From a virus: DNA of 64,000 nucleotides. The notes beneath the pieces were generated by a model, which was not told the origin of the DNA, did no database searches, and saw nothing but the letters and a program-made list of their open reading frames with translations. Below, piece by piece: positions 1 to 64,000 of this stretch (within the stretch, counting starts at the first letter, position 1; each line of letters opens with the position of its first letter). The position numbers and the translations under genes were made by a program. The stretch spans positions 36,840 through 100,839 of the IMG/VR virus record IMGVR_UViG_3300042731_008016; one strand, written 5' to 3'.

Positions 1-34
1 AAAACAGGGATAAATTATTTAAGAGAAGTTAACT

Positions 35-472
35 ATGAGCATTAATACGCATAATCTAATTGTAGATTTCGGGAAACATAAGGGTGAGCGATGGACTAGA
101 GTACCAGCAAGTTATCTTAGATGGTTAGTCAATCAACCCGAAGAAATCCCAGGAATGGAAAAAAACAAAGATATTGCAAAAGCTGAACTTGAACGTCGAG
201 GAACTAAGATTGGTAAAGGAATTGTTGAAATTTCAAGTCATGCCATTGATTCGGCAAGCCTTCGGGTAAGAAAAACGTGGCATGAAACCAGTAATAAAGG
301 AGAGGGTCTATACACTTGGCTACTTAGAATTGCTCAAGAAGCAGTCGAGAGTACCAATGAACAACCAGAAAAATTAATATATAAAGGAATTAAATTCGTT
401 TTTAAATGGGGCAATGAATTCCCAGTTTTAAAAACAGTAATGCCAGCTAAACATGAGAGTCACAAAAACTAA
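35..472 (+). CDS. hypothetical protein with FGKHKG/YLRW motif (DUF3820-like N-terminus)
   Basis: DFGKHKGERWTRVPASYLRWL motif. Confidence 0.5.
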   Translation: MSINTHNLIVDFGKHKGERWTRVPASYLRWLVNQPEEIPGMEKNKDIAKAELERRGTKIGKGIVEISSHAIDSASLRVRKTWHETSNKGEGLYTWLLRIAQEAVESTNEQPEKLIYKGIKFVFKWGNEFPVLKTVMPAKHESHKN

Positions 473-2168
473 ACTAAAAAAACAAATAAAAGAGCAGATT
501 GCAAGCATGGTCGATGAGTCAGTCGTAGTAGATGACTTTACTTTATCCACTGATTTTGCTGAAGATCTATACGCATTATTTGCAGAAGAAATAAGTAAGC
601 GTGGTATATTTAAAGGCTATTGGGAATTGTTCAAAGATGTAAAAAATCTATTTATTAGATTTAAAATCGGTGAGTTAATGAAGAATGTTGAGTTTTACTC
701 ACGGGTGAGGCAATTCTTTAGATATTTCATAACCTCAAAGCTTTTCTATGAGCTTGATAAGCTTGATGCAATGGAAGCCCTAGAAGCATTTCTAAGAATG
801 TTTCAACCACCTCCACCACCAAATCAACCTCAACCAGGACAAGGCCAAGGAAATGATTCTGAAAATCAAGAAAGTCAACAAGACCAAAATGGTGACGGTC
901 AAGGTAACAGCAAGCAAGATCAAAGCCAGCAAGGTCAAGGAGATCAACAACAAAGTAGTCAAGGTGATGGTGACGGCCAAGACAAACAGGATGGTCAACA
1001 AGGTCAAGGTGAAGGTGATGGAGATGGCAAAGAGAATAATTCAGAAGATGGCAATAGTGAAGAAGATCAAGATGATTCTCCTGGCAAAAGCAAACAACAA
1101 CAGGGTAAAAAACAATCTCAACCTCAAAGCGGTAAAGGACAGGGTGGTAACAGTGAAGGGAAAGGTTCTGGTCAACAGCAACAACAGGGTGGAGATGGCA
1201 ACCAATCACAACAGCCACCAAGACCACCAAGACGCAATACCCAAGATAAACAAGGCTTGAGTGCTGATGAAAAAAATCTTCCTATCGATATGACTAAGTT
1301 TAGACAAAGCCTTCCTAAAATCGAAAAGGCTATTGCTACTGGCATATTTGATAAAAACGATGTGAAAAAATACCTAAATAAAAATGCTGGTATTGCCGAA
1401 AATGAACTTAAAGTTCACAACGTTATGGAAATCATTGACAAAATCTCAAGAAATGTTCGTGAACGTGATATGGATATTTTATATGTAGCCAGAATGAAAG
1501 AGGTTACTGAACGCTATCGTAGAGACGAAGTAATTAGTAGTGTTCCCTACCCAGATGATGAAATGACTATCAAAAATATTGAAGACTCAAATGAATTACT
1601 CAGGGTATTGCCAACAGAATTTATTCACGACGATGACGTCTTTATGCAAAAGTTTGTTAAAAAAGAATTGCAAATTAAGGACTATCAAGCTAGACGTTTA
1701 AAAAGACAAGTTTTATATCTCTTGATTGATGTTTCTGGAAGCATGAGGGGTTCAAGAAATGTCTACGCATCAGGAGTAGCTTTAGCTTTTGTTAGACAAG
1801 CTGTAACTGAAGGCTCTACTTATTTCCTACGCTTCTTTGACCACGGAATTAAACAACTAAATACGGTCACTAATGAAAAAGAGGCAGAAAAAATGATGGA
1901 TACTCTTATTAGACAACCTTACTCTGGGGGTGGTACCAGTATCAGCAATGCTCTTAGAACAGCAGTGAAGGATATTACTTCTGATCCTGAAGGATTTGAG
2001 AAAGCTGAAATCATGCTTATCACTGATGGTGAAGATAGTGTTGATTTATCTAAAAAAGATCTCAAAAAGATTAGGCTACACTCTACAGTCATAGAGGGTA
2101 ATAATAGAGACCTTGAAGAGTTATCTAACAGTTATGTAGAGCTCAGAGAAAGAGACTTTAAGAGTTGA
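453..2168 (+). CDS. VWA (MIDAS) domain protein with Q/G/D-rich linker; probable partner of a MoxR-type AAA+ ATPase
   Basis: LLIDVSGSM, GGGTSI, IMLITDGED MIDAS motifs; low-complexity linker at ~aa120-260. Confidence 0.85.
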   Translation: MRVTKTKLKKQIKEQIASMVDESVVVDDFTLSTDFAEDLYALFAEEISKRGIFKGYWELFKDVKNLFIRFKIGELMKNVEFYSRVRQFFRYFITSKLFYELDKLDAMEALEAFLRMFQPPPPPNQPQPGQGQGNDSENQESQQDQNGDGQGNSKQDQSQQGQGDQQQSSQGDGDGQDKQDGQQGQGEGDGDGKENNSEDGNSEEDQDDSPGKSKQQQGKKQSQPQSGKGQGGNSEGKGSGQQQQQGGDGNQSQQPPRPPRRNTQDKQGLSADEKNLPIDMTKFRQSLPKIEKAIATGIFDKNDVKKYLNKNAGIAENELKVHNVMEIIDKISRNVRERDMDILYVARMKEVTERYRRDEVISSVPYPDDEMTIKNIEDSNELLRVLPTEFIHDDDVFMQKFVKKELQIKDYQARRLKRQVLYLLIDVSGSMRGSRNVYASGVALAFVRQAVTEGSTYFLRFFDHGIKQLNTVTNEKEAEKMMDTLIRQPYSGGGTSISNALRTAVKDITSDPEGFEKAEIMLITDGEDSVDLSKKDLKKIRLHSTVIEGNNRDLEELSNSYVELRERDFKS

Positions 2169-2193
2169 TAGAACTCTTGATTTATGGTATAAT
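2165..2193 (+). promoter_or_regulatory. sigma70-type promoter with extended -10
   Basis: TTGATA-N17-TATAAT with TG upstream; AAGGAG SD before ATG 2217. Confidence 0.75.
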
Positions 2194-2216
2194 AAATTAG
2201 TAAAATAAGGAGAATT

Positions 2217-2510
2217 ATGAACGAAACTATATATAGAGAAGCAGATTTAGACTATATCTTCATAAGAACCCAGTCACCTGATGGACACTGGGGAAATTCC
2301 TCCCTCAAAGAAGCCTCTGATAAACAATTTTTAGATTGGCTTACACATAAATTTGGACCATTACAAAACTTGGAAAAAATCATCCCTCCTGGAATAATCT
2401 GGACAGCAGATAAAAGAGTCAAGTTATTAAACGATCTTCAAGAAAGGCTTGGTTTTTCTGCAGCTATGATTAAAAGAGAAGCACGTGACGAATTTAATAA
2501 AAATATTTAA
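2217..2510 (+). CDS. hypothetical protein
   Basis: ORF with SD. Confidence 0.6.
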   Translation: MNETIYREADLDYIFIRTQSPDGHWGNSSLKEASDKQFLDWLTHKFGPLQNLEKIIPPGIIWTADKRVKLLNDLQERLGFSAAMIKREARDEFNKNI

Positions 2511-2520
2511 AAGGAGAATT

Positions 2521-2796
2521 ATGCTCACACCAAAATATATTGTCAAAAGAGATACCCCAGAACTCAAAAAAGGGGCAATTTTAGAAGTTGATGGGTGCTA
2601 TTCAAATGGTGATTATGAATATACTTGTGAAGATAAATCATCTTGTAAATACGAAGATCAAGGTGGTGTTACTTATTCTAAATCAGTTGTTGAGAAACAG
2701 CCGAAATGGTTTGAAAAAGTAAGCCCAGTTTGGCTCACCAAAGACCAAATGAAAAAATTAAATAAGATTTTAAATTTAGGTAAAAAAAGAAAATAA
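2521..2796 (+). CDS. hypothetical protein
   Basis: AAGGAG SD before ATG 2521. Confidence 0.6.
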   Translation: MLTPKYIVKRDTPELKKGAILEVDGCYSNGDYEYTCEDKSSCKYEDQGGVTYSKSVVEKQPKWFEKVSPVWLTKDQMKKLNKILNLGKKRK

Positions 2797-2836
2797 GGAA
2801 ATCTTTATTATCATTTAACAAAGAAAAGGAGAATAT

Positions 2837-3355
2837 ATGAACGAAGATAATCAACTAGAACAATTAATTGAAGAGCTTGAGATCGATCAAGATCAAGTCA
2901 AACCTATTGAGCTTGGTAAGGGATTAATCGAATATCGAAAATATCTTTGGGCTCTAAAGTTCATTAATGAAAAAATCGATAGATTAAAAGCTTATAAACT
3001 GGAGGTCACAAATGATATCGATCAAGCAATTGCTACCCAAGAAAATAACGTGGCAAGGATTAAAGACGTTATTGAAAAATCTATCATTGCTGACCCAATT
3101 GCGGATCGCACTAAGTCTGGAGGACGAACACTTAGTTTGCCAGATATCGCTACCGTCTCTCTCAGCAAACTCTCAGAAAAAATCGACATCGAAGACCCAG
3201 AAGCAGTCTTAGATGAGCTTGGTGAAGAATATAAAAAAGTTAAAGTTTCTCTAGATACTTCCAAGGCTAAAAAACATATTCAAGAAACTGGAATATTACC
3301 TAAAGGTGCCAGTAAACGAGAAGCTAGAACTTTATCAATTAGATTTAAACGATAG
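2837..3355 (+). CDS. Gam/Gp157-like host-nuclease inhibitor (coiled coil)
   Basis: N-terminal coiled coil; RTLSLPDIATVSL...KVSLD...G...RTLSIRFK pattern. Confidence 0.55.
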   Translation: MNEDNQLEQLIEELEIDQDQVKPIELGKGLIEYRKYLWALKFINEKIDRLKAYKLEVTNDIDQAIATQENNVARIKDVIEKSIIADPIADRTKSGGRTLSLPDIATVSLSKLSEKIDIEDPEAVLDELGEEYKKVKVSLDTSKAKKHIQETGILPKGASKREARTLSIRFKR

Positions 3356-3363
3356 GAGGATTT

Positions 3364-3591
3364 ATGGAAGTCAAAGTATTAGACAAACTTTATAAAATAG
3401 TAAGTGAATTCCAGGGACAAACCCTAGAAAACGTGGCTTTCTTAAAAAAGACAGTCCACGGAAAGGAGATACTAACTGCAGAACTTACATTTAAAGATCA
3501 AGCAGATGTCAGCAGAATAATGGTGTTTGCTTTAGATCAAGAATTAACTGAAGGAGATCACGTAGAAATGGTAGAAAAACTTCTTCAGTAA
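3364..3591 (+). CDS. hypothetical protein
   Basis: AGGAGG SD. Confidence 0.6.
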   Translation: MEVKVLDKLYKIVSEFQGQTLENVAFLKKTVHGKEILTAELTFKDQADVSRIMVFALDQELTEGDHVEMVEKLLQ

Positions 3592-3627
3592 AAATTATTA
3601 TAAGAGAATTTAAAAAGGAAAATTAAT

Positions 3628-4278
3628 ATGCCAATATCAGAAAAAGTACAAATCAATCCCCTAAAGATCAAAGTAATTGATGTTACCATTGTTGGTACTA
3701 CTAGCATGATTCAGCATCGTTTTGGTCAAAAAGCTAGAATGCAGATTCTAGAAAAACAAATGAGAACTGCTAAAACTGGGAAAAAGCCAGTAAGAGATCC
3801 AAATAATGAATTTGAGCAAGGCTTACATGTCATGGAGGAAGGTAAGTTTACCTACACAAATAAAGAGAATCCTGGATTGGGTGAAGTTAAGTTCACTGGT
3901 AAAGTTGGATTCCCAGCCTTCGGAGTAAAAGCAGCTATAGTTGCAGCAGCTCGAAATGTAGATGATCTTCCAATGACTCTATTAAGAGGGGCTCTTTTCC
4001 TTAAAGGTGATGAAAACGATTTAATTGAGGTCGAATACAAAAAACTCATTATGAGGGAACATACTGTAGTTATTGGAAGAGGAACTACCGATCTAAGATA
4101 TCGCCCAGAATTGAGAGACTGGACAATGAAATTACAAATTGAATTTAACTCTGACGTTTTAACCGTTTCAGAAGTTATCAATCTGCTTTCAATTGCTGGA
4201 TTCAGTGTTGGTTTGGCAGAGATGAGACCTGGAAAGACTGGTGGAAACTACGGGAAATTCGAAGTAAAGGAGCAATAA
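3628..4278 (+). CDS. stand-alone Cas7/RAMP-like RNA-binding protein (Vipr-like)
   Basis: N-terminal strand IDVTIVGTTSMIQH; FPAFGVKAAIVAAAR (cf. RAMP IPGSSLKGALR); C-terminal Gly-rich loop AGFSVGLAEMRPGKTGGNYGKFEV; next to a pentamer array. Confidence 0.75.
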   Translation: MPISEKVQINPLKIKVIDVTIVGTTSMIQHRFGQKARMQILEKQMRTAKTGKKPVRDPNNEFEQGLHVMEEGKFTYTNKENPGLGEVKFTGKVGFPAFGVKAAIVAAARNVDDLPMTLLRGALFLKGDENDLIEVEYKKLIMREHTVVIGRGTTDLRYRPELRDWTMKLQIEFNSDVLTVSEVINLLSIAGFSVGLAEMRPGKTGGNYGKFEVKEQ

Positions 4279-4279
4279 A

Positions 4280-4732
4280 ATGTCTAAGCTAAAAAGAGTA
4301 GAAAAAATTGCAATTGTCTGTGAAAAGATTGAGAAAAGAGATGGTATTCTCACTCCTCAGGCGGTTGTTGATGAAGCAAAATCATCTACATGTCTAATTC
4401 ACGATATGTTTGATTGGAATGATATTAGTGCTTCAGAAAAATATCGACTCGGACAAGCTAGAAAACTAATTAAAGAAGTAACTATTACTTACGAAAACAA
4501 AGAGATTCATAGTTATCAAAATGTTTTACTTAAAATTCAAAATCAGCAAGTTCAAGGTTATGCTTCAACTGTAAACATTTTGCAAAATGATGATTTGCGA
4601 AAACAAGTAATAGCAAAAGCTTTACAAGAACTTTTGTACTGGCAAGCTGAATATGCTAAATACAAAGAATTAGCTGATTTAGTTGATGCTGATAAATTAA
4701 ACAGTCTTAGCAAAAAACATAAAACTAAATAA
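4280..4732 (+). CDS. accessory protein of the RAMP/array locus (helical, function unknown)
   Basis: LTPQAVVDEAK...HDMFDWND..A.EKYRLGQARKLI; starts 1 nt after the RAMP gene and lies just upstream of the array. Confidence 0.6.
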   Translation: MSKLKRVEKIAIVCEKIEKRDGILTPQAVVDEAKSSTCLIHDMFDWNDISASEKYRLGQARKLIKEVTITYENKEIHSYQNVLLKIQNQQVQGYASTVNILQNDDLRKQVIAKALQELLYWQAEYAKYKELADLVDADKLNSLSKKHKTK

Positions 4733-4748
4733 AAGATAAGCTCTTTAA

Positions 4749-5145
4749 CAATTAAATAAGTGACTATTGAGGCAGGTGTGTTAAGGCACGCTGAAATACG
4801 TTGTGTGTCGGTTCGGGCTGGGTGAGATAAGTCCAGATTGGGTAAGGCAGGTCAGTTAGGATTTGGTAGATAGTGCAGCGATCAGATGAGCTCTGGAGGG
4901 ATCAGGTTAGGTTTGGCAGGTAAGTTGGGTTGGGTTGGGTAGAGAATTGTTTAGTTACGGTCCGATAAGGCAGGTGTGATGGGTTTGGTTCCGATATGAT
5001 GGAGTGCGGTTAGTTCTGGCAGGTGGGTTGGGCTGAAATGTGTCGGCAATGGACAGGTGGGTTATGGCAGGTGGAATTAGTTGCGATGTGTTCGGTTCAG
5101 GAGCGTTGCGATTAGGTGGGGTTTGATGTGTCACTTATTTAATTG
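4749..5145 (+). ncRNA. putative guide-RNA array: six GGCA-delimited units of RNT-NN pentamers, closed by a 16-bp inverted repeat
   Basis: GGCAGGT at 4771, 4846, 4915, 4969, 5018, 5066; 5-nt periodicity; CAATTAAATAAGTGAC (4749-4764) / GTCACTTATTTAATTG (5130-5145); G/T-rich and no long ORF. Confidence 0.8.
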
Positions 5146-5188
5146 AAAATTGTTAAAATAAAATTGTGTTAATTAATTAGGAGTAAAT

Positions 5189-6073
5189 ATGGAAGAACAA
5201 AAAATATTAATAGTTCCAATCGGCTCTATTAGACCAGATCCAGATCAACCAAGAAAAACATTTCTTGATAGTCATATTAACAGTCTAGCTCAAAGCATAA
5301 AGCAAGAAGGATTCATAAATGAGATTGAAATTGATGTTAATAACATGATTGTTACTGGAGAATGTAGATGGAGAGCTGCTAAAAAGCTTAATCTTACTGA
5401 AGTTCCGATAAAAATAAACGAAACACAGTTCACATCGTACACCAGATTACGAAGACAAATGGCTGAGAATGCCCACCAATCTGGGGCATCATACGAAAGA
5501 GCAATGAATCCTTTGGAAATAGCTGAGGGTTACGCTAGATTAATTAAGCTTAAAACTGGAAAAGATTGTCGGCCTGGCCAACAATCTCGTGAAGAATCTT
5601 ACGGTTTAATAAAAGGGGTTGCCTCTGAATTAGGTCTCCATAGATCGACAGTTTATGAATATTTAGAATTAATTGAACAACCAAAGGAACTTAAAAAAGC
5701 AATTGTCGAGAAGGGATTGCCACGAACTTATATTAGAGAAATTGAAAAAGCTCCTGAAGAAATCAAACCAGCACTTCAGAAAAAAGCAGTTGAGGGTGGT
5801 TATTCAAGCAGAAGAGAAATCAAAGAAGACGTTAAGTTAGCCAAAGATCATCCCGATGTTGCTGAAAAAGTTATTCCTAGACAAACTCCAGAAGCAGCTA
5901 AAAAAGAATCTATTGGAGGAGGAAGGTTGCTTACTTGGATCAGTGAGGGAGTTTTGGCTTTGAGAGCAATTCCTAGAAGAGAAATAAGAATTGAAGAAAA
6001 AGGAGCAGTTGAACAACAGCTTGAATGGATAGTAGAAAAAATCAACGCTTGGCAGCGTGATGAAAAAGTCTAA
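5189..6073 (+). CDS. ParB/Spo0J-like protein with HTH
   Basis: IRPDPDQPRKTF, IVTGECRWRAAK, NPLEIAEGY, VASELGLHRSTVYEYL. Confidence 0.85.
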   Translation: MEEQKILIVPIGSIRPDPDQPRKTFLDSHINSLAQSIKQEGFINEIEIDVNNMIVTGECRWRAAKKLNLTEVPIKINETQFTSYTRLRRQMAENAHQSGASYERAMNPLEIAEGYARLIKLKTGKDCRPGQQSREESYGLIKGVASELGLHRSTVYEYLELIEQPKELKKAIVEKGLPRTYIREIEKAPEEIKPALQKKAVEGGYSSRREIKEDVKLAKDHPDVAEKVIPRQTPEAAKKESIGGGRLLTWISEGVLALRAIPRREIRIEEKGAVEQQLEWIVEKINAWQRDEKV

Positions 6074-6075
6074 AT

Positions 6076-6264
6076 ATGACTCAACCAGTGCCTTATGAGC
6101 AACCAAATAATAATCAGACAATGCAGATTTGTCAGAGGTGCTTTGAACATGTAGCTTTAAAAATCTGTGCTAAATGCGGTTGCCCACTTTGCACTGAATG
6201 TTGGCCTAAACATATTTGTAATCAACCAGATCTAGGAGATAAAGAAGACAAAATAATAAACTAA
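6076..6264 (+). CDS. small Cys/His-rich zinc-finger protein
   Basis: CQRC..CAKC.CPLCTEC..HIC. Confidence 0.55.
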   Translation: MTQPVPYEQPNNNQTMQICQRCFEHVALKICAKCGCPLCTECWPKHICNQPDLGDKEDKIIN

Positions 6265-6348
6265 TGTCAAAAAGCAAAAAGAAAAAAAACCTAACTAAAA
6301 AAAGGCGAAAACGCCTAAAAAAGAAAATTAGAAAAGAAAAGAAAAGAG

Positions 6349-6702
6349 GTGATGATTATGTCAAAAGTTTATGTCAAACGAAACCTTAAATATTATAGTT
6401 GGTCAATTGAAAGTGAGGGTAATAACCTACCTTACTTAGTCATTCACGATAAAAGAAATGACATCACTATTAAGATAGATAAGGTTTATACAATGTCTCT
6501 TCATAAATTTATTCCAAATTATTTGGACAAATTGAGAATACTTCAAGGTAAGTCACTGAGAACCAAAATGTCCAAGATGAAAAAAAAGTATAAAGAATCA
6601 ATGGCCAAACAAAAGGCAAAGGTAAAAGCTGTCAAAAATAGACAAGCCTCACTTTTCACAAAGGCCAGAAAGGTTAAAAATGAAAGAGAAACAAGAAGAT
6701 AG
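6349..6702 (+). CDS. basic hypothetical protein
   Basis: ORF with GAGGTG SD. Confidence 0.5.
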   Translation: MMIMSKVYVKRNLKYYSWSIESEGNNLPYLVIHDKRNDITIKIDKVYTMSLHKFIPNYLDKLRILQGKSLRTKMSKMKKKYKESMAKQKAKVKAVKNRQASLFTKARKVKNERETRR

Positions 6703-6755
6703 AATAAGAGATTTTTGTGAAATATGGGCAAGCAGTAATAAAGATATAAAAAACT

Positions 6756-6785
6756 ATGAAAATATTCGCAGTTGGAGATAAGTAA
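6756..6785 (+). pseudogene. orphan N-terminus of the metallophosphoesterase gene (MKIFAVGDK*)
   Basis: matches [10 protein letters not shown] of the ORF at 7409; cut off by the LAGLIDADG gene. Confidence 0.65.
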
Positions 6786-6786
6786 T

Positions 6787-7425
6787 ATGAAAAATATTTA
6801 TATTATTCAAGATGATAATATTAGAGTTCTTTTTGGAACTCTTTTAGGCGATGCTTATTTCCCTAAATTGGCATTTAAACAACAAAATAGAAAAATAGCA
6901 TGGGAACATACTGATAAACAAAGAGATTACGCTATTTGGAAAGCAAGAAGAATTGGATTTCAATGGAATAAATATGAAAGAAAAAGACTTGATAAAAGAA
7001 CCAATAAAACATATAAATCAATTACGATAGTATTACGGGCAAATGAATCGTTTAATAAGATTTACAAAATCTTTTGTCCAAAAAGCAAGAAGATAGTTAC
7101 AAATGATATTCTAAGTTATTTATCTAAAGAAGCTGTTGCTATTTGGTATTGTGATGATGGGAATTTATATCAAAATAAAGATACTAATCATTTAACATTA
7201 TCTATACAATCTTTTAAAAATAAACAGTTAATTATTGACTTCTTTAAAAGAAAATTTAGTGTTAATTTTAAATTAAATGATGGAGCAATTAGATTAGTTA
7301 ATAAAAACGAGATCAGAAAATTTATTGATTCAATAAAACCTTATGTTCCAATCATGATGCAATACAAAATAGATTTTGTTGATTATAAAACGTATAAAGG
7401 ACGATATTATGGTAAAGACAGATAG
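6787..7425 (+). CDS. free-standing LAGLIDADG homing endonuclease (two-motif type)
   Basis: LFGTLLGDA and [10 protein letters not shown] motifs. Confidence 0.85.
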
Positions 7426-8173
7426 AATTTTTTGCGTGGGCGACATCCATGGTTGTTACACTGAGCTAATGTTGCTCATGGAGAAGCTACCAATCAATCC
7501 AGAAAAAGACCAGGTAGTTTTCCTAGGAGACTATATTGATAGGGGACCTGATTCAAAAAAAGTTGTTGAGCAATTAATCAAGTGGAAGAAGAAATACCCC
7601 CATTGGGTATTCTTGTGTGGTAATCATGAAGATATTTTTTATGACTATTTAGTTAGAAGTGGAGCTTTGTATGGTTTTCAAAACTGGTTTGTTAATGGTG
7701 GAAAAATTACTTACCAAAATTATGGAGGCCATTTTGGAGCTAAAGTATATGACAAAGAGTTAAAAAAAGTCGTTTTTGAGGCACCTAGACCTGCCGATTT
7801 TCCCAAGGAACATCTAGATTTTCTATTTAAGGAACTTCCATTCACTTATGAGACAGAAGATTACTTTTTTGTTCATGGTGGTGTAATTCCTGAAGCTTCC
7901 CTGGAAGAAAGTAAAAAGCATTGGAAAACTATGCTGTGGGCTCGGGACGGTTTTATTGATAGTGAATACGATTGGGGGAAAAAGATTATCTTTGGTCATA
8001 CTCCAGCTTATAAAAAGGAATGGGGTGTATTTGGCCAACCAATCATTATGAAAAATAAAATAGGTCTTGATGGAGCTTGTTGCCCAGGAGCATGTAAAAA
8101 CTTAATTGCTGTTGAGCTTCCTTCAGAGAAATTCTATTTACAGGAGAATGTAACATGCAAAAAAGAAAAATAG
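7409..8173 (+). CDS. Ser/Thr protein phosphatase (calcineurin-like metallophosphoesterase)
   Basis: GDIHG, GDYIDRG, GNHE, FVHGG, FGHT. Confidence 0.92.
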
Positions 8174-8532
8174 TTACCAATCACCAGATATCTGTTTTTA
8201 AAATCAGAATAGATATAATTCAAGAACATGCTATTGGTTTTGAATTATTTGCTGGAGATAAAGTTAAAGATACCTATGTCAATGTTGTTGCCAAAGGTGG
8301 CTATGGAACTCAAGCAAGACTTTTGTTAACCCCGAAACAATTTTCGGATTTTGCCATTAGAACAATTTCTTATGTTTATTTAGGGTTTTCAAGACCGTTA
8401 ACTGATAATGAACTGATGATTTTGTGGGAATTGAGATTAAATATTTTTGACGTTGAGAACCAGCAAATATCAGGATCAATATTTGATAACTACAGAGAAA
8501 AGATTAAAAGATACAGTTCCAAGAAAGGATAA
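8155..8532 (+). CDS. hypothetical protein
   Basis: AGGAG SD; operon context. Confidence 0.55.
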
Positions 8533-8536
8533 GACA

Positions 8537-9148
8537 ATGACTAATAATATGGTACCGTCAAAAAGTAATCCAATTACTTTAGACCCAAACTTTTTAAACA
8601 ACGCACAGGATTGGGAGGACTTTGTTAGCCTTTGGATGGTGTCCAAGGAAATTGATGTTCGTAACCAATGGTTTAAAGGTGATATTGCCAACAGAGTTGC
8701 CGTTGTTCATGGAGAGGGTAGTTTAAGAAAATTTGCCCAAGAAGTAGGTGAATCGCTCAGAACCGTGGAACATTATAGACGTGTTTCTCGTGCTTTCACT
8801 GGCAACGATAGGCTACTCAATCTCAGCTGGACCCATTATTTGATTGCTTCATTCTCTGATTCATACAAAAAAGGAGAAGGAAAGTTTGATGGCACTGACA
8901 GGCTTAAATGGATTGAAAAAGCCAATGATGAGGGTTGGTCAACTACTAGACTTGTAGCAGAAATTAAAAAGGCAGGAGCTATTGCTGATAAACAAAGTGT
9001 CTATGCTTACTACAACGATTACTTTGACAAACTAAAAAATATTCTGATGCACATTGAGAAAGATTCACTCACTGATAAGGAAAAATCAAAGTTAGTTGCA
9101 AAGCTCACAGATACCTTAATTGAGTTCAAAAACTACCTTAAATCCTAA
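8537..9148 (+). CDS. putative DNA-binding protein (LmbU/DUF1016-N-like)
   Basis: QWFKGD...LSWTHY...WIEKANDEGWSTTRL pattern. Confidence 0.45.
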   Translation: MTNNMVPSKSNPITLDPNFLNNAQDWEDFVSLWMVSKEIDVRNQWFKGDIANRVAVVHGEGSLRKFAQEVGESLRTVEHYRRVSRAFTGNDRLLNLSWTHYLIASFSDSYKKGEGKFDGTDRLKWIEKANDEGWSTTRLVAEIKKAGAIADKQSVYAYYNDYFDKLKNILMHIEKDSLTDKEKSKLVAKLTDTLIEFKNYLKS

Positions 9149-9160
9149 GGGGGGTTGTTA

Positions 9161-9189
9161 TTGATTTTTGTTTAGTTTTTTGGTATAAT
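9161..9189 (+). promoter_or_regulatory. sigma70-type promoter with extended -10
   Basis: TTGATT-N17-TATAAT with TG. Confidence 0.75.
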
Positions 9190-9213
9190 ATAATTTAGAA
9201 AATTAAGAGAATT

Positions 9214-10149
9214 ATGGACCAAAAAGAAGCTAAAAAACTACTAAACGATATTAAAACGGGGAAGCATCAAACCTTGAGAATGAATGATACATTTCAATTT
9301 AAGTGTACTAGCTGTGGAAAGTGTTGTTTCAATAATGAAGTCTTACTAAATTGTTATGATCTTATTAGATTGAGGCATGGTTTAAGAGCGTCCACTAACG
9401 ATATTCTCCAACAAAAACTTATTTCATTTCATATCGGACCATCATCAGGATTACCAGTCTGCATGATTAATTTTATGGATCTTGCTTCTAGAATGTCAAA
9501 GTGTCCGTTTTTAGCACCAGCTATTAAGGCTGACGTTAATAAAAGAAGCAAGTCTGAAATGAAAAGGGTATTGGCACAAGGAGCCGAAATTGAAAAATGG
9601 TTATGTGCTATTCACAAAGATCGTCCATTAGCTTGTAGATTCTATCCATGTGGTCGGATTAAGAAAATTAACAACAAAACTGGTAACGTAAAATCTACTT
9701 TTATACTCCAAGATATCGCCGATTTCTGTCCAGGATTCAAAGAAAAACAAAAACAAACATTAAAGCAATATTTGAAGGAATCTGACTTTAAGCAGTATGA
9801 CGCTGGGAGTGCTAAATACGCTTCGTTGATGGAAAGACTGATATCATCGGGTTTTTTTATACCCACCAAACACAACAAATCGGGATCCAATGACCAAAAA
9901 CCATTATTGACCGATAAATCAAGGATTCTTTTTTTACTAGCGAACACAATGTACAACTTCGATTCGTTCAATTATTTCAGTAACGATGAACGAGTCCTTA
10001 AAACGATCAATGATCCTGATGCAAATCACGATGATTTTATGTATGTCTTCACTAAAATCATTAAAATGGTAGAGCATTTGATTAAGCTCTATAAAGAAAA
10101 TGATGAAGATGAAGAAGCCGTTTATAAATTAATTAATAGTCAAAACTAA
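9214..10149 (+). CDS. YkgJ-family CxxCxxCC cysteine-cluster protein
   Basis: FKCTSCGKCC, CPFL, CAIHKDRPLACRFYP, CPG. Confidence 0.85.
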   Translation: MDQKEAKKLLNDIKTGKHQTLRMNDTFQFKCTSCGKCCFNNEVLLNCYDLIRLRHGLRASTNDILQQKLISFHIGPSSGLPVCMINFMDLASRMSKCPFLAPAIKADVNKRSKSEMKRVLAQGAEIEKWLCAIHKDRPLACRFYPCGRIKKINNKTGNVKSTFILQDIADFCPGFKEKQKQTLKQYLKESDFKQYDAGSAKYASLMERLISSGFFIPTKHNKSGSNDQKPLLTDKSRILFLLANTMYNFDSFNYFSNDERVLKTINDPDANHDDFMYVFTKIIKMVEHLIKLYKENDEDEEAVYKLINSQN

Positions 10150-10162
10150 GGAGGTGGATAAT

Positions 10163-11053
10163 ATGCCAACAAAAAAGACTAAAACCAAAAAAGATAAAAA
10201 AGTAAACGTTCCAGTCAACGCCGAAGAAGAAAGTAATGTTGAACTGTCACCTTACGAAGCAATGGATTTAGCTGATGAAGCTCAAATCATTGATGAATTA
10301 GAGGGAAAGCTATCGCCAATCGATATGGAAACATTCGTTTACAGTTTCATGGACAAATCGACTGGTAAGGAAATTACTGGCCTTTCATGGAAAGGTACTA
10401 AAGCAACTTGGTGGGAACTTAACAGTCGTAAGTTAACTGATATGACAGTTACAAAAGACGTAAAGATCACTCAGGGTGAAGGATATGTTGATGTCGCAGT
10501 TTATGCCTATGATAATAAACGAAAAATTGGTGCTTGGGGAATGGCTCGTGGCTATACAAGTATGCAAACCAGAAATGGTTCGATGGTAGATAGATTTGCT
10601 TCAGCTAAAGCAATGAGCAAGGCTCAACGAAATGCTTTGAATCAATTGTTCCCATCAGAATTAGTAGCGAAACTCATTAAAGAGTGGATCGATAAAGGCC
10701 ATGCCAAAAAGCTCAGTCCTCAATCTACAGCTCAAACTAGGCAGAGAGTAGTACATTCAAGTCAAGTAAGAAGTGGTCCTAGCCAAGAAAATTTGATGAA
10801 CAAGTACGGGATGGACACTAAACAGGTGCCACCAAAATGTCCTAGCTGTGGCGCTACTATGAGGATCATTGAAAGAAAAGATAAAACTGGAATTTTCTGG
10901 AGTTGTCCAAACTGGAGAACCAAAGGTTGCAAGGGATATAGTATCGATGAAGTCGATTTAGACGGAACCATTACTATGAAAAAGAAGTCTGCTCCTAAAA
11001 AGCAGGCACCCAAAACAACAGCAGAAGATGTAGCAGACGACATTCCGTTCTAG
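10163..11053 (+). CDS. putative recombination/ssDNA-annealing protein with topoisomerase-type C4 zinc ribbon and SSB-like tail
   Basis: AKAMSKAQRNAL; CPSCG..M....FWSCPNW...C; ends DDIPF. Confidence 0.55.
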   Translation: MPTKKTKTKKDKKVNVPVNAEEESNVELSPYEAMDLADEAQIIDELEGKLSPIDMETFVYSFMDKSTGKEITGLSWKGTKATWWELNSRKLTDMTVTKDVKITQGEGYVDVAVYAYDNKRKIGAWGMARGYTSMQTRNGSMVDRFASAKAMSKAQRNALNQLFPSELVAKLIKEWIDKGHAKKLSPQSTAQTRQRVVHSSQVRSGPSQENLMNKYGMDTKQVPPKCPSCGATMRIIERKDKTGIFWSCPNWRTKGCKGYSIDEVDLDGTITMKKKSAPKKQAPKTTAEDVADDIPF

Positions 11054-11265
11054 AAATCAGGGGGTTTTGTTTAAGCTCACAAGACCCCCTTCTTGTGGAG
11101 ACGAAATGAAAACGAAAAAGAAAATTATTAAAAAGTTTAAGTTCGACAGATGCTATAAATGCAAACGTCTAATTTGGCCATGGGAAAAAAGAGTATTTAT
11201 TGGTGTAGATTTTGCTCACCACTCGTCTAGCTTTATAGCCTGTTTTAAACATTCAAAGGAGAATA

Positions 11266-11523
11266 ATGAAACAAAGAATAACTAAATATGGAGAATTAGT
11301 TGTCATTGTCACTAAAGATAATGGTTATTGGCACCTGAGTGTTTCTCATAGAAATCGCTATCCCACCTGGGATGAAATTAAAGATGTCCGTTATAAATTC
11401 CTCCCGAATGAAATTACGGTTGGTCTTTTATTGCCTCCAAAAGAGGAGTACGTGAATGTCCACCCTAATTGTTTCCACTTATGGGAAGTTCGATGTGAGG
11501 GTGAAAGGATAACTAGCCTATGA
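11266..11523 (+). CDS. conserved phage hypothetical protein
   Basis: WHLSVSH..RYPTWDEIK...PPKEEYVNVHPNCFHLW. Confidence 0.7.
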   Translation: MKQRITKYGELVVIVTKDNGYWHLSVSHRNRYPTWDEIKDVRYKFLPNEITVGLLLPPKEEYVNVHPNCFHLWEVRCEGERITSL

Positions 11524-12341
11524 CAAAATTTCCAGGATTCCCAAAAGAACCCGCGACAAATTATTGGCCATACCCGAAAGCCTTAAATGGCTGGTGGCAT
11601 ATATTAAGCGGGGCTGAACAAAAAATTTTGGATTATATTTTGAGACATACGTGGGGTTTTAAAAAGAATGCTGATTTTATTTCTTACTCACAATTTAAAG
11701 AAGGTGTTAGGGGATGCGATAAAGGATGTGGACTTAAAAGCGATACTACAATAGCAAAAGCGCTTGAAGGTTTAGAAAGTAAAGGATTTATTAATAGAAG
11801 TGGTGGTAAACCTCAGAGTGGAAAAACCCGAAGATATACATTAACTTTTCTAGGTACTCCAGAAAATGAAGAACTCTTTAATAGTTCTTCAAAAAATGGA
11901 GAAGGTTCTCCAGAAAATGAAGAAGGTTCTTCAGAAAATGGAGATACAATAAAGGATTTATCAATAAAGGATATTATCAATAATAATAATATATATAAGA
12001 AAAATAGCCCTCAACAAAATATTTGGCTTCATTATTGCAATAAATTCCAAAGAGATCCTAAAAGATATAAACTCTCAGCAAAGAGAATTAAAAAAATTAA
12101 CTACAGATTAAAAGAATTTAGTGAAGCAGCAATTATAAAGGCAATCACTAATGCTTCAGAGGATTATTTTTACTCTGGAAACAATAACAGAGGATGGACC
12201 GCTGACCTTGATTATATTACCAGAAACTATGAAATTATGGAGCGCTTATATAATCTAAAGCCAAGAAAAACAAATGTAGATTACCAATCTCCTAAAAATG
12301 TGACCATCGCTAAAAAGAAAGGAAAATATGCAAACTTCTAA
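11520..12341 (+). CDS. phage replication initiator (lambda O-like)
   Basis: N-terminal wHTH (LSGAEQKILDYILRHTWGF), internal iterons, GWTADLDYI C-domain, next to DnaC-like gene. Confidence 0.75.
   Translation: MTKFPGFPKEPATNYWPYPKALNGWWHILSGAEQKILDYILRHTWGFKKNADFISYSQFKEGVRGCDKGCGLKSDTTIAKALEGLESKGFINRSGGKPQSGKTRRYTLTFLGTPENEELFNSSSKNGEGSPENEEGSSENGDTIKDLSIKDIINNNNIYKKNSPQQNIWLHYCNKFQRDPKRYKLSAKRIKKINYRLKEFSEAAIIKAITNASEDYFYSGNNNRGWTADLDYITRNYEIMERLYNLKPRKTNVDYQSPKNVTIAKKKGKYANF
11854..12000. repeat. iterons plus AT-rich tract; probable replication origin
   Basis: GT(T/A)CTYCARAAAATGRAGA at 11854, 11884, 11905, 11926, then CAATAAAGGAT x2 and an AT-only run. Confidence 0.7.
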
Positions 12342-13014
12342 CGATAAAAAAACTATAATTTGTGAGCTTTGTGAAAAACCTTACGAAGTTGATTCCTGGG
12401 AATTAGGTTATAAAAAAATTCTTGGTCATCCAGAATGTGAAGAAAAAATTAAAAGACATACTCGAATTGGAATTGATAAAAGATTTTGGAATTTACCTAA
12501 ATTTAAAATAGAAAAAGACAACGCCAAAGCTTTTAAAGCTGTAGAGCAATTTATTAAAAATCCTGGAAAAATTGGTTTATTTTTATACGGAGATGCTGGA
12601 AGTGGAAAAACTCATTTGGCAGTAAAGATAGCTCAAGAAATTAAGTTAAATACTAAGTTTGTTAAAACATCAAAATTATTACTTGAAATGAAAAGCAATT
12701 TTGACGGCAAAAGCTGGGAAAACGAAGCTATGGTTAAAAAGCTGTCTGAAATTGATTTATTAATTTTAGATGATTTGGGAGCTGAAAAAACAACTGAATG
12801 GGTAGCTGAAACATTTTATTTACTCATAGATGAGCGATATGGGAAAATGCTCCCAATTGTAATTACGAGCAACCTTTCTCTTGAAGAAATTGAAAAAAGA
12901 TTTGGAGATAGAATTTGTTCCAGAATTACAGAAATGTGTCAAGTAATTAAAATAGATTCTGAAGATGCGAGAATCAAGAAAAATAAACAAATATCAGTTG
13001 CCGATATTAATTAA
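12328..13014 (+). CDS. DnaC/IstB-like helicase loader ATPase
   Basis: GDAGSGKTHLA; LLILDDLGAE; ITSNL; GDRICSRI. Confidence 0.9.
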   Translation: MQTSNDKKTIICELCEKPYEVDSWELGYKKILGHPECEEKIKRHTRIGIDKRFWNLPKFKIEKDNAKAFKAVEQFIKNPGKIGLFLYGDAGSGKTHLAVKIAQEIKLNTKFVKTSKLLLEMKSNFDGKSWENEAMVKKLSEIDLLILDDLGAEKTTEWVAETFYLLIDERYGKMLPIVITSNLSLEEIEKRFGDRICSRITEMCQVIKIDSEDARIKKNKQISVADIN

Positions 13015-13057
13015 ATTGGTATTATTGGAAAAATGAAAGGAGTTGTTCGCAGATTTA

Positions 13058-13086
13058 TTGATTCAAAAGGGGATTTATGGTATAAT
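13058..13086 (+). promoter_or_regulatory. sigma70-type promoter with extended -10
   Basis: TTGATT-N17-TATAAT with TG; ATG 13097 follows. Confidence 0.7.
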
Positions 13087-13096
13087 ATATTTAAAT

Positions 13097-13462
13097 ATGC
13101 CTTACGGAAAAGTACCATACGACCCAATAATAGATAGCTTTAGATGTGAATACCCTGTAAAAGATAGTAGCGGGAACGATGTTCCCTGTGGAAAATGGTG
13201 TAGAGATCTTGCAAGACATATTACTAGACATCACAAGATAACTGTTAGAGAATATAAGCAAATGTTTGGATTAAACATGAATGCTTCTTTAATCTCAAAA
13301 TCAACAAAAGAAAAACTTAGACAGGCTGTACAAAAACATAAAACTTATGTTAATTTAGAAAAAGGCAAAAAATATAGATTCAAAAAGGGTGAAACAACAG
13401 TTCAAAATTACAAACGCAGTGCACAAACAAAATCTCGCTTGAGAAAACTTCGCTCTAAATGA
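13097..13462 (+). CDS. ROS/MucR-like zinc-finger DNA-binding protein
   Basis: C..CGKWCRDLARHITRHHKITVREYKQMFGL. Confidence 0.6.
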   Translation: MPYGKVPYDPIIDSFRCEYPVKDSSGNDVPCGKWCRDLARHITRHHKITVREYKQMFGLNMNASLISKSTKEKLRQAVQKHKTYVNLEKGKKYRFKKGETTVQNYKRSAQTKSRLRKLRSK

Positions 13463-13495
13463 TATAATTAATTAAGAAAAATTAGGAGAATAATT

Positions 13496-13756
13496 ATGGA
13501 AAATGATAATAAAAATTATGAGACTACGAATTTCCACATTTGCGTTTGGTTGCAAATGAATGGGATTCATTTAAAAGATGTCGACTGGGCAAATAAACGT
13601 AGGGCGAAATTTATATTTGACGATTTTGAAGATAGGGAACTTTTGGTAAGTAATTTTTTCAAACAAGAACAATTGCAAAATTATATTTCTGTGTCACAAG
13701 AAACAAAGGCACGAATGTATGCTGTGAATCCACCAGTCGAATATGAGCGATCTTAA
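13496..13756 (+). CDS. small hypothetical protein (DUF5659-like)
   Basis: YETTNFHICVWL..NG....FIF pattern. Confidence 0.5.
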   Translation: MENDNKNYETTNFHICVWLQMNGIHLKDVDWANKRRAKFIFDDFEDRELLVSNFFKQEQLQNYISVSQETKARMYAVNPPVEYERS

Positions 13757-14705
13757 TAAAGCAATACTAGAGATTAATAAAAAATTCGGTGAAAATACAA
13801 TTGGTAAGATTGCCGATATGCCTGTTATAAAAACAGAGCGAATTTCTTCAGGTTCCCCTTATCTTGATTGGTCTATAGGTGGCGGATGGCCACGAGGTAG
13901 AAGTATTGAACTTTACGGACCATATTCATCAGGAAAATCCCTTATAGCACTCAGAACTATAGCAGAAGCCCAAAAACAAGGACTTAAATGTGTATATTTA
14001 GATGCTGAAAATACTTTTGATCCAGATTTTGCTGAAAAAATAGGCGTTAAAATGGATGAGATTATAATTTCTCAAATTTCTTCAGGAGAACAAGTTTTTA
14101 ATATTTTAGACAAGCTTATTGAAAGCAAAGATGTTGCCATTATAGTTATCGATACAGTAGCTTCATTAGTTCCAGAATATGAAGAACAAGAAGGAATGGA
14201 AAAACAATCAATGGGATTGCAAGCTAGATTAATGAGCAAAGCCATGAGAAAAATTACTGCTAAAGCAGCAAAAAATAAAACTCTTCTTCTTTTTATTAAT
14301 CAATTGAGAGAAAAAATTGGATCATACGGAAACCCATTTACAACACCAGGAGGAAACGCTCTAAAATTCTATTCATCAATTAGATTGGAAGTACGTAGAG
14401 GCGAATTACTTAAAGATGAAAAGAAAATCATTGGTCAACAAGTTAAATTTAAAGTTACTAAATCTAAAGTTGGGCCTTCATTTAGGGATGGATACTTTAT
14501 GTTTTATCAACCAGATCCAAGTGCACCAGATATTGAACTATTTGACGAAGCTGATGAGATAGTATCAATGCTCTTATTAAATAAAAAAATAAAAAGAAGA
14601 GGCGCTTACTATGATGCTGTTGGAAAAACATTTAAAGGTAGAGAAGAACTTGAAAGAGAAATTAGAGTTAATAAAGACTTTAGAAAGCAATTAGAGGCAC
14701 TATGA
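13743..14705 (+). CDS. recA: RecA recombinase
   Basis: GGGWPRGRSIELYGPYSSGKS; YLDAE; GLQARLMSKAMRK; FINQLREKIG; PGGNALKFYSSIRL. Confidence 0.95.
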   Translation: MSDLNKAILEINKKFGENTIGKIADMPVIKTERISSGSPYLDWSIGGGWPRGRSIELYGPYSSGKSLIALRTIAEAQKQGLKCVYLDAENTFDPDFAEKIGVKMDEIIISQISSGEQVFNILDKLIESKDVAIIVIDTVASLVPEYEEQEGMEKQSMGLQARLMSKAMRKITAKAAKNKTLLLFINQLREKIGSYGNPFTTPGGNALKFYSSIRLEVRRGELLKDEKKIIGQQVKFKVTKSKVGPSFRDGYFMFYQPDPSAPDIELFDEADEIVSMLLLNKKIKRRGAYYDAVGKTFKGREELEREIRVNKDFRKQLEAL

Positions 14706-14953
14706 TAATCTTACCAAAAAATATTAAATTTGAACTAGACTATTTTGAGTTTGGTTACCTATTCACTTCAATCAAAGAAGACGCATGGGATAGAATGCCC
14801 CGTAGACTATGGTTATTATTTAAGATAACTTCTCTAGAAGCTTATCGGAAACACCCTGCATTCGGTAAAAGGGACAGGGAAAAACTCGATAAGTGGAGAG
14901 AAGAATTACAAAAATTAGAAAAAGGAGGTCAAGATGGCACGAAGTCTAAATAA
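14702..14953 (+). CDS. hypothetical protein
   Basis: ATGA overlap with recA. Confidence 0.5.
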   Translation: MIILPKNIKFELDYFEFGYLFTSIKEDAWDRMPRRLWLLFKITSLEAYRKHPAFGKRDREKLDKWREELQKLEKGGQDGTKSK

Positions 14954-15344
14954 AGTGATACTCATTGGGAATCTGACCAGAGACCCAGAATTAAAATATA
15001 CTCATAGTGGAACTGCAGTTTGTAGTTTTACTGTTGCTACAAATAGACAGTGGAAAGATTCTAGTGGAAATGAACAAGATCAGGCAAGTTTTCATCGTTG
15101 TGTAGCTTGGAGTAAACTAGCTGAAATTTGTGGTCAATATCTTTTTAAAGGAAAAAAGGTGTATATTGATGGTAGGATACAAAATAGAAGTTGGGAAACC
15201 CAACAAGGTGAGAAAAAGTACATGACCGAGATTGTAGTCAACGAGATGATTATGCTCGGAGATAATAGAAGTCAAGGTATTACTCCCCAGGATGCAGAAA
15301 ACGCTCTAGGAGCTGAGGATTATCCACCAGAGCCAGAAGAATAA
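14934..15344 (+). CDS. ssb: single-stranded DNA-binding protein
   Basis: SLNKVILIGNLTRDPE; FTVATNRQW; KGKKVYIDGRIQNRSW. Confidence 0.95.
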   Translation: MARSLNKVILIGNLTRDPELKYTHSGTAVCSFTVATNRQWKDSSGNEQDQASFHRCVAWSKLAEICGQYLFKGKKVYIDGRIQNRSWETQQGEKKYMTEIVVNEMIMLGDNRSQGITPQDAENALGAEDYPPEPEE

Positions 15345-15371
15345 TAATTATTAATCAAAGAGGTAAACTCT

Positions 15372-15626
15372 ATGCAATTAGCAAGCGGAAGCGGACTAAA
15401 CTATGTAGAGCCAATCATCACCTCTGACCGTGCCCAAGAGGTCGAAGAAGTTGTGGTTGAAGAAAAAATAGCCACCACTCAAACTGAGGTTGCACAACCA
15501 ACTCCCCTTTCAGAACCTACAAAGGATACTTCAAGTCCAAGTTGGATTGTATTGTTCTTAGTAATGGTTGTATTAGGGGCTATCGCTGTTGTTCAGATGA
15601 TTCGAAGTAGCAAAACTAAAAAATAA
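15372..15626 (+). CDS. small membrane-anchored protein
   Basis: P/T-rich stalk and C-terminal TM helix. Confidence 0.55.
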   Translation: MQLASGSGLNYVEPIITSDRAQEVEEVVVEEKIATTQTEVAQPTPLSEPTKDTSSPSWIVLFLVMVVLGAIAVVQMIRSSKTKK

Positions 15627-15931
15627 TGGCTAAACAACATTGGCAGAAAAAAGAAAGCAAGGATGCTGATGAATTCGGGGGAAGAGTCACACCCCGCAGT
15701 GGCGGGATGTGGTCTTTCCCTGGTGACGTTAAAACAGAACACTTTCTTATTGATGCCAAAACTACCAATCATAAGAGCTTTAGTATTACTGCGAGTATGT
15801 GGAGGAAACTCTATGCCCAGGCTCTAAAGTCTCAAAGATTACCATGTTTATCTATTGAACTTGTCGACGAAGATATAGAAGTGGTAGTATTGGATAAGAA
15901 CGACTTTATTTCGTTTTTTAAGGAAAACTAA
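15626..15931 (+). CDS. PD-(D/E)XK Holliday-junction-resolvase-like nuclease
   Basis: GGRVTPRSGG..GDV....IDAKTT. Confidence 0.65.
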   Translation: MAKQHWQKKESKDADEFGGRVTPRSGGMWSFPGDVKTEHFLIDAKTTNHKSFSITASMWRKLYAQALKSQRLPCLSIELVDEDIEVVVLDKNDFISFFKEN

Positions 15932-16092
15932 TATGATTCAAACTAAATATTTTTGCCCAATTCATCAAACAAGTATTTCAACAACTGATCCCAATTTTGC
16001 AAGTGATAAAATGTGGATTAAGAGGGCTAGATCTTTTATGGAAACCCATAAAAACTGTAGTGAGACCATTAAAAAACAACTAGAGGAATACA

Positions 16093-16317
16093 ATGCCTAC
16101 AAGAACGGGAAAAGACACTAAAGGTTGTTATGCCCGCTGGGGTGGGCATGGCAAAAAATATTATTATAAATGTGGCGATAAAAAAGCCAGAGAAAGAGCT
16201 AAAGCCAAGGCAGACGCACAAGGAAGAGCTGCACATGCCCACGGTTATAAAGGCTCTACTACTACAAATTGTTACGCCACAGGATATAAAGGAGACTTAA
16301 ATGACAAAAACACGTAA
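16093..16317 (+). CDS. small basic hypothetical protein
   Basis: WGGHGKKYYY...KADAQGRAAHAHGYKG. Confidence 0.55.
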   Translation: MPTRTGKDTKGCYARWGGHGKKYYYKCGDKKARERAKAKADAQGRAAHAHGYKGSTTTNCYATGYKGDLNDKNT

Positions 16318-16543
16318 GGTTAAGCTTTTAGAGGTATCAGTTCAAATAGTAACAGAGCTTTGCAAAAAGGCTGTAGAGAATAAATTACCTGATGACGCCT
16401 CTGTTATCAGAACTTCTTATAATCCCCTCACAAACAATTTTGATGTAATCGTTCACAGCGAAGAGTTTGATGAAGTACCAGAGGGACAGATGATCCCAAA
16501 AGTTAGTAAAACTCCAGTTGTCTCGACGGATGTGCTAAAATAA
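16301..16543 (+). CDS. conserved phage hypothetical protein
   Basis: LPDDA...HSEEFDEVPEGQMIP. Confidence 0.55.
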   Translation: MTKTRKVKLLEVSVQIVTELCKKAVENKLPDDASVIRTSYNPLTNNFDVIVHSEEFDEVPEGQMIPKVSKTPVVSTDVLK

Positions 16544-16687
16544 TAAATGAGTCTAGTTGACTCGTATATGTTTAGACTCTTAATAGGAGCCATCGTGTTC
16601 CTTACCTTGGTGGGAGTCTTTTATTTTATTACAAAATGGGAAGACAAATTACCACCAACAAAACATAAAGTCTAAGGAAAAGGAAAA

Positions 16688-17047
16688 ATGATATTTTGCT
16701 TACCATGCCTATCATTAATAGTGTACTTTGCAATCATTGGTATCTTTGTTCCAAGTAAAAGGGGGTTTATAAAAGATGCAATTAAGTGCTTTTGGAAAAA
16801 ACTTACAAGACAGCACTGTACAGATGCCTTTGATGATTTAGTTCACAAGCAATTTGTCATGTGGTTAGCCGATAAAAATACTCGAGTAGCAAAGTTATTT
16901 AGTGACAAAAGAGTCTTTGATCTTGCAGTAAGTCTATCTCTTATTGCATTTTCACTCATAAATGTCATATTATTGTATGTACTGTATCAATGGTTATTTA
17001 TTAAGAGTCCCTGTGATACAGCAGGAGAGGGGGTGTGTCCACTATGA
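16688..17047 (+). CDS. membrane protein with two TM segments
   Basis: hydrophobic N- and C-terminal segments. Confidence 0.5.
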   Translation: MIFCLPCLSLIVYFAIIGIFVPSKRGFIKDAIKCFWKKLTRQHCTDAFDDLVHKQFVMWLADKNTRVAKLFSDKRVFDLAVSLSLIAFSLINVILLYVLYQWLFIKSPCDTAGEGVCPL

Positions 17048-17326
17048 AACTTTATCAATACGACGATCTAAAGAAAGTAAATCAAGCTCTTGGAAGCTTC
17101 AAAAGGAATAAAGTTCCTGTAAGCGATGTCAAGATTCTCACTGTCGACGGTAAGGTTCAATATTTTATCGTAGCTGATCCTGTTTATACTCCTAAACCAG
17201 AAGAGGATAAACCAAAAAAAGAAGAAACCAAACCTGTCGATAAAAAAGAAGAAGTGGTAGCCGAAGAAAAAGAAGAGACGCCAAAAGAAGAAAAAGAGAA
17301 AAAATAGACTATCTTAGAGAGCAATT

Positions 17327-17593
17327 ATGTCTAAATATGCAGAGTGTCAAAGTTGTGGCACTATTCATTATATAATCAGTAAAGAAGAGGCTAAATCCCT
17401 TATCGATGAGGGATATTTAGCTGCTGAATTTTCTGATCGTAATTTAGAGCATTGCTCCAACTGTGGTTTAAAAAAAGGTTTTTCAAAAGTCACTGACGAT
17501 TATGTGGATAAATACTCCAATGGAGACCACATACAACCAATCCTGCTCGATAATGAAAATCTTAAAACAATCACAGAACAGTCTAAGTCTTGA
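17327..17593 (+). CDS. zinc-ribbon protein
   Basis: CQSCG...CSNCG. Confidence 0.5.
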   Translation: MSKYAECQSCGTIHYIISKEEAKSLIDEGYLAAEFSDRNLEHCSNCGLKKGFSKVTDDYVDKYSNGDHIQPILLDNENLKTITEQSKS

Positions 17594-17765
17594 ATTTTTT
17601 CTAGACAAGATGAGTCAATTAGATAGATTACTAGAATCTTCTAATTTGATGTCTACTGAAAGTAAAAAGAATATTCAATGGTACTGTAATTATAGAATTT
17701 CTCAATATTACAAAAGATATGTTGCTGAAAACCCACCTTCTGTGATAAAATGCGTTGAAAATTAA

Positions 17766-17836
17766 AGGTTGGGCGCTGGGCGCAAGAAGCACTCCAAACG
17801 CCTCTTTGCAGGGTTCGACTCCTTGACAGCCTGCCA
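17766..17836 (+). tRNA. tRNA-Trp(CCA)-like with non-canonical cloverleaf
   Basis: acceptor AGGTTG/CAGCCT, G73 and CCA; CT-CCA-AA loop; T arm CAGGG-TTCGACT-CCTTG; D loop only 3 nt. Confidence 0.7.
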
Positions 17837-17884
17837 AGCGGGATTAGTTGATTTTATAACTAATACCCACTATAATGTGGCTAT

Positions 17885-18244
17885 ATGCCATATAAGGACA
17901 TTAAAAAACGAAGACAGAGTTCTCGAAAATACTATTATGCAAATCGAGAGAGGCTAATCGAGCAACAACGAGAGTATCGAGTAAAGTTGCGATTAGAGGT
18001 TCTTTCTCATTATAGTAATGGAGAGCCAAAATGTGCGTGTTGCAAAGAAAGCCAAATAGAATTTCTAGCAATAGACCATATCAATGGAGGTGGTACTAAG
18101 CATAGAAAAAGAATTGGCGGAGGAATGCACACCTATCTTTGGTTGAAAAAGCAAGGCTATCCGAAAGGATACAGAGTCTTATGTCATAATTGTAATCAAG
18201 CTTATGGCTTTTTCGGATACTGTCCTCACAATAAGCGGGATTAG
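17885..18244 (+). CDS. HNH homing endonuclease
   Basis: CACC....LAIDHINGGG...VLCHNCN. Confidence 0.85.
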   Translation: MPYKDIKKRRQSSRKYYYANRERLIEQQREYRVKLRLEVLSHYSNGEPKCACCKESQIEFLAIDHINGGGTKHRKRIGGGMHTYLWLKKQGYPKGYRVLCHNCNQAYGFFGYCPHNKRD

Positions 18245-18308
18245 TGTATTGGCGACACGACATCCTTCCAAGTTGTAGAAAGGGGTTCGATTCCCCTATC
18301 CCGCTCCA
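18235..18308 (+). tRNA. tRNA-Gly(UCC)
   Basis: GCGGGAT/ATCCCGC acceptor, CT-TCC-AA loop, TTCGATT T loop, TCCA end. Confidence 0.92.
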
Positions 18309-18447
18309 AACATTATGATGTTGACAATATAATGTCGAAAAAACAAACATTATAATGTTGTTATTAATAAATCTAGGAGAAAAGACCATGACTATATAGT
18401 CGCCTAACCCATTATTTTGAAGGGCGACCCCGAAGGGGGTGATAGTC

Positions 18448-18636
18448 ATGAGTACGCCTAGAAAAGGCCGAGGTAAATCTGGTAGTAGAAAATACGGTAG
18501 AAACAAGGTCAAATGTGCCCTTTACCGTGTGCAAAATCGAAGAGAGAAAAATAAATTGAGAAAGCTAAAAAAACTCTCTAAGAAACAGCCAAACAACAAA
18601 CAGATTCCAAAGCTAATCAAAAAGCTAGAAGGATAA
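18448..18636 (+). CDS. small highly basic protein
   Basis: K/R-rich 62 aa; GGGGTG SD. Confidence 0.55.
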   Translation: MSTPRKGRGKSGSRKYGRNKVKCALYRVQNRREKNKLRKLKKLSKKQPNNKQIPKLIKKLEG

Positions 18637-18691
18637 TTAAATGTTAACCGATGCTAAATACCATCATAAAAGCTACGGCATCACCTTTCAT

Positions 18692-18765
18692 GGTGACGGT
18701 AGCTTAGTGGCAAAGCACTCGGTTGTGGTCAGAGGGACGGGGGTTCGAATCCCCTCCATCACCCA
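18692..18765 (+). tRNA. tRNA-His(GUG)
   Basis: G-1; GTGACGG/CCATCAC; TT-GTG-GT loop; TTCGAAT T loop. Confidence 0.88.
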
Positions 18766-18811
18766 AAGCACATTAAATAATCAACAGAACTAATTACATC
18801 CTGCGCATTAT

Positions 18812-18882
18812 TGCGGAGTGGTGTAACGGTAGCACGCTGGGCTTTGAACCCAGAGGTCTTTGTTCGAATCAAAGCTTCGCAT
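18812..18882 (+). tRNA. tRNA-Gln(UUG)
   Basis: TGCGGAG/CTTCGCA; CTGGG-CTTTGAA-CCCAG; CTTTG-TTCGAAT-CAAAG. Confidence 0.9.
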
Positions 18883-18924
18883 CATAGAATTGACAATATA
18901 TATTTGAATTAATAAAATAGTTCA

Positions 18925-19269
18925 ATGCCACATAAAAATGTAGATGCTAGAAGAGCTTATGCTAGAGAATATTATAAAAGAAATCCACAAAGATGGATTG
19001 AAAAAAATAAAAAACGTAAAAAAGAAATATATAAATTTATAAGCGAATATAAAAGAAAAAATGGGTGTAAATTATGTGATGAGAATGAACCAGTAGCTTT
19101 AGATTTTCATCATATAAATAAAAACAAAGAAATCAATTTAGCACACGCTCAAACTAGAATGTGGGGAAAAACAAGAATTTTAAAAGAAATTAATAAATGT
19201 GTTGTATTATGTGCAAATTGTCATAGAAAAGTAGAAGCTGGAATAATAAAATTATCCAGGGAAGCATAA
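18925..19269 (+). CDS. HNH endonuclease
   Basis: CKLC....ALDFHH....KCVVLCANCHRK. Confidence 0.85.
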   Translation: MPHKNVDARRAYAREYYKRNPQRWIEKNKKRKKEIYKFISEYKRKNGCKLCDENEPVALDFHHINKNKEINLAHAQTRMWGKTRILKEINKCVVLCANCHRKVEAGIIKLSREA

Positions 19270-19328
19270 TTGGCATTTGCATCGGACTGTTAATCCGAAG
19301 ACAGAAGGTTCGAATCCTTCTCCTGGAG
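19255..19328 (+). tRNA. tRNA-Asn(GUU)
   Basis: TCCAGGG/TCCTGGA; TCGGA-CTGTTAA-TCCGA; GAAGG-TTCGAAT-CCTTC. Confidence 0.9.
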
Positions 19329-19339
19329 CACCTTAAAAA

Positions 19340-19581
19340 TTTGATAGTTCGCACATGGGTGGCTGAATGAACCGCTATGCAGGGTTAAGGCACTATTGAT
19401 GAGTACCTCATTTAAGGGGGCTTAATTTGCTCACGATAGGTTGGGACGGTCACATATACCTAGTATGACTAAACTAAGACATACTACTGCAGAGATCGTC
19501 GTACTTGGGAAGTAAGTCCGAAGGAGGAGCAGAAGTGTTCGGTACGGAGGATGGTCTTCCCCCCAGTTGTGAGCTATCAAA
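19340..19581 (+). ncRNA. ~240-nt structured RNA of unassigned class
   Basis: 14-bp closing helix, several internal helices, elevated GC, no long ORF, inside the tRNA cluster. Confidence 0.6.
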
Positions 19582-19585
19582 ACAT

Positions 19586-19753
19586 ACCCGAATCGTCTAG
19601 TGGTTAGGACGGCATAAATTTAGCACTAGGACAAGCTCCCTAGGGCAACAAGAAATTGAAGCCCTCAATTAACAGGTTATGCTCGTTTCGAATGAGCATA
19701 ATTAGTAAAATGGGCCAAATGTGCAAACCTAGGTTCAAATCCTAGTTCGGGTT
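19586..19753 (+). tRNA. tRNA-like RNA with a 103-nt structured insert in place of the anticodon loop
   Basis: ACCCGAA/TTCGGGT acceptor; GTC-TAGTGGTTAG-GAC D arm; GCATA/TGTGC stem; CTAGG-TTCAAAT-CCTAG T arm. Confidence 0.75.
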
Positions 19754-19778
19754 CAAAAGATTATTAGGAAAAACAATT

Positions 19779-20114
19779 ATGGGTAGTAAATCATGGAAAA
19801 ATTTAGAATACGATGCTGCCGAAACACTCGGCGGAAAACGAATTAGCAGAGGAGCTAATTTCTCCGATTCAGCCCCAGATGTATGGATTGAAGATTTCCC
19901 AAAGTTCAAAATAGATACTAAAAGACGCAAAAAGTCTAATGCCTTGACGTTGTATAATGAAATCAAGGATAAATACTGTACAAAGAAGGGCGATCAGCCT
20001 ATTCTTATAATAAGGCAACATTACAAAAAAACAGCCTTAGCAGTTATAGATATAAAGTTGTTGGCAAAATTATTCGATTTTGTCAGAGAACATGAAGGTC
20101 AAGATGGGTTCTAA
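19779..20114 (+). CDS. PD-(D/E)XK resolvase-like nuclease
   Basis: WKNLEYDAA..LGGKR...APDV.....IDTKRR. Confidence 0.6.
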   Translation: MGSKSWKNLEYDAAETLGGKRISRGANFSDSAPDVWIEDFPKFKIDTKRRKKSNALTLYNEIKDKYCTKKGDQPILIIRQHYKKTALAVIDIKLLAKLFDFVREHEGQDGF

Positions 20115-20940
20115 TTACACTATTGCAGTTATAGGTTACACAGGAATGGTCGGCAGTCCGATCTACAGATGGTTTAAAGAACGAGGGGATAAAGTAATGG
20201 GTTGGACTCCAAGCAAACAAACTCATTCTTTTGACGAAATAAACAAAGAAGCAGATTATATTTTTATTGCAGTTCCAACTCCCTTCAACTGGGAAACAAA
20301 TAAACCAAGTATTGACTTCATAGAACAAAATCTTGCTAAGTTAGCAGACGGAAAAAGAGTAGTAATTAAATCAACAATTCTTCCAGGAACAACAAGAGAA
20401 CTTCAAAAACAATATCCAAATTTAAACATACTTTTCAATCCAGAATTTTTAAGTGCAAAAACTAATTGGGAAGATTTCATTAATCCAGATCGTCAATTAA
20501 TTGGGTATACAAAACAAAGTTATCAATATGCCACAGAAGTTTTAAATATACTTCCAGAGAGTCCTTATGGCATGATAATGAAATCAACTGAAGCAGAAAT
20601 ATGTAAATATGTTAATAATTTCCATGGCTCATTAATGGTTATCTTTGCCAATTTCTTTTACGATATTTGTGAGAAGACTGATGCAGACTTTGAAGTTGTC
20701 AAGGAAGCTTCTCAAGCATCAAAATGGGTTGGATCTCCTATGGGAAGAATGTATTGGAATGTTTTCCATGGAGGATTCAGAGGTTTTGGTGGTGGATGTT
20801 TCCCTAAAGATATGAACTCGTTATTGGTTTGGGCCAAAGAAATGGGTCTTTCTCCAGATGTTTTGGAAGCTACAATTGAAGTTAATAAAAAATTATTAGC
20901 TGAACAAAATATGACTGAGGAAGAAGCTCAAAAAGCATGA
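20104..20940 (+). CDS. UDP-glucose/GDP-mannose dehydrogenase family protein (short form)
   Basis: IAVPTP, KSTILPGTT, NPEFL, GFGGGCFPKD. Confidence 0.88.
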   Translation: MGSNYTIAVIGYTGMVGSPIYRWFKERGDKVMGWTPSKQTHSFDEINKEADYIFIAVPTPFNWETNKPSIDFIEQNLAKLADGKRVVIKSTILPGTTRELQKQYPNLNILFNPEFLSAKTNWEDFINPDRQLIGYTKQSYQYATEVLNILPESPYGMIMKSTEAEICKYVNNFHGSLMVIFANFFYDICEKTDADFEVVKEASQASKWVGSPMGRMYWNVFHGGFRGFGGGCFPKDMNSLLVWAKEMGLSPDVLEATIEVNKKLLAEQNMTEEEAQKA

Positions 20941-21602
20941 CTGACTTAAATGCCCTATTACCAAATCCAAAAGATATTAATTTATCTGCAGCTCACGTTG
21001 ATTTTAAACACCTAGATAAAACAGCTCTCAGACGTGCAAAAGTTCGTGAATTAATGCAGATGGGTTACAACAATACCCAAATTTCCCTAATTTTAGAAAA
21101 AGGAATTAGAGTTGGTGAGGGAAATGAACAAAAAGAAGTTCAAGTCCCCTGTAGTGAAGGTACTATCAGAAATGATATTAACTACATTCAAACTGAGTTC
21201 CTTTCAGCTGATGATGACATGTTGGTCAAAAGAGGCGAGCTTCTAGATAAACTTGGATTTCTTTATAATCAAGCTGTATCAAATTACACAACAGCAAAAG
21301 GGGCAGTTAAAAATAGTTTCTTGAATACAGCTTTAAATGTTATTAATAAGATTATGGAGGTTGAAGGTGTAAAATCTCCAGAGAATCTTAATGTTAATCT
21401 AAATGCAGAAGCTAAAGTAGCTCAGTTTGCTGCAGAAATACATAAATTAAGCGAAAATGACAAATCTACTATTCTCAGCGCAATTCGAAAAGTTCGTGAG
21501 GGACGCTTCAACAAAGGAAATGGAGAATCTGGAGTTTCTGATTCAGAACCCGAAGTACGAGCATCGACCAGTAACGATGAAGGAGTTCCTGGAGAATCCT
21601 AA
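20937..21602 (+). CDS. probable terminase small subunit
   Basis: HTH-like N-terminus plus helices, directly upstream of TerL. Confidence 0.55.
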   Translation: MTDLNALLPNPKDINLSAAHVDFKHLDKTALRRAKVRELMQMGYNNTQISLILEKGIRVGEGNEQKEVQVPCSEGTIRNDINYIQTEFLSADDDMLVKRGELLDKLGFLYNQAVSNYTTAKGAVKNSFLNTALNVINKIMEVEGVKSPENLNVNLNAEAKVAQFAAEIHKLSENDKSTILSAIRKVREGRFNKGNGESGVSDSEPEVRASTSNDEGVPGES

Positions 21603-24600
21603 ATTTGTTAATCCACAGGATGCTCCAAGACCTCATAATAAGCAACTCTTAATCGATATTTTTGATAGCGGTAAAACATTTGAAGATTTTGAGAACCTTG
21701 GTAAATACGAGGAGGCTCTCTATATTGCTGGAATTGGGAGTGGTAAATGTCTTGCTAGGGGAACCAAAATCATCCGCTATTCAGGTAAGGTTGATGTTGT
21801 AGAAAATATTAAACAAGGTGACTTGTTAATGGGCTGGGACAGTAAGCCAAGAAAGGTGATCTCACTATCAAGGGGCAGGGAAAAATTATATAAAGTAACT
21901 CCAACTAAAGGCGAACCTTTTATCATAAATCAATCCCATATTTTGTCGCTTAAAAGAACAAACAGGGGTATTATTGCCAATAATGGCAGGTTAGATCAAA
22001 AAGCAGGAGAGATAATAAACATATCAGTCTTGGAATATCTAGAGTTAAGCAACAAAATGAAGAACATTTTAAAACTATGGAGGGTTGGTATAAATTTTAA
22101 GAAAAAGAAGGTTAGTATAGATCCATACTTTTTGGGACTATGGTTGGGGGACGGTAATTCTCATAATATCGGAATCGCCACACAGGACATTGAGATTAAG
22201 AATGAAATATATAAACAAGCAAAAGTTTGTGGACTCGTGGTAAATATTAATCAAAATAAAAACAAAACTTGTCCAACATATATTGTCACAAGTGGAACAA
22301 AGTTGGGAAGTAAAAACAGAAATTCGCTATTAGAAAATTTTAAACAATATAATCTCATCAAAAATAAATATATTCCGCAAGTATATAAATTCAACTCAAA
22401 GAAAATCAGATTACAGTTGTTAGCAGGGCTAATTGATAGCGATGGATATCAAGGAAATAACTGTTTGGAGTTTTCCAATAAAAATAAAACCTTAATTGAT
22501 GATATTACATACCTGTGTCGTTCGTTAGGTTTTGCTGCCTATATAAAACAAAGGAAAACTTCCTGCAATGGAAAATCATTCATATCATATAGAGTTTCTA
22601 TATCGGGAGATTTAGAAAAAATTCCTGTTCAACTAGAAAGAAAAAAATGTACTAAAAGGACACAAAAGAAGGATGTTCTTTTAACTGGATTTAAAATAGA
22701 ACCTATTGGAATTGGTGATTATTATGGATTTGATGTAGATAGAGACCATTTGTATTTATTAGGTGATTTCACAGTTACCCATAATTCTTATGTTTCCTCA
22801 ATGGCCATTGTTTATAATATTTATCGTCTTCTTTGCTTAAAAGATCCACAAGCCTATTTTAAATTTGCTAAAGGCACAAAGATTGCTTTTATTAACATTT
22901 CCACATCTTTTTCACAAGCTAAGGATGTTGTTTTTAGCGAAATTAAAAACCGTGTTGATAACAACCAATGGTTTCAAAACTTCTTTCCACCTAACCCGAG
23001 AATTAAATCACTTCTTCAATTCCCTAAAAATATTTATATTTTGCCTCTAGGATCAAATGAAGAGTCTCCTCTCGGATACAATATTTTTGGAGCCGTCATT
23101 GACGAGGCTTCATTTCATACTTTAACTAAAGATAAAGATTACGCTGAAGAATCTTATAACCAGATTAAGAAACGTATTCGTTCTCGATTTTTATCTAAAG
23201 GAAAACTTTTCATTATTACTTCACCTCGGTACGTTTATGACTTCGCTGAGAAGAAAATGGAAGAGGAAGCTGATAATCCAAAAGTTTATAAAAAAAGAAC
23301 TCCTCTCTGGGATGCTATGCCACCAGATAGATTCTCTGGACAAAAATTTGATCTAGGCAAATATCTCCCCGCCTATAAGGGCGTCATGGTCCCCGTGGAA
23401 TACGAGGACGAGTTCAAACAAAATCCCGAGAAAGCCATGCGGGACTATGGCGCCCAACCATCTCAAGCTATCCAAAGCTTTTTTGCTAATCCATCAATCA
23501 TTGATGATAATGCTAATTATGATAGAAAACACCCAATTAATCCCAAAGATGGTGAATTTCACACATGGTTTTTCAACAGAGCAAGTCAAGAAGATTATGA
23601 TTCAGATAAAAGATTTATTCATGTTGACCTTGGACTTAATAGAGAAGGAAAAGGCGACTGTGCTGGGTTTGCTATGGGTAAATTTGATGGATGGATTGAA
23701 AAACAGAGTACATCTGGAAAAATGGAAAAGCGTCCAAAAGTTAAAATTGATCTTATGTTAAGAATTGAGGCTGGACCACGCAAAGAAATTAAATTTGAAG
23801 AAATCAGACAAATGATCTATAAAATCAGAGATATTGGTTATAATATTCACAAGATTACTTTTGATGGTTGGCAAAGCGAAATTGGAAGTACAATGGTCAA
23901 GTTGCTTGATGGGACAAACAAAAGAATGGATGAAATTACAAACGGTGCTTGGATTTATTCATTTGACTTAAATAAAAAAGAAATTGTCCCAGCCTTTTGT
24001 AAACCAGTAAAACAAACTGGAATAAATGCTCCAGTTTACGAAATCATCATAGATAATGGACAAAAAATATACCTAACAAAAGAACATCCATTGTTAATGA
24101 AAAATGGAACCTATAAACAAGTAGAGTTTCTTAAATGTGGAGATAGTTTGATGCCATTTAATACAAGCTTTTTAGAAAGAAAAAACAAAACTAATACAAA
24201 ACCAAGACAATATGAAAAAATATTCCAACCAAATACAAATACTTGGGAAATGACACATGATATGGTTGCTAGGAATGTTTATGGAGAAAAACCAAAAAAT
24301 AATGTAGTTCATCATAAAGATTTTAATTCTCTAAATAATGAACCAGACAATTTAGAGTATTTATATGTTAAGAAGCATACTGCATATCATCGAAAATTAA
24401 CTCAAAAATCTAATCAAATCAGATGGTCAAAAAAAGGTGAAAGACGGAAGCAAGCTCAATTAATGAGAGATAGAAATAAAAAATATAATTTACCATCTTT
24501 ATTAAAACCACCAACTAAAGAGATTGCTAAAAAAATAGCACTAACAATTAAAAACAAATGGGACAATAATAACGAATATCAAGAAAAAATGGCAAAAAGA

Positions 24601-25203
24601 CCAGTATATTGTGGTGAGTATTCTCCACATTTTAATAGAGATATACCTAATGAAATATTATTTAAAGCCTGTGCTACCAGTAATTCTCTGGAAGAAGTTA
24701 AGCAAAAATTGAACCTTAAAAATACGTTTTTTGTTATAAGAAGATTAAAGACATTGGGTTACAAAGGATTCAAGGACTACAAATCACAAAAAAATCATAA
24801 AGTTGTATCTGTCAAATTTCATGGATATGAGGATGTTTATGACATAGAAGTACCAAAATATAATAATTTTGGACTTTCGGCAGGTATATTTGTTCATAAT
24901 TCCATAGACTCTATTCAAATGCTTAATTCAGCTGGTTTTAAAGCTGAGACATTCTCAATCGATAGGAATCCAGAAGCCTACTATACCGTCAAAGCTGCAA
25001 TTTTAGATGATCGTCTTGATTATTACTATTACGCACCATTTTCTGAAGAACTTAAACAACTTGAAGAAATTAAAGGCATGAAAATCGATCACCCTAGACA
25101 AGGAAAGAAAGACGTAGCTGATGCTGTAGCTGGAGTATGTTATCACGCTGCACAAGGAACTCCTGGTGTCGGATTTCTTGGAGTCAAACAGACACAATCT
25201 TGA
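21457..25203 (+). CDS. terL: terminase large subunit with two inteins
   Basis: GIGSGK|S Walker A, VIDEA Walker B, HVDLG, FDGWQ|S, KIDHP...KDVADAVAG nuclease motifs. Confidence 0.92.
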   Translation: MTNLLFSAQFEKFVRDASTKEMENLEFLIQNPKYEHRPVTMKEFLENPKFVNPQDAPRPHNKQLLIDIFDSGKTFEDFENLGKYEEALYIAGIGSGKCLARGTKIIRYSGKVDVVENIKQGDLLMGWDSKPRKVISLSRGREKLYKVTPTKGEPFIINQSHILSLKRTNRGIIANNGRLDQKAGEIINISVLEYLELSNKMKNILKLWRVGINFKKKKVSIDPYFLGLWLGDGNSHNIGIATQDIEIKNEIYKQAKVCGLVVNINQNKNKTCPTYIVTSGTKLGSKNRNSLLENFKQYNLIKNKYIPQVYKFNSKKIRLQLLAGLIDSDGYQGNNCLEFSNKNKTLIDDITYLCRSLGFAAYIKQRKTSCNGKSFISYRVSISGDLEKIPVQLERKKCTKRTQKKDVLLTGFKIEPIGIGDYYGFDVDRDHLYLLGDFTVTHNSYVSSMAIVYNIYRLLCLKDPQAYFKFAKGTKIAFINISTSFSQAKDVVFSEIKNRVDNNQWFQNFFPPNPRIKSLLQFPKNIYILPLGSNEESPLGYNIFGAVIDEASFHTLTKDKDYAEESYNQIKKRIRSRFLSKGKLFIITSPRYVYDFAEKKMEEEADNPKVYKKRTPLWDAMPPDRFSGQKFDLGKYLPAYKGVMVPVEYEDEFKQNPEKAMRDYGAQPSQAIQSFFANPSIIDDNANYDRKHPINPKDGEFHTWFFNRASQEDYDSDKRFIHVDLGLNREGKGDCAGFAMGKFDGWIEKQSTSGKMEKRPKVKIDLMLRIEAGPRKEIKFEEIRQMIYKIRDIGYNIHKITFDGWQSEIGSTMVKLLDGTNKRMDEITNGAWIYSFDLNKKEIVPAFCKPVKQTGINAPVYEIIIDNGQKIYLTKEHPLLMKNGTYKQVEFLKCGDSLMPFNTSFLERKNKTNTKPRQYEKIFQPNTNTWEMTHDMVARNVYGEKPKNNVVHHKDFNSLNNEPDNLEYLYVKKHTAYHRKLTQKSNQIRWSKKGERRKQAQLMRDRNKKYNLPSLLKPPTKEIAKKIALTIKNKWDNNNEYQEKMAKRPVYCGEYSPHFNRDIPNEILFKACATSNSLEEVKQKLNLKNTFFVIRRLKTLGYKGFKDYKSQKNHKVVSVKFHGYEDVYDIEVPKYNNFGLSAGIFVHNSIDSIQMLNSAGFKAETFSIDRNPEAYYTVKAAILDDRLDYYYYAPFSEELKQLEEIKGMKIDHPRQGKKDVADAVAGVCYHAAQGTPGVGFLGVKQTQS
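21748..22785 (+). mobile_element. intein 1 (346 aa) with LAGLIDADG endonuclease, in the TerL Walker A motif
   Basis: CLARGT...VTHN|S; FLGLWLGDG and LLAGLIDSDG. Confidence 0.93.
23875..24900 (+). mobile_element. intein 2 (342 aa, Ser1) with HNH endonuclease, in the TerL nuclease domain
   Basis: SEIGSTMVKLLDG; LTKEHPL; VHHKDFNSLNNEPDNL; VYDIEV...IFVHN|S. Confidence 0.9.
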
Positions 25204-25234
25204 CGTTTCCTAGAAACCCCAGTAAGATTAAAAA

Positions 25235-25684
25235 ATGTTAAGTTTACAATATTTAGCTGGATTTACTGACGCTGATGGAAGCATAACCATAAGCAAATTT
25301 AAAACAACAACTGGTTGTGGTCTAAAATTTAGAATTAGGGTTCGTATAGCAAACATAAGACTTGATATTTTAGAGCAAATTAAAAAACAATATGGTGGGT
25401 GGATAGAAAAAATACCAAGAAAAGCAAACGATAGACAATGTTATAGATGGTGTACTGCCGATAAATCTGCTGCTAAATTTTTACAGAAAATATATCCATA
25501 TTTATTTATTAAAAAGAAACAAGCAAGTATGTGTCTAGAACTTTATGAGATGAGTAAAAAATTAAAAACTCAAAGAAAAAATACTGGGCAATTTATAAAA
25601 GCATCTAAAAAAGAATTACAAAGGAAACTTCAATTAGTAGAAGAAATTAGATTGCTCAACAGACGTGGATTTTTAGGCGCATAA
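25235..25684 (+). CDS. LAGLIDADG homing endonuclease (single motif)
   Basis: YLAGFTDADGSI; PYLFIKKKQA. Confidence 0.9.
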   Translation: MLSLQYLAGFTDADGSITISKFKTTTGCGLKFRIRVRIANIRLDILEQIKKQYGGWIEKIPRKANDRQCYRWCTADKSAAKFLQKIYPYLFIKKKQASMCLELYEMSKKLKTQRKNTGQFIKASKKELQRKLQLVEEIRLLNRRGFLGA

Positions 25685-25762
25685 TAGTGTATACTCAAAT
25701 TAGGAATTTTTAGCAGAAACTTAATTTTATTTAAAAAAAATGCTAAAAAATAAAAAATAGAT

Positions 25763-27331
25763 ATGAAAATTCCAAAAATTTTCGAAAAAACCATCCTTAA
25801 TTCAGAACAAGTACAAGCTAAAGTTGAAGCTGCCAAAGACGAAGCTATAAAAAATGCGAAAGAAGAAATTGAACAGTCAGCTAAGACAAAATACAATAAA
25901 GAAGTTGTTAAAAGTGTAAACGAAGCTTTAGTTGCTGCTAAGAAGGATTGGGCTGTTGATACTGTAAAAGCAATGGATCGAAAGTTTGGAAAATCTAGAC
26001 AATATGTTTCAACTACTGGTAATTATGGTCAAGAAAAATTTAATGCTAAAAAATATGAATCTGGTAAAAACTACAATACTTTAACCACTTTATTTAGTGA
26101 TTCTCCTGGATCAATTCAAGCTGCTTCTCGTATAAAAGATGCTGTTCTTGGTGGTGGATATGTTATCAAACCAGAAGAGAAAAAAGGCACCAAACAAGAT
26201 TTTAAGAAATTAATTAATTTCTTTGATATGCCTAATCCAGATGACACAATTGAAACATTATTAGGTGTTTCTATTGAAAATTATTTAGCTTATGGAAATT
26301 TTTACTGGGAAAAAGTCCCAACAAGAGGTTCCGCAAATAAAAAGAAAAAAATTCTAGCATCGGTTTATAATCTTGATCCAACCAAAATGATTATTTTAGT
26401 TGATGCTGCTCAAAAGAAAAAAGGTGTGTTGGAAAAAGTTGGCTTTGCTAGAAAAACTGACCAAAATAAATCAGTAATTTACTCATTAGATGAGGTATTC
26501 CATGTTCGAAGACCAAGCAGAAAAGCTGATCTTTATGGTAGAGCTGTTTTAGAAGACAATATGGCCACTCTTCAACTTCTATTGAGAGCTGTTACTTTCA
26601 ATATTAATATTTTAAGAAATGGTGGTCGTCCACCTTTGCAATTAATTCTCCCTGAAGATTCTACTGAAGCTGATGCCGAAGCAGTATCAGCATGGTGGGA
26701 AAAGAACTATGAGGGACCACACAATGCTGGTAAAACACTGATTACATTTAAAGGAGCTAAAGCTGATCCCCTCGGAATCACTCCACAAGAAATGGCCTAT
26801 CTAGAATTGTTACGCTATGGTTTAAGACTCGTAGCTGGACAATATGGTGTTCCATTATTGTTAATGGGATTTCCAGAAGGTACAAATCGAGCTACTGCTT
26901 CAGAAGCCAGACGTTCATTTTATTTAACAAATATTTTCCAATTAAGAAAACTTATTTCTCAAAAAATAACTAGAGAGCTCATCAAAGACGGAATGGGTAT
27001 TGAGGGTTGGAGAATTGACTTTAAATCTGCTGGTCTAGAAGAATCAGAATCTTCACGAAGAGACTTCATGACTGGATGGGCTAAAGGTCTATACACATTT
27101 AATGAAGCTAGAATTGCAATGGGTCTATTACCAATTGATGAGAAATGGGCAAATAAATACTTCTTACTAGGCACAAAGAATGATTCATTGATCGAGATCG
27201 AAAAAGCTATTGGACGAGAACCAGATGATTCAAATCCAGATGATTCAAATCCAAAAACAAAGACTCCACCAGGGGAACATAGCCCTAGTGGTGATGACAA
27301 AACCAGTGACAATGATAAAGAAAACCAATAA
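25763..27331 (+). CDS. phage portal protein (HK97-like)
   Basis: PNPD, YGNFYWE, EVFHVR, NGGRP, GPHNAGK, YGVP, TFNEARIAMGLLPI; follows TerL. Confidence 0.9.
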   Translation: MKIPKIFEKTILNSEQVQAKVEAAKDEAIKNAKEEIEQSAKTKYNKEVVKSVNEALVAAKKDWAVDTVKAMDRKFGKSRQYVSTTGNYGQEKFNAKKYESGKNYNTLTTLFSDSPGSIQAASRIKDAVLGGGYVIKPEEKKGTKQDFKKLINFFDMPNPDDTIETLLGVSIENYLAYGNFYWEKVPTRGSANKKKKILASVYNLDPTKMIILVDAAQKKKGVLEKVGFARKTDQNKSVIYSLDEVFHVRRPSRKADLYGRAVLEDNMATLQLLLRAVTFNINILRNGGRPPLQLILPEDSTEADAEAVSAWWEKNYEGPHNAGKTLITFKGAKADPLGITPQEMAYLELLRYGLRLVAGQYGVPLLLMGFPEGTNRATASEARRSFYLTNIFQLRKLISQKITRELIKDGMGIEGWRIDFKSAGLEESESSRRDFMTGWAKGLYTFNEARIAMGLLPIDEKWANKYFLLGTKNDSLIEIEKAIGREPDDSNPDDSNPKTKTPPGEHSPSGDDKTSDNDKENQ

Positions 27332-27338
27332 TTACAAA

Positions 27339-27367
27339 TTGAAAAAATCCTTAAAAAATGGTATAAT
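27339..27367 (+). promoter_or_regulatory. sigma70-type promoter with extended -10
   Basis: TTGAAA-N17-TATAAT with TG. Confidence 0.7.
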
Positions 27368-27406
27368 ACACCCAGTTTAAGGTTAAGGAAAAGTTAGGAG
27401 GATAGT

Positions 27407-28978
27407 ATGCAAAACATACCAAATTCAGGTCAAAGGACCGTTCGAGCAAATATGAAGGTGAAATCTTTTGTTTCACCTAAAAACCCCAATCAAGAAGAAA
27501 TTGATAAGTTTGATTCAGAAGTTAACGCTTTTCTTTCCTCAATCGACAATAAAAGTAGATTTTTAAATGGACGTAACGCTTACTCTATTGGTGAGCGTAC
27601 TTATGTTTTAGTTTGGTATCTAGAAAGATTGCCAGAAAAAACAGTAACAACTCCTTTTGGCAATAAAGTAAAACCAGTTACACCAGTTCAAGATGAACCA
27701 ACAAATAATCCTACCAAAGAAGCATAAGCTTGATGAGGTTGAGGAGGTTCCTCTACCAACTGTTAAGTGTGATTTCTGTGGGAACCACACGACACAAGGT
27801 TTAAAACAGGAACAATGGATACCTGTAAAACCAGGTGGTGTTAAGATCATGCCAGATGGAAGCAAGAAATTGTTTCCAGCGTCAATGAAAAAAGTAGAAT
27901 ACTTTATGTGTAATGATTGCGTAAAAAAAGGTGCCAAATGGCCGAAGAGACCAAAACGGTGGAAGTAAACAGAGCTCGAGAACTAGATAAATTACTGGCC
28001 AGGCTCAGAAAAAAGAACGATAAGTATTCTGACATCGACCTGGTGTTAAAATATATAGAGGAGTTTATCTCTGATCCCAAAATGGGAGGGCCATCAAAAA
28101 AACTGGAAGAGTTTACGGTAGAAGATGACCCACAACTAGCAGCTAGGACATACCATCTTAGCTGGAAAAGGTTTGCTACAGAAGAATTATGAAAAAAGTA
28201 GATCGTATAAAAGAACTAGAAAAAATAGCCGATAAACTTGGAATTGGTCAGGATAAAGAGGTTGAATGCGTAAGCTGTAAATCAACAATAAATTTAAAAG
28301 ATGCAGTAATTTTAACAAACAAAAAGGAAGTTAAATATTTATGCTCTAAGTGTAATGAAAAATTGGAAAAAGGTGGTTTAGAAAAAACAGATCATGATCT
28401 TTCTGAGATTCTAAAAGAATTAGAAAAACAATCAGAAAAAAATGACCATAAAACTTTTCCACCATCTCCATATACACCCCAAGATTGGGAACCAGTTACA
28501 CTAAAATGGGAACCAAAGTGGATAGGAGATTATACTTCCACTGATAACGCAGTAAATAAACCAAGTTATTCAGTTTTAAGAATGAGTAATTTACTTAAAA
28601 TAGAACCAAACTATGCCGATACAACAAACACAAGCGCCAACTAAAGAATTGCCAGAAGCAGGCAAACAAGGAGAGGAGCAAGCTGAACAAAATAAACCCT
28701 TGCTCAATATTAACTTACCTGCTCCTGCCAGTGGTGATCCTAGAGCACCACTCCCTATTGGACAACATAATGCAGCAGCTCAAAAGAACTTTAAACAGGT
28801 TGCCGATATAATGCAGGCAATAATAAATAATCAAAAAGCTATGAGTGCCGTTATTGTTGAACAAGGCAAGACAATTAAAGAATTGCAAGAAGGAAATAAA
28901 AATCTAGCAGAGAATATAAGAAAATTATTAAAGGAAAATAAACATGAAGACGGACAAACCGAATCCACTGGAGCTTAA
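27407..28978 (+). other. run of five small hypothetical genes (27407, 27693, 27917, 28189, 28613), two with zinc fingers
   Basis: overlapping coupled ORFs; CxxC pairs in 27693 and 28189. Confidence 0.55.
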
Positions 28979-29609
28979 CGAATTACAAAAATTCAAACTT
29001 ACAGCTTTCAGTGAACGACTGAAAAGAAGAGAAATCTGGATTAATGGTCCTATCACCAATAATCTAGTTGAATCTTTATATACCAACCTCATAAAGCTAT
29101 CTGAAGAATCAGCTTATCAACCACTTGCCGTCATAATTAACTCCAAGGGTGGAAATCTATTTGAATCAATTGTGGCCACTGATATTATGGGCACACTAAC
29201 TTGTGATGTAAAAACCATCGCTTTAGCTGATGCTATTTCTGGTGGTTTTATTTTATTTATGGGTGGAAAAGAAAGAATCTGTCATGAACACACTTGTTTA
29301 ATGATGCACGATATTACTACCTTAATGATGAATAAAAACTCAGAAATCGAAAGACAAGTTCAATATATTAAATCGATTAAAAAGAAAATTGCTAATTTTT
29401 TCTCTTATCAAACTAACGGGAAAACCAGCCCAAGTTATTGGATGGAATTATTTGATAGTGGAAAAGATAAATGGTTTTCAGTTGAAGAAGCTATTAGATT
29501 AGGAATTGTTCATAAAATAGTTAAACGCCCAGAATTGATCGATCCAGTAAATAATTTGAGACCATCGTATACTTGGGATATAAAAGATTTTGCAAGGAGT
29601 CAACAATAA
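28944..29609 (+). CDS. ClpP-like serine protease
   Basis: RREIWING; INSKGG; AISGG (Ser); MMHD (His); DKWFSVEEAIRLGIV. Confidence 0.85.
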   Translation: MKTDKPNPLELNELQKFKLTAFSERLKRREIWINGPITNNLVESLYTNLIKLSEESAYQPLAVIINSKGGNLFESIVATDIMGTLTCDVKTIALADAISGGFILFMGGKERICHEHTCLMMHDITTLMMNKNSEIERQVQYIKSIKKKIANFFSYQTNGKTSPSYWMELFDSGKDKWFSVEEAIRLGIVHKIVKRPELIDPVNNLRPSYTWDIKDFARSQQ

Positions 29610-31158
29610 TATGCCAATAGATTTAAACACAGCTAGAAAGCTATCAGAATCAGAAGATCACACTAGAACGCTGGATATGGAACCAGCAGCTAATAATGTT
29701 ATTCCTATTCGTCAAGGTCATTGTCCACAATGCTTATTGCCAATGGGAATTCAAGGTATTCCAGGAAGATCAACTGTTAAAGTATTTACGGCTGAAGGAA
29801 TAGAACTCTGGTGTGAGAATTGCTACAAAGAAGGCGAGGCGAAAGGTACTTGTATTAAATATCGATCATTGAGTAAAAAAGAACGTAAAGCTATTAGAAA
29901 AATGCTTAAAAAAAATAAAAATGAATGACTGTAAACAGATTACAAAAACTAAACGAACTTTGGATGAAAATGACTGCTCCCAAAGAAGGAGACAATATCA
30001 AGTTCAAAGTAAAAGGGAGTAATGAAGTACGCGAGGGCAAAATTACAGCTGCCTTTAAATATGGTAACAAAATACAATATAAAGTTTGGTCAATGGGTCT
30101 TACGGCTCAACCAGATGGGATAATAGAAATAATTGAATGCAATGGTGTCAAGTTTAAAAGAGCTGAAAAAACACCGAAAGGATTTAAACCATTATGAGTC
30201 AAGCAAAAATAACAGTACAAATTCATGAAAGCAACAAAGGTATTCCTCCTACAGCTGGAGATATGAAATTGATTCTTGATGATGGAAGAGAATTATATTT
30301 TTTCGGAGCTCAATTAGTTTTTAAACCAGACAACCTAACTTATGTAAAAGCAGAATTACTTATTGAAAATATAAAAGTTGTAAAGGCACCAAATGAAAAA
30401 AAATAGCATCATCCCAGCTCACACTTGGATAGTCTTAGGATTTGTAATCGGAACGGTTTTTTGGCCATTAATTTTTACTTTCATGGTTAATAAATTACAG
30501 ACTAGAGAAGAGGCTTATTTAAAGAGATTAGAAATTTGTTTACCTTACAGAACTGATAAAGGTGATTACGTTTGGAGACATAAATTTTGCGAAAACGCTG
30601 AAAAAGAATATCTAGAGTTATTTGAAAAAAATTGGAAGGAGCAAGATGAATCTGATAATTAAAGCTTTTACAACACCATATTGTGAAATAACAGCAGTTG
30701 ATTCATTTATCATTGCAACTCTATGTCTTGTGAGTTCAATCATTGGATATTTGCAATTCAGTTTTGGATTTTTAGCAGCATTACTAATTTTTTGGATAGA
30801 GGAATAAAAAACTATGAAAATCTTAAAAATCGTTTTAATAATAACAGGCACATTTTTAATTATTAGTTTACTTGGGTATATCCTAAAACCAAATGAGAAT
30901 ACTATTACTGATAAGGTAGTTTTTGAAACATTTGACGAAATCTATCGTGGATATAAGATGCAAATACTTAAAGAGGAAGAAGAAATAAAAAATGAAAAAA
31001 TGTTTTTATCTTTAGAGGAAGACATGGAAATGATAGATAGAAGGTGGGAAGCAGAGCAAAAAGCAACAAAGGAAATTGCTGAAAAATTTGGGATTAGTGA
31101 AGATGAAGTATTTAAAAAGTGTTTTGATTATACTAGCAGCACTAAGGAGATTGAATAA
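29590..31158 (+). other. run of small hypothetical and membrane-protein genes
   Basis: ORFs 29590, 29925, 30194, 30393, 30622, 30814; TM segments in the last three. Confidence 0.5.
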
Positions 31159-31160
31159 AT

Positions 31161-32342
31161 ATGAAAATACTAATATACGGAGATTATTTTCGTTGGAAAT
31201 CAGGCTATGCTCGAGAGATTCGAGATATCTTGGAACTTCTAAAGGAAGGTGGAAAGAATGAGATTAGGCAAGTAGCCCTGGATTATAATGGCTACCCGAT
31301 CAATAAAGATGAGTATATCTATCACACTAAAACACCAGATGTGAAAGATCGATATGCCCAAGAGGTTTTGCACTTTGCTTTAGATGATTTCAAACCAGAC
31401 ATTGTTTTAACCGTTCAAGACTTTTGGATGTTACCAAAGATTTCGTTTGTTCTAGCCCACCCAGGTCCATGGAAATGGGTTCATTGGGGAACTTTAGATA
31501 GTGATCCACTAGATTTTTATTGTAGAGAATCATTGAAATGGATGCACTATTGTTTCTTCCAATCTCATCACGCTGCAATTGAAGTTAAAAGTAAGGTTCC
31601 CTCATTAATGGGTGAAGTTATTTATCCATCAGTTGATCTAAAAATATTTAACCAATTGGATAAAGAAAAACTAAAGAAGGAATTCAAGCTAGAAGGCTTT
31701 AATGTTCTGATTTGCAATTCACGTGGACAACAACGAAAGAATGTTCCTGTCTTATTAGATGCCTTTAAAGAAGTAGTTAACGAAATCCCAAATACAGCAT
31801 TAATTCTTTCATCAGGAATTTTGAGAGCAAAAACTGACGATGATAAACTCGATGGATATGATATCAGTAGATTCGTCGAAGAGTTAGATTTAACAGGGCA
31901 TGTTTTAATGCCTAGGACAATGCAGGGTGGTCCAATTGATGATAAAACCCTCAACATACAGTACAACCTTGCCGACTTAAATATCCTTGCCTCTTGGGGT
32001 GAGGGATTTGGACTGCCGTTTATTGAGGCGGGCATCTCTGGTGTTCCCTCTATTGGCGTAGACCACTCGGCGGTCCACGAGGTTGTCAAGAATCGTGGAT
32101 TATTAGTTGAACCAAAAGCCTATGCTTATAACACTGATGGTTCTAAATATCACCTTTGTCATCCAAAAGATTTGAAAGAAGCAATAGTTAAATTACTCAA
32201 AGATGACAAATTGAGAAAACAGTATGGTGATGAAGCTCAAAAGTTTGCTAAAGAGCTTACTCCAAAAAGCAGAGCTGAACAAATGTTGAAAGCATTTAAA
32301 AAATTAATTAAAGATAATGCTCAACCAGCAGCTAGAAGATAA
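31161..32342 (+). CDS. GT-B (GT4) glycosyltransferase
   Basis: RKNV; EGFGLPFIEAGISGVP. Confidence 0.9.
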   Translation: MKILIYGDYFRWKSGYAREIRDILELLKEGGKNEIRQVALDYNGYPINKDEYIYHTKTPDVKDRYAQEVLHFALDDFKPDIVLTVQDFWMLPKISFVLAHPGPWKWVHWGTLDSDPLDFYCRESLKWMHYCFFQSHHAAIEVKSKVPSLMGEVIYPSVDLKIFNQLDKEKLKKEFKLEGFNVLICNSRGQQRKNVPVLLDAFKEVVNEIPNTALILSSGILRAKTDDDKLDGYDISRFVEELDLTGHVLMPRTMQGGPIDDKTLNIQYNLADLNILASWGEGFGLPFIEAGISGVPSIGVDHSAVHEVVKNRGLLVEPKAYAYNTDGSKYHLCHPKDLKEAIVKLLKDDKLRKQYGDEAQKFAKELTPKSRAEQMLKAFKKLIKDNAQPAARR

Positions 32343-32685
32343 TATGGAAAAAACTGAAAAAGAAAAACTAATTTATATAAAAGGTTACTATAAGGGATTT
32401 ATGGCAGCACAAATGTTAATGTGGCATTTAGCAGAACAATTATTGATTGAAGTTGATAATAATTCAAAAGATGCTGTTAGAAAATTAATAGAAAAAGTTA
32501 GACAATGAAAAAGAAAACCATACCAGTAACTAAAGATTTTAGAACAGATCTAGATGGACGAATTGGTTTTATGACTTTTAAAGAAGGAGTAACTATTAAT
32601 CAAGACTATTGCTTTGAACCAGGATTTGAAATAGATAAAAACGGGAAGCTAATTTTAAAAGAAATAAGTTTAGTAAGGAAAAACT

Positions 32686-33432
32686 ATGAACTACGAAAAA
32701 AATGACATGAACTATTGGTTCCCTAAGTTAGTTGAAACTGGGGTACCAACACCAAAAACAATAATGGTCGACATGAATAAGGTTGACACAAATTTTGTCG
32801 GCGCTATGAGAAAAGTGTTTTGGATGGAAGAACCAGATGAGGCGCAAGTAAAATCATTGATTAAATTTAGACAAATACTAGAAGAAATGGGTCATAGAAT
32901 CGGATATCCGTTCTTCCTAAGAACAGGTCAGACCAGCTATAAGCACGAATGGTTTGGAAGCTGTTTTGTTCAAAATCAGGCAATTTTGATGAAGCACGCT
33001 CAAACTATAGCGGAACATAGTATCATGGCTGATTACAAAGAAGGGCTCCCTATTAATGTCTGGGCAGCTAGAAAAATAATAGATACAGCCCCAGCGTTTG
33101 AAGCCTTTGCAGGACAACTTCCAATCACTAAAGAGATGAGATATTTCTTTAAAGATCACGAGATAGTCTGTAGTCACCCATACTGGCCAGAAGTAGCCTT
33201 AGATGGACACGTACACAATGATCCAGACTGGAAATTAAAGTTGGTTGCAATGAACAAGCTTTCAAAGGAAGATAAAGAAACCCTTAAAAAATTTACAGAA
33301 TTGGTAGCTTTAAAATTTGATGGCTATTGGTCTGTAGATTGGTTAAAAGGTAAAGATGGCAATTGGTATGCTATCGATATGGCAACTAGGGATGATTCTT
33401 ATCACTTTCCAGGATGTAAGAATGGAGAATAA
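32686..33432 (+). CDS. ATP-grasp-like protein (R2K-type)
   Basis: GYPFFLRT...KH; EMRYF; WSVDW....WYAIDM. Confidence 0.55.
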   Translation: MNYEKNDMNYWFPKLVETGVPTPKTIMVDMNKVDTNFVGAMRKVFWMEEPDEAQVKSLIKFRQILEEMGHRIGYPFFLRTGQTSYKHEWFGSCFVQNQAILMKHAQTIAEHSIMADYKEGLPINVWAARKIIDTAPAFEAFAGQLPITKEMRYFFKDHEIVCSHPYWPEVALDGHVHNDPDWKLKLVAMNKLSKEDKETLKKFTELVALKFDGYWSVDWLKGKDGNWYAIDMATRDDSYHFPGCKNGE

Positions 33433-33434
33433 AA

Positions 33435-34199
33435 ATGAAAAAAAAAGATTTAATTAGCATAATCGTACCAACTTTTAATGGCCTAACTTATCTAAAACAA
33501 ATGATGGATTCAGTTCAAAAGAATACTAAATGGCCATTTGAACTTATTATTATTGATAATGCTTCAAATGATGGAACTCAAGATTTCATTTTAAATTCAG
33601 ATTACACCATGGATGGACAATACCTTAGGAATGAGGAAAATATGGGTTTTGCCATTGCCAACAATCAGGGAGCTGAAGTTGCTAAAGGAGATTTTATTTG
33701 TTTCCTAAATAACGACACAATTGTTACTAAGGGTTGGCTTACTGCTATGATGAATGTTTTTAGCGAAGAAAAAGCAGTTGGTATGGTAGGTGCTAGGTTG
33801 GTTCATCCAGGACAGGGAACAATTCAACATGCTGGTGTAGTTAGATTAAGTAGCGGAGTTCCAGATCACATCAATTTTAAAAAACACATGAATCATCCAG
33901 ATGTAATGGAAAGGAAACAGTATTTTGCTGTCACTGCAGCTTGCGCAGTAATGCCAAAACAACTTTTTAATGAAATGGGTGGTTTTGATGAAAGATACTG
34001 GTGTGGCTGGGAAGATATGGATTTATGTCAAAAGGTAAGACGAGCTGGTTATCAGATTATCTATGAACCAACATCCTTGGTATATCACTATGAATCTCGT
34101 ACAGAGGGAAGATATGCAAAAGAGGATAGTAATTTCGCCTTATACATGGGGCGTTGGGAGTTAAATAAAAATGAGCAAAATAGAAGAGCAACAACATAA
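33435..34199 (+). CDS. GT2 glycosyltransferase
   Basis: SIIVPTFN, IDNASNDGT, FLNND, EDMDLC. Confidence 0.92.
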   Translation: MKKKDLISIIVPTFNGLTYLKQMMDSVQKNTKWPFELIIIDNASNDGTQDFILNSDYTMDGQYLRNEENMGFAIANNQGAEVAKGDFICFLNNDTIVTKGWLTAMMNVFSEEKAVGMVGARLVHPGQGTIQHAGVVRLSSGVPDHINFKKHMNHPDVMERKQYFAVTAACAVMPKQLFNEMGGFDERYWCGWEDMDLCQKVRRAGYQIIYEPTSLVYHYESRTEGRYAKEDSNFALYMGRWELNKNEQNRRATT

Positions 34200-34867
34200 T
34201 TCTATAAAAGGAATTAAAACAGCAATATTAATTTATGAAGACCCAATTCACGGGCCAAGAAGAGTATTGTTTGGAGAACCAACGGCATTGTTAGATTTAT
34301 TTTGGGTAAACTCAAATATAATCTACAGAAGAATTATGAATCTTAGAAAAATAGAAGAGGGAATCGAAAACCCAGAAGATATGGAAAAAGCTATAGATGA
34401 CACAAGAGAATGGTTCTCTAAAAAACACGGTAAGGCTGCTGCTGAAGACATGGAAATGTTATTGAGTTATGCAATAATAAGGAATAAATAATATGGACAT
34501 GAAAATAAGAACACCAGCTCAGATATTTATTAATGGCAGATTTTACTGCATTGCTAATGAGGTAGAAATTAAACATAACGATCCACGTTTCAAAAAAAGT
34601 CTAATTCCTGATAATATAAAACTAGACCCAGGTCAGTTTACTGGAATAGTCATTAATATAAAAAAGCCACCTACAACAGCTAAAGAGCGTAAGGAGGTGA
34701 AAAAATCTCTCAAGGTCGAGCCTTACGATGAGTTTTTCAAACGCATGGTGGATGTAAAAGACGATCCAGAGGCTCACGTACCAGTCGATCTTGATAATGT
34801 ATAATTATGAAAGACACTACTGATTTTTTTGGTAAAGTCTTAAAAGTTATAGGAAAAGGAGCCGATT

Positions 34868-35446
34868 ATGGCAGAAGAAAAAAAGAAAACAATCGTAAAA
34901 CTAGACGATCAAAAAAAAGAAGCACCGAAAAAAAAGGAGACAAAGATAGAGCAACCAGCTCCTAAAAAGGTAACTCTTAAAGAAAAAATTGATAGGACTG
35001 TTGATGATTGGAAAGATAATCCAGAAGCTTTAAAGAAACAATTATTCGGTTTATTTCAAAGAGTTTTATATCCAGATCAATTTTGTCCAGAATGTGATAA
35101 TAGACTATTCTTCAATGGTCAAGCCTATAGTTGCCCAAATTGCGGTTACAGTAGAGCTTTCAATACCCCAGCCCCAGTAGCAAATTCAACTCCAACAGTA
35201 GCTCCAACAGGAGAAGTAAGACCATCTGCGACAGGAAATGTCCCCAAAGAAGTAGAAGACATGATTAGCAAAGCAAATCAAGATATGAAGGCTGCTCCTA
35301 GACGTGGGGGGCCAACAAAACTTGGTGCCAAAATACAAAAATTAGTCAATGAAAGAGATTCTAGTGGACCTCAACAAATAACTTCTCAAGATGAAGCAGC
35401 GGTTAAACGAGACCCCAATGCCTCTAGTCAGATAAACTGGGTATAA
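34868..35446 (+). CDS. zinc-ribbon protein
   Basis: CPECD...CPNCG. Confidence 0.5.
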   Translation: MAEEKKKTIVKLDDQKKEAPKKKETKIEQPAPKKVTLKEKIDRTVDDWKDNPEALKKQLFGLFQRVLYPDQFCPECDNRLFFNGQAYSCPNCGYSRAFNTPAPVANSTPTVAPTGEVRPSATGNVPKEVEDMISKANQDMKAAPRRGGPTKLGAKIQKLVNERDSSGPQQITSQDEAAVKRDPNASSQINWV

Positions 35447-35451
35447 AAATT

Positions 35452-37767
35452 ATGGATATATTTTTCAAAAAAATTAATGCTGGAATATTAAACGATCACT
35501 TCGATCAACTCGGAGGCGGAACTGTTCACTCATTCAAATTTATCGAATACCTTAAAGAATTTTACAATTGTGATGTCTATCTTCCAAAAGAACCAAAAAG
35601 TAAATCGTGGATGCAACAAATGCTCAATATCGATACTAAGAATGTCAATTTTTATAAATACACTAAAGGTATTGGAGAAAAATATAAATATTTGTTTTTA
35701 AATATTTCTCATTGGAAAGCAGAAGAAACAGAGGCACTTAAAAAATTTATGCTTGTTTTCTTTCCACAATTTTTCTTTCCAACTTTTGATTATAAATTTT
35801 TAGCAAACTCGAAATACACAAAAGACAACATTATTAAGAGATGGCATAAACCAATTAAAGACATATTGATTGTGTACCCGCCCATAATGACTAATGAGTT
35901 TAAACCAGGTAAAAAAGAAAATATTATTCTTCATGTAAGTAGACTATCAAGCCCAAAACCAGAAGCAGATAAAGGTCACGCTCAAATGATTGAAACCTTT
36001 AAAGAAATGTATGATGCTGGAATTACTAAAAATTGGGAGTTTCATTTAGTTGGGCAAGTTCAAGATCCACAATATGTAGCACAATTGAAAATTCAGACCA
36101 AAGGATATCCAATTATATTTAACGAGGGAATTCCATTTTCTAGATTAAAGCAACTCTATGCTAAAGCAAAGATTTATTGGCACATGACAGGAATCACAAT
36201 GCCTCATGAGCCAGGAGCCCAAGAACATTTCGGAATGACAACTGTAGAAGCAATGGCAAGTGGATGTGTCCCTGTAGTATTAGCAACTGGAGGCCAACCA
36301 GAAATAGTAGATGATGGTAAAAACGGCTTTTTAGTTGAAGATACTATATCTTTACAACGGAAAACAAAGTTCTTAATTGAAGATGACAGTCATAGAGCCA
36401 GCATGTCTAAAAATTCTGTTAAAAAAGCAGCTATTTTTGATGAAAAAGAAATTAGAAAGAAATTCTGGTCAATTATTGCTGGTACAGATAAAGTTTCAAT
36501 TATTATTATTAATTGGAATAATGCAAATTACACGAGAGAATGTGTTGAAAAACTTTATGAAGTAACACCTCCAGGATTTGAATTAATCATTGTCGATAAT
36601 GCTTCTGAAGATAATTCCAAAACAGTTCTAACTCAACTAAAAAAAGACTATCCAGATATTAAGCTTAAATTCTCCAAAACAAATCGTGGGTTTGCTGGAG
36701 GTAATAATTATGCTCTTAAAGATGCTACCAGAAAATATATTTGTTACTTGAATAATGATACTCTTCCTCAATATGGGTGGCTTGAAAGAATGGTTGATGT
36801 TTTAGAAAACAATCCTAAGGCTGGTATAGTTGGAGCAAGACTTTATTTCCCAAAGAAAACAGATCAATCATGGGAAGTCCAACATGCTGGAATTTCATTT
36901 AATGCAGATTATGAACCGAAACATATCGGAAGATTTAGGCAGGATCATCAAATTAATAAAATTGGCATAGAAGAGGTTGAGGCGGTAACTGGAGCTTGTA
37001 TGTTAGTTAGAAAAAAACTAGCCAAATTTAATGAAAACTATGAGCGTGGTTATTATGAAGATATCGAATTATGCCTTGAAGCCAGGGAAGATGATTATAA
37101 AGTTTACATTAATCATGAAGCAAAATTAATTCATTATGAAGGTGCTTCTCAAAATATAGCCAAGAAAAAAGATAGCCAAAAATTTAAAGATATTACGATT
37201 AAAAACAAAGAATTGTTTCACAATAAGTGGGATAAAAAAATGAAAAAGATGTCAAAAATTTCTAAGCAGCTTGATACTGCAGGGATTCATCATGTCCAAA
37301 ATTTAGAAATTGGTGGTGGAGAAAATCCGCTTCATCCAAAATATCATCAGCTAGATATAAGACAAGTTGGTAAAGTCAAGTTTATCAACGATGCTAGATT
37401 ATTACCATTTTCATCAAACTCAATTAAGAGTATTTGTGCTTGCTATATTTTACAATGCTTTATTGAAAGCGAAGCACTAATGGCTTTAAAAGAATGGTTT
37501 AGATGTTTAAGCCCAGAAGGAAGACTTGAAATTCATGTTCCAGATTTAGATAAAGTTATGCGTATGTTTGTCAGCACTAATGAAGAAGAATATCTAAAAG
37601 AAATTTATGGTGCTCAAGAACATGTGAATGATTACTATCATCACGGCTGGGTATTTCCAACACTAGATAGATTATTAACTAAAGCTGGCTTCGTAAGAGT
37701 CACTAAAATTAAATCGCCTGCCCATAGACCAAATTCTTTGTCTATTGAGGCGTTCAAACCATTATGA
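35452..37767 (+). CDS. GT4-GT2-methyltransferase fusion protein
   Basis: EHFGMTTVEAMASG; VDNASED, YLNND, EDIELC; LEIGGG...LPFSSNS...VPD. Confidence 0.88.
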   Translation: MDIFFKKINAGILNDHFDQLGGGTVHSFKFIEYLKEFYNCDVYLPKEPKSKSWMQQMLNIDTKNVNFYKYTKGIGEKYKYLFLNISHWKAEETEALKKFMLVFFPQFFFPTFDYKFLANSKYTKDNIIKRWHKPIKDILIVYPPIMTNEFKPGKKENIILHVSRLSSPKPEADKGHAQMIETFKEMYDAGITKNWEFHLVGQVQDPQYVAQLKIQTKGYPIIFNEGIPFSRLKQLYAKAKIYWHMTGITMPHEPGAQEHFGMTTVEAMASGCVPVVLATGGQPEIVDDGKNGFLVEDTISLQRKTKFLIEDDSHRASMSKNSVKKAAIFDEKEIRKKFWSIIAGTDKVSIIIINWNNANYTRECVEKLYEVTPPGFELIIVDNASEDNSKTVLTQLKKDYPDIKLKFSKTNRGFAGGNNYALKDATRKYICYLNNDTLPQYGWLERMVDVLENNPKAGIVGARLYFPKKTDQSWEVQHAGISFNADYEPKHIGRFRQDHQINKIGIEEVEAVTGACMLVRKKLAKFNENYERGYYEDIELCLEAREDDYKVYINHEAKLIHYEGASQNIAKKKDSQKFKDITIKNKELFHNKWDKKMKKMSKISKQLDTAGIHHVQNLEIGGGENPLHPKYHQLDIRQVGKVKFINDARLLPFSSNSIKSICACYILQCFIESEALMALKEWFRCLSPEGRLEIHVPDLDKVMRMFVSTNEEEYLKEIYGAQEHVNDYYHHGWVFPTLDRLLTKAGFVRVTKIKSPAHRPNSLSIEAFKPL

Positions 37768-38372
37768 CAGCAGGACTAGAAAGAATCTCATTATCAAAAC
37801 AACTCCATCATCCGATGGTAGTAATTAGAGAGCATCTATTGCGCTATACATTAGCGCTTCAAGACGTTTACGATAAAGATGTTTTAGATGTAGCTTGTGG
37901 GACTGGCTATGGAATGTACTTAATGTCTTTTTGGGCAAAAACAATAACTGGTTATGATTATGATGAAAACACAGTTAAAGGAGTCAAAAGAGATTTCCAA
38001 ATGAAATGCCCAGCTTACATTGAAGTTATGGATTTTGAAAAAGAGAGAAATTTCAGAACTCCATTAATAGAAAAATTCGATGTAATTACTTCATTTGAAA
38101 CAATAGAACATTTGGCTAATCCAATACAAATGATTGAGTCTATCAAAAAACATCTGAGACCAGGTGGTGTATTCTTATTTAGCACTCCAAATAAACCAGA
38201 TCTTAAAGATGGCAGCCAGTTTCATAAAAGCGCTTTTAACTTTGGTACTTGGAGAACAATTATTGAAGAACAATTTCCTAAAGCTAAGAGCGTTCAATTA
38301 TGGGGTCAAGATCAATATGGTTTAACTAATGATGAGGGAAAGCCATATTTAGTTGGGAGGATAAAAACATGA
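37764..38372 (+). CDS. SAM-dependent methyltransferase
   Basis: VLDVACGTGYG; SFETIEHL; STPN. Confidence 0.9.
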   Translation: MTAGLERISLSKQLHHPMVVIREHLLRYTLALQDVYDKDVLDVACGTGYGMYLMSFWAKTITGYDYDENTVKGVKRDFQMKCPAYIEVMDFEKERNFRTPLIEKFDVITSFETIEHLANPIQMIESIKKHLRPGGVFLFSTPNKPDLKDGSQFHKSAFNFGTWRTIIEEQFPKAKSVQLWGQDQYGLTNDEGKPYLVGRIKT

Positions 38373-39241
38373 AATTAGGAATAGCCATAGTAGCTTGGCG
38401 TAGAGCTAAATATTTAAAACAACTAATTGAGTCTTTAGAAAAGAATAACCTTGATGATGTTGATTTTCATTTATTCGTAGATGGTCATTTGTGTAAATTT
38501 TCTCAAAGAAAAGTTTGTGAAATTACAGATGTCGAAAAAACTATTGAGGTATTTGAAAAATCAAATTTACCAAATAAAAACGTCCATAGACAAGAATATA
38601 ATGTTGGTCCAGCAATCAATCAGTATGAAACTATGGAATTAATGTCTAAAAATTATGATAGATTTTTATTTTTAGAAAATGACATTATTGTAAGTAAAAA
38701 TTTTATTGCAATGATGAGAAAAGCTCTTGAAGAGTTTAAAGATAATGAACAGATTGGATGTATTTCTCCTGGATTTAGACTCAAGTGTTATCCAGAAGAA
38801 ATCGAGATGTATAAAGATAAATTAATGTTCTCTGATGGCCATTTTTGGGCTGAAGCTTTTTGGTCTAAAAAATGGGAACTAATCAAAATAGAGTACATGC
38901 CTTATTACGAATATGTAAGAAATGTACCCTACATGCAGCGAGACATGAACGCTATAGATCGATTATTTAGAAGCACTGGAATTCCTCGATATGCCACTTC
39001 TCAAGATAATGGTAAAGATTGGGCTATATTGAGAGCTGGTTTAAGAAGAGCTAGATTTGTTGTCAATAGAGCTACTGGTATTGGTGACTACGGAATCCAC
39101 AGCACACCAAAAAAGTTAAAAGAAACAGGAGATGGTCATCAAGAAATTTTTAACTTTGATGATGAATTAGGTTTTGAATTAGGTCTTACAAGTCTAAAGC
39201 TCAAGTCTCAATTAAAACCAAAAATAGGAGGTCAAAAATGA
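38369..39241 (+). CDS. GT-A fold glycosyltransferase
   Basis: FVDG; FLEND; paralog of ORF 47946. Confidence 0.7.
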   Translation: MKLGIAIVAWRRAKYLKQLIESLEKNNLDDVDFHLFVDGHLCKFSQRKVCEITDVEKTIEVFEKSNLPNKNVHRQEYNVGPAINQYETMELMSKNYDRFLFLENDIIVSKNFIAMMRKALEEFKDNEQIGCISPGFRLKCYPEEIEMYKDKLMFSDGHFWAEAFWSKKWELIKIEYMPYYEYVRNVPYMQRDMNAIDRLFRSTGIPRYATSQDNGKDWAILRAGLRRARFVVNRATGIGDYGIHSTPKKLKETGDGHQEIFNFDDELGFELGLTSLKLKSQLKPKIGGQK

Positions 39242-39864
39242 TGAACAAGGACTTTTATAAGTTCAATCGACAATGGGATGTATTTGGCACTACTGTTGGT
39301 TATCAGCAATATATTGACAATAGAAACAAAAATCTAACTAATTTTTCACGTGTTTTTGAAGTTTTAAAGATGACAGGAGGAAATCTTAAAAATAAAAGAC
39401 TTATCGAATTTGGATGTGGCTACGGTTCATTAACAGAAAAATTAGTTAAAAAGGTAAGTTTTGTTCATGGTGTAGATTTTTCCCAAAATCTAATTCGTAA
39501 AGCAGAGTATAGACTTAAAAATACACCGAACTTTGCTGTTTCAAAAATAATTAGAGATTTTTCTATTCTAACTGACCTTTCGGCAAATGTAGTTTTGGCT
39601 GTTTCGATACTCGAACATTTACCAGAAGACATGGCAAAACGAGTCATACAAGACGCTAGAAGAGTTTTAAAGAGGGGAGGTCATTTAATAATCAGACTTC
39701 CATTAGAGCCAAAACATAAAGTCGTTTATAATGAATTTATTCCAGCCTTAGATACAGTCTATTGGACTATCGAAGAAGTTGAGAAAATGGCTAAAGAATA
39801 CAAATATGAGTACGTAGCAAGTATTGGATTTTATTCAATTTTCAAAAAAATAGGCGAAATATGA
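39238..39864 (+). CDS. SAM-dependent methyltransferase
   Basis: IEFGCGYG; LEHL; RVLKRGG. Confidence 0.88.
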   Translation: MMNKDFYKFNRQWDVFGTTVGYQQYIDNRNKNLTNFSRVFEVLKMTGGNLKNKRLIEFGCGYGSLTEKLVKKVSFVHGVDFSQNLIRKAEYRLKNTPNFAVSKIIRDFSILTDLSANVVLAVSILEHLPEDMAKRVIQDARRVLKRGGHLIIRLPLEPKHKVVYNEFIPALDTVYWTIEEVEKMAKEYKYEYVASIGFYSIFKKIGEI

Positions 39865-40745
39865 AACCAACAATATCAGTTTTTTTATTCACACACGTAG
39901 GAGACAAACCACATTTAGTCAACTGTTTTAATTCCATAATTGATTTAAAACCAGATGAAGTATGCGTTTGTAACACGACTAAAGACTCATACCTATCAAG
40001 AGATTATCAAAACTGGATTAAGAATAAAGCTGGTGAGTTAGACTTACCAATAAAAGTTGGGTATCACAAATGGAATGGAAGCTATAAAGACTGTTGTAAT
40101 GCTGCCCTAAATATGTGCACTATGGATTGGGGAGTTAGAGTAGATTCTGATGAAATGCTCACAAAAAAGCTCTGTAAAGACCTAAGAGATAAAATTTCAA
40201 GTTTACCACCTCACATTTTAGTTTTAAGGCCAAAAAGAATCAGTATTCTAGATGATGATCGTTGTCTTGCTAACCTGTGGAAGGAAGATCATAAGAGGCT
40301 ACCAAAGGGAAGTCATGGGAGGATTTTTAAACTAGGACATGGCAGATATGTTGGAAGCGATATTCATGAAACATATCAATATCCAGGCAGGTTAAATATT
40401 CGCTGGGACTCACCAGATCATCCTAAAATGGATTGGCAAGGATACTACATTGTTCACCTATGGCTTTACAAAGACAATTTCCTAAGACGCTGTTGGGCTG
40501 TTCAAGATTTCCCATTTGATAAAATAATAAATGAGTTAAAAGAATCTGGTAAGTCAAAAAAGACCGTTTGGAAATCTGCAGCTAAAACTTTCTTGGAAAA
40601 GAGAAAGTGGTCAGTAACCAAAATTCCAAAAGATAAAGTGAGCTGGGTTCCAATAGAGTGGGAATTAAATAAACATTGGCTTAAAAAATACGATGATTAC
40701 TGGAATCATCAATATAGTGAAAATATTGAAGGAAAAGTAAAATGA
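39861..40745 (+). CDS. GT2-like glycosyltransferase
   Basis: VDSDE DxD motif; IHE. Confidence 0.65.
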   Translation: MKPTISVFLFTHVGDKPHLVNCFNSIIDLKPDEVCVCNTTKDSYLSRDYQNWIKNKAGELDLPIKVGYHKWNGSYKDCCNAALNMCTMDWGVRVDSDEMLTKKLCKDLRDKISSLPPHILVLRPKRISILDDDRCLANLWKEDHKRLPKGSHGRIFKLGHGRYVGSDIHETYQYPGRLNIRWDSPDHPKMDWQGYYIVHLWLYKDNFLRRCWAVQDFPFDKIINELKESGKSKKTVWKSAAKTFLEKRKWSVTKIPKDKVSWVPIEWELNKHWLKKYDDYWNHQYSENIEGKVK

Positions 40746-41749
40746 AAATAAATATTTACGATAATAGTGACAAACCACAATACAATCCAAACACCATGAA
40801 AAATGTTGGTGTAGGTGGAACTCAAACAATAATTATTGAATTGGCCAAAGAGCTTCAAAGCAGGGGTCATGATGTCACTGTTTATATAAGATGCAATTTT
40901 CCAGATATCTACGATGGTGTGAAATACATGCAATATTATGACTACAAACCTGAAGGTGAAGATGTGCTGATTGGTTTTGAAAGTTTCCCAAAAGCATCTG
41001 ATACTAAGAAGTTAATTAACTGGTCAACAAGAATTGCCGTTAAAGACATTACTAGATATCCAGATGTCGATCATATTGTAGTTTTAAGTGATTGGCACAG
41101 AGATCGATATGCCTCGGAACTACCAAAAGAATTCATGCAAAAAATGGTTGTAATTGAACCTGGAGTTAGAGAAGAATTTTTTAAAGAAACACAAAAATGG
41201 GACTATAGCATTAGTTACGCTGGCCATCCTTTTAAAGGAGGAATGAAGTCTCTGATTGAATTTGCTAGAAGATTAAAACCAAAAATGAGACATGCTCAAA
41301 TTCACGTTCATGGTGGTGGTGGACTCTGGGGATGGGATGACGATCAATATAGAACTCTTTATGATGATTTGATTAAAAATAAAATTTTATTCCATGGCCA
41401 GGGTGGAAAAAAGAGAATGTTAAAACAACTTGGAGGTAGTCAAATTTTTCTATATCCAGTTGGAAAACATATCCAGGAACCATTTTCACTAATGGTTTTA
41501 GAAGCCATGGCCTCTGGATGTGTAGTAATTGCCAGCGATAATGGATACATCAAAAATATAGTTGGAGACACTGGCTATATTATTGGAGGAAATATTGATG
41601 ACTACAAATGGCACTTGACAGCGATGGAAATAATTTTGGAACTCTTCAACGATCATGATACACTAGAAGAATTGAGTAAAGATTCGAGAAATAAAGTAAG
41701 AGAATATACTTGGGCAAAAACAGCAGAGAATTTAGAAAACCTGTTATAA
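40742..41749 (+). CDS. GT4 glycosyltransferase
   Basis: GGT; EPFSLMVLEAMASGC. Confidence 0.88.
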   Translation: MKINIYDNSDKPQYNPNTMKNVGVGGTQTIIIELAKELQSRGHDVTVYIRCNFPDIYDGVKYMQYYDYKPEGEDVLIGFESFPKASDTKKLINWSTRIAVKDITRYPDVDHIVVLSDWHRDRYASELPKEFMQKMVVIEPGVREEFFKETQKWDYSISYAGHPFKGGMKSLIEFARRLKPKMRHAQIHVHGGGGLWGWDDDQYRTLYDDLIKNKILFHGQGGKKRMLKQLGGSQIFLYPVGKHIQEPFSLMVLEAMASGCVVIASDNGYIKNIVGDTGYIIGGNIDDYKWHLTAMEIILELFNDHDTLEELSKDSRNKVREYTWAKTAENLENLL

Positions 41750-41776
41750 AAGTTAAACAGAAAGGAAACTATTGTT

Positions 41777-41890
41777 ATGAAAATAGGAAGTCAAATAAGT
41801 GGTATCTATAAATATTGGACAGGCAAAAAAAGGTCTAAGGAGACGAAAAAGAAGATAAGTTATAAATTATCAGGAGGTAAAAATGAATAA
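41777..41890 (+). pseudogene. collapsed GIY-YIG/NUMOD3 homing endonuclease remnant (37 aa)
   Basis: ISGIYK joined directly to YWTGKKRSKETKKKIS. Confidence 0.6.
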
Positions 41891-42365
41891 TAATTTAGTA
41901 ATAGGATACGCTTACGTTGTGGCTGACCTAATACACATCGGTCACCTTAAACATCTTCAAGCCTGCCGAGGCTTATGTGACAAACTTATAGTCGGCGTCC
42001 TCACTAATGGTGCAACAATGGAAAGGAAGGTCAAACCTATCATCTCTTTTGGTGAAAGGTTAGAGACCATTAAATCTCTTGCGTACGTTGACGTAGCAGT
42101 CAAACAAGAGACTTATTCTCCATTGCCAAACGTTGCCCAATTAGAGCCAGACATATTGTTTGAAAGTACAAGTCATAAGGAAGAGGATTTAGCTGATGCT
42201 AAAAAAGTGTTAGGTAAGTATGGTGGCAGAATGATAGTCATGCCTTATTACGCTGGCCAGAGTTCCACCGCCATCAAGAATAAGATATTAAAAACATGGT
42301 CGCACACTGAAGAGGTGCACCCTAAAGTTATAAATTTAGAAGGAGGTCAAAATGACAAGTCATAA
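41883..42365 (+). CDS. cytidylyltransferase (HIGH family)
   Basis: ADLIHIGHL; LIVGVLT; ERLE; SSTAIK. Confidence 0.88.
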   Translation: MNNNLVIGYAYVVADLIHIGHLKHLQACRGLCDKLIVGVLTNGATMERKVKPIISFGERLETIKSLAYVDVAVKQETYSPLPNVAQLEPDILFESTSHKEEDLADAKKVLGKYGGRMIVMPYYAGQSSTAIKNKILKTWSHTEEVHPKVINLEGGQNDKS

Positions 42366-42744
42366 ATTGTCGATGCTTAAAAGCATTATCTGGAGAATCA
42401 TGGGCGTTATTGTCCTAGCTTCAGTAACATATTTTTTTACTAGGAAGTGGATTACCACGACTTATATCACCTTCGTACACCATGCCACTTTCTTGCTGGT
42501 TTTCTACCTGCATGAGAGAGTGTGGATGAAGCTGTACGACAAAGATGCTCCGTGGAGAAGAGTCGTCAAAGCCTTTACCTATGAAATTATTCTAGGTATG
42601 GGAATTGGTGGACTAATTGTATTTTTCTTCACAGGAGAATGGTCTAAGGTAACCCAAATCACTGGTACGTATACAGTTATCAAATTGATAATGTACTACA
42701 TCAATGAAAAAGTCTGGGCCAAAATCGAAAACAAAAACAAATAG
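42352..42744 (+). CDS. DUF2061-like membrane protein (tandem repeat)
   Basis: KSIIWR...YLHERVW / KAFTYE...YINEKVW. Confidence 0.7.
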   Translation: MTSHKLSMLKSIIWRIMGVIVLASVTYFFTRKWITTTYITFVHHATFLLVFYLHERVWMKLYDKDAPWRRVVKAFTYEIILGMGIGGLIVFFFTGEWSKVTQITGTYTVIKLIMYYINEKVWAKIENKNK

Positions 42745-42751
42745 GAGGAGT

Positions 42752-43438
42752 ATGAAAATACTGATTACAGGTCACAAAGGCTTCGTTGGTAAGCAGTTGT
42801 TTGAAAGGCTTAGAAACGAGGGCCATACAGTCATTGGTTATGATAAAGGGGATTCATTCCCTGAACAAAAGATTGATATAACCTTTCATTTGGCAGCAAA
42901 CCCAAAAGCCCTTGAGTCGGTGAAAAACCCCGAGCTTGCCATGGAGAACATTCAGCTTACATTCAACGTCCTTAATTGGATGAGAACCTCTGGGCTCTGT
43001 AATAAGATTATTTTTGCCTCCTCTACTAAGATTCCTGGATTGGACACGCCATACAGCGCTTCCAAGTTTGCATCAGAGAATCTAATTGAAGCTTTCTGTA
43101 AGTCATATAACTTTGGTGGAGTTTGTTTAAGATTCTCCAATCTGTATGGTCAAAATGACCGCAGCGATAGGTTCATTCCTATTGTGATTGAGAAAGCGTT
43201 GTCAAACGGCCAGATAGAGATTTATGGCAAAGAAGGCAGTTTTATCTACATTGATGACTGTATCGATATTTACGTTAAAACTATGGATGCAATGGAGATA
43301 GGCAAAAATAAAGTTTATTTGGTTGTTAATGAAAAATCATCTTTAGTTTCAGTAGCTGAAAAAATAATCAAACTCACTAACTCCAAAAGTATGATTAAAT
43401 TAGATGAAGGGCTAAAAAAATGTTTAAAACAGCAATAA
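42752..43438 (+). CDS. NAD-dependent epimerase/dehydratase
   Basis: ITGHKGFVG; YSASK; LRFSNLYG. Confidence 0.88.
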   Translation: MKILITGHKGFVGKQLFERLRNEGHTVIGYDKGDSFPEQKIDITFHLAANPKALESVKNPELAMENIQLTFNVLNWMRTSGLCNKIIFASSTKIPGLDTPYSASKFASENLIEAFCKSYNFGGVCLRFSNLYGQNDRSDRFIPIVIEKALSNGQIEIYGKEGSFIYIDDCIDIYVKTMDAMEIGKNKVYLVVNEKSSLVSVAEKIIKLTNSKSMIKLDEGLKKCLKQQ

Positions 43439-44265
43439 GTGGAGCTAGTGGATTTATAGGCTCACATCTATCTTCACTGATGCGACCTTCTATAAAAATA
43501 CCAAGAGACCTAATTGATGACTTTACCAATATAATAATCACATTAAAGGGGATGGATACTGTTGTTCACTGCGCTTCTTATGGTAATCATAGTTCTCAAA
43601 TAAATGAGCCTGAAATTTTTAAAGTAAATGTTAAGTACACAAATGATCTTTTGAGAGCCTCTCAAGTAATTGGAGTAAAGAATTTTATTTACTTTAGCTC
43701 TTCTTCCGAATTGGGAAAAAAAGATAAACCGATGCACGAGGAGATGGTGGCAAGGCCAGAAACTATGTATGGAGTATGTAAGGCTTGTGGGACTCAATTA
43801 ACAAGATATTATTCAAAATACCTTAATACAGTAATCGTTAGACCATTCTCGGTCACAGGAGTTGATGAGCAAGAAAAACACCTTATTCCTACACTCATAA
43901 GAAGCTGTCTTTATGGTGAAAAAATGAAGTTTGTTCCTGAACCAGTACATGATTTCATAGATATAGAAGATTTATGTCAGGGAGTGCTTTTACTTCTTAA
44001 AAACATAAAGAAAGTCAACGGTGAGATTTTTCATTTAGGTTGTGGAATACAATATTCAAATCAAGAGGTTTTAGAAATAGTTGAAGAAGTAACTGGTAAA
44101 AAAGCAAATATTGAACTCGTTGAAAGCTTGAGGAGTTATGATGCTAAAATCTGGACAACCAGACATGAAAGTAAAATTAAAACTCTAGGTTGGAAGCAAA
44201 CTAAAACTCTAGAGCAATCAATTAGGGAGATGGTGCAACATGAAATTAAAACAGAGAATAATTGA
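43420..44265 (+). CDS. NAD-dependent epimerase/reductase
   Basis: SGASGFIG; YGVCK; RPFSVTG. Confidence 0.88.
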   Translation: MFKTAISGASGFIGSHLSSLMRPSIKIPRDLIDDFTNIIITLKGMDTVVHCASYGNHSSQINEPEIFKVNVKYTNDLLRASQVIGVKNFIYFSSSSELGKKDKPMHEEMVARPETMYGVCKACGTQLTRYYSKYLNTVIVRPFSVTGVDEQEKHLIPTLIRSCLYGEKMKFVPEPVHDFIDIEDLCQGVLLLLKNIKKVNGEIFHLGCGIQYSNQEVLEIVEEVTGKKANIELVESLRSYDAKIWTTRHESKIKTLGWKQTKTLEQSIREMVQHEIKTENN

Positions 44266-44848
44266 CATATCATATCACTTGGGACTTACCCACATTGGAA
44301 GCTGTATCAGCTCAGTGGATGCACTTGATAGGATTTATTCTGTCAAAAAACCAGATGAGGTATTTATTTTAAGCAACGGTCATGCAGGGTTAGCCTTATA
44401 TGTAGTGCTTGAAAAACACGAAGGTATCGATGCTGAGTATTTATATAAAAAACACGGAGTTCACCCAAATAGAAATCTAGCAGATAGAATATATTGTTCT
44501 ACTGGTAGCCTTGGACAAGGACTACCAATAGCAGTTGGGATGGCCCTTGCAGATCGTTCTAAGAAAGTCTATTGCATGATTTCTGATGGTGAATGTGCCG
44601 AGGGTAGTATTTGGGAGTCATTAACAATTGCCAAGGAAGAAAAATTAGACAATTTAAAGGTCTACCTCATTATAAACGGCTGGGCAGCATACAAGGAAAT
44701 CAATATTGATTATCTTATAAAAAGAATTGAAGCATTTGAATTTCCAGTTGAAATTGTTGAGACCACAGTAGAACAGTACCCTTTCTTGAAGGGATTGGAC
44801 GCTCACTACTGTAAAATCGGAAAGGAGGATTATGAAAAGATACGATAG
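44240..44848 (+). CDS. transketolase-like ThDP enzyme, N-terminal subunit
   Basis: HIGS, LSNGHA, STGSLGQGL, SDGECAEG. Confidence 0.9.
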   Translation: MKLKQRIIDISYHLGLTHIGSCISSVDALDRIYSVKKPDEVFILSNGHAGLALYVVLEKHEGIDAEYLYKKHGVHPNRNLADRIYCSTGSLGQGLPIAVGMALADRSKKVYCMISDGECAEGSIWESLTIAKEEKLDNLKVYLIINGWAAYKEINIDYLIKRIEAFEFPVEIVETTVEQYPFLKGLDAHYCKIGKEDYEKIR

Positions 44849-45329
44849 CATGAGAGGCTGGTTTGCCTTTGAGCTTTACCAGCAAATGAAAAAGAATAAA
44901 AACATTTGGCTAATAACAGGGGATTTGGGCTACAAAATGTTTGATTTTATTCGTGATGAGATTTCAGATAGATTCGTTAATGCTGGGGCAGCAGAACAAA
45001 GCATGATAGGAATTGGAGTAGGGTTAGCCCTAGAGGGCAAGATTCCATTTATCTATTCAATTACTCCTTTTTTACTCTACCGACCTTTCGAAACAATCAG
45101 AAATTATCTAAATAAAGAGAAGATTCCAGTCAAGTTGGTTGGCGGAGGACGAAATAAGGATTATAATGAAGATGGATTCTCTCATTGGTCAGAAGAAGAC
45201 AAACAAGTTATGAAGATATTCCCGAATATAAAATCTCACTGGCCAGAGACAAAGGAAGAGATTCCTGATTTAATGGAATCAATAATTAATAATATTAAAC
45301 CAACCTACTTAAATTTAAAAAGATTATGA
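44832..45329 (+). CDS. transketolase-like pyrimidine-binding subunit
   Basis: TGDLG; NAGAAEQSMIG; RPFE; GFSH. Confidence 0.88.
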   Translation: MKRYDSMRGWFAFELYQQMKKNKNIWLITGDLGYKMFDFIRDEISDRFVNAGAAEQSMIGIGVGLALEGKIPFIYSITPFLLYRPFETIRNYLNKEKIPVKLVGGGRNKDYNEDGFSHWSEEDKQVMKIFPNIKSHWPETKEEIPDLMESIINNIKPTYLNLKRL

Positions 45330-46060
45330 AAAAAGTAACAGTTTGCACAATATTTTGGCATAGAGTAAGGAGATACACTGAGATATTGCAATCGTGGATG
45401 AATCAAGAAGAGGTAGATCAAATTCTTGTTTGGGACAACTCAGGAGAACTCAAAACAGATGTAGAAGGCGTTCATGTCATCAGTTCAAGTAAAAACATTA
45501 ATTCTAGATGGCGCACCCTCTTAGCCCATCTTGCTAAAAACGACTTAATCATCCTCGCTGGGGATGATTTTATTGCTCATAAAGGTTTAGTTAAAGATTT
45601 ACTAAAACACTGGGAAGAGAACAAACTGATCGGGATAATGGGTAAAAACTTCACTGGAGACACTTACTATACAGCTACAGGTCTCCGTTCACATAGCACA
45701 GATAAACCAGTAGAAATGGATTACATTTGCACCAATATTTGTCTGATCCACAGAAAGCACGCAATAGACATTGATTTAAGGGAAATACCATCAGTCTTTA
45801 TAGACGATTGGTGGTGGGAACAAAAATTGATGAAAAAGGGCGTAAGCCTTTGGGTCGTGCCAACTAAAAAATGGTCAGAAATTCCAGAAGGCAAAGATAA
45901 TGTCTCTCATCATATGGACCCAAGATTGAAAAAATTAAGAGAATTATATTTCAGAAAATGGATCAAAAAAGAGGACATCGATCCTTGGGATCTATATAAA
46001 AAATATTTATTAAATACTGGCCAAGAACAGGCGAAAGGAGATAACTATGCTAAGAGGTAA
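45326..46060 (+). CDS. GT-A fold glycosyltransferase
   Basis: ILVWDNS; GDD; DD; paralog of ORF 48800. Confidence 0.65.
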   Translation: MKKVTVCTIFWHRVRRYTEILQSWMNQEEVDQILVWDNSGELKTDVEGVHVISSSKNINSRWRTLLAHLAKNDLIILAGDDFIAHKGLVKDLLKHWEENKLIGIMGKNFTGDTYYTATGLRSHSTDKPVEMDYICTNICLIHRKHAIDIDLREIPSVFIDDWWWEQKLMKKGVSLWVVPTKKWSEIPEGKDNVSHHMDPRLKKLRELYFRKWIKKEDIDPWDLYKKYLLNTGQEQAKGDNYAKR

Positions 46061-46733
46061 TTATAATCGTGATCCCTATAAAAGACCTTTTGATTTACTT
46101 CTAAAAAGTAAGAAAGGCTTGGTAGGAGCAGAGGTTGGGGTTTACAGAGGTCAGCACGCCAGAGAAATACTGACTGATTTAGATATTAATAAATTGTATT
46201 TAGTCGATCCGTGGCAAAAATATGATGAATACAATGAAAAGAAACTTGGTAATCAATTAGAAGAAGCGTACTACGATTCTAAAAAACTACTAAAAGAATT
46301 TGATGATGGCAGAGTGGTTTGGTTAAAAGGATTCTCCGTTGATATTGCCAAACAAATTGAAGATAACAGCCTAGATTTTGTTTACATTGACGGTAATCAC
46401 TTATATGAGTTTATCAAACAAGATATTGAAGTATGGACTCCAAAGTTAAAAGAAGGTGGGTACATTGGTGGACATGATTTTGATAGTAATGTTGACAAGG
46501 TAACTCTTGAAGGGGTCGAATATGGAGTAAATAAAGCTGTTAGAGAATATTGTAAAAAGAACAACATCAAATTTGAATCTAGATGGTGTAATCCCCATGA
46601 CGCTGGAGAGGCAAGCTGTGATTGGGCCTTCAAGAAAGGTGGCAAGATAGAAAACTGGGGTAATGTAAGCGAGAGAGCAGCAAAAATAGTAAGTTTTGTT
46701 TCAAAAGCAAAAACAGAATTTAATAAACTTTAA
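46047..46733 (+). CDS. class I methyltransferase (Methyltransf_24-like)
   Basis: AEVGVYRG; VDPW; DFVYIDGNH; GGHD. Confidence 0.88.
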   Translation: MLRGNYNRDPYKRPFDLLLKSKKGLVGAEVGVYRGQHAREILTDLDINKLYLVDPWQKYDEYNEKKLGNQLEEAYYDSKKLLKEFDDGRVVWLKGFSVDIAKQIEDNSLDFVYIDGNHLYEFIKQDIEVWTPKLKEGGYIGGHDFDSNVDKVTLEGVEYGVNKAVREYCKKNNIKFESRWCNPHDAGEASCDWAFKKGGKIENWGNVSERAAKIVSFVSKAKTEFNKL

Positions 46734-46739
46734 TAAACT

Positions 46740-47261
46740 ATGAAAAAAGAACATCCTTGGGAAATTGAACCACAAGTATATCCATTAATTTATGGATTAG
46801 TACGGGCTATTAAGCCTAGTCAGGTGGTTGAAACAGGGACGTTCACTGGAAAAAGCACAATTAGCATAGCCAAGGCGCTTAGAGACAATAAGCGTGGATT
46901 CTTATGGTCAATTGATATTAAGGACTTTGAAGCTGGAAAACGGCTGGAAGAAGAAAAACTAACTAAATTTGTTAAACTCATCATCGGTCAATCTCCACAG
47001 GCATTAGAAAAAGTAATGTCTAAAAATGAGATTGATTTTGTTTTTCTCGACAATGGACATCTCTATCCTACTGTCTCTGCAGAATTGGAAATAGCTCACA
47101 AATACCTCATTCCTGAGGGATATGTCATGGGGCATGATTATCGACCTGAGCACAAGGGTGTTTTCCCTGCAGTCAATGATTTCTTGGCTAGGCATAAAGG
47201 TGAATACGAGAAAGTTACGATTACCAGTGAGAATGGATTTTTTATAATTAGAAAATTATGA
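46740..47261 (+). CDS. class I methyltransferase (Methyltransf_24-like)
   Basis: VETGTFTGKS; DFVFLDNGH; GHDY. Confidence 0.88.
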   Translation: MKKEHPWEIEPQVYPLIYGLVRAIKPSQVVETGTFTGKSTISIAKALRDNKRGFLWSIDIKDFEAGKRLEEEKLTKFVKLIIGQSPQALEKVMSKNEIDFVFLDNGHLYPTVSAELEIAHKYLIPEGYVMGHDYRPEHKGVFPAVNDFLARHKGEYEKVTITSENGFFIIRKL

Positions 47262-48037
47262 AGTGGATAAATAAACTACATAACAAGTATAAAAATAAAG
47301 AGATCTGGGTTGCTGGTTCAGACGCAACATTAATCAACTATCCAGACAATTTTTTTGATGACAAAATTGGTATTACTCTTCATTTAGCTTACATAAAATT
47401 TCCAAAAGCTACTTATAGATATTTTAATGAAAGAGATAGATTTCTTTTTCTTCAAGAAAAATTCCCAGAAATTTTAGATCAAATTAATATTTTTGGGTTC
47501 CCTTTTTACAATCGCAGTGAACAGCTTTCTACCGAAGCAATTGGTGAAGCATGGGAAAAGGGCTATCGATTAAAACTTAGACCATATCCCCCCAATGGAA
47601 ATCCTGGAGCTATATTTAATGATTCTGGTCCTAATGCAATGAGAAAAATGGTTGGAGAAGCTATTAAAGGAGAGAGATTAGAGTATGGTGGCCATGGAAC
47701 CTGTCTACATCCTTGTTGTTATGTAGCAATCATGATGGGCGCTGCTAAATTAAATATCATTGGCTGTAACTTTAAAAATATTGGAGGAAAAGAACATTTT
47801 GGAGAAGCTCACAAGATCGATCACGATATGCGTCCACAAACCCCGTCTTTTACTGGCTACAGAGGAACTAGAATGACTAGAGGACTTGAAGCTATCATAG
47901 CTGGTTGTAAGGATCATGGCGTTAAAGTTAATTGGATAAAAGACTATGATAAAAAAACCAAACAAATTGTGTATAGGGATTCGAACCCTAAACAGAACAG
48001 ATTATCTAAAAAGGTCTCTGGATTCACTCCTCTCTAA
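47258..48037 (+). CDS. Maf/DUF115-like putative sugar transferase
   Basis: KYKNKEIWVAGS; AIMMGA..LNIIGCNF...HF. Confidence 0.5.
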   Translation: MKWINKLHNKYKNKEIWVAGSDATLINYPDNFFDDKIGITLHLAYIKFPKATYRYFNERDRFLFLQEKFPEILDQINIFGFPFYNRSEQLSTEAIGEAWEKGYRLKLRPYPPNGNPGAIFNDSGPNAMRKMVGEAIKGERLEYGGHGTCLHPCCYVAIMMGAAKLNIIGCNFKNIGGKEHFGEAHKIDHDMRPQTPSFTGYRGTRMTRGLEAIIAGCKDHGVKVNWIKDYDKKTKQIVYRDSNPKQNRLSKKVSGFTPL

Positions 48038-48812
48038 CACAGATTTAGAGGGAGTTGATTTTCACTTCATTCAGGATGGGGCTGTCAGTAGGTATACGAG
48101 CATAAGATATGCCTCAGACGAATCAATAGAAGAAAACCTAAAACTCCTTAAAGAAGTAGATCTCCCTAATAAAGAAATTCTAGTAAAGCCATTTAATACT
48201 GGTACATCAATTCATAAAGAACTTCAACTAGATATCTTCTTCCCCAGGTATGAGTATGCCATTATGTGTGATGATGACCTTATTTTCAGTAAAGACTATA
48301 TTGCTAACGTTAAAAAACTGTTTGAACAATTTAAAGATGATCCGAAAGCAGGAATGCTTCAAACATCATTTAGGCATACTGGTAAGAAATTCCAAGGTCT
48401 AAAAGAAGCGAAAAAGCTAAATGATAGCGTATCCTATGGCTTTTCTCATCGATGGGAACAAGGATTCTGGAAAGAGAGTGCCGAGAAAATTAAACCAATT
48501 ATTAGACCCTACTTCGATTTAATAAGAAATATTGATTTTAACAAACTGTGGAGACAGCTTGGATCTTACCAAGAAATTCGCAAAGAGATAGCCAAAATAT
48601 ATGGAGTTGCTTTTGCTGGAGATCATGTCTTAGAGGTTAGTACCCAAATGGCTGGTTATTCAGGGTTACATACAAACATTAATCTTCACAAAACTATTGG
48701 TAAAAGGGGAGATTATAGTTTCAAGGGAGGAAGGTTCGATGGAGGTTCTTATGGTAAAATCAAATTACACCAATTAGGTGAAGTTGAAAGGTATAGATTA
48801 TGTCAAGAGTAG
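47946..48812 (+). CDS. GT-A fold glycosyltransferase
   Basis: IQDG; CDDD. Confidence 0.7.
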   Translation: MIKKPNKLCIGIRTLNRTDYLKRSLDSLLSNTDLEGVDFHFIQDGAVSRYTSIRYASDESIEENLKLLKEVDLPNKEILVKPFNTGTSIHKELQLDIFFPRYEYAIMCDDDLIFSKDYIANVKKLFEQFKDDPKAGMLQTSFRHTGKKFQGLKEAKKLNDSVSYGFSHRWEQGFWKESAEKIKPIIRPYFDLIRNIDFNKLWRQLGSYQEIRKEIAKIYGVAFAGDHVLEVSTQMAGYSGLHTNINLHKTIGKRGDYSFKGGRFDGGSYGKIKLHQLGEVERYRLCQE

Positions 48813-49543
48813 GAGTCTTTATTTTAAACTACATGCGACCAGATACTACACCAAAAGTAGTTGATTCTGTTTTGCACCAAAGTATTAAACCAGATGTGAT
48901 TTTTGTTTGGAATAATAATCCAAAAATTACAGCAAACTTTTCTGGTTGTATAAACATTAATTCACAAGAAAATTTTAGATGCTTAATAAGACATGCTGTT
49001 GCACTTGCAAGGCATGATATTGATTACTGGCTATTTATTGATGATGATGTTCAATTAAAACCAAAGGCTCTAGAAAACTTCATACATTACTCTAAAAAAT
49101 ATCCCAAATCTATTATTGGTTATTATGGCCGAAATATAATTGAAGCTCCTGGATATTATTCTCTAGATAGAAGCAATTGGTTTACTGGAGTTGAAAAAGA
49201 AGTCGATATGATTATGGGTATGGTTCATTTTTGTCATAGAGATAAATTAGTAAATTCATTTTTACTAAGAAAAAAACTTCCAGATATGCCAATGACTGAA
49301 GATGATATTATTTTAAGCTTGAGTAACAAATATATTGATAAACAAAAAAATTATGTAATTCCATATACTAATGAAAGTGGACCAATCCCTATGGGCAGCA
49401 ATCACTTAGGATTAAGTGCTCAAGGAGGACATTCATCTAGAAGAAAAGAGATTGTAAAAATTATTACTGAATGGGCTGGTATCTCAAAAAAGATGCCAGA
49501 TCCAAAGGTTCCACCACAGGGACCTCATTTTAAGGAGCTCTAA
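48800..49543 (+). CDS. GT-A fold glycosyltransferase
   Basis: VWNNN; FIDDD; EDDI. Confidence 0.7.
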   Translation: MSRVGVFILNYMRPDTTPKVVDSVLHQSIKPDVIFVWNNNPKITANFSGCININSQENFRCLIRHAVALARHDIDYWLFIDDDVQLKPKALENFIHYSKKYPKSIIGYYGRNIIEAPGYYSLDRSNWFTGVEKEVDMIMGMVHFCHRDKLVNSFLLRKKLPDMPMTEDDIILSLSNKYIDKQKNYVIPYTNESGPIPMGSNHLGLSAQGGHSSRRKEIVKIITEWAGISKKMPDPKVPPQGPHFKEL

Positions 49544-49544
49544 T

Positions 49545-50063
49545 ATGCCAAGTGCAGTAAGATTAAGAATATTCGAAACAATGGAAGAATATGTAAAAAT
49601 ACTTGAGCCAAATAACAAGGGCTGGAGAGTTCTTGAAATTGGAATAGATGGCGACCCAAAACCAGGTGGAAATTTTAAGTATTTTGGTACGGGTAATGTG
49701 TATGAAACATTAGACTACCTCGAGAGACTAAACCCCACTTATGTACAAGATATCCAAAAAACAAATTTAGAAGCAGAAAAATTTGATTTAATTATTTGTT
49801 CTCAAACACTAGAACACGTTTATAATCCAATAAAAGCAATTAATGAAATATTCAGATTAACTAAAAAGGGTGGCTACGCAATACTAGACGCACCTTTCAC
49901 TTATCCCTATCATCCAGCATCGGGATATGACGATTATTGGAGAATGACCCCAGCATTATTACAAACAGTTGCAACAAAAGCTGGATTTACTGAAGTAATA
50001 CATGATATGTCAAACAATTTATTAACATCAATTTTAGTAAGGAGGGGAAAATGTTTAAAATAG
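49545..50063 (+). CDS. SAM-dependent methyltransferase (Methyltransf_11-like)
   Basis: VLEIG; QTLEHV; PF..PYH...DYWR. Confidence 0.85.
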   Translation: MPSAVRLRIFETMEEYVKILEPNNKGWRVLEIGIDGDPKPGGNFKYFGTGNVYETLDYLERLNPTYVQDIQKTNLEAEKFDLIICSQTLEHVYNPIKAINEIFRLTKKGGYAILDAPFTYPYHPASGYDDYWRMTPALLQTVATKAGFTEVIHDMSNNLLTSILVRRGKCLK

Positions 50064-50824
50064 GGATAGTTGGATATGGAGTCGTTGGAAAGGCTCAAGC
50101 AAAATTCTTTGGAATAGAGAATTGCCTCATTCATGATCCAAATCAGGGATATAAAAATAGAGCTTTAATCAACAAAGAGTGTGATATGGCTTTTATATGT
50201 GTTCCAACGCCAATGAAAGAAGACATGTCATGTGACATATCTATAGTTGAAGAAGCTGTAGCATGGCTAGAGGTTCCAGTTATTGTGATTCGATCTACAG
50301 TTACGCCAGGAACAAGCGAATACCTATATAAAAAATATAGAAAGCAAATTGTGTTCGAGCCAGAATACCTAGGAGAAACTATCCATCACCCATACCTCGA
50401 TTTAAGAAAAAGACCATTTGTTATTTTAGGCGGATTACCAGGTCCAAGAAAAGTAGTCATCATGTATATGCAGAAGTTTATGCACGCTGACACTAAGTTC
50501 TACCAAACAAATTGGAAAACAGCAGAATTGGTTAAATACGCTGAAAATAGTTTTTTAGGATTAAAAGTAACCTTTTGTAATCAACTTTATGATATTTGTG
50601 AAAAATTAAATATAGATTATAACGAACTCAGAGAACTTTGGTTAGCTGATAATCGTATAAATAGAAGTCACACTCTTGTTTATCCTGATAAAAGAGGATT
50701 TTACGGCAAATGCCTTCCTAAAGATATTAATGCCATTTGTAAAAAAGCAAACGATATTGGAAAACCATTTAAGTTAATGGAAGAGGTTCTAAAAATAAAT
50801 AGTGAATTATTAAAAAATAATTAA
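50051..50824 (+). CDS. UDP-glucose/GDP-mannose dehydrogenase family protein (short form)
   Basis: GYGVVG; CVPTP; RSTVTPG; GKCLPKD. Confidence 0.88.
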   Translation: MFKIGIVGYGVVGKAQAKFFGIENCLIHDPNQGYKNRALINKECDMAFICVPTPMKEDMSCDISIVEEAVAWLEVPVIVIRSTVTPGTSEYLYKKYRKQIVFEPEYLGETIHHPYLDLRKRPFVILGGLPGPRKVVIMYMQKFMHADTKFYQTNWKTAELVKYAENSFLGLKVTFCNQLYDICEKLNIDYNELRELWLADNRINRSHTLVYPDKRGFYGKCLPKDINAICKKANDIGKPFKLMEEVLKINSELLKNN

Positions 50825-50859
50825 TTGAAGTATTTGTATATATATTATATAATTCTGCT

Positions 50860-51315
50860 ATGACTAAAAATGAGGAGTTAGCATATATAGCAGGAATAAT
50901 AGATGGAGAAGGTTATTTAGGGATTGGAACAACAAAATCAAGCGTTGGGAATATTTGTTATTATCCAAGATTAACAATCCATATGTTAGATGAAGAAGCA
51001 ATAAAAATAGCTTGTGACTTTTTCAAAATTAAAATTAGACGTAGTAAATTAAATAAGAAAGACTATTATAGTTTTTACGCTACTGGTAAAAAATTAAAAG
51101 AGGTATTACTGAAAATAATAAGTTATTTACAGGTTAAAAAAACTCACGCACTTCTATTATTAGAATTAATAAAAACAAAAGATGATTATAAACCAATTCC
51201 TATTAGAAAAAATGGGCACTTTGCTGGAACAAAACCAGTTCCAAAAGAAGTAACTAAAAAAAGAAAACTTATTTATGATGATTTTAGAAAATTACAAGAA
51301 AGACATAAAAAATGA
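50860..51315 (+). CDS. LAGLIDADG homing endonuclease (single motif)
   Basis: AYIAGIIDGEG; YLQVKK. Confidence 0.9.
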   Translation: MTKNEELAYIAGIIDGEGYLGIGTTKSSVGNICYYPRLTIHMLDEEAIKIACDFFKIKIRRSKLNKKDYYSFYATGKKLKEVLLKIISYLQVKKTHALLLLELIKTKDDYKPIPIRKNGHFAGTKPVPKEVTKKRKLIYDDFRKLQERHKK

Positions 51316-51851
51316 AAAACTCTAAACAACCAAGTAAAATTGTTTATTTGGACTTCGATGATTTTTCAGAAAAAAACCATCGTCTAGATTTACTTTGGCA
51401 ACTTCACGATCAGTTTGATAATTTCAAAGTCAATCTATTTACTATTCCAACTAAAGTAACACCAGCGTTTCTTGAGTATTTGAACCAACCATATTTAAAA
51501 CACTGGATTCAACTGTGTGTGCATGGCTTTTATCACAAAAACAATGAAGAAGTATCTGAGCAGGATTTTAAACGAATAGAAGGTAAATATGCCAAAGTTT
51601 ATCGAGCTCCATATTGGCAACTTTCAGATGTTATGTACGAGCGACTTAAAAAGCTCGGTTATAAAATTATGATTCACCCAGATGATCCAAGACAGGGAAT
51701 TAAATACAATTGGAATACAAAAGACTCTCCCCCATTTCTAAAAGTTCTTTATGGCCATGGCCATGTTCAAAATATCTGTGACAATGGCATCGAACAGTCA
51801 ATGGAAAATATTTTAAAATTACCAAAAGATACGGAGTTCAAATTCCTATGA
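51312..51851 (+). CDS. polysaccharide deacetylase-like protein
   Basis: LDFDD; HGFYH; RAPYW; HGH. Confidence 0.75.
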   Translation: MKNSKQPSKIVYLDFDDFSEKNHRLDLLWQLHDQFDNFKVNLFTIPTKVTPAFLEYLNQPYLKHWIQLCVHGFYHKNNEEVSEQDFKRIEGKYAKVYRAPYWQLSDVMYERLKKLGYKIMIHPDDPRQGIKYNWNTKDSPPFLKVLYGHGHVQNICDNGIEQSMENILKLPKDTEFKFL

Positions 51852-52453
51852 CAGCCAAAATAACACCACCAATTAAATTCGACAAAAACAACTATACTAT
51901 GGAGGAGTACATACACCTCCAGACCACCTCTGCTGGTGGAAGCAGACACACCCCATTTGGAGATAGAATCAAAAACTCTGTTCAAAGATATAAAGATTAT
52001 TTCAAAGGCCCAAGAGTTTTGGATGTTGGTTGCGGTGATGGGCTTGGTATAGAACTGATTAAGGCGCTTGGGTTTGAATGTGAGGGGCTAAAAGCAATAG
52101 ACAAAAAAATTGAGTATGGGAGAACCTTCGGAGTAAAAATAACAAAAGGGTTCCAGGAAAAGATGCCTTTCAAAGATAAGGAGTTTGACACACTCTTTTC
52201 ATCCCACGTACTAGAACACAGCTATGACGTAGAAGCAGCAGCAGCTGAGTATGCCAGAGTAGCCAAAAGAGCCATCATTATAATCCCAACCGAGCCAGAA
52301 AAACAATGTATTTCTCATCCTAGTGCATTTAAGGATGCTGTGGAGTTAAAAGAATTATTTAAGGATAAGGGTGATATTGTCGCCGAAGAATCTTTGTACA
52401 GAATGCAGAGCGAGCATACAATTATCATAGACTTTTATGAAACCAAAAATTAG
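51848..52453 (+). CDS. SAM-dependent methyltransferase
   Basis: VLDVGCGDG; SHVLEH. Confidence 0.88.
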   Translation: MTAKITPPIKFDKNNYTMEEYIHLQTTSAGGSRHTPFGDRIKNSVQRYKDYFKGPRVLDVGCGDGLGIELIKALGFECEGLKAIDKKIEYGRTFGVKITKGFQEKMPFKDKEFDTLFSSHVLEHSYDVEAAAAEYARVAKRAIIIIPTEPEKQCISHPSAFKDAVELKELFKDKGDIVAEESLYRMQSEHTIIIDFYETKN

Positions 52454-53156
52454 CGTAATCATCAGCACATACAATAGACCAGAGATGCTCCAACGAGCTA
52501 TAGACAGTGTATTGGCCCAGACATTTAAGAACTTTGAATTAATTGTCGTCGATGACCATTCAAAGGTTCCACCCAAGTTTAACCTCCCAGACGAGGAAAA
52601 GAGAGTGGTGGCCATGAGGCTCCCACACAATAGCGGGTATCAAGTAATTCCTAAGAATGTGGGTATCATGATTTCTCGGGGCGAGTACATTGCCTATCTA
52701 GATGATGACAACGTTTATCTACCAAACCACTTAGAAGTGCTTTACAAAGCCATTACCAAACATCAAGCTGATGTTGTTTATGGAGATAGAATTTATAAAA
52801 GCACCGATCCAAACGAGAAGAAATTCATGGGAACACAGAGCTATCCATACGATCTCGGACAAATTAATCAGGCAAACTATGTTGACACTTCAGATATTAT
52901 GCACACTATCCAAGCAATGAATGACGTTGGTTTCTGGGATATCTTCTGGGAGAGAAAGGCAGACTGGCTATTAATGGTTAGATTTGGAAAGGCTGGTAAA
53001 AAGATAATTCATGTTCCTAAAGTAATCACAGAATATTGGTGGCACTCTGATAATATCGGTCAGCAAAATCCAGATGGCGGGGCTTATCCGCAGTCTACTA
53101 AACAAATGAGAGGTCATATTAGAGATTTAGCAACCGATGTTCATAAAGGAAAATGA
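52437..53156 (+). CDS. GT2 glycosyltransferase
   Basis: ISVIISTYNR; VDDHS; YLDDD. Confidence 0.92.
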   Translation: MKPKISVIISTYNRPEMLQRAIDSVLAQTFKNFELIVVDDHSKVPPKFNLPDEEKRVVAMRLPHNSGYQVIPKNVGIMISRGEYIAYLDDDNVYLPNHLEVLYKAITKHQADVVYGDRIYKSTDPNEKKFMGTQSYPYDLGQINQANYVDTSDIMHTIQAMNDVGFWDIFWERKADWLLMVRFGKAGKKIIHVPKVITEYWWHSDNIGQQNPDGGAYPQSTKQMRGHIRDLATDVHKGK

Positions 53157-53451
53157 TGAAAATATACGAAGACTTTCTAAACAGCAAATGCAAAATAACT
53201 TATTGGGAAGATAAAACATGGAAAGATTGGTTTGCTGATCTTCTAATCGTTTTAAATAAAGAGACAGAAGGTTTTAGCGGAAAAAGACCAAATACTGATA
53301 GTGGATGGTGCTATCAGTTAGCGGATGGCCTAAGTATGTTGGAACCTAAAATTATAAAAAGTAGAGACGATGAGGGTTATCCTGCCGACATAGACTGGAA
53401 GTTACAAGAAAAAGTTTTTAATAAATTAATCAAATATGTTTTTAAGATAAA

Positions 53452-54132
53452 ATGAAAGTAGCTTTATTTACCCTAACAAAGGATAGGCTTGAATATACCA
53501 AGCAAACATTTAAAAGCCTCAAAAAGAAGACTCATATTCCCTATGACCATTTTGTTTTGGATCAAGGTAGCAAAGATGGAACTGTTGATTGGTTAAACAG
53601 CTTCACTCATAAGTTAGGGAAAATATATGTATACCCACTTAACATGAATATTGGAATCAATCGTGGTGTGAATTATATTGTAGATAAAATCGGAGATCGA
53701 TACGATATTATTGTTAAAATCGATAATGATGTTGAAATAGAGACAGATGGCTGGCTTGAAAAAATGATTAAAGTCTTGGCACCAAAGTCAGTGATCTCCC
53801 CATACGTTAAAGGCTTAATTGATAATAGAGGTGGCGTAAATAGATATAGCCATATCAAAGAGTTGAATATTGGTTTGACTCCATTTATAGGTGGTATTTG
53901 TATGATCGGCCACAGGAAAGCCTGGAATGAGGATTCTGGAGGCTGGGAATATCCAAGACCAAAACATGCTGGTGGTGATAAAGCCTTTTGTCAAAAACTA
54001 GAATTAGCTGGTTATAAGTTTGGATATGTTGAAAATGTTATAATCAAACACATAGAGTCCACAACTGGTCAACATGAACGATATCCAGATTATTTTAAAC
54101 TTAGAAAAGAAGAGCGTACAAAAATTTTTTAG
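53452..54132 (+). CDS. GT2 glycosyltransferase
   Basis: DQGSKDGT; KIDND. Confidence 0.85.
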   Translation: MKVALFTLTKDRLEYTKQTFKSLKKKTHIPYDHFVLDQGSKDGTVDWLNSFTHKLGKIYVYPLNMNIGINRGVNYIVDKIGDRYDIIVKIDNDVEIETDGWLEKMIKVLAPKSVISPYVKGLIDNRGGVNRYSHIKELNIGLTPFIGGICMIGHRKAWNEDSGGWEYPRPKHAGGDKAFCQKLELAGYKFGYVENVIIKHIESTTGQHERYPDYFKLRKEERTKIF

Positions 54133-54463
54133 GATAAAAATATGAAATTCAAATCTAATCAACAACCAAAATTACTCAAAAGAACATATACTTGTAGAAA
54201 ATGTGGAAATAAATGGGACCAAACATTAGGTACTTCCTTTATTACTTCTACAATTCCAGATTGTCCAAATTGTACTGCTAAATCAAAATATATATCTGTT
54301 CAAGAAACAAAAATTAATCAATTTAAAATAGATAATCCAACTGGAAAAGAATTTGGCAGAGCAGATAATGAAGAAATAATCAAAGAGTCTAAAAAAATAT
54401 TTAAAAAGGGCGTCGTAGAACAAGAGGGTGTTGAAATCAAAGGAATAAAATAGTATTGTATAT

Positions 54464-54493
54464 TTGACAAGTAGAGTATACCTTTAATATACT
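54464..54493 (+). promoter_or_regulatory. sigma70-type promoter upstream of head genes
   Basis: TTGACA-N18-TATACT. Confidence 0.55.
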
Positions 54494-54922
54494 TGTCCTA
54501 GGTAAAGTCTTAGTTAAGAGTTCCAGTTAAGAGTCTACAGTGGTAGAACTCGTTTTGGAGCTCTTTTTTAATGAGAGAAAAAGAGTTATGAACCTTATTT
54601 ACAATTGTGGCTACTATGCAACCTTAAAATTACAAGGCAAGCATACATACAAATGGTATACATTTAAAAAAAGGTTCGTTACCGAGGTTGATAATAGCGA
54701 CGGTGAGGAATTTTTAAAATTAACCTCAAAAAACGTTGCTTGGTGTCCTAAAAATAATAAGACTCTACCTCCGTTCATGAAACTAGAAAACTGGTGTGCT
54801 GGTAAAAAAGGAAGGTTTGATTCTAAACCTTTTAAAAAATATGATCCAGATAAGTACAAAGAACTCTTCTTGTTAAAATAGAAAACTTTAAAAAATTCTT
54901 AAAGGGAGTTAATTAAAAAGCT

Positions 54923-56401
54923 ATGACAAATAAAACACAACGATTCAAAATTTCATTGCCAATTCTCAAAACACGTATCGAAATCCAAAAGGATGAAGAT
55001 GGTAATGAGAAGGAAGTGAGGTTTGTTGAAGGTTTGGCATCTGGTACAGAGAAAGATTTGCATGGAGATAAAATGGCTCCTTCAGCCATTCAGTCCATGG
55101 CAGACTCTCTAAAACTGCATGTCATCAATCTTAACGATGAACATAATACTTCATGGCAAAGCGAATTAGGAGAAATAACGCAACTGAATGTAACAGAAAA
55201 AGACAATTTAGTAATCGAAGCAAAATTGAACGAAATGAGTAAAGCCAATGATCTTTGGTATGCTTTAACAAAAAACAATAAAAAGCTAGGTCTTTCTATT
55301 GGTGGTTATGTTAAAGAATACGAAATGGAAAAAGATGAAAGTGGCGATAACCCAAAGTGGATTCGTGTCTATAAAGACATTGAATTAGATCACATTGCGG
55401 TAACATCAAGACCTGCTTATCCTAAAGCATGGGTTTCTGTGATTTCGAAATCAATGGAAGCCAGCGAGCAAGAACTCCAAAAAGTCAATAAGAGAATGCC
55501 CGCTGAATTAAACAAAGAGCAACATTTAAAAGAACTTGCTCACCAAATAGTTCGAAGCATTCAAGATATGGAAGCAGACTTGCTTCTAGAAATGACCATG
55601 GTTGGTCTATCTTATTTGAATGAAGAACAATTATCATTAGTTGAAAGGAATCTTCCTATGAGTAAAAAAGATGTCTCACTGGAAGCTGAAGAGGCCAAAA
55701 AAGCAGCCGATGCAGAAGTCCAACCCGAGGACGAGAAAGCTGAAACTTCAGCAACCCCAGAGAATGAGTCATCCGAAGACGAATCTCAAGTAGAGGGAGA
55801 AACCAAAGAAGAAGCCGAGGAAGCTGATACTACTGACGCAAAATCAGAAGGGGAAGAGTCAACAGAGAAATCTGAAGGCGATGAAGCCTCTGAAGAAGAC
55901 GCAAGTGGCGATGGTGACAAAGCTGAAACTGAGGAATCTACTGAAACAGAAGATAAGTCGGGAGATGATTCGGGCGAAGAAGAAAATGATGGCGAAGGCG
56001 ATGAAGAGACCGAAGATACCGATTCAGAAGAAACCGAAGGCGATGAGTCTGAGGAATCTGAAGAGGATGAATCTGAGGAAAAATCTCTAGATGCTAAAGA
56101 GAACAGTCAAGTTCTCAAAATGGTTACAGAACTTCAAAAAAGCCTCAAGAAAATGGTAGATACCAATAAAACTCTCGTTGAGAGAATTGAGGAACTTGAA
56201 GGTCAACCAGCTACTCGCAAAACCGTTGAAATCACAAAGTCTGTTGGCGATGACGACTCTGAAGAAGTCAGTGCTGCAGATTTAAAGAAAGAACGGGATG
56301 AAAAAATTGCTGATTTAAGAAAAAATCATGCAAATGATCCCGCACTCTTCTCTAAGATTCAACGAGTAAGAGCCGATTACGCTTCAAGGATCAAAGAGTA
56401 A
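54923..56401 (+). CDS. HK97-type prohead protease fused to an acidic scaffold domain
   Basis: VEGLAS..DLHGD; EH; GLSIGG; HIAVTSRPA; E/D-rich C-half with coiled coil; precedes MCP. Confidence 0.88.
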   Translation: MTNKTQRFKISLPILKTRIEIQKDEDGNEKEVRFVEGLASGTEKDLHGDKMAPSAIQSMADSLKLHVINLNDEHNTSWQSELGEITQLNVTEKDNLVIEAKLNEMSKANDLWYALTKNNKKLGLSIGGYVKEYEMEKDESGDNPKWIRVYKDIELDHIAVTSRPAYPKAWVSVISKSMEASEQELQKVNKRMPAELNKEQHLKELAHQIVRSIQDMEADLLLEMTMVGLSYLNEEQLSLVERNLPMSKKDVSLEAEEAKKAADAEVQPEDEKAETSATPENESSEDESQVEGETKEEAEEADTTDAKSEGEESTEKSEGDEASEEDASGDGDKAETEESTETEDKSGDDSGEEENDGEGDEETEDTDSEETEGDESEESEEDESEEKSLDAKENSQVLKMVTELQKSLKKMVDTNKTLVERIEELEGQPATRKTVEITKSVGDDDSEEVSAADLKKERDEKIADLRKNHANDPALFSKIQRVRADYASRIKE

Positions 56402-56459
56402 AAGTTAAAGTTTATAGATATTAATTATTAATTGCTCAAGCAGAAAAGGGCCAAAAAAT

Positions 56460-57473
56460 ATGGATACTCGAAAACAATTGAGACAAACCTTATTAGAGGC
56501 TGCATCCCTATTGGAGAAATCTGCCAAACTAGAGCAAGGCGTTGATGAAGCAGCAGCGATGCTCTTGAAAGATGCTATTTACACTACAACCTCTGGTGCG
56601 TTCGCACAAAGAGAGCATTTGGATACTCAAATTGGTGACATCACCAAGAGAAACACTCCGTTCTTGGACAGAGTGGCCAAAGTAGCTGCAAATGGTAAAA
56701 CTCATGAGTGGGATATGGTTACAGCTCTCGGATCAACTGACACTGCAGTTGCCGAATGTGGTACACCACCTGAAAACGATGCGACAATCACTCGCTACAG
56801 TGCACAAATCAAGACCTACGCTACAAGCGTAAAAGTCTGTGATTTAGCACAGTGGGCAGCAAGTGATTACTTTGACCTAATGAATCTTCATTTGGAAAAA
56901 GGAATGCGCAAAATCCTTCATGATGTAGAGAAGAAAATCTACTACGGAAATCATGATGGCACTTCAACCAACGACTTCACTGGTTTGTACAAACTTATCG
57001 CAGATTACGCAGGAGCTTTAAACACTGTTAACGCAAGTGGAAATCCAATTTCCCAAACTTACGTAGACAACGCTATTCAAGCAGTTGTTGATAACGGTGG
57101 AACTCCTTCTCACATGTTTATGGGAGCCAAAGACTTGAGAGACTTCGCAGCTCTATGGGCTAACAAAGTCGTTTACAACGATCCAGGTGCAGGAATGACA
57201 TTTGGTTACAACGTTGCTCGTTATATGTCATGGGCAGGACCTATTGAAGTAGTCCTAGATCCATTCTTGACAGCAGCTAATTCACCAAACTATCCAAACA
57301 CCGACGTATTTATCGTTGATATGAACGAAATTGCATTAGCACAAACTGAGCCTATGTACCGTCTGCCAACATATCGTGGCCTAGACCTAGCTGAAACACA
57401 AACAGTGGTCTGGAACATCGTGTTGGAAGTCAGAGTCCCTCAATGGCAAGCAGTAGTCAAAAACTTAGGTTAA
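56460..57473 (+). CDS. major capsid protein
   Basis: follows protease; NTPFL..V......HEW; DVEKKIYYG....FTGL; terminator downstream. Confidence 0.85.
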   Translation: MDTRKQLRQTLLEAASLLEKSAKLEQGVDEAAAMLLKDAIYTTTSGAFAQREHLDTQIGDITKRNTPFLDRVAKVAANGKTHEWDMVTALGSTDTAVAECGTPPENDATITRYSAQIKTYATSVKVCDLAQWAASDYFDLMNLHLEKGMRKILHDVEKKIYYGNHDGTSTNDFTGLYKLIADYAGALNTVNASGNPISQTYVDNAIQAVVDNGGTPSHMFMGAKDLRDFAALWANKVVYNDPGAGMTFGYNVARYMSWAGPIEVVLDPFLTAANSPNYPNTDVFIVDMNEIALAQTEPMYRLPTYRGLDLAETQTVVWNIVLEVRVPQWQAVVKNLG

Positions 57474-57506
57474 ACTCGTAAAAACAAATCAAATTAGTAA
57501 AAGACT

Positions 57507-57541
57507 AGGGGGAAGGCAAATAGACTTGTCTTCCCCCTTTT
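57507..57541 (+). terminator. rho-independent terminator
   Basis: AGGGGGAAGGCAA-loop-TTGTCTTCCCCCT-TTT. Confidence 0.8.
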
Positions 57542-57598
57542 GATGATGTTATACTCAATTTATAAAAGTCTTATTAAAAGTCTTAGTAAGGAGAAAAT

Positions 57599-58024
57599 AT
57601 GAATCAAGATCTAGTAATAGTAAAAAGCAAAACTATTAATAACGAATCTGTTCCCATAGTCATTAAGGTTGCTGAAGTAAGGCATGGTGAAATCATGGAT
57701 GAAAGAGAAATCTCGAGAAGTTATGTTTTCGAAGATTTCGAAGCAATGATTCCACTTAAATATGCTAAAATTCTTGTAAAGCAAAGTCCTAAAGAATTTC
57801 ACATTGATAGGGCAGTTGGTGAAGAACCAAGTAATAAAGTTAAAAGAGCAGTAAAGAGCTCTAAAGAAACTGCTAAAGGTTTTAAATGTGACATTTGTGG
57901 AAAAGATGATATTAAAAGTAAAGCTGGATTAACAGCTCACATCAGGTACAATCACCCTGAAGAATTCGCTAAGTTATATCCAACTAAAGTAAAACCAAAG
58001 AAAAAGCCTGAAGAGGCTAAATAA
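57599..58024 (+). CDS. C2H2 zinc-finger protein
   Basis: FKCDICGK...GLTAHIRYNH. Confidence 0.7.
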   Translation: MNQDLVIVKSKTINNESVPIVIKVAEVRHGEIMDEREISRSYVFEDFEAMIPLKYAKILVKQSPKEFHIDRAVGEEPSNKVKRAVKSSKETAKGFKCDICGKDDIKSKAGLTAHIRYNHPEEFAKLYPTKVKPKKKPEEAK

Positions 58025-58049
58025 ATTAATAACTTTGGGAGAATAAAAT

Positions 58050-58340
58050 ATGGTTTACGGAAATACATACAATCTAAAGATTGCTGTTGCCAACGGCAAC
58101 AAAGCCTCGCAGAACTTAGATACCATTGTTAAATCAGAAAAGTTAATCAAGATTGTCCCAACCGTTGATTTACATGTACTCATTACAGCTAAATCAAGCA
58201 CAACTGATCCAGATGCCAATGATTTCCTATTAAAAGCAAACATTGAATATGAATTCCCAGTTGGCACAGGAATGGACAAGATTTCTTTCTGGAATGCCAG
58301 TGGTGGCGATGGTCATGCTTATGTCATGGTCATGTACTAA
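58050..58340 (+). CDS. small beta-rich probable virion protein
   Basis: position after MCP; composition. Confidence 0.4.
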   Translation: MVYGNTYNLKIAVANGNKASQNLDTIVKSEKLIKIVPTVDLHVLITAKSSTTDPDANDFLLKANIEYEFPVGTGMDKISFWNASGGDGHAYVMVMY

Positions 58341-58436
58341 GTTAAAAGCTAGGAAACAGTAAAAGTATGAAGGTAGTTTATATTACTTGTTTTTTGGTTA
58401 AAAATCCCTTATTATTAGTTTAATAGGGGTATTTTT

Positions 58437-58958
58437 ATGACCAAAATTATATGTATTGATTGCGGTAGAAAGTGCAAACGAACTGGTAGTAGGCAAAAAA
58501 GATGTCCTGAGTGTCGTAGGTCAAATATGCTAAAGAGATACAGAGAAAAGTATCGTAAAAAAACAACATTAAACCCAAATTTTAATAAGGAACATTACTC
58601 TAAAAATAAAAACAGTATAAGATTAAACCAAAAAAAGTATTATTTAAAAACACGAGATGTATTACGTCAAAAGGCATTTAAGATATTAGCTAACGGTAAA
58701 AAAATTGGATGTGCCAATCACGACGAATGGGGATGTTGTCAAGACCCATTTGATTTAGATATATTACAAATTGACCACATTAAAAACGATGGTGCAGAAC
58801 ACAGAAAAGAAATTAAAGGAGGTCTTACTTTTTACAGATGGATAATAAATAATCCAAAAGTTGCACGGGCGAGGTTGCAAATAATTTGTGCCAATGCTCA
58901 ATGGAAAAAAAGAAGATTGGTTGAAAAAAAAGAAAGGAAAAGGCTTAGACTATCATGA
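58437..58958 (+). CDS. HNH homing endonuclease
   Basis: CIDCG..CPEC; LQIDHIKNDG; LQIICANA. Confidence 0.8.
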   Translation: MTKIICIDCGRKCKRTGSRQKRCPECRRSNMLKRYREKYRKKTTLNPNFNKEHYSKNKNSIRLNQKKYYLKTRDVLRQKAFKILANGKKIGCANHDEWGCCQDPFDLDILQIDHIKNDGAEHRKEIKGGLTFYRWIINNPKVARARLQIICANAQWKKRRLVEKKERKRLRLS

Positions 58959-60019
58959 AATTAATTTTTTTATTACCCTCTTTGAGGGTTAATGGAACAA
59001 CATTAGTATTTGAAATGGCCGATAGACTGGAAAGTCTAGGTCATGATGTTCGTATAACTTCATTGGACGAACCAAGCAGACCAGGAATTTATCCTCTTAA
59101 AGTCCAAACCCAAAAACTCCAAGATACACTGACTGATTTTCAAAATGCAGATGCAATCGTTGCTCTGAATGCGGTTTGTGCTTTTTATCTTAATGATTTG
59201 GAAACTAAAGCAAGAAAATACTATTTACTCTTTAATGAGGAAAATAAGTTTTATCCAGAAGAATTATTTAAAATTAAATATCCAAAACTTGATGAAGATA
59301 GAATTGCTATAGAAAGAGAGTCGCAGAGACAATATCTTGAATCTTCATACTCATTAAAAATGAGATATCTCGTAACTAATGATGATTTAAAAATAATGTT
59401 AGAACGATTTGCGCTTCAGAAAGCAGATGTTATTAAAATTGGTGTTAATGAGAAATTATTTTATCCAGATGTAAGTATCCCCAAGGGAAGTCAGATTAGA
59501 ATAGTATTGGAAGGCAATAACTTACCATGGAAAGGATTAAAAACCGTTAATAGAGCTCTTAGTGACTTGAGGAATTTTGATCTTTGGACATTTGGTGATA
59601 GCCCAGCTCCAATTAAAAGTGACAAGCATTGGAAAAATCCAACAACGGATGACATTAGGAGAATTTTATCTTCAGCTGATATTTTCATTAGAGCTTATGA
59701 TGAAGATGGTACTGCAGAGCTGACAGCTCAAGCAATGGCTTGTGGTTGTGCAGTATTAACTACTAAAACATCTGGCTCAAAGATGTTCTGTACTAAAGAG
59801 AACAGTGTTATTATTAAACCAGGAGATTATGAGCAAATGGCTAAAGAGCTCAAAAGTCTCATTAAAGATCAAAAACGAAGAGAAACATTAATTAGAAAAG
59901 GTTTGGAAACTACCAAATCACTTTCATGGGACGAATCAATTAAAGTTTTAGAGTCAGTTTTAAAAGGAAGGAGGTCTTATGCCCGTAGCTCAAGCAGGCG
60001 ACGTTCAAAAGCCAAATAG
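58955..60019 (+). CDS. GT4 glycosyltransferase
   Basis: GHDV; PWKG; AMACGCAV. Confidence 0.85.
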   Translation: MKLIFLLPSLRVNGTTLVFEMADRLESLGHDVRITSLDEPSRPGIYPLKVQTQKLQDTLTDFQNADAIVALNAVCAFYLNDLETKARKYYLLFNEENKFYPEELFKIKYPKLDEDRIAIERESQRQYLESSYSLKMRYLVTNDDLKIMLERFALQKADVIKIGVNEKLFYPDVSIPKGSQIRIVLEGNNLPWKGLKTVNRALSDLRNFDLWTFGDSPAPIKSDKHWKNPTTDDIRRILSSADIFIRAYDEDGTAELTAQAMACGCAVLTTKTSGSKMFCTKENSVIIKPGDYEQMAKELKSLIKDQKRRETLIRKGLETTKSLSWDESIKVLESVLKGRRSYARSSSRRRSKAK

Positions 60020-61115
60020 ATTAAATTTGCTATTCATACCAAGAGACAATAAAGGTTGCGGTTTTTATCGCATGATGGTACCTGCCAATGAGATTAAAAG
60101 GCAAGATCTTGCTAACGTAGTAGTAAACTTTGGTTGGGATTGGAAGTTAGTTGAATGGGCGCACGTAGTCATTGTTCAAAGAATGACTGACGTTCAGGCT
60201 TACGAGGCCATTGACCAGGCACATTCTATTGGAAAAAAAATTATTTTTGAGATCGATGATTATGTAAATGCTATTTCTCCTCAGAATCCTTCATTTGATT
60301 TCTGGAGTCCATTTGGACCAAACTACGGACGTTGCTTAAAAATCATGAAAAAGTGTGATGCAGTTCAAGTAACTACAGATAGACTTAGAAATGAATATGC
60401 CTTGTGGAATCCTAGAATTGAAGCTCTTCCAAACTGTTTAGATAAGACTCTTTGGGACGTTCCAGCTTGGACAGCTACTCATTGGGATAACTACTATAAG
60501 AAGAAAAATGATGGTATTATAAGAATAGGGTGGGCTGGTGCAGCAAGTCATTATCAAGACTTAAAATTAGTCGAAGAGGTAATTACTAAACTGTGTCAGA
60601 AATACTATAATGTGCACTTTGTCATGATGGGGTACCACGGAGAATCTAAAACTGGACCTGATCTATTCAAAAACATTCCTAATGCTACAGCTGTGTGTCC
60701 ACACTGTAAACATGGGGGTCAACTTGAAAAGGTGCCTGGAATTGATTTATTATATTACCCAAGTAAGCTTAAAGAGGCAGCATTCGATATTGGAATCGCA
60801 CCTTTAATAGAGACTGGATTTAACCAGGGTAAAAGTGATATAAAGATAAGAGAGTATTCAGCGCTGAGTATTCCTGTTGTAGCCACCAGGATGAAGCCAT
60901 ATAGTGAAAGTGTGAAGGAAGGATACACAGGGTTCTTAGCATCTACAGGGAAGGAATGGTATGATGCTTTGGAACTCTTAATCAAGGATGAAGAGTTAAG
61001 GAAAAGACTCGGACGTAACAACTATCGTTGGTACAAAGAAAATACCATCGATAAACATATCCATAAATGGATCTCCTTCTACAATCGAGTCGTAAGTTTC
61101 AAGTTTAAATGGTAA
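59979..61115 (+). CDS. GT-B glycosyltransferase
   Basis: CGFYR; EIDD; IGWAGAASH; DIGIAPL....FN.GKSDIK. Confidence 0.85.
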   Translation: MPVAQAGDVQKPNRLNLLFIPRDNKGCGFYRMMVPANEIKRQDLANVVVNFGWDWKLVEWAHVVIVQRMTDVQAYEAIDQAHSIGKKIIFEIDDYVNAISPQNPSFDFWSPFGPNYGRCLKIMKKCDAVQVTTDRLRNEYALWNPRIEALPNCLDKTLWDVPAWTATHWDNYYKKKNDGIIRIGWAGAASHYQDLKLVEEVITKLCQKYYNVHFVMMGYHGESKTGPDLFKNIPNATAVCPHCKHGGQLEKVPGIDLLYYPSKLKEAAFDIGIAPLIETGFNQGKSDIKIREYSALSIPVVATRMKPYSESVKEGYTGFLASTGKEWYDALELLIKDEELRKRLGRNNYRWYKENTIDKHIHKWISFYNRVVSFKFKW

Positions 61116-61163
61116 ACTATAGTTAGTTTGCCTAATTATTATTAAAAAGGAGGAACACTTAAT

Positions 61164-61670
61164 ATGGCTGCAACATTTCAATGGTGGGGCGAATACGGTT
61201 CAACTGGTTCCCCAACTACTAGCGACTTAGGTGTTTCTGGAAACCTTTTTAACTTTAAGACATATAATGACTTGTCAAGTCCTTCGGATTACACATCGTA
61301 TCCGATCACAGCTGGCAACAACTCTTATGATGTTTGGTTGAAAGGTCATTTTACAGGAACATTTAATAAAGTTCAGAACGGTAAGTTCTGGAAATCTAGT
61401 GGTGCCTTGGGAACTGGAGAAGCAATCCAATTTGTTGGACATATAACTGCTTATCACCAACCAACAACAGGTGATAGCTCTTATGCTTCTGCCGACGTAC
61501 CTACATCATCACCAGGCTCAGCTAATGTGTCCTTCGGTGGAGACCTCGCTGGTAACATTACTGGCGCAGGATATTCAGACTTCGTTGTACTACAGTTGCA
61601 AACAACAACTGCTGCCGAAGCTGGAGACACTGAAACATTCACATTCACATTAACATACGATGAGAATTAG
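61164..61670 (+). CDS. probable virion structural protein
   Basis: S/T/G-rich; strong AGGAGG SD; late region. Confidence 0.5.
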   Translation: MAATFQWWGEYGSTGSPTTSDLGVSGNLFNFKTYNDLSSPSDYTSYPITAGNNSYDVWLKGHFTGTFNKVQNGKFWKSSGALGTGEAIQFVGHITAYHQPTTGDSSYASADVPTSSPGSANVSFGGDLAGNITGAGYSDFVVLQLQTTTAAEAGDTETFTFTLTYDEN

Positions 61671-61709
61671 TTCTTGTTAATTTAGCAAGAATTAAATATA
61701 ATTGTATGT

Positions 61710-62186
61710 ATGAGTAGGTGGTTAAAAGACAATCCAAGCAAACATGCTAAATACATGAGAACTTGGGTAAAGTCAGAAAAAGGCATAGAGTACAAGAAGA
61801 AGCACAAAGAATATATGAAAAAATGGCGGAAAAAGAATTCTGCCAGAAGTCGCTCTTTACAAAAGAAATATTATAGAGAATTGAGATATGAAATAATATC
61901 TCATTATGGAGGAAATCCTCCTAAGTGTAAATGTTGCGGAGAATCAATATTTGAATTCCTAACGATTGACCATATTGATGGAGGAGGCAACCAACATAGA
62001 AAATCTCTTAAAGTAGGTGGTAATGGATTGTACGCTTGGATAAAGCGAAATAATTTTCCACCTATATTTCAAGTTCTTTGTGCAAATTGTAATTATGCTA
62101 AGTGGACTGATAAAGAATGTCCACATAAAACCATCAAGTTGAACCAGATGAGAACTAAAAAATTAGTAAAAGTTAAAGTTAGTTAA
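61710..62186 (+). CDS. HNH homing endonuclease (paralog of 17885)
   Basis: KCKCCGE..FLTIDHIDGGG..VLCANCN. Confidence 0.85.
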   Translation: MSRWLKDNPSKHAKYMRTWVKSEKGIEYKKKHKEYMKKWRKKNSARSRSLQKKYYRELRYEIISHYGGNPPKCKCCGESIFEFLTIDHIDGGGNQHRKSLKVGGNGLYAWIKRNNFPPIFQVLCANCNYAKWTDKECPHKTIKLNQMRTKKLVKVKVS

Positions 62187-62201
62187 AGGAGTCATAAAAA
62201 T

Positions 62202-62462
62202 ATGGCTAAATATATACCAATACATCCTAATGACAGTACATTCGCTGGGCTCATGAGAGACGCTGCGAAGGCTCTGCGTACAGGGAATAAGAAACTCCTA
62301 GAAAAGGTAAAAAAGGAGTTTGCAGAGGACCGAATCAGCCTCTTCTACAACAGCGACACTGACGTCATTAGGGTGCTTCGAAAGGATGCACCGCCCATTG
62401 ACTTTCCTGTAAGTAAATGGACTAGCCTCCCTAAAGAAGCACCTAAGAAGGCAAAAAAGTAA
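62202..62462 (+). CDS. hypothetical protein
   Basis: AAGGAG SD. Confidence 0.55.
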   Translation: MAKYIPIHPNDSTFAGLMRDAAKALRTGNKKLLEKVKKEFAEDRISLFYNSDTDVIRVLRKDAPPIDFPVSKWTSLPKEAPKKAKK

Positions 62463-62499
62463 GAGTTTAAGTATTAGTTAATAAGGCCGTTGCAATACA

Positions 62500-63072
62500 A
62501 TGCGCCGTTCGGAGGAATACAATCCTATGGCCAACAAAATAATTGGAAAACTATCAGACCCTAAAGAACGTACAGCTCGAGGAGAATTACACTTCGAGTG
62601 GATAGCAAAGTACAATGATGGTACAGAGCTAAAACAATATGACGATGAAAAGGGTCTTGTCTACCACTTTGGGCATATAGACCAAGAGAAAGTAGTCGAA
62701 TTCATTATTGAGTCAACTAAGGCAGAAAAGAAATTTTCTATCGGAGTTAATCTCAGAGATGGTTTGTTTTATATCGACAGCAAACCAGTAAAAGAGATCA
62801 GTGATGGAAAGACTCATATTCCCCTTGGTCTTTTTTTAATCGACAAAAAGGTTGTATCTTCTTGGGGAAACAAAGCTAAGTTAATCTTTGTTCGCCATAT
62901 AAGACGAGATTTTAATATGGGTACTGGTACTATGACAGCTACCGTGACCTATGAGCTCGGGTGGGAAGCCACAGTTAATGGTAAACAAAAAAAACATACT
63001 ATCATTGTAGATCAAAGAGGACATCTCGGTCTCCCCATTACTTCAGAACAAGAAGGTTTCAAAACATTGTAA
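62500..63072 (+). CDS. hypothetical protein
   Basis: ORF; likely start MANK after GGAGG. Confidence 0.55.
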   Translation: MRRSEEYNPMANKIIGKLSDPKERTARGELHFEWIAKYNDGTELKQYDDEKGLVYHFGHIDQEKVVEFIIESTKAEKKFSIGVNLRDGLFYIDSKPVKEISDGKTHIPLGLFLIDKKVVSSWGNKAKLIFVRHIRRDFNMGTGTMTATVTYELGWEATVNGKQKKHTIIVDQRGHLGLPITSEQEGFKTL

Positions 63073-63073
63073 T

Positions 63074-63100
63074 AGATAGTGCGCCAGGCGCACTATCTTT
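63074..63100 (+). terminator. palindromic hairpin, possible terminator
   Basis: AGATAGTGCGCC-A-GGCGCACTATCT-TT. Confidence 0.55.
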
Positions 63101-63119
63101 CATAAAACATAAACGGCCA

Positions 63120-63175
63120 AAAGGCTCAGTTTAAGACTACAGTTTTAGTTGTGGTTTTAAATTGAGCTTTTTTTA
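63120..63175 (+). terminator. long hairpin with U tract
   Basis: AAGGCTCAGTTTAAGACTACA / TGTGGTTTTAAATTGAGCTTT followed by a T run. Confidence 0.65.
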
Positions 63176-63204
63176 TTAATTATTAGTTTTATTAATATAA
63201 AAAG

Positions 63205-63618
63205 GTGAATATGAAAAAAAAATACAACTTTTCTAATATGAAAAGAAATTATAAAAATGTTCAACATGAGCAATTAAGACGCAAAGTTGACCCAAAATGG
63301 ACAGTTTTACATGATGAATTATCTGATTGTTATTATAATTACTGGAAAAAAGGAGAAAGCAAACCATTTCAAGGTTATGATGTTCAATCAACACCAGAAG
63401 AAAGCAAGTCACTGTTTGATAAACTTCATGGATTAATTGAAGACAAAAGAATGATTGATTTGGATGGTGAATATAGGAAGCTTTCAGAAGAAGAAAAAAC
63501 GGAAAAAATGAAAAAGTATTTTGATGCTTGTGTCGATGACGAAAAGACAGAAAAGAAAATAGATAGGGTTAAAGGTAGAGTGTCTCAACTAAATCAAGAG
63601 GGAATAAACATAACTTAA
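63205..63618 (+). CDS. hypothetical protein
   Basis: ORF with AAGGTG SD. Confidence 0.5.
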   Translation: MNMKKKYNFSNMKRNYKNVQHEQLRRKVDPKWTVLHDELSDCYYNYWKKGESKPFQGYDVQSTPEESKSLFDKLHGLIEDKRMIDLDGEYRKLSEEEKTEKMKKYFDACVDDEKTEKKIDRVKGRVSQLNQEGINIT

Positions 63619-63619
63619 T

Positions 63620-64000
63620 ATGTCAGTAACTTGGATTACTCCAGTTGATGTATCACCAGGCTCAACGGGTTCATGGGTTGATGTAGATAATGCCAATATA
63701 CCAGATGGAGCAGCTGGTGTAATTCTCCATATAGAATTTCCATCGGCAGTTACTAACGCTTGGAGTATTGGTGTGAGGAAAAATGGAAGCACAGATGAAA
63801 GATATACTGATTTAAAAAATAACGGTCATCTTTGGACGTCTATTGGTGTAGATGCAAGTGGTATATTCGAATTAAAAATAGAAAGTGATGTTTTTAATGT
63901 TTGGTTGGTTGGTTATTATAATGGAGATTCAGCTACATTTCTTACTAATGGTACTGATTATTCATTAGAGGATACTTCAACATGGACAGATATTGATATA
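63620..64000 (+). CDS. probable virion/tail protein, truncated by the window end
   Basis: MSVTWITPVDVSPGSTGSWVDVD...; open to the window edge, so absent from the ORF track. Confidence 0.55.
   Translation, partial: MSVTWITPVDVSPGSTGSWVDVDNANIPDGAAGVILHIEFPSAVTNAWSIGVRKNGSTDERYTDLKNNGHLWTSIGVDASGIFELKIESDVFNVWLVGYYNGDSATFLTNGTDYSLEDTSTWTDIDI

What the first reader, a model, noticed from the sequence alone, without database searches (positions are those of the whole stretch)
3628..5145. Cas7/RAMP-like gene, partner gene and pentamer-coded RNA array: candidate gapped RNA-guided system
Seen: 4771-5129 splits at GGCA into six units of 75, 69, 54, 49, 48 and 64 nt, each a run of 5-nt modules. Unit 3 reads GGCA ggtAA gttGG gttGG gttGG gtaGA gaaTT gttTA gttAC ggtCC gatAA. 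By hand count, 61 of 66 full modules start with G, the other 5 with A, and 54 have T at position 3; positions 4-5 vary freely. One 1-nt insertion (unit 1) and one 1-nt deletion (unit 5) are needed. The upstream 216-aa protein has RAMP/Cas7 hallmarks, including the C-terminal Gly-rich loop, and the window has no other cas genes or CRISPR array. Inference: protomers polymerise at one per 5 nt, bind the constant triplet and display NN for non-contiguous pairing. This matches my recollection of recently reported phage VIPR systems (GGY/NN repeats), which I cannot verify here. The scaffold here is the more degenerate G(G/T/A)T, so this may be a divergent subtype.
Basis: partly seen in the sequence, partly recalled or inferred. 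Interest (0 to 1): 0.97.

Follow-up and report, generated by a model that had tools for sequence, protein, structure and literature searches.

The report
Phage VIPR guide-RNA system
A complete 100.8-kb wetland phage carries a VIPR system, the CRISPR-like RNA-guided DNA silencer first described in 2026. It has a relaxed repeat code, one guide that spells the conserved core of bacterial type I restriction-methylase genes, and another that spells the active site of ImmA/IrrE switch proteases.

Summary
The 216-aa protein (3628-4278) is a homologue of the solved SUSP1 Vipr protein (family profile E 1.3e-11) and has a Cas7/Csm3-like fold. The next gene (4280-4732) is a conserved partner, found in 48 of 52 related loci. 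Region 4771-5129 is a six-unit array of 5-nt modules, G-N-T plus a variable NN.

Units are separated by an invariant 4-nt GGCA. The same punctuation marks 85% of phase breaks in 45 related arrays, and it fits the published "staggered" vrRNA arrays. This is therefore a new member of a known kind.

- Module position 2 is almost free here. This goes with a Trp-to-Met change at the residue that stacks on G2 in SUSP1 Vipr (4 of 5 independent Met lineages).
- Under the published 1-nt-skip rule, unit 3 matches type I hsdM genes perfectly (6 of 401 genomes, about 0.003 expected).

Targets of units 1, 4, 5 and 6 were not found. Expression could not be tested. This scan has already noted VIPR loci on much other DNA, some with restriction-directed guides.

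The parts
3628..4278 (+). vipr: 216-aa stand-alone RAMP (Vipr homologue). By alignment to SUSP1 Vipr the base-contacting residues are H30 (= H17), R159 (= R138), E198 (= D177), M199 (= W178) and R200 (= R179).
   Evidence: PDB 36pp_D 'SUSP1 Vipr protein': E 1.6e-3 for the single sequence and 1.3e-11 for the profile. AF2 model pLDDT 88.6. Foldseek top hits are all Csm3/Cas7, probability 1.0. phrog_4652 E 3e-23. Residue roles come from paper 720927.
4280..4732 (+). vap-like accessory gene, 150 aa: a winged-helix-like N-terminal domain (weak match) plus a C-terminal helical hairpin.
   Evidence: tblastn finds a homologue beside vipr in 48 of 52 loci, placed either before or after the array. phrog_15946 E 5e-26. 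AF2 pLDDT 90.8. Foldseek gives only weak hits, all winged-helix domains. VIA-align Z 5.2-6.2 to FoxP, PadR, MecI and Fur type domains over residues 1-102.
4749..4764 (.). Left arm of a perfect 16-bp inverted repeat that encloses the whole array.
   Evidence: The minimum-free-energy RNA fold of 4740-5160 closes this helix and extends it to about 23 pairs.
4771..5129 (+). vrRNA array: six units, 67 modules, each unit opened by GGCA|GGT.
4771..4845 (+). Unit 1: 14 modules, one of them 6 nt. Target not identified.
   Evidence: The pattern search gave 22 sites against 21 control sites, which is chance level.
4846..4914 (+). Unit 2: 13 modules. The NN code reads x-[RS]-[FL]-[RS]-V-A-H-E-L-G-H-Y-[FL], the HExxH core of ImmA/IrrE (Peptidase_M78) genes.
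4915..4968 (+). Unit 3: 10 modules. The NN code reads K-G-G-G-E-F-Y-T-P-K, a conserved motif of type I HsdM methyltransferases.
4969..5017 (+). Unit 4: 9 modules. Target not found.
5018..5065 (+). Unit 5: 9 modules, including an internal 4-nt module GTCG that resembles the GGCA punctuation. Target not sought (halves too short).
5066..5129 (+). Unit 6: 12 modules. It has no closing GGCA and runs into the right arm of the clamp. Target not found.
5130..5145 (.). Right arm of the 16-bp inverted repeat.

Best explanation
The locus is a VIPR system carried by a complete, probably virulent, 100.8-kb tailed phage. It consists of vipr (a RAMP), a small vap gene with a weak winged-helix-like match, and a 'staggered' array of six guide RNAs.

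Inferred mechanism, taken from the published family:
1. The array is transcribed with vipr and vap.
2. It is cut or trimmed at the GGCA|G junctions into RNAs of about 48-75 nt.
3. One Vipr protomer binds each 5-nt module. It sequesters the three scaffold bases and displays the two variable bases.
4. The filament reads double-stranded DNA two bases out of every three, so that the skipped base falls on the codon wobble position, and it blocks transcription.

Shown here in silico: the homology and fold of Vipr, the conserved vipr-vap-array module, the GGCA punctuation across the clade, the relaxed position 2 that goes with the W-to-M change in the G-loop, and external targets for two guides. Those targets are the hsdM genes of type I restriction-modification systems and the ImmA/IrrE protease genes of resident mobile elements.

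My reading is that the phage uses the system against resident competitors (unit 2) and perhaps against restriction (unit 3).
For: Protein:
- Profile to SUSP1 Vipr (36pp_D) gives E 1.3e-11 across profile positions 21-198 of 203.
- The AF2 model has pLDDT 88.6, and its top 50 PDB hits are Csm3, Cas7 or Cmr backbone subunits.
- H30, R159, E198 and R200 align with the SUSP1 residues that hold G1, G2 and Y3.

Context:
- Same-strand pentamer arrays lie within about 1 kb of vipr in 46 of 50 IMG/VR or MAG loci and in both closest metagenome relatives.
- A vap homologue is present in 48 of 52 loci, whereas ParB and the other neighbours are not conserved.
- The genome is a virus record with terminase, portal, protease and major head protein genes, direct terminal repeats and 100% estimated completeness.

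Array:
- 182 of 213 phase breaks in 45 distinct arrays fall at GGCA|G. The median unit is 55 nt, or 11 modules.
- This matches the fig. S18 legend (adjacent vrRNAs overlap by 1 nt) and the published 9-16 repeats per vrRNA.

Targets under the 1-nt-skip rule:
- Unit 3 has 6 perfect 20-of-20 sites and 28 sites at up to 2 mismatches in 401 genomes, against 3 control sites and about 0.003 perfect matches expected.
- 12 of the 14 unit-3 loci examined lie in HsdM_N + N6_Mtase genes.
- Unit 3 has 3 exact hits in IMG/VR under a 1-nt skip and none under a 0- or 2-nt skip.
- Unit 2 matches 24 of 26 bases in an ImmA-like ORF of a viral contig.
- Unit 2 also matches 21-23 of 26 bases in four Peptidase_M78 genes.
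- An unrelated array (L010) carries a guide for the same ImmA/IrrE motif, where shuffles give a mean of 0.01.

Self-avoidance: there is no self-target beyond shuffles, and the phage has no N6_Mtase or Peptidase_M78 gene of its own.
Against: - There is no expression evidence. No RNA run holds the locus, no sigma-70-like promoter or intrinsic terminator stands out, and the preprint says staggered arrays were not confirmed by sRNA-seq.
- The scaffold is weak: position 2 carries almost no information, 5 modules start with A, 11 lack a pyrimidine at position 3, and two modules have the wrong length. Some units may therefore be decaying.
- Four of the six guides have no identified target.
- The host is unknown, so I cannot show that a matching hsdM or immA gene is present where the phage replicates.
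- None of the sampled genomes with a perfect unit-3 site also matched unit 2 or unit 6.
- Transcriptional silencing of hsdM would not remove restriction complexes that are already present.
- The fold assignment of vap is weak (Z about 6, no Foldseek E at or below 1e-3).
Confidence: 0.88

Rival explanations
1. It is a decaying or orphaned VIPR remnant. The genes and array descend from a VIPR system, but the scaffold has drifted (free position 2, irregular modules) and the array no longer loads onto the protein.
For: Position 2 carries 0.15 bit. There are 5 A-starts, 11 non-pyrimidines at position 3, and one 6-nt and one 4-nt module. Four guides have no target.
Against: Both ORFs are intact and fold with high confidence. 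L051 and L052, at only 56-59% protein identity, show the same relaxed scaffold (G at position 2 in 0.32-0.39 of modules), so it is a maintained clade trait rather than recent decay. The relaxation goes with a specific G-loop substitution in 4 of 5 independent lineages. Unit 3 still matches hsdM at 20 of 20 positions.
Confidence: 0.07
2. The guides act on the phage's own biology or on RNA, for example regulating phage transcripts, and not on foreign DNA. The hsdM and ImmA matches would then be relics of where the guides were copied from.
For: The published structures show that Vipr filaments can also pair with ssRNA. No host is known.
Against: No guide matches the phage's own genome better than shuffled guides do. 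The published systems silence DNA, and the triplex needs DNA. The guide matches lie on codon positions 1 and 2 of foreign genes, as in the published natural targets.
Confidence: 0.03
3. The G/T-rich period-5 tract is a DNA-level element, such as a centromere, iterons or an origin serving the adjacent ParB-like gene, and is not an RNA gene.
For: A ParB-like gene (ParB_N + HTH_ParB) starts 44 nt after the right arm. The tract is clamped by an inverted repeat.
Against: ParB is absent from all 52 related loci, whereas the array follows vipr and vap in 48 of them. The array is strand-specific and its variable positions spell foreign coding motifs.
Confidence: 0.02

Closest known systems
VIPR systems with 'staggered' vrRNA arrays (bioRxiv 10.64898/2026.04.26.720920, fig. 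S18 legend)
   Same: A stand-alone Vipr RAMP plus one accessory gene plus head-to-tail vrRNAs with no spacer or tail between them. If the last module is read as GGCAG, its final G is also the first G of the next unit's GGTNN. That is the 1-nt overlap the legend describes.
   Different: The figure itself is not held, so identity with that architecture is inferred from the legend only. The type (I-VII) cannot be assigned. The scaffold here is G-N-T. Written in the paper's phase this is YNNGN, which is not among the variants named in its methods (NNNGG, YNNNG, NNNNG).
Type II VIPR of Escherichia phage SUSP1 (Vipr structure PDB 36pp; vrRNAs of 9-16 GGY/NN repeats plus a pseudoknot tail)
   Same: Homologous protein (profile E 1.3e-11). 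Conserved H, R, acidic and R contacts to the scaffold bases. 9-14 modules per guide. Phage-borne. Targets fit the 1-nt-skip, wobble-aligned rule. No self-targets.
   Different: No invariant 3' tail or pseudoknot: units abut at GGCA. W178, which stacks on G2, is Met here, and G2 is not conserved. The proteins are only remotely similar (single-sequence E 1.6e-3). The predicted targets are hsdM and ImmA/IrrE, not a satellite recombinase or cI/cro-type regulators.
Class 1 CRISPR backbone subunits (Csm3 / Cas7 / Cmr4)
   Same: RRM-based RAMP fold with a thumb and a glycine-rich loop. They are the top structural matches (6xn3_F E 1.7e-5, probability 1.0).
   Different: No CRISPR repeats, no other cas genes, a single RRM, and 5-nt rather than 6-nt periodicity. 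The guide bases are interleaved with scaffold bases instead of forming a contiguous spacer.

Membership tests
VIPR system | Vipr protein: a RAMP homologous to the described Vipr family | tested here: met
   hmmsearch of a 35-sequence profile against PDB gives 36pp_D 'SUSP1 Vipr protein' at E 1.3e-11, covering 178 of 203 profile positions. phmmer gives E 1.6e-3.
VIPR system | RRM core, thumb and glycine-rich loop that hold the scaffold bases | tested here: met
   The AF2 model (pLDDT 88.6) matches Csm3/Cas7 chains at probability 1.0. The invariant motif G-x-x-E-[MW]-R-P ... G ... G-x-F and R159 align with SUSP1 D177, W178, R179 and R138.
VIPR system | Minimal locus without a CRISPR array or other cas genes | tested here: met
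   TRF finds no CRISPR-like array in 64 kb. There are no PADLOC, Pfam or NCBIfam cas hits for the locus proteins. Only vipr, vap and the array are conserved across loci.
VIPR system | vrRNA made of tandem 5-nt repeats with a conserved GGY alternating with a hypervariable NN | tested here: met
   Period 5 has z = 6.2. Positions 1 and 3 carry 1.61 and 1.20 bits, and positions 4-5 carry about 0.1 bit. The departure is that position 2 is free (0.15 bit), so the consensus is G-N-T rather than GGY. The paper allows 'a related consensus'.
VIPR system | 9-16 repeats per vrRNA | tested here: met
   The units have 14, 13, 10, 9, 9 and 12 modules. The clade median is 11.
VIPR system | Accessory vap gene with a predicted DNA-interacting fold | tested here: inconclusive
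   The conserved neighbour is clear (48 of 52 loci). The winged-helix assignment rests on weak matches only: no Foldseek E at or below 1e-3, and VIA Z 5.2-6.2. No sequence comparison with vap1-6 was possible.
VIPR system | Targets recognised by the 1-nt-skip rule, wobble-aligned, on either strand | tested here: met
   Unit 3 in xNN register gives 6 perfect and 28 near sites in 401 genomes against 3 control sites. It gives 3 exact IMG/VR hits under a 1-nt skip and none under a 0- or 2-nt skip. Unit 2 matches 24 of 26 bases in a viral ImmA-like gene. These are bioinformatic matches, not binding assays.
VIPR system | No self-targeting of the source contig | tested here: met
   The best self-matches of all guides fall within the range of shuffled guides.
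VIPR system | vrRNAs are expressed and co-purify with Vipr as a ribonucleoprotein | not testable with these tools
   No RNA run holds the locus. This needs sRNA-seq and a pull-down.
VIPR type II (SUSP1 / P. fulva clade) | Invariant structured 3' tail (pseudoknot) after each repeat tract | tested here: not met
   Units abut directly at GGCA with no intervening constant sequence. There is no Rfam or structural signal beyond the outer clamp. I therefore do not file it as type II.
CRISPR-Cas class 1 | CRISPR repeat-spacer array and a multi-gene cas operon | tested here: not met

The most novel reading that the evidence does not exclude
Unit 3 is an RNA-guided anti-restriction device. The phage aims a Vipr filament at the codons of the invariant K-G-G-G-E-F-Y-T-P-K core of host type I hsdM genes, reading only codon positions 1 and 2. 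A single guide would then cover many hosts, and escape would require changing this conserved core of the methyltransferase. A Trp-to-Met change in the Vipr G-loop has also freed scaffold position 2, giving a distinct G-N-Y code. Host restriction-modification genes are not named as VIPR targets in the main text of the three preprints. This scan has, however, noted similar guides on other DNA.
Probability: 0.3. Interest if true: 0.75.

Novelty: new member of a known kind. Interest (0 to 1): 0.45.

Why it matters
VIPR systems were described only in 2026, and only type II has been tested in depth. This locus adds three things:
- It is a well-delimited example of the tail-less, GGCA-punctuated array. 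The preprint's main text says that architecture was not confirmed by RNA sequencing.
- It offers a natural experiment on how Vipr reads its scaffold, because Met in place of the G2-stacking Trp goes with a free second base.
- It provides two decoded guides that point at conserved catalytic cores, one in a host defence gene (hsdM) and one in the induction protease of resident elements (ImmA/IrrE).

If the hsdM guide works, VIPR would be a programmable anti-restriction tool of phages as well as a weapon between phages. The relaxed scaffold would also widen the design rules for engineered vrRNAs.

Tried and rejected
Closed or empty tools:
L051 and L052 came from a metagenome scan instead.
- No RNA holder is listed for the locus. 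The only full holder is the wetland metagenome that is probably the source.
- Rfam gives no family in 3300-5400.
- blastn of 3000-6100 against 50,697 phage records gives no match.

Targets sought and not found:
- Exact IMG/VR scans for the full units 2, 6 and 4 gave 0 hits.
- Unit 6 at up to 3 mismatches gave 0 hits in 201 genomes.
- Units 1, 2, 4 and 6 do not match the hsdM loci better than shuffles do, so the guides do not converge on one operon.
- None of the sampled genomes with a perfect unit-3 site also matched unit 2 or unit 6, so no host was identified.

Readings rejected or left open:
The best full-length matches are all HELGHY in Peptidase_M78 genes, and the one AQELGQYF site lies in an M24 aminopeptidase.
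- The terminal 'AG' of the GGCAG module is not matched by the next codon in the perfect hsdM sites. Whether the last module pairs is therefore open.
- The inverted-repeat clamp is not a clade feature. It is present only here and, with a different sequence, in L052.
- The phage has no tyrosine integrase, N6_Mtase or Peptidase_M78 gene.
Full report
**Observation.** Region 4771-5129 splits at GGCAGG into units of 75, 69, 54, 49, 48 and 64 nt. Same-base autocorrelation peaks at lags 5, 10, 15 and 20, with z = 6.2, 4.2, 3.2 and 2.9 against shuffles. A phase-tracking parse gives 67 modules: 65 of 5 nt, one of 6 nt in unit 1 and one of 4 nt in unit 5. In the 65 full modules:
- position 1 is G 60 / A 5;
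- position 2 is G 22 / T 21 / A 17 / C 5;
- position 3 is T 54 / A 8 / C 3;
- positions 4-5 are close to random.

A simple detector (at least 8 of 10 in-phase G-N-Y modules) finds nothing else on either strand of the window. At 7 of 10, the whole 100,839-bp genome gives this region plus a single 50-nt stretch on the other strand.

**The protein.** The 216-aa ORF has no Pfam, NCBIfam or PADLOC hit, but it belongs to phrog_4652. Against PDB sequences its only meaningful hit is chain 36pp_D, named 'SUSP1 Vipr protein'. The single sequence gives E 1.6e-3. A profile of 35 homologues gives E 1.3e-11 over nearly the whole length. The AlphaFold model (pLDDT 88.6, pTM 0.82) matches Csm3, Cas7 and Cmr backbone subunits at probability 1.0.

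The structural preprint names the SUSP1 residues that hold the scaffold bases: H17 and D177 for G1, R138 and W178 for G2, and R179 for Y3. By alignment these are H30, E198, R159, M199 and R200 here. All are conserved in kind except the Trp, which is Met.

**The known system.** VIPR is in print as three 2026 preprints. It comprises a stand-alone RAMP (Vipr), usually one accessory gene (vap), and vrRNAs of 9-16 GGY/NN pentamers. One protomer binds each pentamer. Double-stranded DNA is recognised with one target base skipped per NN, usually the wobble base. The outcome is transcriptional silencing of rival mobile elements. There are seven types, and they include 'staggered arrays' whose adjacent vrRNAs overlap by 1 nt.

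**Relatives.** I obtained 50 loci from IMG/VR and two MAGs (26-40% identity). Two closer metagenome loci, L051 and L052, are 59% and 56% identical.
- Same-strand pentamer arrays lie just downstream of the homologue in 46 of the 50 and in both close loci.
- The 150-aa neighbour has a homologue in 48 of 52 loci, in the order vipr-vap-array or vipr-array-vap.
- ParB and the other window neighbours are not conserved, except in L051, which is a related phage.
- In 45 distinct arrays, 182 of 213 phase breaks are the 4-nt module GGCA followed by G, and 148 of those read GGCAGGT. The median unit is 55 nt.

Read as GGCAG + GGTNN sharing one G, this is the 1-nt overlap of the fig. S18 legend. I cannot see the figure, so that equation is an inference. 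There is no constant tail between units, so the locus is not type II.

**vap.** The model is confident (pLDDT 90.8). Its matches are weak but consistent. Foldseek gives winged-helix domains (RecQ/BLM RQC, MecI, Fur, FoxO) at E 0.2-1. VIA-align gives Z 5.2-6.2 over residues 1-102, followed by a helical hairpin. This fits the DNA-binding Vaps the preprint mentions, but it does not prove that vap is one of them.

**Relaxed scaffold.** In this clade G at position 2 falls to 0.32-0.39 of modules (window, L051, L052). On a Vipr tree, Met at the Trp position occurs in five separate lineages.
- Four Met lineages have G2 at or below 0.55.
- Every Trp lineage with at least 30 modules has G2 at or above 0.62.
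- One Met lineage (L021) keeps G2 at 0.92.

Low genomic G+C (0.29-0.38 in the window clade) is a confounder. Even so, Trp-type loci of similar G+C, such as L039 at 0.36, keep G2 at 0.68. I rate the link between residue and code as suggestive, at about even odds.

**Targets: unit 3.** I joined the NN pairs with one wildcard between them, following the published rule. The unit-3 pattern reads K-G-G-G-E-F-Y-T-P-K.
- In 401 genomes of one phylum it has 28 sites at up to 2 mismatches: 6 perfect, 1 with one mismatch and 21 with two. The reversed-pattern control gives 3 sites, and about 0.003 perfect matches are expected by chance.
- Twelve of the 14 loci examined place the site at the start of the N6_Mtase domain of type I HsdM genes. 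At least one of these is followed by hsdS.
- IMG/VR holds 3 exact sites, all in hsdM. The same NN string with a 0- or 2-nt skip gives none.
- By a rough estimate, sites are about a hundred times denser in cellular genomes than in viral contigs. That favours a host gene over a rival phage.

**Targets: unit 2.**
- The 3' half gave about 100 sites against 37 control sites in 251 genomes, and they decode to zincin HExxH motifs.
- The best full-length matches (21-23 of 26 bases) read x-R-F-T-[LIF]-A-H-E-L-G-H-Y-F and lie in Peptidase_M78 (ImmA/IrrE) genes.
- A viral contig has a 24-of-26 match, T-R-F-S-V-A-H-E-L-G-H-Y-F, in an ImmA-like ORF.
- A second phylum gave one more such site and no control site.
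- Among 178 unique guides from relatives, one (L010, 36% Vipr identity) spells the same ImmA motif, where shuffles give a mean of 0.01.

**Targets: the rest.** Unit 1 is at chance level. Units 4 and 6 gave nothing. No guide matches the phage's own genome beyond shuffles, and the phage has no N6_Mtase or Peptidase_M78 gene.

**Context.** The genome is a virus record with direct terminal repeats, and its first bases recur from position 100,771 to the end. Estimated completeness is 100% and G+C is 35%. It encodes terminase, portal, protease, major head protein, a UvsX-like recombinase and four tRNAs, but no tyrosine integrase. It is probably virulent. The host is unknown.

**Reading.**
- Shown: homology, fold, conserved module, punctuation, code statistics and two target classes.
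- Inferred from the family: transcription, processing at GGCA, filament assembly, 1-nt-skip binding and silencing.

ImmA/IrrE proteases trigger induction of resident prophages and integrative elements (established for ICEBs1 ImmA and similar systems). Silencing one would therefore lock a competitor in place. This parallels the published silencing of a satellite's recombinase and of lysis-lysogeny regulators. The hsdM guide suggests anti-restriction. That remains the bolder and less certain part, because pre-existing enzyme would persist and the gene's owner is unknown.

The idea that guides sit on catalytic-core codons to block escape is already in print for a recombinase. Restriction-modification targets are not mentioned in the main text of the three preprints. 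I therefore class the locus as a new member of a known kind.

Noticed in passing
window 4744-4764 and 5130-5157: A perfect 16-bp inverted repeat encloses exactly the vrRNA array, and a second, overlapping 10-bp pair lies beside it. In an RNA fold the helix extends to about 23 pairs and would sequester the first GGCA. L052 has an 11-bp clamp of unrelated sequence at the same place (6185-6195 / 6515-6525). Eight other relatives checked have none. It could be an RNase III-type excision stem for the precursor, or a cassette boundary.
   Followed up: partly
window 5038-5041 (inside unit 5): The single 4-nt module inside unit 5 reads GTCG. It has the same G-N-C-N shape as the GGCA punctuation. Unit 5 may therefore be two very short guides or a decayed junction.
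   Followed up: no
L010:4977 (IMGVR_UViG_3300023212_000229): A distant Vipr relative (36% identity) carries a guide that decodes to x-R-F-T-[IM]-A-H-E-[IM]-G-H-Y. This is the same ImmA/IrrE active-site motif as window unit 2, so two arrays have converged on one target class.
   Followed up: partly
L001:4560-5400: This relative's array keeps the GGCA punctuation, but its modules are mostly G-[GT]-[ATC]. Position 3 is also relaxed and the first module is GTA or GTC, so my G-N-Y detector missed it. The scaffold code varies further within the family.
   Followed up: no
window 5189-6073: A ParB-like gene (ParB_N + HTH_ParB) lies directly after the array. It also scores weakly against PADLOC type II methyltransferase models. 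It is not conserved beside vipr in any relative.
   Followed up: partly
window 21457-25203: A 1248-aa ORF combines a large-terminase N-terminal part with HNH-endonuclease matches at residues 914-1154. It may be an intein or a homing-endonuclease insertion or fusion.
   Followed up: no
L101:11994-13838 (IMGVR_UViG_3300042268_000342): One hsdM gene with a perfect unit-3 site has an N-terminal HTH_3 (XRE-type) domain fused to HsdM_N + N6_Mtase.
   Followed up: no
window 18235-19329: A cluster of four tRNA genes (Gly-tcc, His-gtg, Gln-ttg, Asn-gtt). Earlier notes of this scan describe odd RNAs next to it.
   Followed up: no

Follow-up and report, generated by a model that had tools for sequence, protein, structure and literature searches.

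A phage-encoded VIPR locus with a guide that spells the KGGGEFYTPK codons of hsdM, the type I restriction-modification methylase gene

Can a short repeat block in a phage genome carry a guide against a bacterial restriction-modification gene, and by what kind of system would such a guide act? The question is raised by a block of pentamers at 4771-5129 of the DNA analysed here (the window, 64,000 nucleotides in all, positions 36,840 to 100,839 of the IMG/VR record IMGVR_UViG_3300042731_008016). The array occurs once in this 100,839-bp phage genome, which has direct terminal repeats. Among sequencing runs, a single one, from a wetland metagenome, contains the whole stretch and may be where this DNA came from; no RNA run was listed for it. 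The original prediction, made from the letters alone, was that the variable dinucleotides of the third unit, read with one skipped base after each, encode a conserved motif of HsdM, the type I restriction-modification methylase.

The array and its neighbouring genes

The features on which the analysis rests are the following.

3628..4278, + strand: vipr, encoding a 216-aa RAMP (Cas7-like) protein, from SUSP1 Vipr homology, AF2 and Foldseek, and a match to phrog_4652
4280..4732, + strand: vap-like accessory gene, 150 aa, matching phrog_15946 and found beside vipr in 79 related loci
4744..4764, unstranded: left arm of an inverted repeat, 16 nt + 10 nt pairs, 100% complementary to 5130-5157
4771..5129, + strand: vrRNA array of six abutting units, each GGCA followed by G-n-T-N-N pentamers
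4771, 4846, 4915, 4969, 5018 and 5066, + strand: starts of the array units, given by the GGCA marks
4915-4918, + strand: GGCA of unit 3, from the sequence
4919-4968, + strand: ten pentamers of unit 3, from the sequence
5130..5157, unstranded: right arm of the inverted repeat, pairing with the left arm, with 1 difference in a mangrove relative

This arrangement recalls the systems known as Viral Interference Programmable Repeat (VIPR), which comprise Vipr, vap and a vrRNA (bioRxiv 10.64898/2026.04.26.720920, 10.64898/2026.04.26.720927, 10.64898/2026.10.15.759431). Vipr is a small RAMP protein, vap an accessory gene, and the vrRNAs consist of 9-16 GGY/NN repeats that pair with dsDNA through the NN bases alone, every third target base being skipped; the skipped base is generally the wobble position of a codon (bioRxiv 10.64898/2026.04.26.720920). 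Experiments have shown that the NN bases specify the target and that DNA binding represses transcription from either strand, and satellites, prophage regulators and other VIPR systems have been reported as natural targets (bioRxiv 10.64898/2026.04.26.720920). The structural basis of VIPR (bioRxiv 10.64898/2026.04.26.720927), its role in phage-satellite competition (bioRxiv 10.64898/2026.10.15.759431) and degenerate, non-canonical repeats paired with Vipr-like proteins (bioRxiv 10.64898/2026.10.21.760802) have been described in separate preprints.

The units of the present array hold 8-14 modules each, with the consensus G-n-T-N-N, and the block is G/T-rich. Its 5-nt period is visible in the autocorrelation of G over 4765-5129, which reaches 0.32, 0.26 and 0.16 at lags 5, 10 and 15 and is about zero or negative at the remaining lags. 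Position 2 of the pentamer is G in fewer than half of the modules, and slips of 1 nt occur in units 1 and 5, unit 3 being slip-free. At the gathering threshold, Rfam returned tRNAs alone and no RNA family for the array. The inverted repeat at 4744-4764 and 5130-5157 brackets the array exactly and could pair both ends of the primary transcript; a comparable repeat was not found flanking the array of the closest relative in hand, the metagenomic locus L249.

The product of the first upstream gene matches the SUSP1 Vipr protein (PDB 36pp_D) in a single-sequence phmmer search (E=0.0016), and a profile of its 42-member family aligns with that chain at full length (E=1.5e-11; residues 3-188 of 202). 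The AF2 model of the 216-aa protein has a pLDDT of 90.4, and the best Foldseek matches of this predicted model are Csm3, Cmr4 and type VII Cas7, with a prob of 1.00. In the alignment, H30, E198 and R200 take the places of the SUSP1 Vipr residues in contact with G1 and Y3, and R159 takes that of the thumb residue R138; the C-terminal glycine-rich loop reads GLAEMRPGKTGGNYGKF. In SUSP1 Vipr a tryptophan (W178) stacks on G2, whereas a methionine takes its place here (G-loop codons 4198-4230) and in the closest relatives, and the replacement coincides with a degenerate second constant base (G-n-T) in this array and in that of L249. Among 61 arrays, the mean G2 fraction was 0.61 in 14 M-form arrays versus 0.74 in 38 W-form arrays; the ranges overlap, and the link between the residue and G2 degeneracy appears as a trend only. 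The protein is predicted to polymerise on the vrRNA with one protomer per pentamer.

The vap-like gene overlaps the vipr stop region (4278/4280). Its 150-aa product was modelled with a pLDDT of 91.6, and the Foldseek matches of the model are weak (E>=0.15) and mostly to winged-helix DNA-binding domains; the protein is possibly of the winged-helix type, to judge from the model, and no Pfam family was found for it.

As in published VIPR systems, a phage-encoded small RAMP homologous to SUSP1 Vipr adjoins a small accessory gene, and the tandem pentamers combine three constant and two variable bases. Likewise shared are the single skipped target base, aligned on the codon wobble position, and a footprint on an invariant catalytic-motif segment. 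Given a Vipr homologue, a pentamer vrRNA array, an adjacent vap, the 1-nt skip rule and no self-target (none at <=3 mismatches in the 100,839-bp phage genome), the array at 4771-5129 and the two genes upstream of it are identified from their sequence as a VIPR system. The studied type II systems (the SUSP1 / P. fulva clade) have a conserved 3' tail and a pseudoknot, which were not found at this locus; here the units abut with only GGCA between them, and the locus is accordingly not assigned to type II. With the tail and pseudoknot missing and the second constant base degenerate, the transfer of the published mechanism to this locus rests on homology. The array may be the 'staggered array' form of VIPR named in the VIPR literature.

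A relation to CRISPR-Cas goes as far as the backbone. Vipr shares the RAMP fold with Class 1 effectors (Foldseek prob 1.00 to Csm3/Cmr4), and in both systems one protomer covers a fixed guide step and a thumb flips bases out at regular intervals. However, the step in Class 1 is 6 nt, of which 5 pair, versus 5 nt with 2 pairing bases here, and CRISPR guides are split by repeats of 23-55 nt, whereas the present units are split by 4 nt. No 23-55-nt direct repeats with spacers were found at the locus and no Pfam match to a Cas family among the scanned genes adjoining it; as CRISPR-Cas combines such repeats with cas1/cas2 or effector cas genes, the locus does not belong to it.

Directly after the array lies a ParB-like gene (ParB_N + HTH_ParB, 5189-6073). 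It was considered as a VIPR partner, but of the related loci searched a single one had a homologue; the gene is no conserved neighbour and is taken to be a bystander. Further along the window, a LAGLIDADG endonuclease ORF (6772-7425) overlaps the start of a metallophosphatase ORF (7376-8173), four tRNA genes are clustered at 18235-19328, and the 571-aa product of 453-2168 has a von Willebrand factor A / CoxE-like domain at its C terminus.

The match of unit 3 to hsdM

Unit 3 (4915-4968, + strand) consists of GGCA, ten G-n-T-N-N pentamers (GGTAA GTTGG GTTGG GTTGG GTAGA GAATT GTTTA GTTAC GGTCC GATAA), and the next GGCA follows it directly. When re-read at pentamer positions 4-5, its NN pairs proved identical to those first reported and free of indels (AA GG GG GG GA TT TA AC CC AA), and taken as codon positions 1-2 they translate, as had been proposed, into [KN]GGG[DE][FL][Y*]TP[KN]. 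The corresponding search pattern, AANGGNGGNGGNGANTTNTANACNCCNAA, specifies 20 bases with one skipped base between pairs. It was scanned on both strands of a collection holding one genome per prokaryote species (596 Gb), in which about 1 match would be expected by chance (596 Gb x 2 strands / 4^20, all bases taken as equally frequent), and at least 120 exact loci were found. Among the matches listed, all 120 are in frame and read KGGGEFYTPK (116) or KGGGEFYTPN (4), which bears out hsdM as the proposed target. The skipped positions hold 107 different wobble strings among these 120 listed matches, all of them codon-phased; the suggestion of a guide that ignores the wobble base is thereby supported, and it fits the published 1-nt skip of VIPR.

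The matches lie in the context GRVYEYFLGKFAxxEGKGGGEFYTPKxVVxLIAEMIEPxxGKIYDPCCGSGGMFVQ, and the ORFs that contain them match N6_Mtase with E down to 2e-115 and HsdM_N with E down to 3.5e-28. At three of these loci (L130, L159, L204), ORFs with Methylase_S (hsdS) and HSDR_N/SWI2_SNF2 (hsdR) follow downstream on the same strand. In gamma-class N6-adenine methyltransferases, the FxTP segment is situated just upstream of the AdoMet-binding DPxCGSGG motif. The match runs through all ten modules, from one GGCA mark to the next and no further, and the flanking hsdM codons (E and G before; S/C and V/I after) do not fit the adjoining modules. None of the ten target residues is Leu, Arg or Ser, and for each of them the first and second codon bases are fixed; the segment is therefore suited to a code that ignores the third base.

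These counts bear on a reading in which the array is of a quite different nature, that is, one in which the G-n-T triplets are bound by a protein of the TRAP type with a 5-nt period, the NN bases being free spacers between them and the likeness to hsdM a product of chance. Constant bases that recur every 5 nt with variable bases between them are what such a reading would predict, but it leaves unexplained at least 120 exact in-frame matches in one gene family where about 1 is expected, as well as the 0 matches obtained with the reversed order of pairs, and the preprint experiments show that NN sets the target (bioRxiv 10.64898/2026.04.26.720920). It is regarded as exceedingly improbable. A TRAP-like protein-binding RNA and a centromere-like repeat, considered as identities for the array, were rejected in view of the exact in-frame matches of the NN code.

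The expected enrichment over control guides was seen in each of three collections, in which the reversed-order pattern gave 0 matches versus 3 (viral contigs), 3 (401 genomes) and 8 (151 genomes) for the real one; other gap sizes had also been proposed as controls, and in the samples listed below none of the gap sizes 0, 2 and 3 exceeded the chance level. The searches were as follows.

Gap 1, exact, 401 Gammaproteobacteria: real pattern in 3 genomes (one being the seed genome, G001); reversed in 0
Gap 1, <=2 mismatches, 151 Clostridia: real pattern in 8 genomes (one being the seed, G002), 4 of them at 0-1 mismatch; reversed in 0
Gap 2, <=2 mismatches, the same 151 Clostridia: real pattern 2 matches, both at 2 mismatches; reversed 5
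Gaps 0, 2 and 3, <=2 mismatches, five genomes with one exact gap-1 match each: real 0; reversed 0
Gap 1, exact, viral contigs: real 3, all in-frame hsdM; reversed 0

The five-genome gap test is paired but pre-selected, its genomes having been picked for a gap-1 match. Five of the eight Clostridia gap-1 matches read KGGGEFYTP in phase, and four of these five differ solely in the last module.

It had been hoped that the matches would identify the host, an expectation that was not borne out. According to the record titles, the matches listed are spread over proteobacterial classes, Bacteroidota, Bacillota, Fusobacteria, Planctomycetes, Cyanobacteria, Desulfobacterota, Chloroflexota, Verrucomicrobia and Myxococcota; as the motif is conserved and its matches occur in so many phyla, the host is not nameable from them. 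The exact target is present in cultured Vibrio splendidus, Acinetobacter gandensis and Providencia heimbachae. An exact match occurs in only about 0.5% of the sampled Gammaproteobacteria, which counts against the explanation preferred here.

The distribution of matches also bears on where the natural target resides. It has to be considered that the guide is directed at an hsdM gene carried by a rival mobile element (a plasmid, island, prophage or satellite) rather than at a chromosomal host defence, which would agree with the published role of VIPR in conflicts among mobile elements, namely satellites, prophages and other VIPR systems (bioRxiv 10.64898/2026.04.26.720920, 10.64898/2026.10.15.759431). 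The three exact in-frame matches on IMG/VR viral contigs point the same way, as does one matched hsdM that lies among defence genes (GmrSD, HD) and may belong to a mobile island. However, the cellular matches number at least 120 versus 3 viral ones, homologues of this HsdM are rare in phage records (28 of 50,697, most below 60% identity), and no other unit of the array matched hsdM neighbourhoods (<=8 kb). A target on a rival element is thus thought rather unlikely, although it is the most serious of the alternatives weighed here.

Related arrays and the retention of the guide

More than 119 loci were obtained when viral contigs were scanned for the mark GGCAGGT occurring three times at intervals of 40-70 nt, and in 24 of these loci at least three GGCA-delimited units could be parsed. 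These 24 arrays consist of GGCA plus 6-14 GGYNN copies, with up to 15 consecutive units, and are much cleaner than the array studied here. A search of metagenome contigs returned 419 Vipr relatives; most of the 80 loci kept have an array just downstream, vipr, vap and array occur together in 79, and when loci are oriented by their vipr match the array lies on the vipr strand in 42 of 42 parsed arrays. Over 315 distinct guides, taken from 69 arrays, G occupies position 1 in 94% and position 2 in 72%, a pyrimidine occupies position 3 in 93%, and the usage of NN pairs resembles that of codon positions 1-2, with GA, AA and GG the commonest and CG, CC, CT and CA the rarest. The array of L249 has the same degenerate pentamer pattern as the present one.

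Cultured phages that have homologues of vipr and vap (gp51/gp52 in Saal, gp39/gp41 in UmaThurman) likewise carry arrays of the GGCA + GGYNN form:

L007:1977-2230: array of the cultured Mycobacterium phage Saal
L008:2620-2955: array of the cultured Gordonia phage UmaThurman
L009:3487-3620: array of cyanophage Cy-LDV1, GGCA + GGYNN

The UmaThurman array lies under the annotated 'hypothetical protein' gp40, so that gp40 is probably no protein gene. A blastn search of the present locus against phage records gave no match, and single-protein scans of viral contigs with vipr and vap found no relative.

The sequences of the related guides give no sign of a wider anti-restriction-modification theme. 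When the other five units of the array and 121 related guides were compared with 120 hsdM loci (<=8 kb each), no match rose above shuffled controls, and a code of the [FY][FY]TP type is absent in sense from those five units and from the 315 related guides; one guide (L294) carries such a code when read antisense. The full pattern of unit 2, for which a reading as 'LGQYF' was considered, gave no match at <=3 mismatches in 121 Bacteroidota genomes, a small sample for that reading. As a separate observation, six related guides, about three of them independent, read antisense as ..[DE]-P-P-[FL], resembling methyltransferase motif IV; they start at the + strand offsets L268:1379, L270:6336, L287:1429, L280:6230, L286:6131 and L306:2028, and two of these DPPF-like patterns gave no exact match in viral contigs.

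A closer view of how such arrays change is offered by mangrove metagenome contigs, in which a relative is about 92% identical over vipr-vap (110 differences in 1,372 bases) and encodes a Vipr protein that is 98% identical. Its array measures about 811 bases versus 352 here and shares with it only units 2 and 3 and the flanks. The unit 2 block is kept over 81 bases with 7 differences and the unit 3 block (4931-4972) is kept in register over 42 bases with 2 differences, with a net 128 extra bases between the two, a length that fits two whole units of 4+5n. The first mangrove unit differs from that of the present array but ends in the last four modules of unit 3 (TA AC CC AA). Arrays thus change by whole units, and the hsdM guide has been retained.

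This retention matters for a further alternative, according to which unit 3 is a leftover or inactive guide, poorly processed or loaded and without effect on hsdM. Several traits of the locus agree with such decay, namely the low frequency of G at pentamer position 2 (in fewer than half of the modules) in an array that has no 3' tail, the methionine in place of the G2-stacking tryptophan and the 1-nt slips in units 1 and 5. Unit 3 itself, however, is slip-free and matches at 20 of 20 bases; the same degenerate pattern is found in the closest relative in hand, L249, the mangrove relative has preserved the guide block, and degenerate VIPR repeats with Vipr-like proteins have been reported (bioRxiv 10.64898/2026.10.21.760802). 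An inactive guide is accordingly judged improbable, less so than a chance likeness to hsdM.

Proposed action on hsdM and its meaning

The explanation that we favour is that unit 3 is a guide (vrRNA) of a phage-encoded VIPR system that binds at the KGGGEFYTPK segment of hsdM and blocks transcription, which we consider likely, with good confidence. The anatomy of the locus, the SUSP1 Vipr homology and the in-frame hsdM match are observed; the pairing rule and repression through DNA binding come from the preprints, and to these we add what we infer about expression and processing, about the cell or element in which the target resides and about what the phage gains.

Under the favoured explanation, the array would be read from the + strand along with vipr and vap, and cleavage of its transcript would presumably take place at the GGCA punctuation or close to it. 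Vipr would then coat each unit with one protomer per pentamer, the protomers holding the constant G-n-T and leaving the two variable bases exposed to pair. In unit 3, the ten NN pairs would bind positions 1 and 2 of ten consecutive codons, the wobble base being flipped out. It had been stated that an RNA from the + strand would pair with the template strand, and this agrees with the sequence, as the vrRNA has the sense of the hsdM coding strand; it would thus pair with the hsdM template strand. Once bound, it would block hsdM transcription, together with that of any hsdS and hsdR genes situated downstream in the operon. What the phage would most likely achieve is to stop the cell, or a rival element inside it, from making new type I restriction enzyme. 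Silencing would leave the existing enzyme in place, and the benefit may lie in keeping type I enzyme from being replenished or in a prolonged stay within the cell, which is speculation.

Protein factors that counter type I restriction-modification are known. Ocr, ArdA and DarA/B block the existing enzyme by mimicking DNA or by shielding the DNA that enters the cell. Unit 3, as read here, would address the same defence system; whereas those proteins act on the enzyme already present, it would act on the gene and stop new synthesis alone. A counter-defence in which one vrRNA, directed at ten invariant hsdM codons, shuts off type I enzyme synthesis across phyla is proposed tentatively, as a possibility that we hold with somewhat less than even confidence. 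The absence of six-fold-degenerate amino acids from the target codons means that the guide could work across phyla whatever their codon usage.

VIPR as a system is already known (2026), but a type I restriction-modification methylase is a target class unreported in the VIPR literature searched, and no mention of vrRNA together with hsdM or restriction-modification was found in that search. Among natural targets, the reports name satellites, prophage regulators and other VIPR systems, whereas the gene matched here is a type I methylase gene found in many phyla. If the proposal is true, the hsdM target would have little room for escape mutations, and this would be the first RNA-guided anti-restriction mechanism as well as the first VIPR guide against a cellular immune gene, not a rival mobile element. 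Unit 3 offers a concrete and easily tested case of a known guide with a known exact target. Taken together, a natural guide that spells the most conserved segment of hsdM suggests that the gapped VIPR code may also be turned against host immunity, its disregard of the wobble base giving one guide reach across many phyla.
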